From assembly GCA_002104945.1 (NCBI GenBank), contig MCFH01000019.1, positions 496,001 to 560,000 of the forward strand: a stretch of 64,000 nucleotides of DNA. The letters are read 5' to 3'. Each line of letters opens with the position of its first letter. The first letter of the stretch is position 1. Shown here piece by piece: positions 1 to 64,000 of the stretch. Made by a program: the position numbers and the translations under genes. A model generated the notes under the pieces. The model ran no database searches. It had not been told where the DNA came from and saw only the letters and a program-made list of their open reading frames with translations. Origin of the DNA: Piromyces finnis finn. Lineage: Eukaryota > Fungi > Neocallimastigomycota.

Positions 1-572
1 TCGGTGGTACGAGCTGCCTTTGTTACCAAACCTATATCTTCTGCTGTATTTAATACTTTATATATAATAGCGTTAATGATATTTTGATTGATGGTGTTTT
101 GAATGGCACCAACTGCCTTATTTACAATAATGGGTGCAATTGGATTTTTCTTGTGATTAACATAAAAATCAAATTGAGGTCTTTCAATTTTCTTTGTATC
201 AAATATTGTGATGAGTTTGGTACTAAAGTTTTCTGGAATGACTATTTCTCCGTAGTATTCACTTTTTTCTAACATATGTTTGGCATCCTTTTCATTTGTA
301 AAAATCCATTTCATATCCTTATTATCTTTTAAACCATCCACTACTAAATTTCCCATATTTATTTCTTCCCCAAGGATTACTGTTCCATTATCTTTATTTA
401 CAATAGCTATTGGTAATTTACCAGTATTACCATAAGGATTCCAATTGGAATCAATATTAAGCCAAGCATAAATACCTGGAATAATTAATAAACCTACTAA
501 AATTACAACAGCAGCAGGTCTTTTACTAATTCTTTTAATATCATCTAAAAATATAGATATAATTTTTTTCAT
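1..572 (-). CDS. YhgE/Pip (phage infection protein / EsaA-like) family membrane protein, N-terminal part; runs off the window edge
   Basis: Manual translation from ATG at 572, open to position 1: MKKIISIFLDDIKRISKRPAAVVILVGLLIIPGIYAWLNIDSNWNPYGNTGKLPIAIVNKDNG...YYGEIVIPENFS...FYVNHKKNPIAPII. This matches the YhgE/Pip N-terminal pattern (TM helix, YAW..WdPYGNT..L.vAvVN.D.G, YY..ivIP..FS, N.K.N.IAP.I). Missing from the ORF track because no stop lies inside the window. Confidence 0.85.
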   Translation of the reverse strand, partial: MKKIISIFLDDIKRISKRPAAVVILVGLLIIPGIYAWLNIDSNWNPYGNTGKLPIAIVNKDNGTVILGEEINMGNLVVDGLKDNKDMKWIFTNEKDAKHMLEKSEYYGEIVIPENFSTKLITIFDTKKIERPQFDFYVNHKKNPIAPIIVNKAVGAIQNTINQNIINAIIYKVLNTAEDIGLVTKAARTT

Positions 573-1683
573 TTTTCCCTAAATAATAATATAGGTATGT
601 GTGTGTGTGTGAAAGTATTTCTATAAAAACTTTTAATTTTTAGAATTTTTTTTTATTCTTTTAATATATCATTTATTTATTGATAATAAAATCTATCTTT
701 ATAATTTTTATTTTTTAATATTTAAGGAATTATGCTTTTTTTTTTAAGGTAAAAAATGGTAGGAGTAAAGCAAGATTCCTTTATAAAAGTGTTTTTATTT
801 CCCCTAATGAATATTTTCACTTAACCTTTTTTTTTTTGTTTTTTTTTTAAAGTTTTTTAAATTCTTTTTTTTATTGTCTTTTTTTATTATATTTATACAA
901 TCCATTAAAAAAAAAATTCTAGTTTTTTTAAGTTGTCAAAATTCATTTCTGCTTTCAACAATATTAAATTTAATAATAATATAATATTAATATATAATAA
1001 TATATAGTAATATATATTAGAATAAATACCACAACTTTTATTTTAATTTATTTTATTAATGAAATTTTTTTATAAAAATTAATTTTATAGACTTAATTTT
1101 GTGTAACATCATATAAATAATGATATTAAGAAATTTTTTATTAAATTTTTTAATTTTCACATGTATTTTTTTAAAAAAAAGTCTTTTTTCATATGATAAT
1201 TAAAATAATTTCATCTATAGATTTATTAATTCATTTATTTATTTTATTAATAAAAAAGATATTTTTATATTTAATAAAACTAAATATAAAAAAATGTTAA
1301 GAAAGCATTTACATAATAAATTATACTTCGCTATACTATTTATTTATTAGTAAAAAAATAATAAATGAAATAGGATAATTGCTATTGTCATCCTTACCAT
1401 CCTTTTTTTTTATTCTACTTTGTATTTTCTGCCTTTTAAAGAAATATCTTTTGTCAAGTAATATTAATATTAAATTTTTTGCACAATACCTAAATTAAAT
1501 TTTTTATTATTTTTTGTTGACAATTGTTATTTTTAATTGAAACATTAATATATTATTTTAAATTGATATTTATATTTTTATATATTTTATAATACATTAA
1601 TAATATTAAAATAATATATTATATTTATTATTTAATATAATATTAATATATATTAAATTATTTTTTTGTGCTTTATCACAATA

Positions 1684-1755
<72 letters not shown>

Positions 1756-1757
1756 TA
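1684..1757. repeat. (AAT)n microsatellite
   Basis: Direct trinucleotide run; it explains the poly-Leu ORF 1653..1835. Confidence 0.95.
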
Positions 1758-1788
1758 AGGTATAATAATAGACATTATATAATAAATA

Positions 1789-2335
1789 GTCGTTCCAGTT
1801 TCTATCCTGGTTGTTAAGACCCGCTTAGCATTCATAAGGCTTCTGGTTCGACCCCCGCCATTGACAGTTCTTTAGCGATTTTCCTGTTTCAGGTTTGCGC
1901 TTAAAGTATAGGGGTTAAAGGTCAATTCAGGTAAGTATAACTATACCACCGGACTCTACCCTAAGCAGTTAATTCAGATTGGTAGTTTTCTCCGTATCAA
2001 GCGGTTTTCCCACTGAAGTTTAGAGTATATGTAGGAAGGGGTATCAATTAATTCACAGATTACTAACTATGGTCTTTGAGGGTTGTTCTCATCGTTAATC
2101 ATCCTTCGCCAATAAAGGTTCAGGAGATCACTGGTGTTGGTAGCTCGGTCTTTGTGTGATAGGATCGTTAAGAGCAATAAGCCATTCCATATTAGCCCTG
2201 CCCAGAGGGATGATTGTGCCGACGTCGTTCTGATATGGCAATGTATAATAATGTACAATCACATACCATATATAACTCAGGGGGTTAGATGAGGATATAT
2301 GGAAGTCTAAAAAAAAAAAAAAAAAAAAAAAAAAA
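1789..2335 (+). mobile_element. tRNA-derived SINE (copy 1) with poly-A tail and target-site duplication
   Basis: GC-richer island. The head has a tRNA-like CTTAGCAT..AGGCTTCTGGTTCGACCCC (B-box GGTTCGANNCC). Poly-A at 2309-2335. Direct repeat TTATATAATAAATA at 1775-1788 and 2336-2349. Confidence 0.85.
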
Positions 2336-4026
2336 TTATATAATAAATAACATTATTCATATAGATTAGTATTAATATTAGTATTAGTATTAATTGGTTT
2401 CTTTATGGTAATACTAAAATTACTTTTTTATTATTACTACCATAGGCATTGGAATTTCTCATTATTTTTCATATTAATATTACAAATATTATGAATTCAT
2501 TACACAACAACCTCATTACTTTTATTATTTTTTGATTAGTATACTTTAAAGTTTCAATGATTTATAAAAATTATATTAAAAGTATTATTATTATTAGTAG
2601 TAGTAGTAGTAGTAGTATAATTTCTATTTATATTATTCTTATGAAAAATGAATTATATCCAACATAAATATTTATAGACGTATAATATATTTAATAAATC
2701 ATGATACTAAAATTAGACGAATAAATTAATAGTAAGCTGTATAAGTAAATACAAACGTTGATATTATAATAATATATTATCTTTTTTTTTTTTTTTTCTT
2801 TCTTAAACCTTCTTCTATCTCATGATTTTATATATAATATAAGAAATTGACTTTTCATCTAATCTATTTCTTTCCTTTTTATAATATTCAATAATAAAAT
2901 AAAATGGTTAAATATATATATATATATATTATAATAAAATAAAATAAGATGATTAAATATTTAAAGCGTTACATTTAATTAGATCAAGTAATAAAAACGA
3001 TTTAATTTATGACTAACCTTTATTTTTTTTTCAAAAATTAAATAATAAAAAAAAATGTAGATATACACTTTTAAACTATTTTAAATAGAATTAATTTCAT
3101 AATAATATAATATTAAATAGAGTTAATTCTACGGGTTTTAAAAAATTATAGAAGTATATAGGTAACTTTTTGTTATTAATTAAAATTTAAAAAGTATCTA
3201 TTACTCAAAAAAAAAATATATATATATATATATACAATAATTTATGTTCATATTCATATTTTTATTTATTATTCATTACAATTCATCATAACAATTCATA
3301 TACATTAAATAATAGCTTTTTTTTTTTTATTTGGTTTGGTTTGGTTTATAATAAGACATAAAATATAAAAAAAAAAAAAAAAAAAAAAAAAACGGAATCT
3401 CCAATCATAATAGAAAATGTTTATATTATGTGCGTGTGTGACAAATCTTGTATAATATACAACAAATGATACTTTTCATCTACCGACTTAACCCATTGTT
3501 TTTATGATGTGACGTGACTTTTTTTTTTGAAAATTATCTTTAATTCATTAATAAATAATATTAAAGGAAAAAATGCTATGTTATAATAAAAAAAAAACTA
3601 ATAGTATTTTAATAATTATGTCTGTTTTTTTTTGTTTGTTTGTTTGTTTGTTTTGCTTATATAATATTATATATCCAAAAAAAAAAAAAAAAAAAAACAC
3701 ATTATTATATGTCCATAATATTATTAATAATATATATTGTATGTACATATAAAAATGAGTATCAAATCTGTCTCTTTACATAAGTTAATGGGGAAAAAAA
3801 TAATAATTAATATTTTATAATTCGCTTTTATATCATATTTACAATAAAAAAAATAAATAATTGATTCTTTATTATTGATATGGTCATGAAAAAATTTTAT
3901 ATGTTATTTAAAAATAAAAGAAATCAAAAAGAAATAAAAAATGTATAAACTTTTTTTTTAAAACTAATTTTTATTTTTTATTGTAATTTCCAATTTTCAT
4001 TTTTATATCCTGTTAATTAATAAATA

Positions 4027-4750
4027 ATGTCTTTAATAATCAATAACACAACGATTCAAACTTCTTACAATGAAATATTAACTTTGGCAAGAGAATTTTT
4101 TTTTACTAATTTCTCTTCTAATGCCTAATTAAGCTCTTTTTATTTCAATATAACTTCACCAAATGTAATGAAAAATATTAGAAAAGCTTATCTTCCAGGT
4201 GGTGAACCTAATGACCTTGTTATTCATAAAGTTCAAGAATTATTAGAAATTAAAACACATTCTGAAATTTATATGAAATTGATAATTGTGGAACACCAAT
4301 ATTAACCTCCCAATGTCCTTAATGTAGTCAAATGTGATAGGTAGAACAAATCATAAATTAGTTGAACAATCTGGTCATTGTCGTATATTATTAAATTATG
4401 CTCAACCCCTTAACCCTCAATTCATTGGTATTCCATCAAGCTGCCTTAACGATCTGATAACTAATACTATACAACTCAAAGGGTTTCAAAAGATTGAAAA
4501 TGCCGGTATCTTCTTAAATAATGAGAAAAGGGTGAGAAATATTAGTTTTACTACTTATTTGGTTTTAAATTTCATTTTTTACTATTGTATATATTATTAT
4601 AATTGGGAAGTTAACTACTTAACGTTAAAAAAATTAAAATAATTCCGATACTTTGATAATACCAACGTTCATCCTGAAATTGAAGTTGAAATTAACGGAG
4701 ATGAAAAACATATCCTTTCTCTATTAAAGGATATAATGTTATCTTTAAAA
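4027..4750 (+). pseudogene. Decayed gene fragment containing an RZ-type (RNF213/ZNFX1-like) zinc-finger remnant
   Basis: Coding-like frames broken by stops and frameshifts. Reconstructed YEIDNCGTPILTSQCP*CSQMIGRTNHKLVEQSGH (~4270-4380) resembles the RZ-finger half Y.IG.CG.....CP.C...IGG.NH.L. Confidence 0.45.
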
Positions 4751-5265
4751 AAAAAAAAAAAAAAAAAGAATTAGTTATAAAAGAAGTAGATGTTATTTCA
4801 AGATTTTTTGATGACCTCTTTCCAAGATTATTGACTTTTCTTTGTGAAAATGAAAAAAGTTTAATTTAAATGAAAGAAGTGAACTTGAATATACCTACAA
4901 TAGAATTATTGAAAGCAGAATTTTATATTTTGTTCATGAAACTTAAAATTATAAAGACTAAAAAAAAAAAAAAAACATTATTATAATCATCAATAGTTTA
5001 TATAAAATGTTTGTTTATACTTTATTTAAAATAAAAATATCAGAAATATATTGATTTCAATCATTACATTTCCATATAATTTCATTCATTAATAAGTACA
5101 AAAAATAAAAAAAAATGGAATGAATAATAATAAAATTACATATTTTAATGATAATAATAATAATAAAAAGTAATGAATAAAATATATTATTCTTTCATTT
5201 TAAATGTTTAGGTAAAATTATTTGTTTTTGATTTTAGTTTTGATTTTAGTTTTTTGAAATAAATA

Positions 5266-5797
5266 TTTTTTTTTTTTTTTTTTTTTTTTTTAACTTCCGA
5301 GTGCATTTCTCCCATCGATCAGAGTTAGCTCCAATGGTGGTTCTTAGAGAAACGTTGGCTCATTCCTATTGCTAGGTGGTTGTGACCCTCCTGGTCTGTC
5401 ATACTGTTTCTTCAGCTTCGACGCTCACTTAATCCATGTACATTAGATGCATGTCGTTGTACGATATTTCACAACTACAATGCTCTTATAGTCAATTTGA
5501 TCACGTGTCAACTGCCCCCTAATGTTTACACTTAAATTGATTAAGGAATATTATGTGTTTTTGACATAGCCTAAGTCACCACTTATTAAGTTCTAATTTG
5601 GAATGTACCATGTACACTAGACCCTCTCAGGCCGGCTAGACGAGTGTTATTATCATAGTAGTAAATTAGAAAGTTCATTTATACTTACCTGAATATCATA
5701 ACCCAACCCATGGCAAACCCAGTGGGAAAATCCACAGGCACTGACATCTGCGGGGTCGAACCAGAAGCCTTATGTATGCTAAGGAAACGCCTTAACA
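5266..5797 (-). mobile_element. tRNA-derived SINE (copy 2, 5'-shortened, diverged body) with poly-A tail and TSD
   Basis: The minus strand begins TGTTAAGGCGTTTCCTTAGCATACATAAGGCTTCTGGTTCGACCCCG, sharing the head of copy 1. Poly-T on + at 5266-5291. Direct repeat TTTGAAATAAATA at 5253-5265 and 5798-5810. Confidence 0.85.
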
Positions 5798-6218
5798 TTT
5801 GAAATAAATAAACATCTCAAAATTCAATTTTTTTTTTTTCTAGAAATAAATTCGATTAAAAAATTTTACTAGAAGAAAAAAAAAATCATATTTTAAGATG
5901 CTTTGCCGTATTCTACGACAATTAATTTTTTATAAATCACCAATATTTATAAAATTTTATAAATTTTACAAATAAGCAAGACTGATGGATGACTTTTGTA
6001 AATAAATAAAATCGGTAATGAAATTATGTATGAATTACTCTTCTAGTTAGAAAGTATCCTCCATTAGAATACCTCAAATCTAACTGTTCTCTTCAAGTAA
6101 TAGAAATAAGAATTTATAATGGTTAATTTTGGTGTGAATTGAAAACAAATAATTGTATATTCTCAATAAACATTATAATAAAGATTTACTAAAAAAAAAA
6201 AAAAAAAAAAAAAAATCT

Positions 6219-7313
6219 TTAACTTTTTTTGTTGAGAAGGTTAGAATTGTCGTACATTATAAGAGGAAAGGTAAAAGTATCATTTAAACTTCCATTTGTA
6301 AACATTCCATTCATGTAATATGGTAAATCATATGGATCTTTATTGGTGTCTGATAATTGTTTAATTAAATAACAATCACTATTTTTCTCCCGTCTTTGCA
6401 TTAATTGCTTCTTTGAAAAAGGTGTGAAAAAAATGGATGAAAGAATGACACTTTGATCTATTATAACCAAGGAATAAATATTATGTTTTTTATTATTAGT
6501 CTCTAAACTTACTTCAATTTTAAAATCTTTAATTTCTACTTCTGTTAATTCAAGACCCATATCGCATATCGCCTCTGAATTTGATGCATTATTTATTCTT
6601 TCAAATATAGTCTTTATTTTTTCAAACGTATTATCAGATAAGCTTAAGCAACCTACTTTTACAAGATAAGTTTTAGGATTTTGAAAAGAAATCCCACAAA
6701 GAAAACTACACCTTACAAAATTTTCCTCTTTATCTTCATCATTAAATACTAAACGCCTATATCCTATATTTTCATTTTCCCTAATTCTCTTTCTATTATA
6801 CTCATTCCATATTTTAATTAAATTATTTTTGGTTTCATTCCTATTTGCAAATCTTTTTTGATAAAATATAGCACTTAAATAATGAACTCTGTTATTAATA
6901 TTTGAATATTGAACTCTGTTATTAATAGTATTGCAAAGAATTTTCTCAATCATTTTAATCCACTCAAACAAATAATTTGCATATACTATAACAATATCCA
7001 ATGATTTAATTAATTCACTATATATCGTAAAATGATTTGTATTGGAATTAAAATAGACAAGGCTATTACTAATATTATTTAATTTATTACAATTTATTTG
7101 GATTCTTTTTAACTTTTCACTTGAATTAAAATATAAATTGGGAGAAGAAATAGCCTCTTCAAACAAAGTTTTACATGTATTTAATAATATAATTATATTT
7201 AAATTTAAATTTCGATATTCACATTCACAATAAATCTGAAGCAATATATCAATTAAATTTTTACATAATTTAATATTTTCTAATAAATTATTATGTATTT
7301 CTTGGATAGTCAT
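6219..7313 (-). CDS. Intronless hypothetical protein (~364 aa from the first ATG)
   Basis: A 1.1 kb uninterrupted ORF in very AT-rich DNA is unlikely by chance. No recognisable motif. First ATG at 7313 (the track starts at TTG 7319). Confidence 0.6.
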   Translation of the reverse strand: MTIQEIHNNLLENIKLCKNLIDILLQIYCECEYRNLNLNIIILLNTCKTLFEEAISSPNLYFNSSEKLKRIQINCNKLNNISNSLVYFNSNTNHFTIYSELIKSLDIVIVYANYLFEWIKMIEKILCNTINNRVQYSNINNRVHYLSAIFYQKRFANRNETKNNLIKIWNEYNRKRIRENENIGYRRLVFNDEDKEENFVRCSFLCGISFQNPKTYLVKVGCLSLSDNTFEKIKTIFERINNASNSEAICDMGLELTEVEIKDFKIEVSLETNNKKHNIYSLVIIDQSVILSSIFFTPFSKKQLMQRREKNSDCYLIKQLSDTNKDPYDLPYYMNGMFTNGSLNDTFTFPLIMYDNSNLLNKKS

Positions 7314-8849
7314 AGTCAATTGGATTCTTATTAAATTAAAGATTTTTTTTTTTTTTTTTTTTTTTGTATAATACTCAATGGGTTTATAATGCCCTATTTG
7401 TATTTGTATCTTTGTATTTGGTTTTATCTTTTATAATACTTTTAAAAACCAACAGCAATTATTATCATATTTTTATATTTTTATATAAAAAAAAAAAAAG
7501 GGAGTTAAAGATATTATAAAATTTATTATTTAACCAATCATGTGATTAAAATGATTCCTTTTGTCCATAAAAAAAAAAAAACTATTCTTTTTTAATTAAT
7601 ACAAAAAGTACGCTTATTCTCTTTAATCCTCTTTTTTCATAATATCTTTTATAGAAAAACTAAAAATAGTAATGCCTATTTTGTTTTTTTTTTTCTTTAC
7701 ACTTTTTCTTAAAAAAAAAAAAAAAAAAAAAAAGCTTCGCTTTTTGTGTTAAAAAAAGTAAAAATTATTTTATTTCTTTTTTAAATACATAAAATTAAAT
7801 TATTAAATTTTTTATTAGTAAATTTTAATATTTTGGCTACTTACTGATCTACTATTATTTGACCACCCACGTCCATGACTACATATGCTTTGGCCAAAAT
7901 AGTTTCATTAATTAATAAATGGTTCATAGTATTACATTATTCACTATTCTCCCCAACAATACCTTTTTTGTTATTATTATTACATTTTTAAAAGTATATA
8001 AAAATCCTTTAGAGTAGTATTATCATATAATAATTATTCAAATTTTTTACTTTAATTTCTCTCCTATCCCTATTGAATGTTATTATACGATTCTTACTAT
8101 TAAATGGTTAAGAGATCATAACCCATATGTACACGTCCCATTTCAAATAACTATTATCCTCCTCTTTACAAGTACTCAAAAACTTTGATTTGGAAATATA
8201 AAAATACATACTAAAAATATATAACCATTATGTCATTATTACAAAACGATACACCCATATATACTTAATGGTATCCTAAAATTTTAGCATAAGCTTTAAT
8301 AGTTTGTACTTGAACTACTTTACCTTTATTTTTTTTTTGGATTTCTCTATAGAGGATCATTCAAATTTAATATTTTTTCAGAATTAAAATGGGCTTTTAT
8401 TTTCTTTGATAATAATCTATATAAAAATCAATAAAGATATTTTAATATTTCCTTTCGTTGTCATATATTATATACCATTCTAAACGATGAAAATAACTAT
8501 TTTAAAAAATTAATTATGTTGGCCGATAATCCTCACATACATAATGATTATATATATATATCTTGATTTATTTTACTGTAAAGAAGATATATATGTGCAA
8601 GTTTTGATTCATATGATGATTAACCCTTTTTATGGAAATTTTAGTTAAAAATGGTTACACTCATAGATATAGTTTAATTCCTTATACAAGATATAAAAAA
8701 GCATCTATTAAGTGGTTATATATAATCTAATAACAACGAAACTATTCAGAGCTTCACTGATAATAAAATAGATAGATGATCAATGTTTTTTTTTTTTTTT
8801 TTTTTTTTTTTCAAATAAATGTTTAAAACGATGTTTGTACCTATATAAA

Positions 8850-9090
8850 TCTACGAGAAAAGCGAAAACTACTACAAAAGTTAAAGCTGCTACCACAACA
8901 ATTAAACAAAAGGAAAGTTCTTCTAATTCATACTATTGTGGTGCCAAGCATAAACAACATAAAATGTTCCTTTGGTGACTGCTGTAGCAAAGATGGTAAA
9001 TGTGGATTTGGTCATGAATATTATGGTGATGGTTGTCAACCTGAGTTTGGTATATGTTTTAATGATTTACCTAACCCCTTATTAATATAA
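8850..9090 (+). pseudogene. CBM18 (hevein-type chitin-binding) domain fragment with Thr/Lys linker, frameshifted
   Basis: STRKAKTTTKVKAATTTIKQKESSSNSYYCGAKHKQHK / (frameshift) CSFGDCCSKDGKCGFGHEYYGDGCQPEFGIC. This is the CBM18 CG..C..G.CCS..G.CG....CG.GCQ..FG.C pattern with one Cys>Tyr change; no upstream start exon. Confidence 0.8.
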
Positions 9091-9350
9091 AGTAATTTTA
9101 TTGTGTAAACTATGAATATTTTATAATACTTTATTACTTCATGTTTAGTTTTCAAAATATTTTTACATTATGAATATTGTATTTAAATGTATCTAGAATA
9201 ATTTATTATAATATGTTAACAAGAAAAAATTATAAAAGTAAGGAAAAGGAAATAGCATTTTAATTATTAATAAATATAAAATATTTTTATAGTTTATCTC
9301 TGGGTTTACTATTTACAGTTTTTCTATTTACTTTTTAATGGATACTTTCA

Positions 9351-9403
<53 letters not shown>

Positions 9404-9409
9404 TTTTTA

Positions 9410-11745
9410 CTAATAGCATTTATTTTTCTTTAAAGCTATATCCTTTTCTTTTCTTTTATTTTTTGTATCTATTTCAATATTAGTCAATTTTATTTCATAT
9501 TCATTATTGTCATTCTCAAAGGAGAATGTTAATTTTTCTATCTCGTCACTATGAAGGTAAATTTTTCCATTATCATTTATATTAAGATACTTATTATTTT
9601 CACACTCTACATTGGAATCTTTTACGTAGTTTGGATTATTTACTTTGGCAAAAATAACTTCCACTTCTTCAAATAAATGTATTTCACGATAATCTTTTTT
9701 TGTATCTAATTTTCCTTCACTGTCGGCTTTTTCTATTTTACAATTATAATCACTATATACCACAAAAAGATTGCGATTTCCAAATGACGAAATTTAAGTT
9801 TTCTTCTTTTTTTGTTTGAACAATATAAACTATCGTAATATTTTTTGGAATTAGGTAATCTTTTGTTTTTTTAAAATTTGTCTCCGTTTTATTTTTCATA
9901 TTTATTTCTTCTTTTCCTATCACTACAAGTTTTCCATTGCTATTAATATAATGAACTTTTTCATTTTCAAAATCTACTTCCCTTTCCTTATTGTTAATCA
10001 TGTATTTTTTTGGCGCAACGACATAAACATTTGGATTTAATTCTTTAAATAAGTCAGAACATTCGGAAGCAATCGGTACTATATTTTTTAAAACTATATC
10101 TTTGAAATCACTAGAGATTTTATCTAAATAGGCATAGGGACTCTTTTTATCGGTATTCAAATTATTTAAATATAATGGTGATTCATAAAAAATATTTTTA
10201 ACGGCTGTTCTTTGTGGCCCATTCAATTTATCGAAATCATTTACATTTTCATAATTCAATATATCATAATTTCTACCAGTGACATATTTATGGTTATTAT
10301 CTTTAATACCAAAGTAATGTTTATCTATTTGCGTTATTATTTGGTTATAGCCACTTTCAACATTAAATGGATTTGTTAATATTTTAATACCTTATCATTG
10401 TCATACTTACTATCTTCGTTTAATTTTTTTGCTAAGTCATTTAAATCTTTACAAAAAATAGTTTCTCGATCTAAAGCCATGGCTAATTTTTTTTTAAAAT
10501 TCATTAATTTCTTTTTGCATATCTTCATTATTTCTCATTTTAAATATTTTCGAACCATACTTTTTAATCAAATAATGTGAAAACATATCGACTACATTAT
10601 CTTTATATTCTGTTTTTGCTGAGTTTAGTTTATCAGGATCTTTAATAATTTTAAACTTCACTTCTTCATAACCAGAATCTTTAAAATTTAATATGCCGTC
10701 TATAAATTCAAGTTTAAAAGAATTTAGATCAGGAAATTTTTTATTATTGTAATTATTAATTATTATTGATAGCCCTATTATAACTTTTTGCTAAACTTAA
10801 TAACTGAATTTCCGGATTTCGACAACTTTGCATTTGAAATTCATAATATGTTTCTATATTTCTTGGAAGGGATATATAATTAATACCATCTACCCCATTT
10901 ATGAATAAAAAGTTTACGTTTAAGAAAATATTTTTTTTATGTTCTAATAATGTATCTTTTACTTCTTGAGCAACTTCATTAACAATACCTTGAATTAATT
11001 CAGGAGTTTGTGTTGAAACTTCATTTTAGTTGAAATAAAATTTAAAGTTGGATTATCAGGAATTAATTCTAAATTTTGTTGTTTAATCATATCTTTATAG
11101 TCATCTTCGTTTTTATTGTTCAGTCTTAATTTTATTAACTATTACCTCTTTACATTCGTCATAATATGAGCAAATTTCAGCAGTTCTTTTGATATTATGT
11201 TTAGTATTTTCTTTATTAAATAAACTAAATTTATATATCTTATTTGTTAACTTTGAAAATTTTCTATTGTTATCATTGTTATTATTGATATCACGTTTTT
11301 CTATACTAGCAAAATTTTGGTTAGTAGATAAATCATCATTAATTAAGGTATTTTCTGAAATATCAGTTAAATATTCTTCAATATCAATTTCATTTATTAT
11401 ATTTTTAATACTGTCTCTAACGCTATCTTGCCATTTCTTATACACAGTATTATAACCATCCTTACATCTACTGGAAACCACTAAAGTTCTATCTGAATTA
11501 AATGTATTTACATTGAAATAATCTTCTAAATCGTTGGCTGAAATGACTTTGATCTAGCTAGTATCATCATAATTATAAGTTTTACACAAGTTTTCAATGT
11601 AATCTTCTAAATTAGATAAATATAATTTATCATCATCTTCATAATCAATTAAATATCTATAGGTATTCTCTTTAAAAATTGTATCATATTCGTCATTGAT
11701 GTCTTTATAATAATCTATTTCTTATTTGTGTAATTTTTTTTCCAT
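9410..11745 (-). pseudogene. Long decayed ORF of unknown family (N/D/E/K-rich)
   Basis: ORF-track pieces 11113..11481, 9753..10259 and 9410..9763 plus intervening coding-like frames (e.g. QQNLELIPDNPTLNF, KFPDLNSFKLEFIDGILNFKDSGYEEVKF) all lie on the minus strand, separated by isolated stops and frameshifts. Confidence 0.55.
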
Positions 11746-12559
11746 TTTTTTCAATTTATTATCGAATGCGTAATAATTATGAATGCTCCTTAAATACTCT
11801 AAATAATTAATACGTTAAAGCATAATGTGAAATGAGAAGAGGAGTGATCTTGTCTGCACGGAGCATTCTCTGAAGCATTTGCTTAGTATTAATTATCTAC
11901 ATCGATCAAAAAAAAAAATATAATAATAGTAATAATAATAATAATGATAATAATAATAATATATTCATATTAGAATGAGAATTTTAAGATAATTTTTTTG
12001 ATTGATGTAATTATTAAATAAATATTAAGGTATTTTTATATATTTATTTATATCATTTATAATTTTAAAATATTCTAAACATTTGTTATATTATCACATT
12101 TATTATTATTATTTAAATTATCTTTTAATTCTTTCTTAACGCTTTAACCTTAGATAAGAATTCATCCTCAATACATTTTATATAAAATATTTATTTTTGA
12201 TAGTAACACTTTATAAACATTGTTAAATACATGTATTTAAAGTACAAAGATTTTTATTTTTTTAAAACTAATTATATATAAATACTATTATAAAATTCTT
12301 TAATCAAATTACCATTCAAAAAAAATCTTTCAATGCTTTTATTAATTTTATTAATCATTTCCTTTTTTTTTTTTTAATCAATATTTTCCTTATTTATAAT
12401 GGTGTAAAAGATTATATCATTAATATTACTTTGAGTATTAAATATCACTTTAGTATTCTATAACATTTAGACACACAATATTTTTGGTTATCAGCTATAA
12501 AAGTATATATTTCATTTTTGTTTGTTTAATTCGTGATAATTAGTATTTTTCATTCAAAG

Positions 12560-13685
12560 ATAAATTTTGGTTTCTTCTTCCTCTTCAACTTTTTCTAAAC
12601 CAATGACTCCCAGCAATGGTTTGCTTTCCTTTATACTATATTTTCATAGTTTTTAAGTTATCATCCTTTCATAAAAAAGTTTTTTTTTTTTTTAACAGCA
12701 TCAACCAATTTAGCAGCTTTTGCAACTTTGGCATACACACCTCTTGCTTTCAATAACCAGTAGAAACTATAGGCAAACTCTGGGTACTTGAGGCATAATA
12801 TAATAAAATCTTTAGTTTCAATAAATTTATTATCATCATAATGTTGCTCTTTGATTGAATTTCCTTTGAAATCTTTCCAATAAAAGCTTTTAACTGCTTT
12901 AACATCACCATGTTTCTTTAGTTTTTTATCAAGTGTCCTACTTGATTTGTACCATGTATATTTTATTTTCTATATTTAAGAATGTAATTAACAAGGTGTG
13001 AGATGATACAATTTGAGTTTTCCCATTTGTTAAAGCATCTAACCTGAGCTAATGCGTATTTGGCTGATAATGGAGGAATATTCAAATCTTTTGAGATAGA
13101 GTACAAAGAAATAAACGATACAGCTTTATGAACTCCGGCAACCCATCGTATTCCTTTGTTCACATGCTTCTGAGTAACCCTAGACCTAGCTTTGTTGGAT
13201 CCAAGTAATGGTGCAAAGTATGAAACTCTGCTGATTACTTGTGAGTTAAGTACTAGTTTTTTGAAAATAATAGGAATATTAGGATTTCTTAAGAATATAC
13301 TGACTGAAAAAAGTCCTTTTTTCACATCAAAAGATTTCGAGAATTGTCTATCTAATTTGACATTAGCCTTAGATGTTAAATATATATTTTTGATAAAAAA
13401 AAATGTAAAACTCTTACCTCTGATTCCTAAAAAATCTAATTTATGGAGAATATTACCGACTGGGATTGAATCGTAGGCTTTCCTGAGATTTAAAAAAGCT
13501 AAATATGTCTCTTTATTATCTAATTGACGTCTACGACATATTTCTTAGATTGAAATGAAAAGACTGATACTTTCTTCCTTTTTACGAAAACCAAATTGTT
13601 CAGGTCTAATGAAATTATTTTTAAGACCATATTCTAAAATTCTAGTGGTGGCAATTTTCGAGATCAACTTAATACCATTATTCTT
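12560..13685 (-). mobile_element. Non-LTR retrotransposon (LINE) reverse-transcriptase fragment, internally deleted
   Basis: NNFIRPEQFGFR, AFLNLRKAYDSIP, LGIRGK, FDVKKG fused directly to LFSVSIFLRNPNIP, then post-RT sequence. Homologous to 61144-62047. Confidence 0.9.
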
Positions 13686-14376
13686 ATACAAATACTTTGG
13701 ATGTTTACCAGAATATAAATAAGAAAAAAAAAACAAATGTAGTTACACCTCCAATTAATTACTGAATACCAAACTCTAGATAAGCCTCCCAAAATCCAAA
13801 TGGGAAAATAAATATATATGAAACTTTATAAAAAAAAATAAATTTTACCGCCATTAAAAATTTAATCTAGTTTTATATACAACTTAAGTTATTTTATTAT
13901 AGATATTGTTTTAAAATACAGAAATAAAAATAAAAATTTTTACAATTTTTTTAAAAAAAAATAGTATTTTTATTAATGGTAATAATATATGTGAGGGTTA
14001 AAGGTAAAATAAAACATTTTAAACATTTCTTAAAAAAAATATAAATATGGTTTATCTATACTTTTTTGTAATAATTTTTACCTTTTTAAATACAAAAAAA
14101 ATTGTTTACAAAACTATTTTTTTTTCTGATAAACTTAAATGATTATAGGATAAATAATAATTATAAGATACAAATAAATTATATTTTATATGTTTATTTA
14201 ATGTGTGTGTGTTAAGATAATAATATGATTAAAAATTTGCATTATTTTTTATATTTTTCTACATAATATACCAGATATTATTAAAAAGAAATAACATTGA
14301 TTTTTCATGTTTTTCTACATAACATACCAGATATTATAACAAAAAAACATTTGGAAACGCTTTAATTCAATTGAAT

Positions 14377-15042
14377 TTAAACTAAGGTTTCTTGAGTACG
14401 AACACTTTGTAAACCTTGACGCTTGGATTTTCTAGTGTAGAAGAAGATACCAGCAGCGGCAGCAACAGCTGCGGCAGCACCACCACCAATACCAGCAGTC
14501 TTAGCAACATCACTATCATCGTCAGAGTTTTCAGCAGCATCATCAGCTGGGTTAGCATTGTCATCTACATTAGCATCATAGTCTTCAATTGAGTTACCAT
14601 TAATATTATCAGCTGGAACATTACCTTCATCATCAGAAGCATTGTCAGCGGCATCAAGTTGGTTAACACCATCGATGGCAGCAGTATCATCTTCAGAGTT
14701 TTCAGCAGCACCATCAAATTGGTTAGCACCTTCAATATCAGCATTATCAGCTTCAGAGTTTTCAGCAGCATCACCAGTAGTTTGGTTTTCAGTACCAAAG
14801 GATGGAATTTGTTCAGCTGGAACTTCAGTTCCTGGGGCTGGGACTGGGGCTGGAATTTGATCAACTGGAGCAGCAGTTGGAAGAGCCTTTGGTGGAAGGG
14901 TTGAAACTGGAAGAGCCTTTGGTGGAAGACTAGCATTAGCAGCAAGAGCTTCAGATGGTGGAACCTTGGTTCCAGAGATAGCATCTTGAGCTAAAGATAA
15001 AGCACTAGCAGTTAATAAAAGAACGACCTTTGAGAATTTCAT
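14377..15042 (-). CDS. Acidic low-complexity type-I membrane/cell-surface protein (221 aa)
   Basis: Signal peptide MKFSKVVLLLTASALSLA, then Pro-rich and D/E/N-rich repeats (AAENSE/D x3). C-terminal Ala/Gly TM (IGGGAAAAVAAAAGIFFY) followed by a basic tail. Strong codon bias. Confidence 0.9.
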   Translation of the reverse strand: MKFSKVVLLLTASALSLAQDAISGTKVPPSEALAANASLPPKALPVSTLPPKALPTAAPVDQIPAPVPAPGTEVPAEQIPSFGTENQTTGDAAENSEADNADIEGANQFDGAAENSEDDTAAIDGVNQLDAADNASDDEGNVPADNINGNSIEDYDANVDDNANPADDAAENSDDDSDVAKTAGIGGGAAAAVAAAAGIFFYTRKSKRQGLQSVRTQETLV

Positions 15043-18000
15043 GTTGATTTATTTACAATTAAAAAAAAATAAATAATTCTAAATATTGAAAAGTTGAATT
15101 ATATTACAAAATTGTTTGTTGTGTTATTGCTAAAAATATATTGTGTTATATATCAAAGCGAATAATTTATACAATGTTCCAAAAATATATTTTTTTATAA
15201 TATTTTTTTAAAACTGGTAAAAATAAAAAAAAAAGGATAAATCTTTATTTATATATTATTTTTAGGTAAAAATTTCACTATATATGATAATATTTATGGG
15301 TGTTTTATATTTTTTTTTTAAAAATTAAGCGGCTAATATATAATTTTTTAATTAATAATTAATTAATTATTTTTATCATATTTCATTATTACATTACAAT
15401 AAGTGTTTACTCCAATTTAATTGGCTAAAAAACTCATAAATGTATTCATAGAAACTTTAAATTTTTAATGTATTTATAATTTAGAAAGCTAAAATGGATG
15501 ATCTTCTAATTGTTGTATACGAATGTATACAAGTGTGTTTTATAGATGATACTATAGAAATATATTGTCTTTCTATAATATTAATTAATATATATTAAAT
15601 TAAATGATTAACTGTAGTTTTAACCAATAAAATGAACGGTTAAACGGCACTTTACCAAAAAATTTAATTATTTATTAATCTGTAACACTTGAACCTATTT
15701 ATAAATTTATACACCATTAATATACAATATTCAATAATATATACAGTAAAACTCTAAATATTATTAAAAAAATAGAATTGAAAGGTTGACCTTCATTTTA
15801 AAACAAAATAAGTCAAAGAACTACCTTTACAATAAAGCTTTCTTTCTTTCTTTCCTTTCATTTATTTTAAAGTGAAAAAAAAAACTTTTTAATACTTTAT
15901 TATTTTATTTCATTGTATGATGAATGTGTATCATCCTTTTTTCATCAGAAATATTTTCTTTTTGTTTCTTTCATTCTAAAAAAAGTTAAAATTAAAAATT
16001 ATGAAATTTTCTTTCTTTTTTTATTTGATTGTTGTTGTTGGTTGTCGTTTTCCGCTTTATCCTTATTGAATTAATTGAAATTAATGAAATGTTAATTCAA
16101 ATTTCCACTTTAACTTTTTTGGTAATTCTAATTTTAAGGGGAATTAAAACAGCAGTAGCAAAGCAATAAAAAGTTAAAAAAAAAAAAAAAAGAATTGCTT
16201 ATATTCACCCTTTTTTAATGCATATTTAAAAATTCTTCTTTTTTTTTTTATAATAAAGCAAAAAGACAAAAAAAAAAAAAGGATTAGAAAACTTTTTTTT
16301 TTTTATGAAAATATTGTAATTAAGAAGTAGAAAAAAAATAATAAACTTTTAATTTCATTTCCATTATCTTTATAATTTTTTTAAAAAAAAAAAAAAAAAG
16401 AAGTGTTTTAAAGTTTAATTATTCGTCAACGTGTTACACTTTATAGATTTATTATTATTAATAATGCAATATCATTATTATTTATTATTATTTGTTTTTA
16501 TAGAAATGACCCATATAAAACAATTTTTTATTATAAACTATAATTACAATGATTTGTAATAAAACAAATAAATCACTATTGATAAAACTTTTTACATATA
16601 TGACATTAACTTTTTTTTTTTCTTATTCTATTATAAAGATATGGATCTTTAAAAATAAAAGATATATTTATATTTTAATAAAGCATTAATCCTATTAACC
16701 ATAATAATAATAATGTTCAATTTCATTATTACCTTTTCTTTTTATTATATAATACTAATTAATAGTAAAAAAAAAAAAAGTATTAAAGACAATAGTATTT
16801 AAAAAAGAGACAATATATATACAATTAATTAATTTATTATATTATATAAGGGTTAGGAATATAAAATAATAATTTTTTTTTTACTTTAATAATTTTAATA
16901 TTACCATGCACCTCACCACTTTCTACCATGTCAATCTAATAATGGTAATGCATATTAAAATGTATCGTTTTTAATATGTATTTTCAAAACTCACTTTAAT
17001 TAGAAAAGAAATATACCCTAATTATTTTTATAAGAAATTAGAATTAAAAAAGAAAAAAAAAAAACATTTTTCCATGGATGGAAAAAGTCTTTAAAAACTT
17101 GATGATATTTAAAAATGACAGTTTAGTAGTATTATGATGATCCTAAAACATTTTATGCTAGAGATAGTTTTTATTTTTGCTTTATTATGTTTTATTATAG
17201 GTTGATAAAAAAATAAATTATAAATAAAATAAAATTTATAAATGTAAGATAAAGATATAAAAGTTTATAAATAATATATTATTTATTCAACACTATCCTT
17301 TCTTTTTATAAAAAAGGATTAACAGTTTTATCTCTGTTTTTGAAATGAATTTTTTAAAAGTTAAACTTCATTACTACTCCATAATTCTTTTTATAAAAAG
17401 TTTCAATGCCTGCTTTAACACCACCAACAATTAACAACTATCCATTTTATAAATCAGAATAACACAACAATATTATATTGTCAAAATAATACCAACAACA
17501 ACATAATTTCATTAACTTTTCTTTGACTCATTTTTATTTGTTCTACGTCCATCTTTAATACATAGTCTGAGTCATTTTTTTAAAAAAAGTTTGATACTTT
17601 GAAAGTGTCATAAGTTCTACTTTAAATTTTAATTAAACTCTTTAATGTATTACATAATGTATACAACATCAATATCAGTATGTGTTTTGAAAATTTAAAT
17701 TTCAAAAATTCTAGACCGCTGTAGTAGTAAAACTATGTACAAAATTTAATATATTTAATTAAATTGTAATGATTAATATTAATTAATCATAAGATTTTAA
17801 TTAATTAATTTCTAATTAATAATAGCAAGAAATTTTTTATTTACACAAAAAAAAAAAAAAAAATTAGGCCTGGAATGGTAGGGAAAGAATTTTCTAAAAC
17901 TGATCTATTTTTCATGGACTATGACCATTGTTAGGTGGTAGGGAAAAAGACTAGTGCTATAGTAACAGTACAGTACACGTTATTTTCTAATTAATATAGC

Positions 18001-20419
18001 TTTCAATTTATAATAGTATTAATATAATATGGATAATAAATCTATGTATCTATGCACAATTTTTTTTTCATAATTAACCTTTTCTACTTATGAATTTGGC
18101 ATATTTCGACGAATAAACAAAAAAAGTTTGACCATTTTTCAAAAACTTAATAGGAATATTGTCCGAATAAGCAAAAAAAAAAAAAATAAATAAATACTAA
18201 TTTTAAATTATTGTTCGTTTGTAATTACTGCAGAATACTATTTAATATTACTGCCTAGTACATTTTCATCATTGAATTCTATTAATTCTTTTTTTTTTAT
18301 GTTTTATAGTTATTCCTACTATTATTCCTACCACTTTTAAATTTTATCAGCCATTTTTTATATATTTTAATTTTTTTTTTTTTTTTACCATTCAAAGCCA
18401 TTTTAAATTTTTTTTTAAATTAAACTATTTAAATACCAATAAAATTTTGCTTTTAATTATTCTGCCATTTATTAAAACGATTGTTTTAATGTGAATAACA
18501 ACTTTTTAATAATAATAAACATAATAAACATAATAATAATTAGAATAATAATAATAATTAGAATAATAATAGAGTATTAATTAATAGAGTATTAATACTA
18601 AAATGTGTATTATTAGTATTTAGTAACTAATAATGCATTTATTATTTCTTTATTTACTATTTATTATTTAAATTTTTATATTCTATCCTTCCTCTATCAT
18701 TATTGATGAATTGATATTAACGTCCTTACATTTGTACTACAATTGAAAAATTTCTACATTTTCGTATTGTTTCAAATTCTTTTTTCAGTAGATTTGGAAA
18801 GATCGATCATCTTCCATTTTTAATATTTTTAATTGGAAAGAAAAAAATAATGAAAAGGTGTGTGTGTGTTTTTTTTTAAATAGAATAAAATTAATAAAGA
18901 AAAGGAAACCAAATATACTTCCTACACTAATTTTTTTTCCAAAGTCTATATTTTCTACACTTTTCCTAATCAGCAAAAGACCCACAAAACCATTTTATTA
19001 TAAATAAACTTTTCAAAATTTTTAACCAAGACAAAACCAAGATTTTTTTTTTCAAACGATTAAAGAAAATGTTTAAAACTCTATTTAATATAAAATATAA
19101 AATTTTTGTTTTTTTATTTGATAATTTAACAAAATTAATTTATTTTTAATTAATAAATTATTAGTTCATATTTTAAACTTTATTAATTAATAAATTTAAA
19201 ATTTTCGTTGTTATTGTTTCATCACAAAATAATTATTTAAATAGTATTAAAATTTTATATATTACATTATACTTTAAATATATATAACGAATTTAGAGGA
19301 TTCATTTTATTATTTGGATTAGAGTATGGTGGGAAGTGGTAGTAAATAAATCTATTTATTATTGTTATTATTCTACGCAATAACTCTATGAACCATTTTA
19401 TTTATTTTAAATAGACTATTTCAATCTATTCTTCCGATTCTTCTTTCTAATATTTTTTTTGAATAGAATCATTGCTGTGCCAATGTTTTTTTATTTATTT
19501 TCAATTTCTGTTAAAAAAACGTTCTGTTGTACAAATTATTAATTATTTATTCCTATTCCTAACAACGGATGGAATGAAAAATAACCGAAATTTTTTGGTT
19601 TAATTTAATATTTTTTTTTTTAATTCTCATCCTTTCACCCTATTTTGAAGTTTAAAAAAATGCCAATAAAAAAATAATAAATGATTGAATTTAAAATTTC
19701 TATTGAAAATAATATATTGTAATAAATAATACACATTTATTACTATTGTATTAGTTGATACAATTTGAGTAGAATATCATTACTTTTTTGTATTGTTTTT
19801 AATATATAATTTTTATTATTTATTCAATTTAAATTTTAATCTATTGACTAATCTATTCTTTTAAAAAAAATGAATATGACACTATAGTTTTTAATTTATG
19901 CTTGATTTTAATTTACATATATTATCATTATATATTATATACACATCTATTTCATTTTTTTTTTATCAAATAGTGTAGGTACAGAATTTAAAAAAAAATT
20001 AGGAAAATAATATTCAATATAATTTCAATATTATACTAATAAACGAATAAATATATAAATATAAATAAAATAATATATAATTATTATATATGTTTTCTAT
20101 TAAAGATATATTCATTATTAAAATCACCAATTTAAAGATTAAAAAAATTTTTTATTAAATATTTATGTATTACAAATACATTTAATATGAAACATTTGTA
20201 TTTAACTAATAAAAAATTTTTTATTAATTTAATTATTTTTAATTAGTTTTCTATAAATGGAAGGTGTAAAACCAATTTAAAAAAATCTATATAAACCTAC
20301 TAATTTCTTCTTTTTTTTAAAAAATCAAATTAAATAAATAAAAACTATTAACTGGTAAAAAAAGCCAAAGCCAAAAAAAAATTATTATTAGTTTATAATA
20401 AAAAAATCAAAAAATCAAA

Positions 20420-20959
20420 ATGAAATTCCAATCTGCTTTATTAATTGCTGCTCTTGCTGCCTGTGCTTACGCTCAAGTTTCTGATGTTGAAGACGCCAAC
20501 CAAGCCCCAGAAGCTGGTCTTGATGTCCAAGAAACTAACGTTGAAGTTTCTGAAAACGAAGTTCCAGAAATTCCAGTTGAAAACGTTCCAGCTGTTAACG
20601 AACCAGCCGCTGACAACGCCGTCGAATCTGCTGATGAAGCTAACAATGACGAAGCTGCCAACGAAAACACTACTGATGCCGCTGAAGGTTCTGATGATTA
20701 CGAAGCTGGTGAAGGTTCTGATGACTACGGTCTTGAACCAACTGCCCAAGCTGATATTGATGACTACGATGAAGTTCCATCTGGTGGTCTTGACAGCGAA
20801 GCTGAAGAATCTGACGATGAATCTTCTAACACTCCATACATCGCTGGTGCTGCTGGTGCTGCTGCCGCCGCCGCTGGTGTCTTCTTCTGGATCAAGAAGT
20901 CTCAAAAGCAAGAAGGTGAAGCTGTCGAAAGCCTTCGTTCTCAATTCAACATGGCTTAA
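20420..20959 (+). CDS. Acidic low-complexity type-I membrane/cell-surface protein (179 aa), paralog of 14377..15042
   Basis: Signal peptide MKFQSALLIAALAACAYA, E/D-rich ectodomain (EGSDDY x2), TM YIAGAAGAAAAAAGVFFWI followed by KKS tail. Strong codon bias. Confidence 0.9.
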   Translation: MKFQSALLIAALAACAYAQVSDVEDANQAPEAGLDVQETNVEVSENEVPEIPVENVPAVNEPAADNAVESADEANNDEAANENTTDAAEGSDDYEAGEGSDDYGLEPTAQADIDDYDEVPSGGLDSEAEESDDESSNTPYIAGAAGAAAAAAGVFFWIKKSQKQEGEAVESLRSQFNMA

Positions 20960-22663
20960 GCAATTTAAGTAATTTTTGTAATATACAAAAAAATAAAAAT
21001 TAAAGGTTTTAAAGACAGATTATTTACTGAAAATATTATGCTAAAATATGAGTAGGATTAAGCGTATATAAACGTTTTAATTATAATCTGTCATTTTGAT
21101 ATAAAACCAATTATAGATTTATTTTTAAAGATTAGTTAGTAGTTTGTTTTTATACTCTTTAAAAAGAAGCGAATACTAAGTTTTTAAAGTAATCCAAATA
21201 GAGTTTATTTATTATATAATCATCAATGAGAATATATAATAAATTCTTTATGCAATGCATAAAGTATACATGTAAAACAAAAAAATGCTATTATTATTAA
21301 AAATATTTATTTCAACAAAAAATTATTATTTCAAGAAAATAACATGTAAAGAATAAACAAAACAAAAACAAAATAAAAAATAAAATAAAATATAAAGAGT
21401 TTTAAAAACCAAAGAATTGTTATTTTTTTTTAAATCTGTGTATTAAAGTTTTACATTTTATAATGTTGATAATAGATTTTGAAACTTATAATAATGTGTG
21501 AGTTTAACATAGTAACTGGCTACTGAGATGTTGTATTTATTTATTCATAATAATTCAATTTTTTCAAAAATTCAGTTAGAAATGCTATCATTAAATCTAG
21601 AATAAATATTTTCAATACCATTTATTATTTAATTCTGAATGAAGTTGCAGAAAGTCTGGCTAAGTTCAAGTTTTTCCAGGACAAAAATTTTGGCAAAAAA
21701 TCTAGGATAATTAACTAATTTAATAATATATTTTTATTTGATGCCATTAAAAAAAAAATAGTATATTTTTAAATGTGTGTTTCCAATTCACTTAGAGTGA
21801 CTATCAAAAATTTCAATAGTTACTTTTTTTTTTTTACTTATATTTGATAAATGTAAGATATTAATATTGAAGGAAGAAAAAAGGAAATAGAGAGAGAAAA
21901 AAAGTTGTAATAGACTATTTATTTATCAAAGATTTTATTCCAGAAAAAATAATTCCTGTGAAAAATTATAAAGAAAAGTTATATTTTTGACATTAAAAAA
22001 AAAAAGAAATGGCTTTATGGAATTAGTAAATACACCACTTTTGTTTTAAAATCAAATTCTTTATGTTATATTGTCCAATTATATTGTTTTGGTATTTATT
22101 AACTATTAAAAAACAAAAACAATGCATTTAAGAATATTATTTACTAAATTCATTGAATTATAACTGGAACATTTCAAAAAAAATTATAAATTTAATTATA
22201 CTTTATTTTTTTTTTTTTTTTTTTTATATTAATCAAAGTGTTTTCATTCATCACACAATACCTATTCCTTCGTATAATACAATTTCTTTATTTTATCATT
22301 CTAATAAATTTATTATTAGAATTATAAAATAAAAAAAAAAAAAGATCGCAAGTATTATTTTCTGGTAGGATAATGATGGATCATAAATTTAAATTTTATA
22401 AAAAAACTCTTTTAAATATAATTGGTCCATTTTTCCGATGCATTAGATATGCTTCCACCACTTGAAATTTCAGGTAATTTCAGCCTGAAGATTCTGAAGG
22501 TCTGGTAAAAATTATTTTATAAAAAAAGGAATGTGATTTTTTTTTTAAAAAATTTAATTTTGTACTACTTTTTTAATTTGCATTTCTTTTTTTTCAAAAA
22601 TTTTACAGTTAGAAAAAAAGATATATAATAAATATAGAATAACGTAAATTGGAAGAAAGGAAA

Positions 22664-24496
22664 ATGACAGAAAATATAACAAAAGAAAATATTAAAAGTT
22701 TTGGAAGTTCTTCCGTATTACTTTTACCAGGAAACTATCCTGTTACAGTGTCAATGATGAAGGCTACAAATATCAAATTTAATTCAATAGCATCGTCATG
22801 TATTGTAAAAGAAAAATCTTATCTTATTATTGAAGAAAATGGTTCAGCATACATTTCTCTGGATGTTAAATCTGTATCTATAATGCTTATTACTGCATGG
22901 GCAAATAATTGGAAATATTATGTCGGTAATTCTGTAAAAAGTGACCTTAAGGATATGGAATATGAGTTAAATAAAGATGGAAATGTATACCATATAAAGT
23001 TTCCAATTTTAGATCCTTCTGCTGATGGTGTTTACGTTCAAATGTGCGCTATGAGAAAAACAATGAATGCTTATTTGGCTATTGATTATTCATCTATTAA
23101 AGAAAAAGTTGGAATGAAATCATTAAGTGAAGATACTGAGTCAACAGAATCTTCATTAAAAGAAACTTCTACTGGAGCTAATGCTACTATTGAAAAAAGT
23201 AATACAAAAATTATAGATGGAAAAATTGTTCTTGGTACTTTAGAAAAAAAGTTAGCCCCTGGTACTTATACTGTCCCAATTAAATTAATGAATGCAACAG
23301 ATATTGAAACTCCATCCATGGCTAGTGATTGTGTTCCTTGTGCTGCCATACTTGTTATATCCGATGATGGTAAAGCTGAATTAAAAACACGTGTTCTTGA
23401 AGTTGTTATCGGTAAGGCATCAGATGTAGCTACCGAATGGAAAGTTTTCCAATCGAATTCTCCAAGTGGTACTACCTTGGACGCTACAATTATTGAATCT
23501 AGACAATATACAAATTCTGCTGGTCAAACCAATGAAGTCCCATCTGAAATTTCATTCATTATTCCACCAGAGGCTCAATCTATGAATGGTGTTTTTGTTA
23601 ATATGTTTATTGGATTAATGGGGTTCAATTCAAGTGCTTTTATTCACATTGATTATGAAAAGGCAGTTGTTGGTGATTTGGTGTATAAAGGTGATTTCCA
23701 TATTGAACAATTTGGAGAGTATGATGTTTTTGTCACTGTGTCAGTCAATGGAAAAGGTTTAATATCAAATGTTGATGTAACCGCCGATAACTTTGACGGT
23801 AGTTATATTAATACCAATAAACGTAAGATGAAAACAGCTATTAATGGTATGGTTAAAAATTATGTTGGTTTATCAGCCAAAGCTACTAAAGCAATTTCTG
23901 AGGTTAGATATGCTAAAGGTGCTAGATATTCCTCAGAAGCCATTAAAATTTCAATATTACGTGCTTTAAATTTAGAGGAGGAAGAAGAAGAAATTGAAGT
24001 ACCAGCATCTCCAATTGAAGAAGGTGAATATACCGTAGAAATTGAATATTTCACAGATGTTGTTAAACATAGTCTTGTTCAATATAAAATAAATACAGCA
24101 GATCTTCATGTTGATTCTAATGGAAAAATAAGGTTAAGTACTTTTATTATTAATGGTACAAAAACTGAACCATTATATATTAAGAAATTTAATGGTTACT
24201 ACGAAAATAATGATATTGTACAAGGAAAACTTAAGGAAGACATGGAAGTAGAAATGGATGATACCCGATTCCGTGATAAATATTTTGCTAAAGGAACAAA
24301 AATTGTAAAAAAAATCACTTTTCCATTAGAAGGTGATTATGCTCTTATTTATTATACAAACATGAATATTTATGTTCCAGTAATGAATAATCTTGATGGT
24401 GAACAAGATGGTGTTTTATACGATCATGGATGTTTTGATATTGATTGTTTTATTAAGATTTATTGGAATACATTGAAAAATAAAGCTACTCTGTAA
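22664..24496 (+). CDS. Triple NEAT-like domain + FMN_bind-like domain protein (610 aa from ATG), bacterial-like, no signal peptide
   Basis: Three repeats with the NEAT pattern L.pG.Y.V.......SMA....L.V..dG...FP...V.m.v..M....l.iD/W (~22721-23095, ~23252-23666, ~24011-24475). Between repeats 2 and 3 is V.VsV.gkg.I.nV.V...GARYSSEAI..sI.rAL, the FMN_bind pattern (normally SGATxSS.aI..AV..AL). Intronless. Confidence 0.8.
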   Translation: MTENITKENIKSFGSSSVLLLPGNYPVTVSMMKATNIKFNSIASSCIVKEKSYLIIEENGSAYISLDVKSVSIMLITAWANNWKYYVGNSVKSDLKDMEYELNKDGNVYHIKFPILDPSADGVYVQMCAMRKTMNAYLAIDYSSIKEKVGMKSLSEDTESTESSLKETSTGANATIEKSNTKIIDGKIVLGTLEKKLAPGTYTVPIKLMNATDIETPSMASDCVPCAAILVISDDGKAELKTRVLEVVIGKASDVATEWKVFQSNSPSGTTLDATIIESRQYTNSAGQTNEVPSEISFIIPPEAQSMNGVFVNMFIGLMGFNSSAFIHIDYEKAVVGDLVYKGDFHIEQFGEYDVFVTVSVNGKGLISNVDVTADNFDGSYINTNKRKMKTAINGMVKNYVGLSAKATKAISEVRYAKGARYSSEAIKISILRALNLEEEEEEIEVPASPIEEGEYTVEIEYFTDVVKHSLVQYKINTADLHVDSNGKIRLSTFIINGTKTEPLYIKKFNGYYENNDIVQGKLKEDMEVEMDDTRFRDKYFAKGTKIVKKITFPLEGDYALIYYTNMNIYVPVMNNLDGEQDGVLYDHGCFDIDCFIKIYWNTLKNKATL

Positions 24497-24744
24497 TTCT
24501 TAAAAAAATACAGTGAAAAAAAAAAAAAACCACTATAAAATCCATACAATGAAAAAAAAAAAAGAAATAAAAATCATTATTTCTTTATATACCATAGTAA
24601 TAATTAAATCTCAATTAGATATATCTTTTTTTTTTTTTATTTTTTTGCTATTTCTAACTTGATATGTATACATATATATATATTTAAGGTTATAGCTAGT
24701 CTACTACTAAATAAATAGATTATTAAATAAGATAGACAAGAGAG

Positions 24745-24745
<1 letters not shown>

Positions 24746-24806
<61 letters not shown>
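24746..24806. repeat. (AAT)n microsatellite
   Basis: Direct trinucleotide run. Confidence 0.95.
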
Positions 24807-24807
<1 letters not shown>

Positions 24808-25394
24808 TCAAAAGTGATATTAATTATTATAATTCTATAAACAACAACAACAGTAATAGATATATAAATATTTTAAAATAGTACTATAATAACATCGAAA
24901 TATAAAAATTATAAATCATTAATTTATATTCCATTAAAAAAAAAATAATAACAAAATCAACTTTAATTAAAAAGCAACGATCAATAACAATAAAATTACA
25001 ATTAAACCGATAAAAATATAAAATACTCTTTTGAAAATATTATTATTAACCGTCTTTTTTTTTTATTTTATTTTATTTTAATGAGTTCATTTATAATATT
25101 TATTTTTTTTTATAAAATGATAAATAGATGAATGATATAATACAGCACGGCTACTATAATACATATGTATTTCATTTATATTTATGTATATTTGTATAAT
25201 GATTTAAATAGAAATATTAAATAATAAGTATTATAAAAAGTTTATATATATTTAAAAACATTAAACATTTTATTATATATATATATATATTTTCTTCCTT
25301 TGAATTTGAATTAAATATACAAAGATAGATAATGATAGATGATAATTTTAATTTAATGTAAAACTTGTTTTTCTATACATATAAAAAATAGATT

Positions 25395-25435
<41 letters not shown>

Positions 25436-25472
25436 GAAAATACTAATATTAATTTATAGTGATTTATAGTGA

Positions 25473-25503
<31 letters not shown>

Positions 25504-25723
25504 TTCAAAATTATTATATTCTTATGAAATAATTAAGTAAACATTATTATATTTCAAAAAAAAAAAACAAACAAACAAACAAACAAACAAAAAAAAAATA
25601 GTTGGTTATATTTATTTCAGATTCAAATATTAAATTAAATTTAAATCTATATCTAATTTTTTCAATATTATTTTTTTTTTTTTTTGAATTCTTTTTCTTC
25701 TTCTATTTGTAGTATAAATAGTA

Positions 25724-28316
25724 CTATTTATATTTATATTTTAACTGTGAAACAGCCTTATAAATATTTACACTTTTTTCAATATTTTGTAACAAGTTAT
25801 CTCTAGCATTTTCATTTAATTTACAGCCACAAGAGGTAGAATCATGAACTAAACATTTTTCATGTCGTATATATATAAAATATGTTATTGGATTATAACC
25901 TTCTTTTTTGGTAATAAAAAAGATTTTATCCCATGAAAGAAATACAAATATACTAATATAACAAATTGTATTTAATGCTATATCATAACAAATTCTTGAA
26001 TATCTATGATCCTTTAAAATAGAAAGACTAAAAAGCTTTTTTTTTTTTTTTTTTTTTTTTTAATAATATATATTTTATATAAGTATGGTTAGAATTTAAT
26101 TATTTATATTCATTAATGGTAAAAAAAAAAAAAAAAGTTAATCTATATTTACATTCATTAGTGGACCGGTTGCAATAGAAACATATGAGGAATATGTAAT
26201 ATAAATTACATATTTAAATATAATTTCAAATCGTGAAGTTATTTTTCCAATAAATATAAGTAAAAATATTATTAATACGTAAATTGAGTTGTAAAATAAA
26301 TCAGGTTTATCGAGATTACATTGAAATGCAAATGCATCTTTATTTAATACTAATTCTTTTTCTTTATCTTCATTTTTTTTATAATCCCAGAAATAATAAA
26401 GTATTGTAGCTACGGTGAATAAAATGAAAAATAAATATAAAACTTGTATTCTAATATGGAAATAATGAGTACTTTTAACTTTTTTATAATAACTATTGTT
26501 GATATCGGTAAACCAACTTGAATTTTCACTTTTTGTTTCTGAATCTTTAAAAGTTAAATAGGAAACTGAAAATTTACCGGAATACCTTATTTCATTGGAT
26601 TTTGCAACATTATTATGGGTAGTGTTATTTAGAGGATAGGAAACACATTCTCCATCCACATTTTCTAATTCATCTTTTAAAAACTTAAATTTTTCCTCAT
26701 TTTTTTTCTTGTATCCTAATCTATAATTAATAACGAGGTTTTCATAGCATACAGTAAGTATTGTGATTATACCGACATGCTTAAGAAAGAAATTGATGGC
26801 ACATCCATTGAAATCCATATAGGTAACAAACAAATTACTTATAAAATAGATTATTATTCCAAATGAAAATTGTAAATTTTGTTTGAGTCCTGTATCCTTA
26901 ATAATATTTTCATTACGATATATTATTAAAAATAGAATGAAAAGAGATACAATCACTACAATTGGTATAGTACCAATTAAAATAATTAATTTTAATTTAC
27001 TATAAAATCATGAATTATAATCAAAAAAAAAAAAAAAGAAAGAATTTTTTTTTTTTAGTATTTTATAAAATTTATATCTATTTATTATTTATATTAAAGT
27101 GTACCTAAAATCAACAACTATTTTATCGTCACAAACTTTTCCTTGATATCCAGCATTACATTGACAATTATTTTTATAGGGATCATTTTTTAAATTATCT
27201 TCACTTGGGTAACATATACCATTTTCTTTATTACATTCTGGCTTACATAGTGCATTTTCACAACGTAAAATATTATTATTATCATAAATCGCGATTTGAT
27301 GTTTACTACAATAGTTTACCATTACTTCTATATCTGGGAAATCAAATTTAATTTCTTCATAATAATTTTCAATGGATATCTTTAAAATATATAAACTAGC
27401 ATTTGCAATTACTTTAACATTATTTAATTCACATACACCTACATATAAGCATTTTTTTTTATTATTTCATTATAGTTTTTAACATTAAAATAATGAAGAA
27501 TTTGTGAAAAAGAATATATATATATATATTTTAAAATAATATCGTTATTATTATATTATTAAATTATTATGCTAATAGTCATTTAATATATATATATATA
27601 TATAAATATATTCATGAATTTATATTTACCATTAATAAAAGTTCCAATATTTTTCGTTAAATAAAAATTAACATTATCTCCATTCTTATTATCTGGGCTA
27701 CTTAAGGAAAGTTTTAGTGTTAAGGAAGAATAGTATTTTGTTATATCATTAATTATATTATTATATTCATCTAATAATAAAAATTTTAGGGAAAAGAAAT
27801 TTCCAGAAGTAATGGTAATTCTATTATTTTTTAATGTTGTATTCAGTGAAATGTAATAGGGTTTAGTTGTAAAGTCATTGATAAATGAATTTACGGTATT
27901 ATTTTCAAATTTCCAATTTTTTATATCCATTACATTGAACATATTTTGATCCTTTGAATTTGGAGTATATATTCCTCCTCCCATAATCCCTGCTTTATTT
28001 TTAATAATTTCGTTATTTTTACTAGTGGCTAAAAATAATTTATTATAATTGGAATAGACGGCTCCTCCAAAATTTTCTGCTTCGTTTTCAATAAAAGTAT
28101 TATTTTCAAATTTTATTACATTTTCATTAATATTTCTCGGACTATGCTTCTTTTTATTATTATCATATGAAGCTTCAGCATTAGTTAAATATATTGCTCC
28201 TCCATTAATTCCATAATTTTTTTTGAAAGTATTTGAAAACAAATCAAGATTCATATCTTTAATATTGCTAATACATCTTTTTTTTTTTTTTTTGAATTTG
28301 AATTTGAAAGGAAATA

Positions 28317-28413
<97 letters not shown>

Positions 28414-30799
28414 TTATATATATTGAATTAATTATACAAATATATATAAGATATAAAATATTATATTAGATTAATCATAATTACAAAATTTTAATTTTTT
28501 AATTTTTTTATATAAAAAAGTTCATACATTGCTCCTCCATCACTTTTACTATAATTATTTGAAAATTCAGAATTGGAGATTGAAATATTTAAATCATTCG
28601 AAAAATGAATACTACCGCAATCCAATTTATTCATGTTGGTATTACCAATGAATTTAAAATCAGAAATAGATATTGCAGCCTGTTTTTTTTTATGAAATAT
28701 TTAACAATAGCGAAAAAAAGAATTAAATATAAATAACAAATTTTAATTAAATTTTTTATTAAAATCACAATAATTTAATAGTTACTTTATTTGAAAAAAT
28801 ATCTATAATTGAACCATATGATTTAATATTATTAATATATGAATTGTTAATTATGATTGAAGCTGAATCCCCAATAATTTTAATAAAAGGTCCATTGGAT
28901 TGACTGTTTTTCCCAATTAAATTATTTATTTCCATATTTACATCGTTTTCACTGGAATCATACAAGATAAATGATGAGTCACCTCGATCACCAATACATG
29001 TAATGTCATTAAATTCGACAATATTCATTTTTACATCACTATATACAAAATATAATAATGCCTTTGAATTGGATGTTATATTATTGAACTTTATATTATT
29101 TAAATCGTATGACGATTCTTCATTAAATAATCCTTTTGATAAACTATGATATATATGCATATTAAATTATTTAATAATATTATTAAAATTGTTATATATT
29201 ATTTATTTAATTAATATATATCTATATTTTACATTAAGTTATAAAACATAGAATTCTCAATTTTAAAACTTGATGATACTGCGTTTGAAAAAGCAGGAAT
29301 TGATTGGGTTGAAGCTATGTCTTTGAATATGACATTTGATATTTTAGTATTTAAGTATTTTCCTGTGAGTATAGAACTAGTATCTTTTGAATTTTTATTA
29401 GTAAATAGTGATTAGTAAAAAAAAAAAAAAAAAGAAATACTCAAAAATTAATGCTGGAATAAATAAAAATATGTTTATAATTACTTTTAAATGTAGAATC
29501 ATTTATAATGACATTGAGGTGATTATAACTATTAATTATTTCAAATATATAACCTGAATCTGAATAAAAATTTGAAAATGTTGAATTTTTGATTCTTTTA
29601 TATTATCCATTGTTATTATCCGTTGTTAATTGATTTAATTTTATTATAAGAAAAATATATTATATTATTTTAAAACAATATTTATATATATGTTAAATAG
29701 AAATAATATATAATAAAATGCCTTACTCTAAGTTTAAATTGTTGGCTGTAATAAATGGATATGAATTTCTTATGTCAATATTTTCAATTACTGAATTTAT
29801 AAACCGTATTGAATTATCTTTTATTCGATTATTAATAAATGAATATTCAATTTCGGTGTTTCTGTATATTTTAGGATAAGAAAAGTAACCTTTATAAAAG
29901 AGATAATCATAGTTAACACAAAAATACTTTTTTTTTTTTTTTCCTTTTAATAAATATTTATATATATTTTTTAATATTTACAATTTTCGAAAACATATCC
30001 ATTATTATATAACTGTAAACTTATATTATTATCAATAAAATTACAGTCCTTAAACAAAATATTGAAATATTTATATAATTCGTCCAGAGCATAAGAATTT
30101 TTATGAATAACAATAATATAATCTTTACCATCATTATTACTTAAATATAGAAATTATATATTAATATATATATAAATTAGTAAAAAGTAAATATAAAATA
30201 TTACTATTGTTTTATTATATAAAAAAAAAAAAGTTATATTTTTACTAAAAATCGCATTTGTCGAATGTAAGTTGAGGTTCAGTAATAGATAGTTTTGTGG
30301 ATGTAATCATTATTGAAAAATTAGTTACAATATTATGAATAAAAGAACAATTGTAGAATTCTACTTTTAAGCTATCTATTGAATTATTATTATTGTAAAA
30401 GTTAAAAAGTCCAATGTAACTTTGAGAGGAAGGATTAAAATCCTTAAATGTTATATTTTCAAATCGAACACGTTTTCCTTTTATATTAGAAGATATTATT
30501 TTAAAATATCCAAAACTATCATTTATAAAATCGAATATGGTTCCATTTTCATTTCCTTTAAATATTATATTTTTTTCTATGTAAAATTCATGATAACTAA
30601 TTAACTTTTCTCTAAATAACTCCATATCATAATAATTCTCGACAAAATCAATAATTAAAGTATCGTCAACATCATTATTTATAATACTTGCTAGATTTAA
30701 AAAAGTTTCATAGTCTTTTATTGTGACAGTTTTTGAATAAACAGTTAATATTTGTATAATGGTAAAACATGCTGTTATCCAATATAAAATTCTTTTCAT
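25724..30799 (-). CDS. Multi-exon class C GPCR-like receptor with beta-helix (pectin-lyase-like/Pmp-type GGA(I/V)) ectodomain and EGF-like module
   Basis: Exon 1 has a signal peptide (MKRILYWITACFTIIQILTVYS). N/I/F-rich beta-helix exons carry GGAIY, FGGAVYS and GGGIY. The EGF exon reads C..ECNKENGIC...C.CNAGYQGKVC. TM exon 26138..26956 and a last TM exon ~25724-26030 (C.VH....CGC tail). Internal exon boundaries are approximate. Confidence 0.8.
28318..28412. repeat. Intronic (ATT)n microsatellite
   Basis: Direct run inside a GPCR intron; it explains the poly-Leu ORF 28223..28426. Confidence 0.95.
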
Positions 30800-30894
30800 T
30801 ATAATATTTCATTAAATTTATATAAAATATTAGAAAAAAAAAAAAAAAGATGTTTTATAAATATTAAAATAATAGTGATAATAATAATATTAAA

Positions 30895-31090
<196 letters not shown>

Positions 31091-34000
31091 GATTACAATT
31101 GAAAAAATAATATTAACTTTTTTTTTCGATGGTGAAAATTAGATATTATAATAGATTCATTTATTGTATAAGCATTATAATTTTTAAAAAGTATAGCATA
31201 TAATTAAAATTAAAAATAATAAAAAAAAAAATTAGAAGCTTATTTAGAAATAAACTTTATATAGTTATAATATGCATTATAAAATTAATTCAATATATAT
31301 TGCCCGTTTTTTATCATTATTTTCAGTTATTTGATTTTGGTTAAATATACTCTTCAATAAAAAAAAAAATTTTTTAAATAACTCTTTTTTCTGGTAAAGT
31401 TAAAACTATAAATATATAGAGGTTATTTTATTAATAAAAAAGTTTTAAGTATAATTTTATTATAAATTAAAAATATGTTTTACTATTCTAAAAATATCAG
31501 CATAATTAAAAAAACAACTATATTTACTTTAAAAAAAAATAAGGTATAAATTTATTGTATTTACTTATGATAACCAAAATCATAATTATATGATATAATA
31601 TGAAATCTATAATTTTTAGATAAATAATATGAATAATGAATCTATATCATTATTTTTTGGTTATATATTAAAGCATTATTTAATAAGAAATTAAAAAGAA
31701 AGGATTGTATTTATTTGCTATATAATTATATTTTTAAAGATATTATTTTATATATAATAATTTATTATAGAATAAATAGTGGTAAGATTATTAAAATTAT
31801 GTCTTGTTTTAATAATTCTAAATCAATTTATAAAGTTATGTTTGAATCTAGTAAATTAATGAATATGTTATATATTTATATATATTTGAATTAATATTTG
31901 ATATTGGTAATCATAAAGAAATATCATATATTCATATATAAAAAAGTACCAGATCCAAATTCAAATTTAAGAATAAAACTATTTATTATATAGTAATAAC
32001 GTTGCTTTTGATATTGTTATAACACAATTAAGTTATTACCAAAAATTTTTAATTATAATTAAACTTTTTAAAAAGAAAAATTAAACATTTTTAAATTTAA
32101 AGAATAGAAAATTTGTTAACTAATATTTTTTTTTTTTTCTTTGTATCTGTATATAAATAGAAAATTTTAAAATTTATTATAAAGTTTCTTTTAAAAAATG
32201 AATGAGAAGAAGAAGAAATATATGTTTTAATGTGTTTTAGGTGACAAATAAAAATAAAAAATATATGTATTTATATTTACAAATATGTATGAATTGAAAA
32301 TTTCTTGATATCATACTATATGTTTTGTCAAGTAGTTCATTTGATTGATCTATTTAATGAAAATAATCATTTCAAAAAGGTAAAAGCCAAGAAACCTCTC
32401 CCATCTAAATAAATTTTTACTATTTCACATTCTATTTATTTTAAATTCAAGATATATATAATTTAATTTGAATTAGTAAATATTTTCATATATAGAGTTA
32501 AAAAAAAAAAAAAGAATTATTTTTCCATAAATAATTTTTAGAGGTAGGGATGATTTATTATACTTGCTTTCTTTTCTGGAGGGTCAAAAAATTTGACTTG
32601 AAATTTCAGGCAGAGAAAAACGACCTTTGATTAAGTGTGACCGGAGATTTTTTTTATTTTAGCCACACTTCTTGGTGTGGTATATAACTTGATAAAATGG
32701 ATACATATAGAAACATATATATATTAAAAGATATTAAGCTTTACAAAATGCATCTTTTTTAAAAATTTTTAAAATTATTGAGAAAAGATTTTTTTATATT
32801 TTTTAAAGTTGCTTATTTTATTTATCTTATAGTCTATTTTTATTTTATTTAGAGATAATCTTTTTTGATTCATACTCTAAAGATAAAAGAATATTAATCA
32901 TTCATTTATTTTGACTAATACAAAAAAAAAAGGGAAGAACTAATAAGTTTTAAACATTTAATAACTTCTTTTATTGAACGAAATTTCAATAAAAAAAAAG
33001 GTTAATGTAACAAAACTTTTTTTTTTCAATCAATAATAATAAAGAAATTATGGTTTTATAATAAATCAATAAAGTTTTTTTTTTTTTTTTTTTTTTAAAA
33101 AAATTACTATATTTAATAATTTTTTTTTATATTATTAAATATTCTCCATTAATATGATTAAAACTATAATAAATAATTTTATATTTAAATTTTCCCTTAA
33201 CTTTATATCTTTATTACAGTACATAAATAAATACTTTTTTTTTTTTTTTTTTGACTATATATATTGTATTAATAGAAAATAATATACAATTGTTACTGTT
33301 AATTTTTTATAATTTTTTTTTTAAAAAATATATATATATATTTAAAATTATTTGGATATGCTTTTTGTATGGTAAAATAAAGATATTTTTTAAAGTTTTT
33401 TTTACGATTAAAAATAAATATATACAAATATATGAAAATATTTATCTATTTTATCTATTATAATACAAAAGATTTTATTTTATACAATACAAATATAATA
33501 TAAAATATGTAAAATGCTATATTTAATATTAATATATTATATGTATAATTGTGCTTTCTTTTTCCTTTTTATAATTCTCCTTTTCTTTAATCTCATTGTA
33601 TGTAAAAGTGTGCTTTCTTTTTCCTTTTATAATTCTCTCTCTCTTTTATCTCTGTACTCTATAAATTTTAATAAGTAAATTCAAAAAGATGTTTTTTTTT
33701 TAATTAATAAAAACATTACTAATTTATTATTGGTAATGTTTTTAGTAATATATCCGTACAAATTATAACACCATAAATTTTAGTCAAAATTATTACATTT
33801 TATATATTACTTAAAAATAATTATTAAAGCTATGCAATATTATTTTTAATTTTTCGTATTTAATTATTATTATTTTTTTTTTAATGAAATGTTATTTTAT
33901 CCAAGGTATGTTATGAATAGTGCTCTAAGTGAAAAGCTTATTAAATTTTTTTATACTTGTAATTAATAAAAGAAAGGAAACGAATGAAAAAATAATATAA

Positions 34001-34811
34001 ATACTAATTTTATAATTTAATACTTTATACTTTTAAGTTTTTTTATTTGTATTACCTTTATTTATGATTAACTTTATATAAAGAAAACTACTCTATTAGT
34101 AGTAGCTACGATTAGCTATATTTTTTATTATTATTCGGAAGATTAATCTTCATTTAAAAAAAGTTAACTTTTTAAATTAATTTTTTTAATTAATTTTTTT
34201 AAATTAAAAAATTAAGTTGTACAAACATATATTACATTATATTATAATATATTATAAAATAAATTGAAATTCAATGATTAAAAATTAAATTTATTATAAA
34301 ATAAAATTAAAATTTTAAATTTTAAAAGAGTCAATTCTAATATATTATATATAATATATTATATTTATTAATTTTTTTTTTAAAATTAGATTAAAAAAAT
34401 TAATTAAAAAAATGGTTGGAATGAGAAATGAAAATGAAAAGAAATGAAGGAAAAGAAATAAGAAAGAGAATAAAGAAAATAATAATAATAATACTTATTA
34501 TTACTAAAACTTTATATTTTTAAAATTATACTTTTTTTATTTAAAATGACAATACTATTATTTAAACCTTTTTTTAATTAATCTATATAGAATAAAGTTT
34601 AATAAATAAAAAAAAAGGCAATATAAAAAAAGTTACAACAACAATATAAATCATCATCATCATTATCATCATCATTTTTTATATACGTTATTTAATGATA
34701 ATTAATTAATAAAACCGCATTTTCATTAATTAGTAATATTTCATTACAATGAAAAAAAAAGGTTTATTAAATATTAATTAATTAAATCAATTTAAAAGGA
34801 ACTTTTTTTAT

Positions 34812-34843
<32 letters not shown>

Positions 34844-35088
34844 AGTTTTTTTTTATATCGTTTAAGAATAAAAAAAAAAAAAAAGATATTTTATATATAA
34901 ATAAACTAGTTTTATTTTATCTAAAATAAAGTTTTAAAGGTATACTTTCTAGTTAAGAAAACAAAATAATAATAAAATAATTATATATTTTATAATACTC
35001 TATTATAATAAAATAAATATTAAATATAATTATAAATATAATTATTAAATAAAATAAATTGTTAGAATTTAACAATCTGTTATTTAAA

Positions 35089-36105
35089 ATGACCAAGCAA
35101 CAAAATAAGAATTTACAACCAGTTCTTGTAAGTTGTTCAATGCATTATTTATTAGAAATATAATAAATATTGATATTTATATACTAAATACTTTTTTTTA
35201 TTATATAATTAAAAAATGTAGTTCCGGTAATTATTATATATTCTTCTTTATTTTTTAAAAAATAGTTTCAATAGAGGAATAAAAACTAATAATTAAAAAA
35301 AAAAAAAAAAAAAAAATGCATATATCATATTTAATAGTTGGAAGTTTGGTGGAAAAAAAGTTTTCTTAACTGGTACTTTTGATAACTGGCAAGGTAATTA
35401 ATAATAAATAAAAGATAAAAAAATATTTACTAGAATAAAAAATAGTTAGTAACTAAATAATAATTATTTAATATTCCTTAAATAATATATATATATATAC
35501 TAAATGGATATTTTATATAGTCTCTGTTCCAATGATGTTAGATCCAGAAGGTATAATTTTAAAATATATTTTAAAATTCTTCTTTCTAATTTCGATAATA
35601 AATATATCAAATATAAAATAAATTTTATTAAAACTTTTAAATTATATTAGCTCCAGAAGAACATATTGCTACTTTATACCTTGACAGATCAAAAACTCAT
35701 GAATTCAAATTTATTGTTGATGGTACTTGGTAAGTATTTAACTTTTTTTTTTTTTTTATTTTTTGTATTTAATATAATTAAATAATAGAAATTTCAAAAA
35801 ATTTTAAAAATAAAAAATAAAAATTTAACATAAATTTATGGTTTTGAAGGAGATTATCAGCCGATTTTGAAACTTGTGATGATCATAGTGGTAACTTTAA
35901 CAATGTATTATACCCATTACCACCACAATTATTACAACATAGAGTGAGTTTTTTTTTTTTTTTTTCTTATTAAAAAGAAAGTAAAATATAATTATAATTA
36001 TTTTTATATATATATTAATTTTAATATATATTTATATATTTTTTTCATTATTAATAAAAGTTTTCACATTCCAAGATGAATTATGCTATTCCAAACAGAA
36101 GATAA
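35089..36105 (+). CDS. Small stand-alone AMPK1_CBM / CBM48-like glycogen-binding protein (115 aa, 7 exons)
   Basis: Exons 35089-35127, 35222-35226, 35338-35393, 35521-35550, 35651-35729, 35850-35943 and 36061-36105, all GT-AG, splice in frame to MTKQQNKNLQPVLFRWKFGGKKVFLTGTFDNWQVSVPMMLDPEAPEEHIATLYLDRSKTHEFKFIVDGTWRLSADFETCDDHSGNFNNVLYPLPPQLLQHRFSHSKMNYAIPNRR*. Carries the W..GG..V.lTGtFdnW, fKFiVDG.W and GN.NN motifs. Confidence 0.88.
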
Positions 36106-38862
36106 ATTATATCAATTTACTGTTAAAATAAGAAATAAACCCATCAATTATGAAAACAAACTATAAAACAAAAAATTTTTTTTAAAAAAAAAAGAATGAT
36201 AAAAAGTATTTTAAAATGCTTATATCTATTAATTATATAAATCATAGTCTATTTCATTCTTTTTTTTTTTTTCATTAAATAGTAAACCCTACCTATTTTT
36301 TTTATAAAAAAAAAAAAAAGTTGTAAAAGACTTTTAAAAATCATTTAATACTGCTAGTAATAATATATATATATATAAATACCTTTACCCCTAATAAATC
36401 ATTATGTATTTTTTTCATATAATATTATTATATTAAACAACACCACACTTTTATATAACAATAAAAGTTTCATTATATGCCTATAATTTAATAAAACATT
36501 ATAAAAAAACCAACCTTTTTTTTTTTCACCTTTATCCAATTTTTTACTTTTTTTATATATTTAATCACCCTTTGCTTAATCCAATTATATCTATAAATAT
36601 AAATTGGATATATTTTTAATAATGGAATTAAGTAATATATGCATTTCTTTATTTTTTTTTTAAAAAAAGAAGAGAGTATGATTTAATCTATCTATATATA
36701 AAAATCTTTTCTTTCTTTTTATTTAAAAATGTTAAAAGCTATTAAACACTAGTTTTTAATTAATTAATAAAAGTTATTCTTATATTTTGTTGAATTTCAA
36801 AATATTAATAGATCCTATTATTAATAAACAGGAATTATCTTATATATATATCTAAAAAAAGAAAAAAAAATATAGATATTTTTTAAAGTATAATGAATTA
36901 AAAAGATAAAAGATATAAAATATATTATTTTTTTCCTCAACTGATTTAGGATTCATTTATTCATAACAGTCGTTAATTCTTAACCTCAAATATTCAATCA
37001 TACTATTCAGTACCAATTACTATTCTATCAAGTTTATTATTAGTAAAAAATAAAAACAAAAAAAAAAAAAAAAAACAAAAAAAAAACTCTATAATTAATA
37101 AACCACTTTTATTTTATCTTTTTTAAAATAATATGTGAATATAAAATGAACTGGGATTATTACTTTTAATATCGAAACAAATTCATCTAATAAACAATAC
37201 CCGGAAAAAAAAAATAAATAAATATTTCTAAAAATGAAGTATTAAAAACAACAACAACACTACCAAATCTAAAACAAAATATCAAGTTAGAAATTATTAG
37301 TCAATGGTTAAACTATTTTTATATAAACTCTAGCAAACAAACAAACAAACAAACAAACAAAAAAAAACTAATTAATAATAATAATAAAAAAAAAAGTTAG
37401 TAAATTTAGTCATTATTTTTTTTTAAAAAAGGAAAAATAATGAATAATTAAATAAAATACACTCTGAAAGTGAAACAAACAATTTAAATGAAAATCCAGG
37501 AAAAAAAAAACAAACAACCCATTATGTTAAATACGAATATGCAAAAACAAAAAATAAAAAACAAAAAACAAAAAACAAAAAACAAAAAACAAAAAAATTT
37601 AAAATTAAAACATATACCTTTTTAAGTAGTAAATAAAAAAGAATATAAAACAAAAAATTTTCAATAGCAACAATTAAAAATACATAATAATTTAATTACT
37701 ATTTAAATATTAAATATGTGTAAAAGTACTGTGTTTTTGGTTTATCCTTAAAAATAATATAGGAATAGGTAATGAGTACTTTAGTGTATATATGAGAAAA
37801 AGTTTGCTTTTTTTTTGTGGTTTTCATTTTTTTTTTTTTTTTATAAAAGTTGTATAAATGTTTTATAATGAATTTTATCTTTTTTTCCTTTTTTATTTTT
37901 ATTAAAATAAAATCGACATTATTATAGCATTCATAAATAACAACAACAAAAAGTACTATTATTTTTGACAATCGGTAAAAGTTTCACCTTCCTTTTTCCT
38001 TTTTGTTTGTATCAATATGTACAGTATGTATACATAATTTATAATGTAGCACATCTTAATATATTTAAAATCCCCGATGAATTTTTATTTTTGATTAATT
38101 AAAAAACAATAAAATCATAATATTTAAAGTTTCATATGAAAATAAACTTCTTTGGTTTGGTTTGGATTTGTTATTTCTTTATAAATCTTTTTTTTTATTT
38201 TTTATTTTATATAGAAATAGATAACAAAAATTTCTTTATCTCAGTTAGTCATATACCATTATCATTATATATATAGAACAACGAATTGCAATGCTAATGT
38301 ATAATAATAATATATAACTTTTAACAATTAAATTATACCTTGTTATCATCATTCATACCCTTCAATACTTTATAATTAACACATATATTATGATAAAACC
38401 ATTTTAAATAAAAATATTATATATAAAGAAATAGTTAACTATTGAAATTACACAATAGATAGAATTAAAAGACAATTTATTATTATTATTATTATTAATT
38501 ATATATCATAGATTATCATAAAAAAAAAGATTTCTATTAAAAAATATACTTTATAAATCATTTACAATTGACAAACGATAGTGTATTAGTTAATTATACA
38601 TATAAATAAAAATATAATAATATCATAATAACTCAATTGTGTTCGCTTGACAAACCTTTGTGCTTTAAGAAATTATCTAATACTAATATAAATTGAAAAG
38701 TTTATCATCCCATTGAAAATATTCAAGTCTTTGATAAATACTATATATATACCAATATTAAGAATTTATAATATAATTATATCTATATCTCCATAGATAG
38801 ATAATTATTATTTTACATTAATTAAAAGTATATAATCAAAGAAAAGAAAGAAAAAAAAAAGA

Positions 38863-39186
38863 ATGCCAACTGCTAAAAAAAAAAAGGGAGGAAAAGGAAA
38901 AAGTAAAGGAAAAAAAGATGAAAAAGATGAAGAATTAGTTATTGTTAAACTTTATGAAATTAGAAAATTATATAATGCCTATAATCGTCAATGTACCCAT
39001 TTTGTAACGGTACCGATGGAACAAGTATTAAAACGAATAGAAAAATATAATAATGAAAATTATTTATATAATAATAAAAATGAATTTCTAGACAAGGTAA
39101 AATACAACAGTATAATATTCTAGGAAGAAATTAATTATAATTATATATATTTATATATGAATAATATTGATTTTTTTTTTTCATTA

Positions 39187-39230
<44 letters not shown>

Positions 39231-40017
39231 AATAAATTTTTTATCCTTGGTTTTTTTTTTTTTGTTTATAATCTTTTTTATAGATTATTATATCGATGTG
39301 TCAAATGAATTGTAATGATATGTATGCTCTATCAACGACATTCCAAAACTTTAAATATTTAAAAATGTTATGTTTAATGCATATTCAGATGGATAAGGGT
39401 GCTTATATTGCTCTAGTATGTTTTATATATATATATATATACAAATATTTTATTATTTTATTTTAAAAAAATATAAAATAATTATATTGATTTTTTTTTT
39501 ATAATAACGAATGAGAAATAATATTAAATTCTAATAATTTTTTTTTTTTTTTGTATAAATTTTAAATAAAACTCTATTATGAACTTTCTATTTGAAATAT
39601 ATATATGTATATATATTATATAATTTATGTATAATTTCCATTCCATATTAATATCATATTATCAATTATTTATTTAAATTTAATATTCATGAAAAAAAAA
39701 AAAAAATCAACAGGATAAATTTTTATCTAGACATAAATTCTTGGAAATTTTCATTTTTATTTATTGTTGTGCTAATGTTGATAATTCGGTATATTTAGCT
39801 TCTATATTAAGAAATACAGAATCATTAGTAGATGTTACATTTGATCATAATAAGTTAAAAGAAGAAGGATTTATTAATATTTTAATGGGAATAAAAGAAA
39901 ATCAAAACACGAAAATAAAAAAATTAAGTTTTCAATATTGTGATATCCATGGTGAACATTGTGAAGCTTTAGTACCTCTAATCGGTGGAAATAAAACAAT
40001 AACGTAATTATCTTTTC

Positions 40018-40060
<43 letters not shown>

Positions 40061-40923
40061 TGAAATTTGAAATATATAGGAATAGAATAAAAGATAAGAA
40101 ACAAATCTTTTATTCATAAATTATAATAATAATAGTAATAATAATAATAATAATATTATTAGTTAAATAATTTATTAACTCTTTTTTTTATATTATATAT
40201 TAATTACTCTATTTTTTTTTCATAATCTATTTATCTTTCTTTTTTTTTTTGGATATATTTTTTTTTATTATCATCATAATTAAAAGTGAGTTAGATTTAA
40301 GTGGTAATTATTTAGGACAAGATGGGGTTATGTTTTTATCTACTGCTTTAATGAATAATAGTACATTGAAAGTACTAAATCTTGCATCCAATAATATCAC
40401 AGATGATCAAGAATTGTATGGAAGAACTCTTTTAACGCCCATAGCATCAAAATCAAATATTGCTACCCCTGCCGTACCTAATCCAGTAGAAGTTGGAGGA
40501 TTAGTATCCGGCACGAGTACCATTACTGGTGATAATTTAATGAATGAACTAGATGAAAATAAAAGTAAAGCGTTATCCTCAAATCTTGTTGAAGATAATA
40601 ATTCTGTATCTATGACTACATCTACACTTACTTATTTAGCTGAAGCTGTTTCACGAGAAGAATCTGCTATTACTCATTTAGATTTACGTTATAATAATAT
40701 TGGTAATAATGGTGGTGAAATTATGTTACAAGCACTTAAAACGCGAAAAGCAATCGTAGTAGCAAAAAAGAAAACTGCACCCGTATTTATTTGTCAGGTT
40801 ACTGAAAGAATGAAATCCGATATATTTTCAAAAATATTTGATATTAATAAATTTATGTTAGAACAAGAAAAGAAACGATCTGGTAAAAAAGGAAAAAAAG
40901 GAAAGAAAGGAAAAAAGAAATAA
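38863..40923 (+). CDS. RNI-like leucine-rich repeat protein with Lys/Gly-rich termini (430 aa, 4 exons)
   Basis: Exons 38863-39096, 39284-39415, 39714-40003 and 40287-40923 splice in frame. Repeats ELDLSGNYLGQDG, LKVLNLASNNI and THLDLRYNNIGNNGG. Both ends carry KKGKK-type tracts. Confidence 0.85.
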
Positions 40924-41393
40924 TCCTAATAACTAGTAATCCTAATATCTAATAATACTAATAAAATAGCTCTATAAATTATACCATTTCAAAATAAAAA
41001 TAAAATAAAAAAAAAAAAAAACATCTTTAATTCCAATTAATATTTTGTATTGTTATTTCCTTTTTTTTTTTTTTATCGATTTCCAATTAATTTTTAATTT
41101 TCAACTATTACTATAGAAAACATAGAAAACAATAAAAAAAATTTTTTTTTATTCCATTATTTTTGTTTTTAACAATAGACAATATACATATAAACCTATT
41201 TATTCAAAATTATAATATCAACATTGTAATTTTATTTATTTATTACAAATAGAAATAAAAAACAAAGAAAGAAAAAATATTTTATTATTATTATTCATTC
41301 ATTTATTATAATATTATATCAATGAAAATATATTATCACTTTTTTTTTTTTTTTTAAAAAAAAAATATAAATATAGAAATGATAATGATAATG

Positions 41394-41535
<142 letters not shown>

Positions 41536-42115
41536 TTAAAATGAAATAAAATTAATAATATATGAAAATAATAGTTCCTACAAGATTATTTATTTTTATT
41601 TGTTTTTTCTTTATTAAAAAATTATTTAAAAAAGCTGTTTTTATAATATACACTTTTAAAGTTGTTGTTGGGGTATAATTTATATCTTCAGAAATAATTT
41701 AAATAGAAAATCTAATGATAAAATAATACTATTTTATGTGTAATTAATAAATAAAAGGATCTTTGAATAGAATATATAAGATGTTGAAAAAAAAAAAAAA
41801 ACTACATTAGGTATATATTAGGTATTATAGATAAAAAGATATGGAAATTTAACAATATGATTTTTTTATGCTTTTAATAGTTTATAAGACAATATGAAAT
41901 TTATTTCTAATTTATGATTTACGCATTTTAATAGTCAAGGCTGTTAATAATAATGTTGGTATTGGAACATACTTTAGTTGTAGAAAAAAAAATAGTAATT
42001 AACAAAAAAAAAATAAGTGATTCTTAAAATTAATAATTTTTGAAAAAATATATATATTTGTATTTTTATAAATTATTCAATTAACTTTTCTTTTCTTCCC
42101 CCCTCTTCCCTATAA

Positions 42116-42616
42116 TTATTTTTGTGTTGATATTTTCTTATATTTTTGTTCAATTGTCAATAATTTTTTTTTCATATCAACACCTCCTGCATATCCAGTT
42201 AAATTTCCTTTAGTACCTACAACACGATGGCATGGTACAATAAGCCAAATTGGATTTCTATGACAAGCACCACCAACAGCTCTAACTGCTTTAGGATTTT
42301 TTATTTTTTTAGCAACATCACCATAAGTGAACGTTTCACCATAAGGTATAGTTTCTAATACCTTCCAAACTTTTTTTTGAAAAGATGTCCCTTGAAACTT
42401 GTATGGAATATCAAACGTTTTCCTTTCACCTATCATATATTCATTTATTTCTTTAAATATTTTATCTGTGAAACTATTTTTTTGTTGTTTTGCTGTTTCA
42501 TTCAACTCTTTGGTTTTAGTGTCGTCTGCTTTAAGAATACTTAGAGAATATAAAATTTCATGGTGATATTTCATTTCAAGAATACCTAATTCTAAATTAT
42601 AATATGCTACATTCAT
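42116..42616 (-). CDS. ogt: Methylated-DNA--protein-cysteine methyltransferase (O6-alkylguanine-DNA alkyltransferase), bacterial Ogt-like
   Basis: FQKKVW...IPYGET.TY...A..I.NPKAVRAVGGAC.RNP..LIVPCHRVVG..G.LTGYAGG...KK.LL.IE, including the PCHR active site. Intronless, 166 aa. Confidence 0.95.
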   Translation of the reverse strand: MNVAYYNLELGILEMKYHHEILYSLSILKADDTKTKELNETAKQQKNSFTDKIFKEINEYMIGERKTFDIPYKFQGTSFQKKVWKVLETIPYGETFTYGDVAKKIKNPKAVRAVGGACHRNPIWLIVPCHRVVGTKGNLTGYAGGVDMKKKLLTIEQKYKKISTQK

Positions 42617-44313
42617 TTTTTTTTTTTTTCTTTATTCTATTCTATGCATTTTTTCAATTTATAAATATTAAATATAAAGTATTTATATAATTAAAATGTT
42701 TCATTATTCCAATTTATAATAACATTTGTATATTATTAGGATAACTTTTTGAAATTCAATATTATAAATTTTTCAAAGTTTTTTTTTTTAATTATAAATT
42801 TTTTTTTAATTTTTTTTGTTTATTTCTTTATTTTTATATGATTGGTTTATTAATATTAAAAAAAGGGAAAAGTGTAACATACATACAATGTTTTATTTTA
42901 ATAAATATACATGAAAAAGAAAATATTTATAATATTCCATATATAAATGAATATAATGGTTAATGGTAGGTAAATTTCATTCATATTTTTAGAGTGTAGA
43001 AATGTATTCCTATATATTATTTTATTATTACAAAAGGAGGTAATAGGAATAATTTAATCTTTATAAAAGTATACATCTATCAATTAATACAAATAATAAT
43101 AATATTGAAATTTCATCAAAAGCGTCATTTCAAAATTAAACATTAATTTATGTATATTCCACATAAATATTCACTCTATATTAATGTTAAACAATGTGAT
43201 CCCATGATTAATTTCATTTCTATTATCAATACTTTGATGTTACACATTTCACATTTTTTAATTTTTTATTAAATTAAATATTATCATCTATTTTAATATA
43301 ATAATGAATAAATATTAATAATATATTAAATAATTATTATATATAACAATATATATTATGTTATATATTTTTAATATATTAAATGTGAATTAAAAAAGTT
43401 TTATCAAAAAGTGTTTCATTTTTTAATTTTTTCATGCAAAAAAAAAAAGAACGGATTACTGAAAGAAAGCATTATGCTAAAGCAATTACTATATTAAATA
43501 AAAAAAGAGTACATTAACATTATTATATCCTTTCTTTTTCTTACTTTATAACTCTACATAAGATCAAATTTATAAAGTAAAATGTTATTAATAAAAAATA
43601 TCTTTTAATATATTTTAATATGATCCAGAATTAATAATCTAAAAATATTTTTGAAAATTTTAAAGTATGACAAAAGAAATTTAATTTAATATAAATAAAC
43701 AATTTAATTTAAATATATTATTTCATATATAAATTATATATTATATCATTTTATAAAAAAAAAAGTTTCAGATAATTCTATTTTTTATAATCATAAATAA
43801 TAATAATAAAAAAAGGACCTTTTGTTAAAAGGAGTGTGTTGTTAATTTAAGATTATATTTCTTTCATTAACAAATTATAAAATAAAATAAAAATAAATAA
43901 AAAAGAAAAAAACATTTAAATAATGTTCAATTAAAATAGAAATAAAATTTTTTATTATCCCATATATCAAAAGAACATTTTTTGAGATTTTAATATAAAC
44001 AAGTACTAAATACTAATTTTAAAATCTTGACAAATACTTTAATAGGTATTTTATAATAATACTTTTAAATAATAGAACAATATTTTATTTATTCTACATA
44101 AACTTTATGTATTATATATATTCAATGTCGTATGAATATACATTTAATTCTTTTTTTTTTAAAAAAAAAATATACATCGTTAATTATTGGGCAATCATAA
44201 GATAGGATATAAAATAATAAATTAAGAAAACGCAAAAATAAATATATACACATATATATTCCTAAAAAAAAAATAATAAAATAAAAATAAATAAATTAAA
44301 ACAAAATATAACA

Positions 44314-46184
44314 ATGAAAATTTCAACTTTATTTTCATTACTTACCGTTGTTGGCATGTCATATGCTAGCGCAAGTACAAGCACAAACCCTAGTACTACT
44401 ACTACTACCACTACCACTGCTGCAAGTACTAGCACCAGCGCTGAGACTAGTACTACTACAAAAAGAGTTGTTTCCACAAAATCTAGTTCTACTACTTCAA
44501 AAGCAGCATCAAAACCAACTACTTCACCTTCAAGTGATAATGAATCTGATTGTGAAATTTTAAAGGATATCTTTAAAGATCTTAAGGAAGAATATCCATG
44601 GTACAAAAATATCAATGAATGTTGTAAAGAACCATTTTATTGTAACAATGAAAATAATATCGAAAAAATGTAAGAATAATTGAGGAAAAAAAAAAAAAAC
44701 AATAACTAATAATAATAAAAAAAAAATATTATGGAATATAAGTCTTACTAAATCAAAATATATAATAATTTTAATTAATAATAATTATATAGAGATTTAA
44801 AATCAGTTAAACTCAACATTCCATTCTCAACAAAATTTAGTGAATTAAAAAGTCTAAAGACACTGTAATTAATCATTATAAATTTTTAAATTATATTAAT
44901 TCAATATTAAAATAGACATCCTTGATACTTGTTTATACCAAATAATTTTATTTCAATAAATAATAACAATAATAACAATATATATTAGTTCATTATCAAA
45001 TACAGGTATTTATGGTGAAATTCCAGAAGGTTTTTATAAATTAGAGAATTTAGAAATTTTGTAAGTAAAAGAATTAAAATTTTTAGTTATCTCCATATTT
45101 TTTTATCTATGTATTTTTTGATAAACAATTCATTAATGGAAATTTTTATTCTAAATTTTAGAGAATTAAATGATAATCATTTGAATGGTACTATTGCAAG
45201 CGATGTCAAAAATTTAAAGAAATTAAAAACTTTGTAAGTATGCTTGTAATAATAAATGATAATATCTGAACATGTATTGAATTTCAAAAAAAAAAAAATT
45301 TTTTTATCTCACTATGAAAAATAGAAATTTAAGTAATAATAATATGACTGGTTCTGTTCCATCTTCCCTTTTCAATATTGAAACTTTAGAAGAAGTGTAA
45401 ATAATATATTGTTTTATTATTAATATTAAATATTCTTTAATAAAATAAATAAATATGTATATAAAAGCAATATTTCTAAATCAATAATAATAATAATATT
45501 ATTATTATTTTTATTTTTATTCCAATTAGTAATTTAAGTAACAATAAAATAGAAGGAGAAATCCCTAAAATGGAAAAAGCATTAAAAACTTGTAATTTTG
45601 AAAAGACTGAAATGTGTACAAAAGAAAAATTAGATTGTGCACCATCCTTAGCCATTTGTGAAAGTAAAAGTAGCCATACTTTAATCTATGTTATTATTGG
45701 TATTGTTATTGTGATTATTCTTTTAGCTTTATGTTATTGCTTGTACGGCAAATCAAAGTCAAAAGATGAAAAAAAGACTAACTCTGTAAGTCAACAAGAA
45801 TTAAATACTAGTATTAGTAAGAGAAATAGTAATTCCAGTAGTAATTCCAGTAGTAGTTCAAGTAGTACTAGCACTAAGGATAAGGTCGAAACTTCTAGTG
45901 GTGAATCTTTCGAACCTTTACCAAATATTTCCACGGATGAAGGAAAACTTGGTGGTGATAGTCTCTTTATAAAAAAGGAAAAATCCTTTGTTTTGTTAGA
46001 AATTCCAGAAAGTGTAAAGAATGATTTTGTTGAAGATTTAATTGATACTAATCCTGCTTTAATTTCACCATTCCTTTCATTAAAGGAGGACTCAGAAACT
46101 AAATCTATTCAATCTTCCGTATCTTCAAAATCATCTCAATCTTCAAAATCTTCATCTTCTACTAATTCATCAAATGCAAAATAA
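44314..46184 (+). CDS. Single-pass LRR receptor-like protein (plant-type LxxLxLxxNxLxGxIP repeats), 432 aa, 6 exons
   Basis: Exons 44314-44669, 44793-44864, 44989-45060, 45162-45233, 45325-45396 and 45530-46184 splice in frame. Signal peptide, Ser/Thr stalk, Cys cap (ECC..FYCN), LRRs, TM LIYVIIGIVIVIILLALCYCLY, Ser-rich cytoplasmic tail, no kinase. Confidence 0.9.
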
Positions 46185-48638
46185 TAAAAAAAAAAAGACA
46201 GGTTTTAAAAAAAAAAATATTATTTTGTAAAATTATTTATCATTTTCTATATATTTAAAAAATTAGATTTAAAAAATAGAATAATTTATAAAGAATTAAA
46301 AATAAAGAAAAATAAATAAAAAATAAAAGCTAAATATTTAAACAAAAAAAAAAAAAAATTCTTATTATATAATGATAATATCCTTTTTTTTTTTTTTTTT
46401 CTGTTAAAGAATTACACCTTTACTATAAATTTACTTTTTCAGTTTTTTTTTTTTATAGAATAAAAAATATTTAAATATATAAACTTTATTTTGTTGTTAT
46501 CAAAATTCTTTTTTCATTTTTTTGGTATAAAAAAATATTTCTTCCCATGTTACTATGCTTTAAAAATTTTTACATTCAAACTTTATAAAATAAAAAAAGA
46601 AAAATAATCAGCATTTAAAAATATTAAATGTTCTCTTTTCATTATATGTCAGAGAGATTCCCATTTTTTTAATAAATCATCCTCTTATTTTTCTTTACTT
46701 TTTATTACCACCAAAATTAAGCAAAATTAAAATTTAACTCCCTTAAATTACTGGTAATAATCTTCTAACTTTAAAAAGTTAAAAAAAGCAATAGAGATAA
46801 ATTATTTCAAACCTTGTTCATCAATATTTATATTCATAAAATTCAATATGATTGGTCAATATTTAATTATTCTCTCCAATAATTAATCAATATGAATCAT
46901 TCATTTTAGTTGGAAGAGCATCATTTTATAATACTGTACAATTTACATTACATAAATTAAATAATGTATATGTATTTAATGAAAGTCAGATTATTTAATA
47001 CAAATAGTCATAATCTGTTTTATTTTTTGTAGGTCGTTGTTGTATTTAAACCATCCTTTATAGCAATCATATTTTTAAAGCTTTTTTTTTTTATTCCTCT
47101 TTATATATAAAATTGTGAAGTTACATTAGAATTAAAAAAAAAGAAAGCAAATAAAAAATAAAAAAAAACATGTTTTTAATACTATAAATTTTAAAATAAT
47201 AATAAAGATTTAAATTAATAAATGATATGGTTTTTTTTTATTTTATTATATTATTTTATTTCATTCTATTAAAAGGATTATATGATTTAAAGAAAAAAGA
47301 AAAGCTTTTATTTATTTTTAAAAAATAAACTCTATATACCATTCTGCTATTCTACAATCTTTTTTTTTAAATAAGGATTAAAAGATGATGATATAAGAGG
47401 AATTGATAATTTTTATAAAAAAAAAAGTTATGATAAAAGATGGTCAAACTATATTTATAAAAGATTTTACTTTAATAAAAATCAGTTTTATAAATATTAT
47501 TATTATTTTTATTATTATATTTAATTATGATTTTATAAATTTAATAATTAGTAGTAGTGACACTATAATCACTACTACTAATGTTACTATAGTATCACTA
47601 CTAATTATGGATTGTGGTAGTGATTATAATAGTAGCTGCAAAGGAAGCAGCAATAACAATGTGATGGTGGTAACATGTAACATCACTACTTTTTTCAAAA
47701 AAAATTGTACAACTTTTAATTTATTAATAAATAAAGTTTTTAATTTAAAATTTTAATTTTTTATTTTTAATCCAATAAATTTAAAGTTTGAAGATTAATA
47801 AAAAAAATAACAATAAATGATATACACGTGTATAAAATAATTAATTTATACATAAAAGGAATATAAATAATCTCAATTTCACATAAATTTATGATGAAAT
47901 CAAAATTTTAAAACATCAAATTAATATTGTATATAAATATAGTTTAATATATAATTATATATATAATTATATATATTAACTATTAATTCTTATTTTATAA
48001 TAATATTTATTTAATTAAAAAAAATATTAATTAAAAAAAAAAAAAGGGAAAAAAAAAAATTATATATAGAGGAAAAAGTCAGAAAAGGTCGTTTTTTTTT
48101 TTTAAATTTAAATAAAATATTCAAAAGATTTAAAAAAAAAAAAAAAGACTTTAAGAGGAAATATAACTTTTCTTTTTATAACTGAAGATATAATAAAATT
48201 ATAAAAAAAAAAAAAAACTTTTTTTGTAATAAAATTATTATATATAAAAAGATACAATTATTCATTTTTATTTCCTAATTAAATAAATAATAATTAATAC
48301 ATTTTTTGTTTTATATAGTACTCTTTATCAAAAATAAATATATTTTTATTAATAATTGTTTAATAAAAATAAAGTAAATATAAAACAATTTTATCTTATA
48401 TCAACAAAATAAACAACGATTTAATAAACTAGTTTTAAAAAACTACCTATTTTAATTGAACTAAATATTATAATTTAAACTTTTTTAAAAAGGTAAACTT
48501 TAATATCATTATACAATTTTTATAAATATACAATATTCATTAAAGAGTAAAATTAAATGGTTATTAGACAATTTTGAAATAATAGTATTAAGTATTTTTA
48601 AATAAATGTTTATGATAAATTAATAATAAATATAATAA

Positions 48639-48695
<57 letters not shown>

Positions 48696-48825
48696 TAGAA
48701 TAATAATAATAATATATATATATATATATTATAAGCATTTAACTAATTTAAAAACTTTTTAATAATTTATTAACTTTTAATTTTAAATATTTATATATTG
48801 TATTACTTTTAGCATAATAGTAAAA

Positions 48826-49953
48826 ATGAAAATCAAGGGAATTATGAAGAGAAAAACCATTAATGGTGATGCTTCCATTAGAACCAAATCTGAAGCCAGT
48901 TTCATTAAGGAAGACATTTCTTCTATCCAAGAAGAAAAAACATTAATGTCTAACAAAAATGGTAGTACTGAAACTCTTGTTGATTTAGCTGATAATCAAA
49001 CTAATAGTCAAAGTAAGTTTGATGAGTTCAAGGCTCAAATGCTTAAAATGTTTGAAGAACAAGAAAAGAAACATAATGAAAAGGTTGAATCTTTACTTCA
49101 AAAAATTGAAGTTCTCACAGTTGAAAACCGTCAATACCAAGCCAAGGTTAATGAACTTGAAAAGAAATTAAATAAGATAGAAAGCAATACTGATATGGTT
49201 AGTAAGGTTCAAGATTTAGAACAAAAGGTTGAAAACTTAGAAGACCAATATCAAGAACAAAGTCAAAGTATTAGTCAAAGAGAACTTTCAGATGATCAAA
49301 TTGTTCAAGCTATTGATCAAATTACTCAAAATAACCGTGACTTTAAGAAACTTCAAGAAAAGATTGATCAATTAGAAAAGTCTGATGCTAAGATTCTTGA
49401 AGATCAAAGCTTCATGACCAAGGAAGTTGAAAAATTAAACTCCTTTGTTATAAACAATGAAGAAATTAAGGTATGAAATCACAAAAAAAAATATTTATTT
49501 ATTAAAAGGAAAAAAAAAAGGATGAAAAAATAAATAGTTTTGGAAAAGTTTTTATATATTTTATATTAAGAAAATTTTTTTTATTATTATTCACGAAACC
49601 TAGGTCTATGTTGATGTTAGAGGAGGAATTAACTTTAGTGTTATTGCTACCTCTGCTCAAACTATTGGTAATTTAAAGAGTCAAATTAAAGAAGAATTAG
49701 GATGTGATGTTGCTTCAGAAATCTTAACTTACAATGGTTATGTTTTAGAAGATGAATTCAATTTACATGACTACAACATTTGCGAAGGTAATGAAGGCAT
49801 TATAACATTTTAAGATTAAAATAATTTTTTTTTTTTATGATTTAATTTAAAATTTAAATTAATATAATAAATTTATAATCATTATTAATGTTTTTTTTTT
49901 TCTTTTTTTATGCATAAATAGATTCAACTATTCAACTTACTTTACGTAATTAA
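48826..49953 (+). CDS. Coiled-coil protein with C-terminal ubiquitin-like domain (287 aa, 3 exons)
   Basis: Exons 48826-49470, 49604-49787 and 49922-49953. The last 72 aa (VYVDVRGG...TIGNLKSQIKEELG...ILTYNGYVLEDEFNLHDYNICEDSTIQLTLRN) match the ubiquitin pattern TI.nlK.kI.....L.y.G..LED...L.DY.I...STl.L.LR. Confidence 0.85.
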
Positions 49954-51904
49954 ATTTCATTAAAAGCTTGATGGCATCAAAAATCTAGTAAACTTAATAA
50001 TAATAGCATTTAAAAAAAATAAAGTTCATAAAATTAGCAACAAACGAAAAGAAAAATTAAACCTCAATTAAAATTTAAAAAAATAAAAAAAGATTTAAAT
50101 TAAGAAAAAAAAAAACATTTTAAACATTTAAAAATAAACAAAAATTTAAACCCATAGTGGAAATAGAAAAAATAATTCAATACTTTAAAAGTCATTGGTT
50201 TAAAACATTTTTTCATTCATTATCAAAAATAATAATAATAATAATAAAAAAAACAGCAAACTTTTTTTTTTTTTTTGATGCCATTAAACACACACACAAA
50301 AAAGAAGTTATACACTTACCGTTTAGTTTAGTACACTTACTTTAGTAAGATAAAAGAAAAAATAGTAATTAAATTGACATTGCCAAAAAAAAAAAAAAAT
50401 TACTTTTTTTCATTTATTTTTTTTTATCAATTTTTATTTCACCTTTATTTAATATATAAATATTAATACAATTAAGCGATTAAGTTAAATACCCAAAATA
50501 AATTAATGTTTAGTATAATATAAATAAATAAATAAATTAATAATAATAATATATAAAAAAAAAAACGGAAATAAAAATATATAAAATATTTTTTTTTCTA
50601 TAAAAAAAAAAAAAAGGTAAATATTTGATATATAAATATAACTGTAATTGATTGATTAAGAATAGAATTAATATATTTTTCTAACGCATATATTAATAAT
50701 AATTCTAAACAATTGATACTATCTAATATTTACTAAAAAAAAAAAAAAAAAAATACTATTTCTATAAAAATATATAGTTTTATATGTAGAAGTGGTTGAT
50801 TTCTTTTTTATATATACATATAATGTTTAAGAAATGAGAAACAAAAAAAAAAAAAGAAAAAGATAATACACCTAATTTCTATTAATAAAATAATAAAATA
50901 ATAAAATATTAAATTATAATTAAAATTATAATAAAGTGTTTTATAAAATGATATTTAAAATATTAAACACTAATATAATAATAAAAAAGTAATGATATTT
51001 ATTATACTTTATTATTTTAAATTATTTAAAATTGGATGTTCTATTCAGATTTAGAATATTGTATTTTATACATGGTATATGGTTTTATAATGGATTATTC
51101 TTCTTTAAAAGAAGATAGTTATAAAATATTTATACAGCATCTAATCTTCATTTTATTTATTAAAATATTGACATGTTTTTTATTTAATTAATCAATAAAC
51201 TTTATTTCTATTAAAGTTTTTTAATGTAACACAAAATAAATGAATTTTAAAAGTGAAATGAAATGTTTAAATGAAAAAATACAAACTATAAGCTATATAA
51301 TATTATTATATTATAATAATATATGTTGATGGTGGTGCTTTCCTTTATATATATATATATATAATTAAAAAAATGTATCTTATGATAAAAATTAATTTTC
51401 AACAATATTGTTAAAATAAATCTATTTCAAACATTACATATTTTTAAATTTCTTTTTCTTTTTTTTTCTTAGCATTTTATATATTTTTAACAATGTTTTT
51501 TTTTTCTTTTTATATACTTATTATAAATTATACTAATACTATCATTATAATATATCAATATTACATTTTTTTAATACAACTACAACTATAATTTGTATAG
51601 CATTAACGCTTTAATATTAAAAGATAAAATTATATATTTCACAACAATATACTTCATAAAACTATAAAAAATTATTTTATAAATTCTTGATAATTTTATA
51701 AATTATAAATTTATGAAATAATATATAAATTATAATTTTATAAATTATAAATATGTGAAATAATATTATATCTCACATATTATTTCTTCATTATATGTAT
51801 AGAATGGAACATTTCTTCTATTATTTCCTCATTATTTATTATGCGTAGATATAGTAGGTAAATTCTTTATATTTTACGGATGCATAGTTAATACGGCAAA
51901 TTTT

Positions 51905-52380
51905 TATGGTAGGTAGTATAAGTAGAATATAGATGGAATATAGGTGGAATATAGGTGGAATAGTATGGTAGAATATAGGTAGAATAGTACGGTAGAATAT
52001 TATAGGGTATAATAGTACAGGTTAGAATAGTATAGGGTAGAATAATATAGGGTAGATCAATTAATGTAATTATGAACAAATTCTTGATGGTGGAGTTTTC
52101 ATAAGCAATAAGGTATAATAAATGAATAATTAATTTATTCCTTCCTTAAAACATTTATTATTCATTTATTATACCTTATTGCTTATGAAAACTCCACCAT
52201 CAAGAATTTGTTCATAATAATACAGGTTAGAATAATATGGTAGAATAATATAGGGTAGAATAATATAAGGTAGATCAATTAATGTAACTATGAACAAATT
52301 CTTGATGGTAGAGTTTTGATAGGCAATAAGGTATAATAAATGGATAATAAATGTTTTAAGGAAGAAATAAATTAATTATT
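51905..52380. repeat. Degenerate GGTAGAATA(A)TATA minisatellite plus a forward/inverted/forward triplicated unit
   Basis: Perfect 62-bp inverted repeat at 52069-52130 / 52157-52218, and a third, slightly diverged forward copy at ~52289-52380. Confidence 0.9.
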
Positions 52381-53743
52381 ATAAATGTTCGTTTGTTTTT
52401 TTTCAAAAAAAAAAAATGAATGAGATTTTGTTCAATTTATATACATTTTAAAGAGTTAGTTAATAGTTTTATTTATAATTTATTGATTAAAAGTTATAAT
52501 AAAAAAAAATTACTTTAAATATCATTAAAAAAATCATTGATGGAAAATTAATATATAAAACTTAATATTAAGAGCTATTTTTAAAAAAGTAATCTACCAA
52601 AAGTTTAAAAATTTTATTGGTATATATTTTTTGATAAAAAAAGAAATGAAATGATTTAGTAAATAAAAATTGTTAACACCTCTAAAAATATATCATTTTT
52701 CATTTTTTATTTTATTTTTTTTTTTTTTAACGTTTATTATTATTTTTATATTATTTATAAAAATGGGCAATTCAGTTTTGTTTACCTAAATATATATATA
52801 TATATAAATTAAAAAGAAGACTTCTTTTTTTCTAATAAAATAGACATATCATATATTAAAAAGAAGATTTCTTTTTTTTTTTTGAAATATTAATATACTA
52901 TATATAACTATCAAAATGTAAATATTTACTAAAGAATAAATTATCTTATTTTAAAATAATATAATCATGTATTAAAAGAAAATGTTTCTATGTAATAATA
53001 TATAAATATTTACCAGGATAAAATGAATAATCTTTTTTTTTATTTTTATTATTATTTATTTGATTTTAAATTAAATATATATTAAAAGAAGGTGTTCTTT
53101 TCTTCTTTAAACTTATAATAAATAATTATCCTAAACATTTTTGAAATTCTTGCCAGAAGAAACTTGACCTTAGCCAGATTTTTAGCTAGGAAATTTTCAA
53201 AAAAAAAAATTGGTATCAAAGATAAATATTAATTCATCCTACAATCCATAAATAAAGATTCAAAAAATTAAATAAAATAAACTTATTCACGAAAAAATGT
53301 TTACACTTTTATGGAACTTGATATAAATAAATAATAATAAAACAATTAAAATGTTTTTTTTTTTTTTTTTTTAAATAATTTTTTATTCTTTTTTTTTTTT
53401 TTAAAAAAAAAAAATATAATTTTGTATGTTTCCGATATACCACAATAACATATATTTATAATTTTCTTAAAAAAAAAAATAAGATCATAATAAATAAATT
53501 ATAAAATGATTTTTTTTCTAAAAAAAAAAAAAAGAAAAAAAAAAAGAAAAGTATAACATTAATAGTTTATAACTGTAGATTAAAATAGGTTTTATAATAA
53601 AATAAGAAATGACATTTTGCTTTATTATATGATCTAAAAATTTTTATCCAGAGTTTAAATAAAATAAATTACTAAAATTGATAACTATAATAAAATATAT
53701 AAAAAAAAAAAGATTTAAACATATTAATTATCTAAAAATGTGT

Positions 53744-56700
53744 TTATTTCTTGTTGTTATTCTTTTTCTTATTGTTTGATGGCTTAATACCCTTTCTTTT
53801 GAGTCTCTTTTCTTCTTCAGCTATATTAATTAATATTATTAAAAAATTATTGGATTCATTTAATAATTGTTCATATAAAAATTCATATTAATAACAATTA
53901 AATGTATAATACTATAAATTCTTTATTAAATATTTTATAAAAATAATAGTTTACCCTTTATTATTTTAGCATCTTCTTCATCATCGAATTTAATTTCTTC
54001 TTCAACAACAGTATTTTCTTCAACATCTTTTTCTTCTTCATCTTCTTCCTTATTAACCTTTGGAATCTTATTAGAAAATTTCTTAAACTTAGAAACGTAG
54101 AAACCATCCATGTTATGAGTGTGTGGGTAGTATCTTCTAGTTAACTTTAATGATGGATTGAAAGTCTTTCCACGGAAACTATGTTTTTTGGGAAAAAAAG
54201 ACATTAAAAAATTAATATTTTTATTAAAATTAAAAAGAATAAAATAAATCTAGTGGTAACCTATTAATCTATTCATAAAATTTTTACCTAGTAAAACCTT
54301 CCTTTCCGAAATCAAGACCAGTTGGAACTAATTTAACATTTGGACGTTTTCTTAAGGCATAGTTAACAACTTCTTCATCTTCTTCAACAGTAATAGAACA
54401 AGTGGAGTAAACAATGTAACCACCAGTCTTTGAATTGGCATCAACAGAATCAATAGCACTTAAAAGTAATTCTTTTTGAATTTGGGTAACCATTTGGAAA
54501 TCTTGTTCAGACTTGTTAACTTTAACAGATGGATCCTTAGCAATAACACCAGTACCACTACATGGAGCATCAAGAAGAACACGATCAAAACCACCAATAA
54601 CATTTGGGAATTCACGACCATCATAATTACAAACAACAGCATTCTTAATACCAAGACGGTGAATATTGGCAATAACAGCCTTAATTCTATCTTTGTTAGC
54701 ATCGTTAGCAAATACACAACCAGTATTCTTAATTAAGGCAGCTATTATTTTAATAATTAGAATAAATATTCAAAAAAAAAAAAAAATATTGGTTAATTTG
54801 GATCATTATTAAAAAAAAAACCGGTTCATCAATAAATATAGGATTAAAAATATATATTGGATAATTAATTTTGATCATATATATTTTTCATGGAAAAAAA
54901 TTTTTTTTCCTAAAGTAAATTGACGCGTAATACTTACAAATATAAGAGGTTTTACCACCAGGAGCAGAGCACATATCTAAAATTCTTTCATTTTCTTGTG
55001 GTGCAAGAGCCATAACTGGTAAGAAGGAAGAAGCAGCTTGAAGCATATAGTGACCAGCAAGATATTCTGGAGTGGCACCAATTGGTACTGGAGAATCGAA
55101 AATTTGAAGACCAACCTTGGACCATTTACCAATTGGTTCAAGATTGACACCTCTGTTGATAAGAGCTTGAGCTAAATCTCTTCTTCTAGTCTTTAAAGTG
55201 TTAGCACGAATAACAATTGGTCTTGGAACTTCATTAGCTTCAAAGAATTCAATAGCTTCGTTAATTGGGAATAAATCTAAGAATTTACTTAAAAGGTAAT
55301 CATTATAACCATAGTATTGACAGAGATCTTTCTTTAATTGATCCATGTAATCAGTTCTACTCATTTCTGGATCACGCATTTCACGGAAGTTGTTTAAGAT
55401 CTTGATAATATCTTGAATTCTTTGTTGAATGAGTGTTAAATCTGGAGCCATCATAGAATCTTTTTCAATTTCTTGTCCACTAGTTAAAACCATCTTTTCA
55501 GTTTCGGCAACATTAATCTTTAATTCTTCTTCAGCTAACTTTTCATCTTCCTTTTGTCTTTCATCTAATTCTCTAGCTTCTTTTTCAATTTCCAACTTTT
55601 TTAAAGTACAAATGAAAATTTAAATTATTGTTTTATTTTTAAATTAAAATAAAATATTGGTTAAAATATATATTAATATATTATATTAATTTTTCTTTTC
55701 TTTAAATTATATAATAATAGATTGAAATAAAATTATTACCTCTTCTTCTTCTTCTTCTTCATTTTCTTCATCTGAACCAAAGTTGAAGGAAGTCTTCTTA
55801 ATAACATATTCATCATTCTTTTTTAAATATAAAAAATATAAATAAACGATTTAAAATATATAAAATATAATTATTAATAAAAAGATATTATATTTTTATT
55901 TTTTTAAAAAAAAAGAACTTTATAAATAATTCTTTTAGATATTGTATTTTTCTTTTGAAAAAAAAAACAATTTATATAAATTCTGCAGTTTTCATTCAAT
56001 TTTAAATATTAAATTTTTAGAATTAATTTTTTAAATTCATATTTTTATATGGTTTGACTTGATAATTCAAAAAATCTACATTACTATAAATTCAATATCA
56101 TAATTTATCGTCATTATTGTTATATCAAATTTTTCAATTAAATAAAAAAGGACAAAGATGATTTTATTTTCTTCTAGTAAAAAATTACTCTCTTAACTAT
56201 TAAATATTTTTTGATGATTTTTCTGTTTTATTTTCAAAAGAAAAATACTAATCAAATGATTATCAAAAATATTTTCATTAAATTGAATTACTCACATCTA
56301 CATCATCAAATTCATCAATATCATCGAATTCATCATCCTCATCATCATCTTGTATAGTTTCAACATTATCCCAGGATTCATCATCAATTTTATTATTTCT
56401 CTTAATGACAAATTCTTCTTCATCATCTTCCTTCTTTTGTGCTTTTTCCTTCTTTGGTTGTTGTGGTTGTTTCTTTGGTGGATTCTTTGCTTTCTGAGCT
56501 TGAGCCTTCTTAGCTCTGATTTTATTTTAATTTATTTTTATTTTTTTTGTAAATGTTATTTTTGTTATTATTATTATTATAAAATGATTGATTTAAAGGA
56601 AATAATAATAAAAAAAAAGAGAAAACAAAAGTTTATTGGTGTATGTGTTGATAAATTGAATTAAAAATATTATATTTAAAATTTTTAAAATTAAATTCAT

Positions 56701-57011
56701 TGATAGCATTTCCATTTGATTATTTTTAAAAGATTTTAAAAATCCAAATATATAATAGTATACATTTTATTTTTATGTTTAGAAATAATATAAAAAAATT
56801 AATAAAATTATATATATTGTTATAATTTTGAATAATTTTTCTTTTATATATACATATATACATTTACAAATTTATATTTAATTATTAATAATCAAATTTT
56901 AATAAAGTAATACCTCTTGTTTTTATTATTATTTGATTCTGAACTTTTTCTCTTAAGAGTTTGTTCTAATGGAAGTGGATCGGCTTGCTTATTCTTTGCT
57001 CTTCTACCCAT
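53744..57011 (-). CDS. NOP2: 25S rRNA (cytosine-C5)-methyltransferase Nop2, multi-exon
   Basis: MGRRAKNKQ start at 57011. Motifs [54 protein letters not shown] and [17 protein letters not shown]. About 7 GT-AG exons; stop at 53744-53746. Confidence 0.95.
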
Positions 57012-58579
57012 TTTTTCTTCTTTTATATATGTATTATGAATTAAAATATGATAGTGATAATAATAAAAAAATGTAAAGTTTTTTTTTCTATAACAAAAAA
57101 AAATAAATTAAATTATTTTAAATTAAATAATAGATTAGGCGATAACAAAAAAAATAAATATATAATTATAAAAGAATATATATTATTTTGGTCTATTTTT
57201 CTTGTTTCTTTTATAATATTAAATGGTATAATTAAGTTTTTACTTTGTTTAAAAAAAAAAAGTAAAATGATATTTTTTAATATGAAATAAAATAAAAGAA
57301 ATTTTAAAAAAAAAATTTTTTTTTAATAAATTTTTAAAATCACAAAAAAATTAATATATGGTTATATATTAATGTAATATATTGAAATATATTGTAATAA
57401 ATTAATAATTTATTTATGTATACAACAATTTATATAAAATCTATTACATTAATGTAATGTAAAAAAATAATTTTTATTCTTTTAAAATAAAAAGATTTAA
57501 ATAATAATACTAATTTTTTTTTACAATTTATTCACTATTAGTTATTATTTAAAATTAATTATTTCTTATACTCTAACCCTATTTATTATGATTAAAAAAT
57601 AAAAAATATTACAACACTTTACAATAAATATGGATAATGTAAAAAAAAAACTTTTTTAAAATTTCAATGTATTTTATTCGTAGATTTTTACATTATAAAA
57701 ATATGATTGGTTATAAATAAAATTTGGAATTTAAAAAAAAAAAAAATTAAAGATGAATGTAAGTTTAAAAAAAAATTAAAATTTATGTACAAATAATGTT
57801 TTATTGTATACATTATCTTAACAATGTAAAGTGGATCATCCAAGTTTGATTTTTTATTCTTTAATTAATTTCTTAGGTGGAGAGTTGAAGAAGGAAGAGA
57901 ATGAAATGAAAATAAGGTGATTACATTATTAGGAATAAAATACAATAAATTATAAATTATTTAATATTAATAATATTAGAAATACAAAAAAAATTTATTA
58001 AAAAAAAGTTTTAGTAGATTATAAAGTGACATTCAATAGCCTTTTATTTTTTTTTTTTTTAATCTAACTTGATGAATTATTATTTTGATAAATAATTTTT
58101 CCCAAAAAAAAAGGATGTAAATACTTTTTTCATAATTCATTACACTGAAATAGTGTTATATATTATTATTAAATGATTAAAATTATTATTAATAAAATCA
58201 TATACTGGTTAAATTCATATAATTATACAACTATTAAGTATTAAAATTAGCATCTTCTTCATTATTTCTATTAATACTACAACTATTATACTACTATTAT
58301 TATTAAAACTGTCATTATTTATTATTGTTAGTTATTACTACTATTACTATTAATATTTTTTTTTCTTTTTAAGAAATTGGGATACAGTTTTTTTAACCTT
58401 TGAAAAAAAAATTAAAAATCTTCATATAATAAAAAAAAATAATTTAATAACATTATTCATTCTAATCTGTCATTAAACTATTCCCTTTTTTTTTTTTTTT
58501 TTATATACTACGTATATGTATAGACCTATATATATAGTATATATAAGAATAATAATTTCTAAAAAGTTTAAAGTTGATT

Positions 58580-59500
58580 TTTTTATTAGATGAAAAAAAA
58601 AATATATACTTCTTTTTGTATTTATTTAATTTATAAAATTTACATTATTTTGACTGTGATATTTCACATTAATAATTATAATTAATAATATTACTATAAT
58701 AAATAATAAATAATAAAATATAGAAATATAAATATTAAAATAAAGTATAAAAAAAATTTAAAGCTACATAATTACATAATAGTTTTGCTAAACTTTTAAA
58801 ATTTATATTGCATGAAGAATTGGTTCCTATCTAATAAATTAGATAAAATAATAAAAAAAAAGGGAAAAATAATATTAAATAGATAGAATAGTATAGTGTT
58901 CATTAAACTCTTTCATGAGTTTTTTAATGTTTTTTTTTTTTTGAATGAATGAATGAATGAAAAAAAAACTAACATTAAACCTTTGTGTATGAAACATTAG
59001 GAATATTTCTTTGACATATCAATACAATGTCGAGGTACTTAACCAGATAGGGTAAACTTACTAAAACTTATCAAAAAAGTAGTTTCATAAAAATTACTAA
59101 TAATAGAAATTGTTTTGGTAAGAAAAGTCGAGAGATCATCTATACATGAAACATGAGACCTCGATAAACTGTAAAGTAAAGTTGATCATTCAAATGTCTT
59201 TATTCCGCCTCATCCAATTGACAATAAAATACCATCAAGAAGGAATATAAATAAATAGAATTATAAATTATTTTATTTTTTCTTACTTTCATTTCAGGCG
59301 GGAGGATACTAAGACAGTCAAGAAAGGATAATTCTATTTAATAATAATAGTAAATTCTGGTAATTTTTTTTTCATAACCGCAGCCAATATGAATTATTCA
59401 AATAATTCTAAAAATTGAGATTAATTTTTTTTTTTGAAATCAATAAACGTTAAGTAGATTTAAATTAAGAAGATTATGGATAGTATATCTGAGGGTTTTA
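58580..59500 (-). mobile_element. Old LINE 3'-end relic (copy A)
   Basis: Diverged homolog of 59660-60450. Shared blocks include TAGAATAGT..GTG.TCA.TAAACTCT..CATGAGTT, CAAGAAGGAA, TTTTCATAACCGCA and GATTTAAATTAAGAA..AGTATATCTGAGG. Confidence 0.6.
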
Positions 59501-59659
59501 CTATCATTTTCATTGAAATTACTCATTTTTTTAAATAAAGTTCTTTAATGTAATATTAATTTTAATACTTTTCTTTATTATATATAATAATAAAGATTCA
59601 TTAGCTCCAGAATAATTAGACATGGGTGAAGCGAGGAATAAATCAAATATGATTTTTTT

Positions 59660-60450
59660 TTTAGACTAGGAAAAGAATACACTTCTTCTTGTATTTATTT
59701 ATTTAATTTGAAATATTACATTATATTAGGTGATAATACATATTGATATAATAAATGATAAATAAAAATAATAAAATATATATATATAAATATAAATAAA
59801 AAAATAAAATAAAATAATTATTAAAGTTGCATAAAAGTTCAATAAACTCTGTAATTCGTACTGTGTGGGATTAAATAAAAAAGAAAAGTAACATCAGGTA
59901 GAATAGTGTGGTGTCCACTAAACTCTCCCATGAGTTCATAATGTTTTCATTCGAAGAACTGTAAAGCTATTCATTCAAATATCTTTGTTCCGCCTTATCG
60001 ATTTGTAGCTCATCATCAGCTAAAGTTCCACCAAGAAGGAACGTAAAAATATAATTATAAATTGTTTTTCTTACTTCCATTTCAAGGAGTAAGTGATGAA
60101 TTGATTATTTGAATTTATTTTGAAAAAAAAAGGGTAAAAAGATCGTCAAGAAAGTTAAGTGAAGAAGTTTTGTATTCAGAGAATGCAGAACACCTCTAAA
60201 ATCCAATGATATAAAAATTGCTCATCATATCCGTAACATGGACAAACACGAGGACAGTCAGGGGTAACTCTATTACTGGCAATAGCAATTATGGTAGTAT
60301 TTTCATAACCGCATCGAATACGAATAATCCAAGTAATTCCTAAAATTTAAGTGAGGTTTGTTGAGACCGATAGGCATTAGGCGATTTAAATTAAGAAATT
60401 TATTGTTAGTATATCTGAGGGCTTTACTTCCATTATTTAGGCTACTTTTT
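59660..60450 (-). mobile_element. Old LINE 3'-end relic (copy B) with ORF2 C-terminal zinc-knuckle remnant
   Basis: Minus-strand translation LGITWIIRIRCGYE...PDCPRVCPCYGYDEQFLYHWILE (C..C...H-type knuckle remnant), then FTFLLGG, as in the FLLGG of the 60.7-61 kb LINE tail. Confidence 0.7.
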
Positions 60451-60699
60451 TTTTTTTTAACGGCATCAAATACTTTTAAACTTTATTATTAATTTAATTA
60501 AAATTATAATACATATAATAAAAAAATAAAATTAAAAATAAAAATAAAAAAATATGTTTAAATAAATACAAATGAATAAAAATTGGGTATAATGTATTCT
60601 AGTAATTTTAATTAAAGTAAGAAAGCCACTATTCTACTAAAGTATAATAATTGTATTTGACTTCTAATGGGACACCGAGCCAAAAATCAAAATTTTGTT

Positions 60700-63173
60700 A
60701 TGAAATAAAATTATGATTTGCATTAGTTGCACTGGCCCTTCTGGCCTGTCTTACTGTTTCTTCAGCATTGACGTTCTTGGATGCTGCTTCAAACCTTTTG
60801 AACATTGACCGTTGCTGACCAATAGCAAAAGGCATGATTTTGGTTAGAAATTCCGCAGTTACCATCAAGAATGGTGTTCCTTCATTAGTGCCAGATTGAA
60901 TCTGACACTTGCAAAGTTCTTTCTATTCCCTTGAATTGCAATTGATATTAGTAAAACTTCTTCCCCCAAGAAGGAATTTAAATATTTTATTGCCCACATT
61001 ATAATAATCATACACATTAATATCCACCGGATTATTAGAACTATTACTATTATTAATTAAATTACTATCTATTGTTATCATTACTAATATTATTATTTCT
61101 ACTACTACTATTGTTATTATTACTATTGTTACCATTATTATTACTATAAAGGAATAGGAATATTAGGATTTCTTAAGAATTTACAGACTGAAAAAAGTCC
61201 TTTCAAAACCTTGTTATTAAGAATTTTAATAACTGGTTTAAGGGACAAATTCTTATCAAATAAAACACCAAGATAAGTGTGGCAATCAGTAGTTGGAATG
61301 GGTTGTCCTGCTAAGTAGAATGTTGGATCTTTCTTGTTCTGATATTCAACTGATTCAGGACGAATCACCATCGTTGAACATTTCTAGATATCAAATTCCA
61401 TTTCATTATACAAAATTAATTCTTCTTTGCATTTTTTTTAAGCATCCTCTTGATGGAGCACAAATAACTATATCATCTGCAAAAAGTCCACCACTGCATC
61501 GAGTGCCACCTAAACTGACTCTGAGGTCTTCACACTCTTTAAATATATTATTAATAAAGAGATTAAAAGGAGTAGGAGAAAATGGGCAACCTTGACGGAC
61601 TCCTTTCTTCACATCAAACATGAAATGAATCCAGTATTGTTTCTATTCCTAAGAAGGGTAATTTGACAAATTGTGATAACTACCATGGTATATCACTTAT
61701 CAATAATGGTAGTAAGTTGATTTCAAAAATTGTCATCACTAGAATCTCAGAATATGGTCTTAAGAATAATTTCATTAGACCTGAACAATTTGGTTTTCGA
61801 AAAAAAGGAAGAAAGTATCAGTCTTTTCATTTCAATCCAAAAAATATGTCGTAGACGTCAATTAGATAATAAAGAGACATATTTAGCTTTTTTAAATCTC
61901 AGGAAAGCCTACAATTCAGTCCCAATCGGTAATATTCTCCATAAATTAGATTGTTTAGGAATCCGAGGTAAGAGTTTACAATTCATCAAAAATTTATATT
62001 TAACATCTAAGGCTAACGTCAAATTAGATGGACAATTCTTGAAATCTAATTTGCATGATCAACATAGATGTTGTGATGACTATGAGGCATATAAACATTT
62101 CCAATCGAGCATTTAAATCTATTCCAAAGGACTAAAAGTATAAATAGAAATAATATACTTTCCAGAGAAGTTTTCAAGTGAAGCTTGACCCGAATTATGA
62201 AAACCTAAATATAAGCCTCTCGTTCCAGGAACCGACTCATCAGCTTTCTTGAAAAAGTGTCTATAGTTTCGCAAAGTAACACGACAAGGATACTTTGTAT
62301 TTGATCCAGAACCATTACCAGTTTCTTGGAGACATAAAAATAATGGTTTAAAGGTAGCTGTGAAATAGCCAATACTATCTCTCTTTTCGTGATTCCACCC
62401 ATTGGTGTTCCAACTAAGACAAAACGAAAAGTTATCAGGCTTGTTGGATGAGGAAGAATTGTTGCTATTATTATTAAAGTCATCATTATTAATGGATGAT
62501 GCATCAGAGGAATAAGTTGAACTATGACTAGATGACTGTGAAACTGAAGAACTATCAATTATTGAGTTGTTATCAAAGTTGATAGAACTATCGGAATTAA
62601 TTGTTGAATGTTGAGATTGAAATTGTGTTTGCTGTAGATCTGGAATATTTTCATGATGGGGAACTTGTTGAAGATTTTGTTGAAGATCTTGTTGAAGATC
62701 GGATTGTTGATGAGATTGTTGAACTGATTGTTGAACTGATTGTTGATGAGATAGTTGAACTGATTGTTGAATTGCTTGTTGAATTGATTGTTGATGTTTA
62801 TTAGAAACTAAAAATTTTACGTTTGAGTGTGGAAAAAGTGTATTTGTGATTCCTTCTACCTACGAGCTGAAAAGGAAATTGAGGTAACTGAAAGTTTCTA
62901 CTTTAACATGTGTAAGATTTTAATACAATCTTTCGATGAACCATGAACCTTGACTAAGAAAAAGTGATCATTGAAAGTCTGAAAATATTTAACACTAATA
63001 ACTGAATTAAATTGATCTTCCAGAATAACCTCGAGTTTTTCCCATAGCATATTAACTGATCATGATCGAATACCACGGATAAAGAAGGAGCGAATATCAT
63101 CTAAGGAGATACCATAAGACCGGGTACCACGTCTGATATAATTCTTATCTTTAATATAAAGGACGACTGACAT
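60700..63173 (-). mobile_element. Rearranged LINE: degenerate ORF1-like region, Gln-rich linker, APE endonuclease, inverted RT N-half, RT C-half, C-terminal tail
   Basis: APE motifs on the minus strand at ~62050-62430: LSWNTNG, LCLQETG, RGLYLG, IGNVYMP. RT N-half on + at 61621-62047: SIVSIPKKG, PEQFGFR, LRKAY. RT C-half on - at 61144-61618: KGVRQGCP.SP, LFADD, YLGV. Tail ~60700-61040. Confidence 0.9.
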
Positions 63174-63639
63174 GATAATTAATTCTAATTAAAAAAAAAT
63201 ATTGAATATAAAATAAATACTAATAAAAATTATATAATATTGTGATGTCTTTAAAATATTCTTTTTTTTTTTTTTTCTTAATATCACTTGTATTATTCAA
63301 AAAAAAAAAAAAAAAAGAGAAAAGAAAAAAGTTAATCAATCAATTAAATTAAAACTCTTTATTATAAATATAACGTATATGGGAAAAAAAATCTGTCTTT
63401 ATCTTCTTAAAAGTACTGGGTAGTACAAAAATTGTTACGATGCTTTGATTAAAATTTCTTTTTTTTTTTTTTTGAATTCTAGTTGTAAGTTTTCTTTAAA
63501 AATTCTAGTTTTGATTTGTTGTTAGTAAATTCGATTCGCTTTTTGACACTAAAATTATTTGACTTTAACTTTCATTAAATATTTAAATTGGTAAAAAAAA
63601 AAATTTTTGAATCAAAAATGTCGATACCAGAAAGCTTAT

Positions 63640-64000
63640 GAATAGTATTTTTACATGATGTAGAGTGAATCCATCTCTTACAAGAAATAATATAACAATA
63701 GCTACATGAATATAAAAATACAATGCAAATGCTAAAGTTGACTACATTAGATTCTTACAAGAGAAGAGTAGTACTACATGAATACATGAATAAAAGAAAA
63801 AATATAGCAACAAAATGTATTACTCTTCTAATTAAATACTCTACAAACTTACCTGAATACCAAACATTCAACTTATTCATCAAATACTTAAATTCGATGG
63901 ATAAATGTTTTTTAATTGCTCAGTACCATGAGCTTAGTCCTAATAATATTTCCAAATAAAGACTAACCAAGCATCCATTGCACAATACTTGGATTTTTTT
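63640..64000 (+). mobile_element. Possible highly degenerate LINE endonuclease remnant
   Basis: One frame gives NITIAT*I..NAKVDYIRFLQE, resembling the APE start (iatWN...LQE), with many stops; cut by the window edge. Confidence 0.3.

What the first reader, a model, noticed from the sequence alone, without database searches (positions are those of the whole stretch)
22664..24496. Fungal, signal-peptide-less triple-NEAT protein: candidate horizontally acquired heme/iron-handling system
Seen: an intact, intronless 610-aa ORF with three NEAT-like repeats, embedded in poly-A/T and (AAT)n host DNA. It has no N-terminal hydrophobic signal and no LPXTG or TM anchor. Established: NEAT domains are heme-capture modules of Gram-positive cell-surface proteins (Isd, Shr families). 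Inference: the gene came from a gut Firmicute and was repurposed as a cytosolic or unconventionally exported heme/metal binder. The repeats lack the Isd-type YxxxY tyrosine. They carry Met at both putative ligand positions (SMAS..GLMG, SIAS..CAMR, YVPVM), suggesting Met-type coordination as in streptococcal Shr/Shp. Several Cys residues sit near these sites (SIASSC, SMASDCVPC, HGCFDIDC). I know of no characterised eukaryotic NEAT protein.
Basis: partly seen in the sequence, partly recalled or inferred. Interest (0 to 1): 0.85.

Follow-up and report, generated by a model that had tools for sequence, protein, structure and literature searches.

The report
Bacterial heme-receptor core in gut fungus
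An anaerobic gut fungus that cannot make its own heme carries and transcribes a gene taken from gut Clostridia that encodes the ligand-binding core of a bacterial cell-surface heme-uptake receptor, now without its export signal, wall anchor and flavin-attachment site, so it probably handles heme inside the fungal cell.

Summary
Window 22664-24496(+) is an intact, intronless 610-codon ORF in about 20% GC eukaryotic DNA, by far the longest ORF in the window. RNA assemblies from three studies are colinear with it. They start 35-67 nt upstream of the ATG, so there is no hidden signal-peptide exon.

The protein has four modules, not three: NEAT-like 1, NEAT-like 2, an FMN_bind-like domain this note missed (earlier scan note s1-180872 flags it), and a divergent NEAT-like C-terminal module. 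The window protein does not reach Pfam NEAT or FMN_bind. Membership rests on homologues, profile comparison and predicted folds (pLDDT 96) whose best PDB matches are Shp, IsdX1, IsdX2 and Hbp2 NEAT domains.

All 200+ relatives found appear bacterial. Every named genome is a gut Clostridium, and every top hit inspected has a signal peptide. They usually lie in Shr/Shp/HtsABC-like uptake operons. The fungal copy nests inside a Lachnospiraceae/Eubacteriaceae clade on a long branch and has host-like GC3 (0.16).

It keeps 82 of 96 family-conserved residues, including the Shr-type Ser-Met lip and the hairpin Met. It alone has lost the ApbE flavinylation motif (SGAT to KGAR).

Best reading: an old, domesticated transfer that now acts as an intracellular heme binder. 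Heme binding is inferred, not shown.

The parts
22597..22663 (+). 5' untranslated region of the mRNA. It has no ATG and contains the in-frame TAA at 22640-22642. A TATA-like stretch lies at about 22621-22636.
   Evidence: RNA contigs of X2 and X5 begin at 22597/22598, and the X4 contig begins at 22629. Sequence read.
22664..24496 (+). Intronless coding sequence, 610 aa plus stop. GC 0.305, GC3 0.162.
   Evidence: RNA contigs are colinear with no gaps.
22685..23113 (+). NEAT-like module 1 (aa 8-150). The lip reads S41-I42-A43..C46, so the family Met is replaced by Ile. On beta7 and the hairpin it keeps Y124, M127 and M130.
   Evidence: It aligns with the repeat family A1 and deviates at 3 of 26 conserved columns. 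It is 30% identical to the weak-NEAT region of P0005.
23114..23218 (+). Ser/Thr/Glu-rich linker (aa 151-185). The one non-synonymous strain difference, E156D, lies here.
23219..23677 (+). NEAT-like module 2 (aa 186-338). The lip is S218-M219-A220..C223. M314 lies on beta7 and M319 in the hairpin. The family Tyr is Phe at 311.
   Evidence: Model pLDDT 96.7. Top PDB folds are Shp, IsdX2-N5, Hbp2-N2 and IsdX1. The family profile hits Shr NEAT at E 6e-5. Column counts.
23678..23983 (+). FMN_bind-like domain (aa ~339-440). It is homologous to Pfam FMN_bind domains of the bacterial relatives.
   Evidence: 42-43% identity to P0002 and P0003 across their Pfam FMN_bind hits. It keeps 18 of 24 conserved columns.
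23906..23926 (+). Degenerate flavinylation site (aa 415-421, R-Y-A-K-G-A-R) where relatives have D-x-V-[ST]-G-A-T. The acceptor Thr is Arg421.
   Evidence: All ~90 aligned homologous domains but one (P0036, whose alignment breaks off within the motif) carry Thr or Ser at the acceptor position; the window alone has KGAR. 4 of 7 motif columns are changed against 10 of 89 other conserved columns, Fisher p = 0.008.
23996..24493 (+). C-terminal divergent NEAT-like module (aa 445-610). It keeps all 13 family-invariant residues, including H469, Y563, Y570-V-P-x-M574 and W601.
   Evidence: Alignment A2. hhalign against the repeat family gives probability 96.6%, E 5.6e-10. Model pLDDT 95.9. Top PDB folds are the IsdX1, Hbp2 and IsdX2 NEAT domains.
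24497..24640 (+). 3' untranslated region; the far end is approximate.
   Evidence: The RNA contigs run to 24501, where the aligner stops at an A-run. The X2 contig carries 137 further letters.

Best explanation
The gene is an old horizontal acquisition by an anaerobic gut fungus. The scaffold length, and a known transferred gene on that scaffold, point to Piromyces finnis. The source was a gut Clostridium of the Lachnospiraceae/Eubacteriaceae kind.

What was kept is exactly the ligand-binding core of a bacterial cell-surface heme-uptake receptor: two NEAT-like modules, an FMN_bind domain and a third, divergent NEAT-like module. The signal peptide and the C-terminal wall-anchoring parts (SLH, LRR_5 or fn3 in the relatives) are gone. 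The gene is transcribed as an unspliced mRNA whose first AUG is the ORF start. The product is therefore made in the cytosol unless it leaves by a non-classical route.

Shown: the homology, the NEAT folds, the nesting in a bacterial clade, host-like composition, transcription, retention of family-conserved residues, and specific destruction of the ApbE flavinylation motif.

Inferred: the NEAT-like modules still bind heme through Shr/Shp-type ligands. These would be the Ser-Met lip plus the hairpin Met in module 2, and His469 plus Met574 in the C-terminal module. On this reading the protein serves a heme-auxotrophic fungus as an intracellular heme-binding, buffering or hand-over protein. The flavin domain can no longer be loaded covalently. 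It would act either as a structural spacer or as a non-covalent FMN site.
For: The ORF is intact and cannot be open by chance, P ~1e-24. RNA contigs from three studies are colinear from 22597/22629 to beyond 24501 with no gaps, while the intergenic stretches beside it have depth near 0.

210 relatives were found, of which 150 are listed. All ~58 top hits whose N-termini were inspected begin with Gram-positive-type signal peptides. All 49 GTDB loci are Clostridia. In the tree the window lies inside a starred (97) clade of 32 Lachnospiraceae, Eubacteriaceae and Clostridiales rows. GC3 is 0.162, like host ORFs (0.16-0.29); relatives have a median of 0.49 and a minimum of 0.18.

Of 96 family-conserved columns, 82 are kept despite an end branch of 1.52 changes per site. 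The pocket residues S, M, A, C and the two Met are kept in module 2, and H, Y and M in the C-terminal module.

In bacteria the cassette gene heads or neighbours NEAT/Shp, Peripla_BP_2, FecCD and ABC ATPase genes. 31 of 49 GTDB loci have such a neighbour within 8 kb.

Shr uses Ser-Met in the lip plus a second Met as heme ligands (PMC12796733). Anaerobic gut fungi need external heme (PMC8561657).
Against: The window protein itself reaches no Pfam threshold. No ligand was tested.

Module 1 has Ile in place of the lip Met, and module 2 has Phe in place of two family Tyr.

The fungal branch is very long, and the flavin site is destroyed, so the original redox function cannot be intact.

No orthologue was found in any other fungus or metagenome. 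The only population data are two SNPs, so no dN/dS could be computed. NEAT domains have only been characterised outside the cell. Peripla_BP_2/FecCD systems also import corrinoids and siderophores.
Confidence: 0.6

Rival explanations
1. Transcribed relic. The gene was transferred, lost its export signal, anchors and flavin site, and is drifting without a function. The open frame and the expression are leftovers.
For: The flavinylation motif is uniquely lost. The end branch is long, 1.52 against a median of 0.23. No orthologues were found elsewhere. It is a single copy with no partner genes beside it.
Against: An open frame of 610 codons at 30% GC has a chance of ~1e-24, and the composition is fully ameliorated, so the transfer is not recent. 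82 of 96 conserved columns are kept, binomial P ~2e-29 against 30% chance retention. The changes in the two NEAT modules and the C-terminal module are within the range of the bacterial relatives. The gene is present in RNA assemblies from three studies.
Confidence: 0.1
2. It is still an extracellular hemophore or surface receptor. It would leave the fungal cell by a non-classical route, or be released on lysis, and capture heme from digesta for uptake.
For: Every known relative works outside the cell. The fungus needs external heme (PMC8561657). Conserved Cys residues near the pockets are kept.
Against: The mRNA starts 35-67 nt upstream of the first AUG and encodes no signal peptide. There is no anchor, dockerin or TM segment. 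Loss of the flavinylation Thr fits a compartment without ApbE.
Confidence: 0.12
3. The modules bind another tetrapyrrole or ligand, such as a corrinoid, a chlorophyll breakdown product or a metal ion, or they bind a protein partner instead of heme.
For: The canonical SxxxxY/YxxxY heme signature is missing. Peripla_BP_2/FecCD importers also carry B12 and siderophores. Some NEAT domains bind hemoglobin rather than heme (PMC4143258).
Against: The operon partners carry Pfam NEAT and HemeBinding_Shp domains. The lip Ser-Met aligns with the Ser-Met pair of the Shr NEAT2 lip, whose Met is an axial heme ligand (PMC12796733). Shr and Shp bind heme without YxxxY.
Confidence: 0.13
4. Assembly contaminant or chimera: a bacterial gene wrongly joined to fungal DNA.
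For: The gene is bacterial-type and intronless, and its only relatives are bacterial.
Against: GC3 of 0.162 is lower than in any bacterial relative and equals that of host genes. A short-read DNA contig spans 22238-24501, including 426 nt of AT-rich upstream flank. RNA contigs include AT-rich UTRs colinear with the genome. The gene lies on a scaffold of 857,073 bases. The best identity to any bacterium is ~50%.
Confidence: 0.01

Closest known systems
Shr and Shp of Streptococcus pyogenes (NEAT-type heme receptors with methionine axial ligands; PDB 9w5y, 9w5z, 2q7a)
   Same: The beta-sandwich NEAT fold is shared: Shp is the best Foldseek match of module 2. The family profile hits Shr NEAT at E 6e-5, with the lip Ser-Met aligned. 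There is no YxxxY, and a second Met is conserved in the beta7-beta8 hairpin. The bacterial relatives sit in Shr/Shp/HtsABC-like operons.
   Different: Sequence identity is only ~12-19%. The window protein has no signal peptide or anchor and is encoded by a eukaryote. It carries an FMN_bind-like domain between the NEAT modules. The C-terminal module has an invariant His where Shr has the lip Met region. Heme binding is untested.
Clostridial group of NEAT domains (Honsa et al. 2014, PMC4143258)
   Same: These are gut or anaerobic Clostridia with multi-NEAT surface proteins. YxxxY is absent and a Met is conserved in an extended beta7-beta8 loop. That paper's Table S1 lists FMN, SLH, LRR and fn3 among additional features, the same partners seen here.
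   Different: That group mostly keeps SxxxxY; this family has S-M-A-x-S-C. None of that group has been characterised. The window copy is fungal and truncated to the core.
ApbE-flavinylated FMN_bind domains (NqrC, RnfG, PplA; Pfam PF04205)
   Same: The domain is homologous to the FMN_bind hits of the relatives at >40% identity and keeps 18 of 24 conserved columns.
   Different: The defining [S/T]GA[S/T] acceptor motif reads KGAR, and the upstream Asp is Arg. The window protein itself does not reach the Pfam model. The protein is not extracytosolic. No ApbE was found in the scan's notes on this genome.
Bacterium-to-Neocallimastigomycota gene transfers (bioRxiv 10.1101/487215; Ciach et al. 2024, PMC11291939)
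   Same: The gene is intronless, of Clostridia origin, expressed and ameliorated in composition. The same scaffold carries another listed transfer, ORX51100.1.
   Different: Neither paper's main text mentions heme, NEAT or FMN. This gene was not found in the stored part of the 2024 supplement. Most described transfers are CAZymes or metabolic enzymes, not receptor cores.

Membership tests
NEAT domain (Pfam PF05031) | Match to the Pfam NEAT model at its gathering score | tested here: not met
   The whole window protein gives no NEAT hit even at E <= 1, and module 2 alone gives none. Transitively, 29 of 50 aligned family modules hit NEAT at E <= 0.01, and P0003 scores 44 bits against a cut-off of 32.8.
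NEAT domain (Pfam PF05031) | Eight-stranded immunoglobulin-like beta sandwich of NEAT type | tested here: met
   AlphaFold models of aa 186-338 and aa 445-610 have pLDDT 96.7 and 95.9. The top Foldseek PDB matches are NEAT domains only (Shp, IsdX1, IsdX2-N5, Hbp2-N2), with probability 1.0 and TM by target ~0.7. Module 1 was not modelled; it belongs by alignment.
NEAT domain (Pfam PF05031) | Isd-type heme signature: SxxxxY in the 3-10 helix and YxxxY on beta8 | tested here: not met
   The Ser is invariant, but the motif reads S-M/I-A-x-x-C. There is no YxxxY on beta8. The same is true of Shr, Shp and the clostridial NEAT group (PMC12796733, PMC4143258).
Shr/Shp-type (methionine-ligated) NEAT domains | Lip Ser-Met pair and a second Met in the beta7-beta8 hairpin | tested here: inconclusive
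   The lip Ser-Met aligns with Shr's. It is present in module 2 (S218-M219); module 1 has Ile. The hairpin Met is conserved in 42 of 50 family modules and kept in both window modules. No residue-level structural superposition on the ligands could be made with these tools.
Shr/Shp-type (methionine-ligated) NEAT domains | Binds heme | not testable with these tools
   This needs spectroscopy on recombinant protein.
Gram-positive surface heme-uptake systems (Isd, Shr-Shp-HtsABC) | Secreted and wall-anchored; encoded with a Peripla_BP_2/FecCD/ABC importer | tested here: not met
   The relatives meet it. The window gene has no signal peptide, no anchor and no such neighbours.
FMN_bind domain (Pfam PF04205), ApbE substrate | Match to the Pfam model | tested here: not met
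   The window protein gives no hit. The aligned regions of P0002, P0003 and P0004 hit FMN_bind at E 1e-7 to 1e-8.
FMN_bind domain (Pfam PF04205), ApbE substrate | [S/T]GA[S/T] motif with the flavinylated Ser/Thr | tested here: not met
   The motif reads KGAR at aa 418-421. All ~90 homologous domains except P0036, whose alignment breaks off within the motif, have Thr or Ser at the acceptor position. Motif definition from PMC8238504.
Horizontally transferred gene, bacterium to fungus | Nested inside a bacterial clade, physically and compositionally part of the host genome, and expressed | tested here: met
   Tree; GC3 and flanks; DNA and RNA contigs; scaffold of 857 kb.

The most novel reading that the evidence does not exclude
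A eukaryote has converted the core of a bacterial surface heme receptor into a cytosolic flavo-heme or heme-chaperone protein. The NEAT-like modules would hold scavenged heme for a heme-auxotrophic fungus. The flavin site, which ApbE can no longer load, would have been rebuilt with Arg415, Lys418 and Arg421 to grip the phosphate of free FMN non-covalently. That would give an intracellular heme or iron reductase or a heme hand-over device. It would be the first functional NEAT protein of a eukaryote and an example of a covalent flavoprotein turned back into a non-covalent one.
Probability: 0.15. Interest if true: 0.8.

Novelty: new variant of a known kind. Interest (0 to 1): 0.6.

Why it matters
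Anaerobic gut fungi need heme from outside (PMC8561657), and none of the papers read here says how they take it up, carry it or store it. This gene gives a concrete, testable candidate for that step.

It also widens the known range of the NEAT fold, from Gram-positive cell surfaces to the inside of a eukaryotic cell. The selective loss of the ApbE flavinylation motif, while everything else is kept, shows which part of a bacterial extracytosolic module cannot survive a move to a host that lacks the modifying enzyme.

On the bacterial side, the work exposes a widespread, apparently uncharacterised class of clostridial heme receptors with a built-in flavin domain.

Tried and rejected
- Direct Pfam, NCBIfam and PDB sequence searches with the whole protein gave nothing significant. 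Only the exhaustive HMMER search and family profiles opened the case.
- The word-indexed homologue search found just four relatives because of its length window.
- The C-terminal module profile had no Pfam or PDB sequence match; a dynein hit at E 0.004 was judged to be chance.
- I looked for an upstream signal-peptide exon. It is rejected because two RNA contigs end at 22597/22598, the 5' UTR has no ATG, and an in-frame stop lies at 22640.
- I looked for fungal orthologues or paralogues. There are none among the 150 listed hits, to judge by N-termini and amino-acid composition. There are none in the metagenome scans (all fetched loci >=31% GC), and none in this scan's notes.
- Pfam scans of neighbouring ORFs gave no partner genes.
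- The HGT surveys do not mention the gene in their main text or in the stored supplement.
- Residue-level superposition of the models on heme-bound NEAT structures was not possible because coordinates are not exposed.
- dN/dS was not possible: only two SNPs were seen, E156D and one synonymous.
- The contamination reading is rejected (see rivals).
Full report
**Observation**

The ORF listing shows one long ORF, 22649..24496 on the + strand, whose first ATG is at 22664 (610 aa). An in-frame TAA lies at 22640. It is the longest ORF in the window; the next is 366 aa. With its own base composition the chance of 610 open codons is about 1e-24. The window averages 20.5% GC and the flanks 18-21%. They hold long poly-T/A runs and an (AAT)n array.

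**Transcript**

Four runs labelled RNA, from three studies, hold the stretch. I laid three of them and the DNA run on 20300-26200. This gave RNA contigs of 1.9-2.0 kb, colinear with 22597/22598/22629 to 24480/24501 and with no gaps or joints inside the gene. The intergenic stretches 21482-22269 and 25225-25618 have depth near zero in the same runs.

The mRNA is therefore unspliced and starts 35-67 nt upstream of ATG 22664. The 5' UTR has no other ATG. The protein really begins MTENITK... and has no signal peptide. A DNA contig spans 22238-24501, linking the gene to 426 nt of AT-rich upstream flank. One run differs at two sites: E156D in the linker and one synonymous change.

**What the protein is**

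Pfam, NCBIfam and PDB sequence searches with the whole protein gave nothing significant. The exhaustive HMMER search gave 210 relatives (149 at E <= 1e-10, 150 listed), at 33-47% identity for the stronger matches. The ~58 top hits whose N-termini I inspected all begin with a Gram-positive-type signal peptide.

Pairwise alignments and domain scans of the relatives give this architecture:
- NEAT-like module 1, aa 8-150
- Ser/Thr/Glu linker
- NEAT-like module 2, aa 186-338
- FMN_bind-like domain, aa ~339-440
- Glu-rich linker
- a conserved C-terminal module, aa 445-610

Module 2, FMN_bind and the C-terminal module recur as one cassette in dozens of bacterial proteins. One relative, P0011 (844 aa), matches residues 12-605 in a single stretch and then continues into SLH wall-binding repeats. 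The fungal ORF begins exactly where the bacterial mature proteins begin (the F-G-S...P-G-x-Y motif). It ends a few residues after the last module. It is the receptor core without export signal and anchors.

**Is it NEAT?**

- Of 50 aligned repeat modules (A1), 29 hit Pfam NEAT and 11 hit HemeBinding_Shp at E <= 0.01; the window's own modules do not.
- The A1 profile hits the solved NEAT domains of Shr (E 6e-5), Hbp2, IsdX1 and IsdX2.
- The C-terminal module (A2) has no Pfam or PDB sequence match. It does match the repeat profile by hhalign at probability 96.6%, E 5.6e-10 over 129 columns.
- AlphaFold models of module 2 and the C-terminal module have pLDDT 96.7 and 95.9. Their best Foldseek PDB matches are NEAT domains (Shp, IsdX2-N5, Hbp2-N2, IsdX1), with probability 1.0 and TM by target about 0.7.

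So three NEAT-fold modules are real, but they are divergent members reached transitively.

**Pocket residues**

In the repeat family the lip reads S(50/50)-M(35/50)-A(49/50)-x-x-C(41/50). Two further Met are conserved, on beta7 (43/50) and in the beta7-beta8 hairpin (42/50).

The HMM alignment puts the family Ser-Met on the Ser-Met of the Shr NEAT2 lip (chain 9w5y). In Shr NEAT1, Ser389 contacts a heme propionate and Met390 with Met475 are the axial ligands; NEAT2 uses Met997 and Met1107 (PMC12796733). The clostridial NEAT group also lacks YxxxY and has a conserved Met in an extended beta7-beta8 loop (PMC4143258).

Window module 2 keeps Ser, Met, Ala, Cys and both Met. Module 1 has Ile for the lip Met. 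The C-terminal module keeps all 13 invariant residues of its family, among them His469 in the lip region and Y570-V-P-x-M574 after beta7. That these residues are heme ligands is inference from position.

**The flavin domain**

In about 90 homologous FMN_bind domains the ApbE acceptor motif is [ST]-[GS]-A-T. The acceptor is Thr in all but two: one has Ser, and in P0036 the alignment breaks off within the motif. The window alone reads K-G-A-R, and the Asp three residues upstream is Arg. The motif definition is from PMC8238504.

At family-conserved columns the window deviates as follows:
- module 1: 3 of 26
- module 2: 3 of 26
- C-terminal module: 5 of 46, all conservative
- FMN_bind: 6 of 24, four of them within the seven motif columns

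The motif is hit more than all other conserved columns (Fisher p = 0.008). Overall 82 of 96 conserved columns are kept. The fold and the NEAT pockets have therefore stayed under constraint, while the covalent flavin site was specifically given up. That fits a compartment without ApbE.

**Origin**

A scan of one genome per prokaryotic species found 49 loci, all gut or anaerobic Clostridia (Lachnospiraceae, Eubacterium, Blautia, Dorea, Oscillospiraceae, unnamed Clostridiales). A likelihood tree of FMN_bind plus the C-terminal module (115 rows) places the window inside a starred (97) clade of 32 Lachnospiraceae, Eubacteriaceae and Clostridiales rows. Its end branch is 1.52 against a median of 0.23.

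GC3 of the ORF is 0.162, as in host ORFs of the window (0.16-0.29) and below every bacterial relative (median 0.49, minimum 0.18). No closer relative exists in the protein collections or in two metagenome scans; the best is about 52-54% in the C-terminal module, and all loci are >=31% GC. This is an old, ameliorated, apparently lineage-restricted transfer, not contamination.

The scaffold length of 857,073 equals that of a Piromyces finnis scaffold in the supplement of PMC11291939. That scaffold carries the listed transfer ORX51100.1 (ABC2_membrane_3). This matches earlier scan notes of a YhgE/Pip gene at window 1-572. The organism is therefore very probably P. finnis (inference).

**What the bacterial relatives do**

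P0009 heads an operon of: NEAT-FMN_bind-NEAT-LRR_5, then NEAT+HemeBinding_Shp, Peripla_BP_2, FecCD, an ABC ATPase, DUF454 and two ABC exporters. P0018 lies beside Shp+SLH, NEAT+SLH, Peripla_BP_2 and MarR genes. In 31 of 49 GTDB loci a homologue of that binding protein or permease lies within 8 kb.

This is the Shr-Shp-HtsABC layout, so the cassette belongs to surface heme-uptake systems. Neither flavinylation survey I read mentions NEAT, so a flavin-bearing heme receptor appears to be uncharacterised.

**Mechanism proposed for the fungal protein**

Anaerobic gut fungi lack a complete heme pathway and need heme in the medium (PMC8561657). A cytosolic protein with three NEAT-fold pockets, two of them with the full candidate ligand set, is best read as an intracellular heme binder. 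It could act as a buffer, a store or a hand-over protein. The flavin domain would be either a spacer or a non-covalent FMN site.

Shown: homology, fold, origin, transcription, constraint and loss of the acceptor motif. Inferred: heme binding, ligand identity and location.

**Rivals**

- Transcribed relic: about 0.1. It is disfavoured by the open frame, amelioration and retention of conserved columns.
- Non-classically exported hemophore: about 0.12.
- Another ligand, such as a corrinoid: about 0.13.
- Contamination: about 0.01.

**Novelty**

No paper in the library pairs NEAT domains with anaerobic fungi. The HGT surveys do not mention heme, NEAT or FMN, and the gene was not in the stored part of the 2024 supplement. 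That supplement lists a Neocallimastix californiae protein (ORY54297.1, Cluster_253) whose bacterial relatives carry FMN_bind. It is a possible second case that I could not test.

I rate this a new variant of a known kind. The domains are known and transfer into these fungi is common. A eukaryotic, signal-less NEAT-FMN_bind core with a dismantled flavinylation site has not been described in the papers I could search.

Noticed in passing
L054:885-12865 (bacterial locus); L004-L052: In gut Clostridia the NEAT-like + FMN_bind + NEAT-like cassette heads Shr/Shp/HtsABC-like operons. 31 of 49 species-representative loci have the importer within 8 kb. The two flavinylation surveys I read never mention NEAT, so flavin-bearing heme receptors look like an uncharacterised bacterial class.
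   Followed up: partly
window 1-572 and the whole scaffold: The scaffold length of 857,073 matches a Piromyces finnis scaffold in the supplement of PMC11291939. That supplement lists ORX51100.1 (ABC2_membrane_3, YhgE/Pip-type) and ORX51145.1 (PDDEXK_3, AAA_19) on it as bacterial transfers. The first fits earlier scan notes at window 1-572.
   Followed up: partly
not in the window (Neocallimastix californiae ORY54297.1, Cluster_253 of PMC11291939): This is a signal-peptide-bearing, predicted extracellular fungal protein. Its nearest relative is Pseudobutyrivibrio ruminis, and its bacterial relatives carry an FMN_bind domain marked 'lost' in the fungus. It may be a second, secreted relative of this family in another gut fungus. 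The sequence could not be fetched.
   Followed up: no
window 20420-20959 (+): A 179-aa ORF with a signal peptide, a long acidic Asp/Glu/Ser/Asn-rich body and a C-terminal hydrophobic segment. It has no Pfam match, and its word depth in the RNA contigs is tens of times that of the NEAT gene.
   Followed up: no
window 54888-55595 (-) and 40249-40923 (+): Exon-sized ORFs with RsmB/NOP2-type methyltransferase domains and with LRR_6 repeats. These are ordinary host genes that support a eukaryotic context.
   Followed up: no
window 22315-22345, 22536-22613, 24933-24956, 25091-25118: Many short-read DNA and RNA contigs break or join to other sequence at these AT-rich points. This suggests dispersed short repeats flanking the gene; several were skipped by the aligner as repeats.
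   Followed up: no
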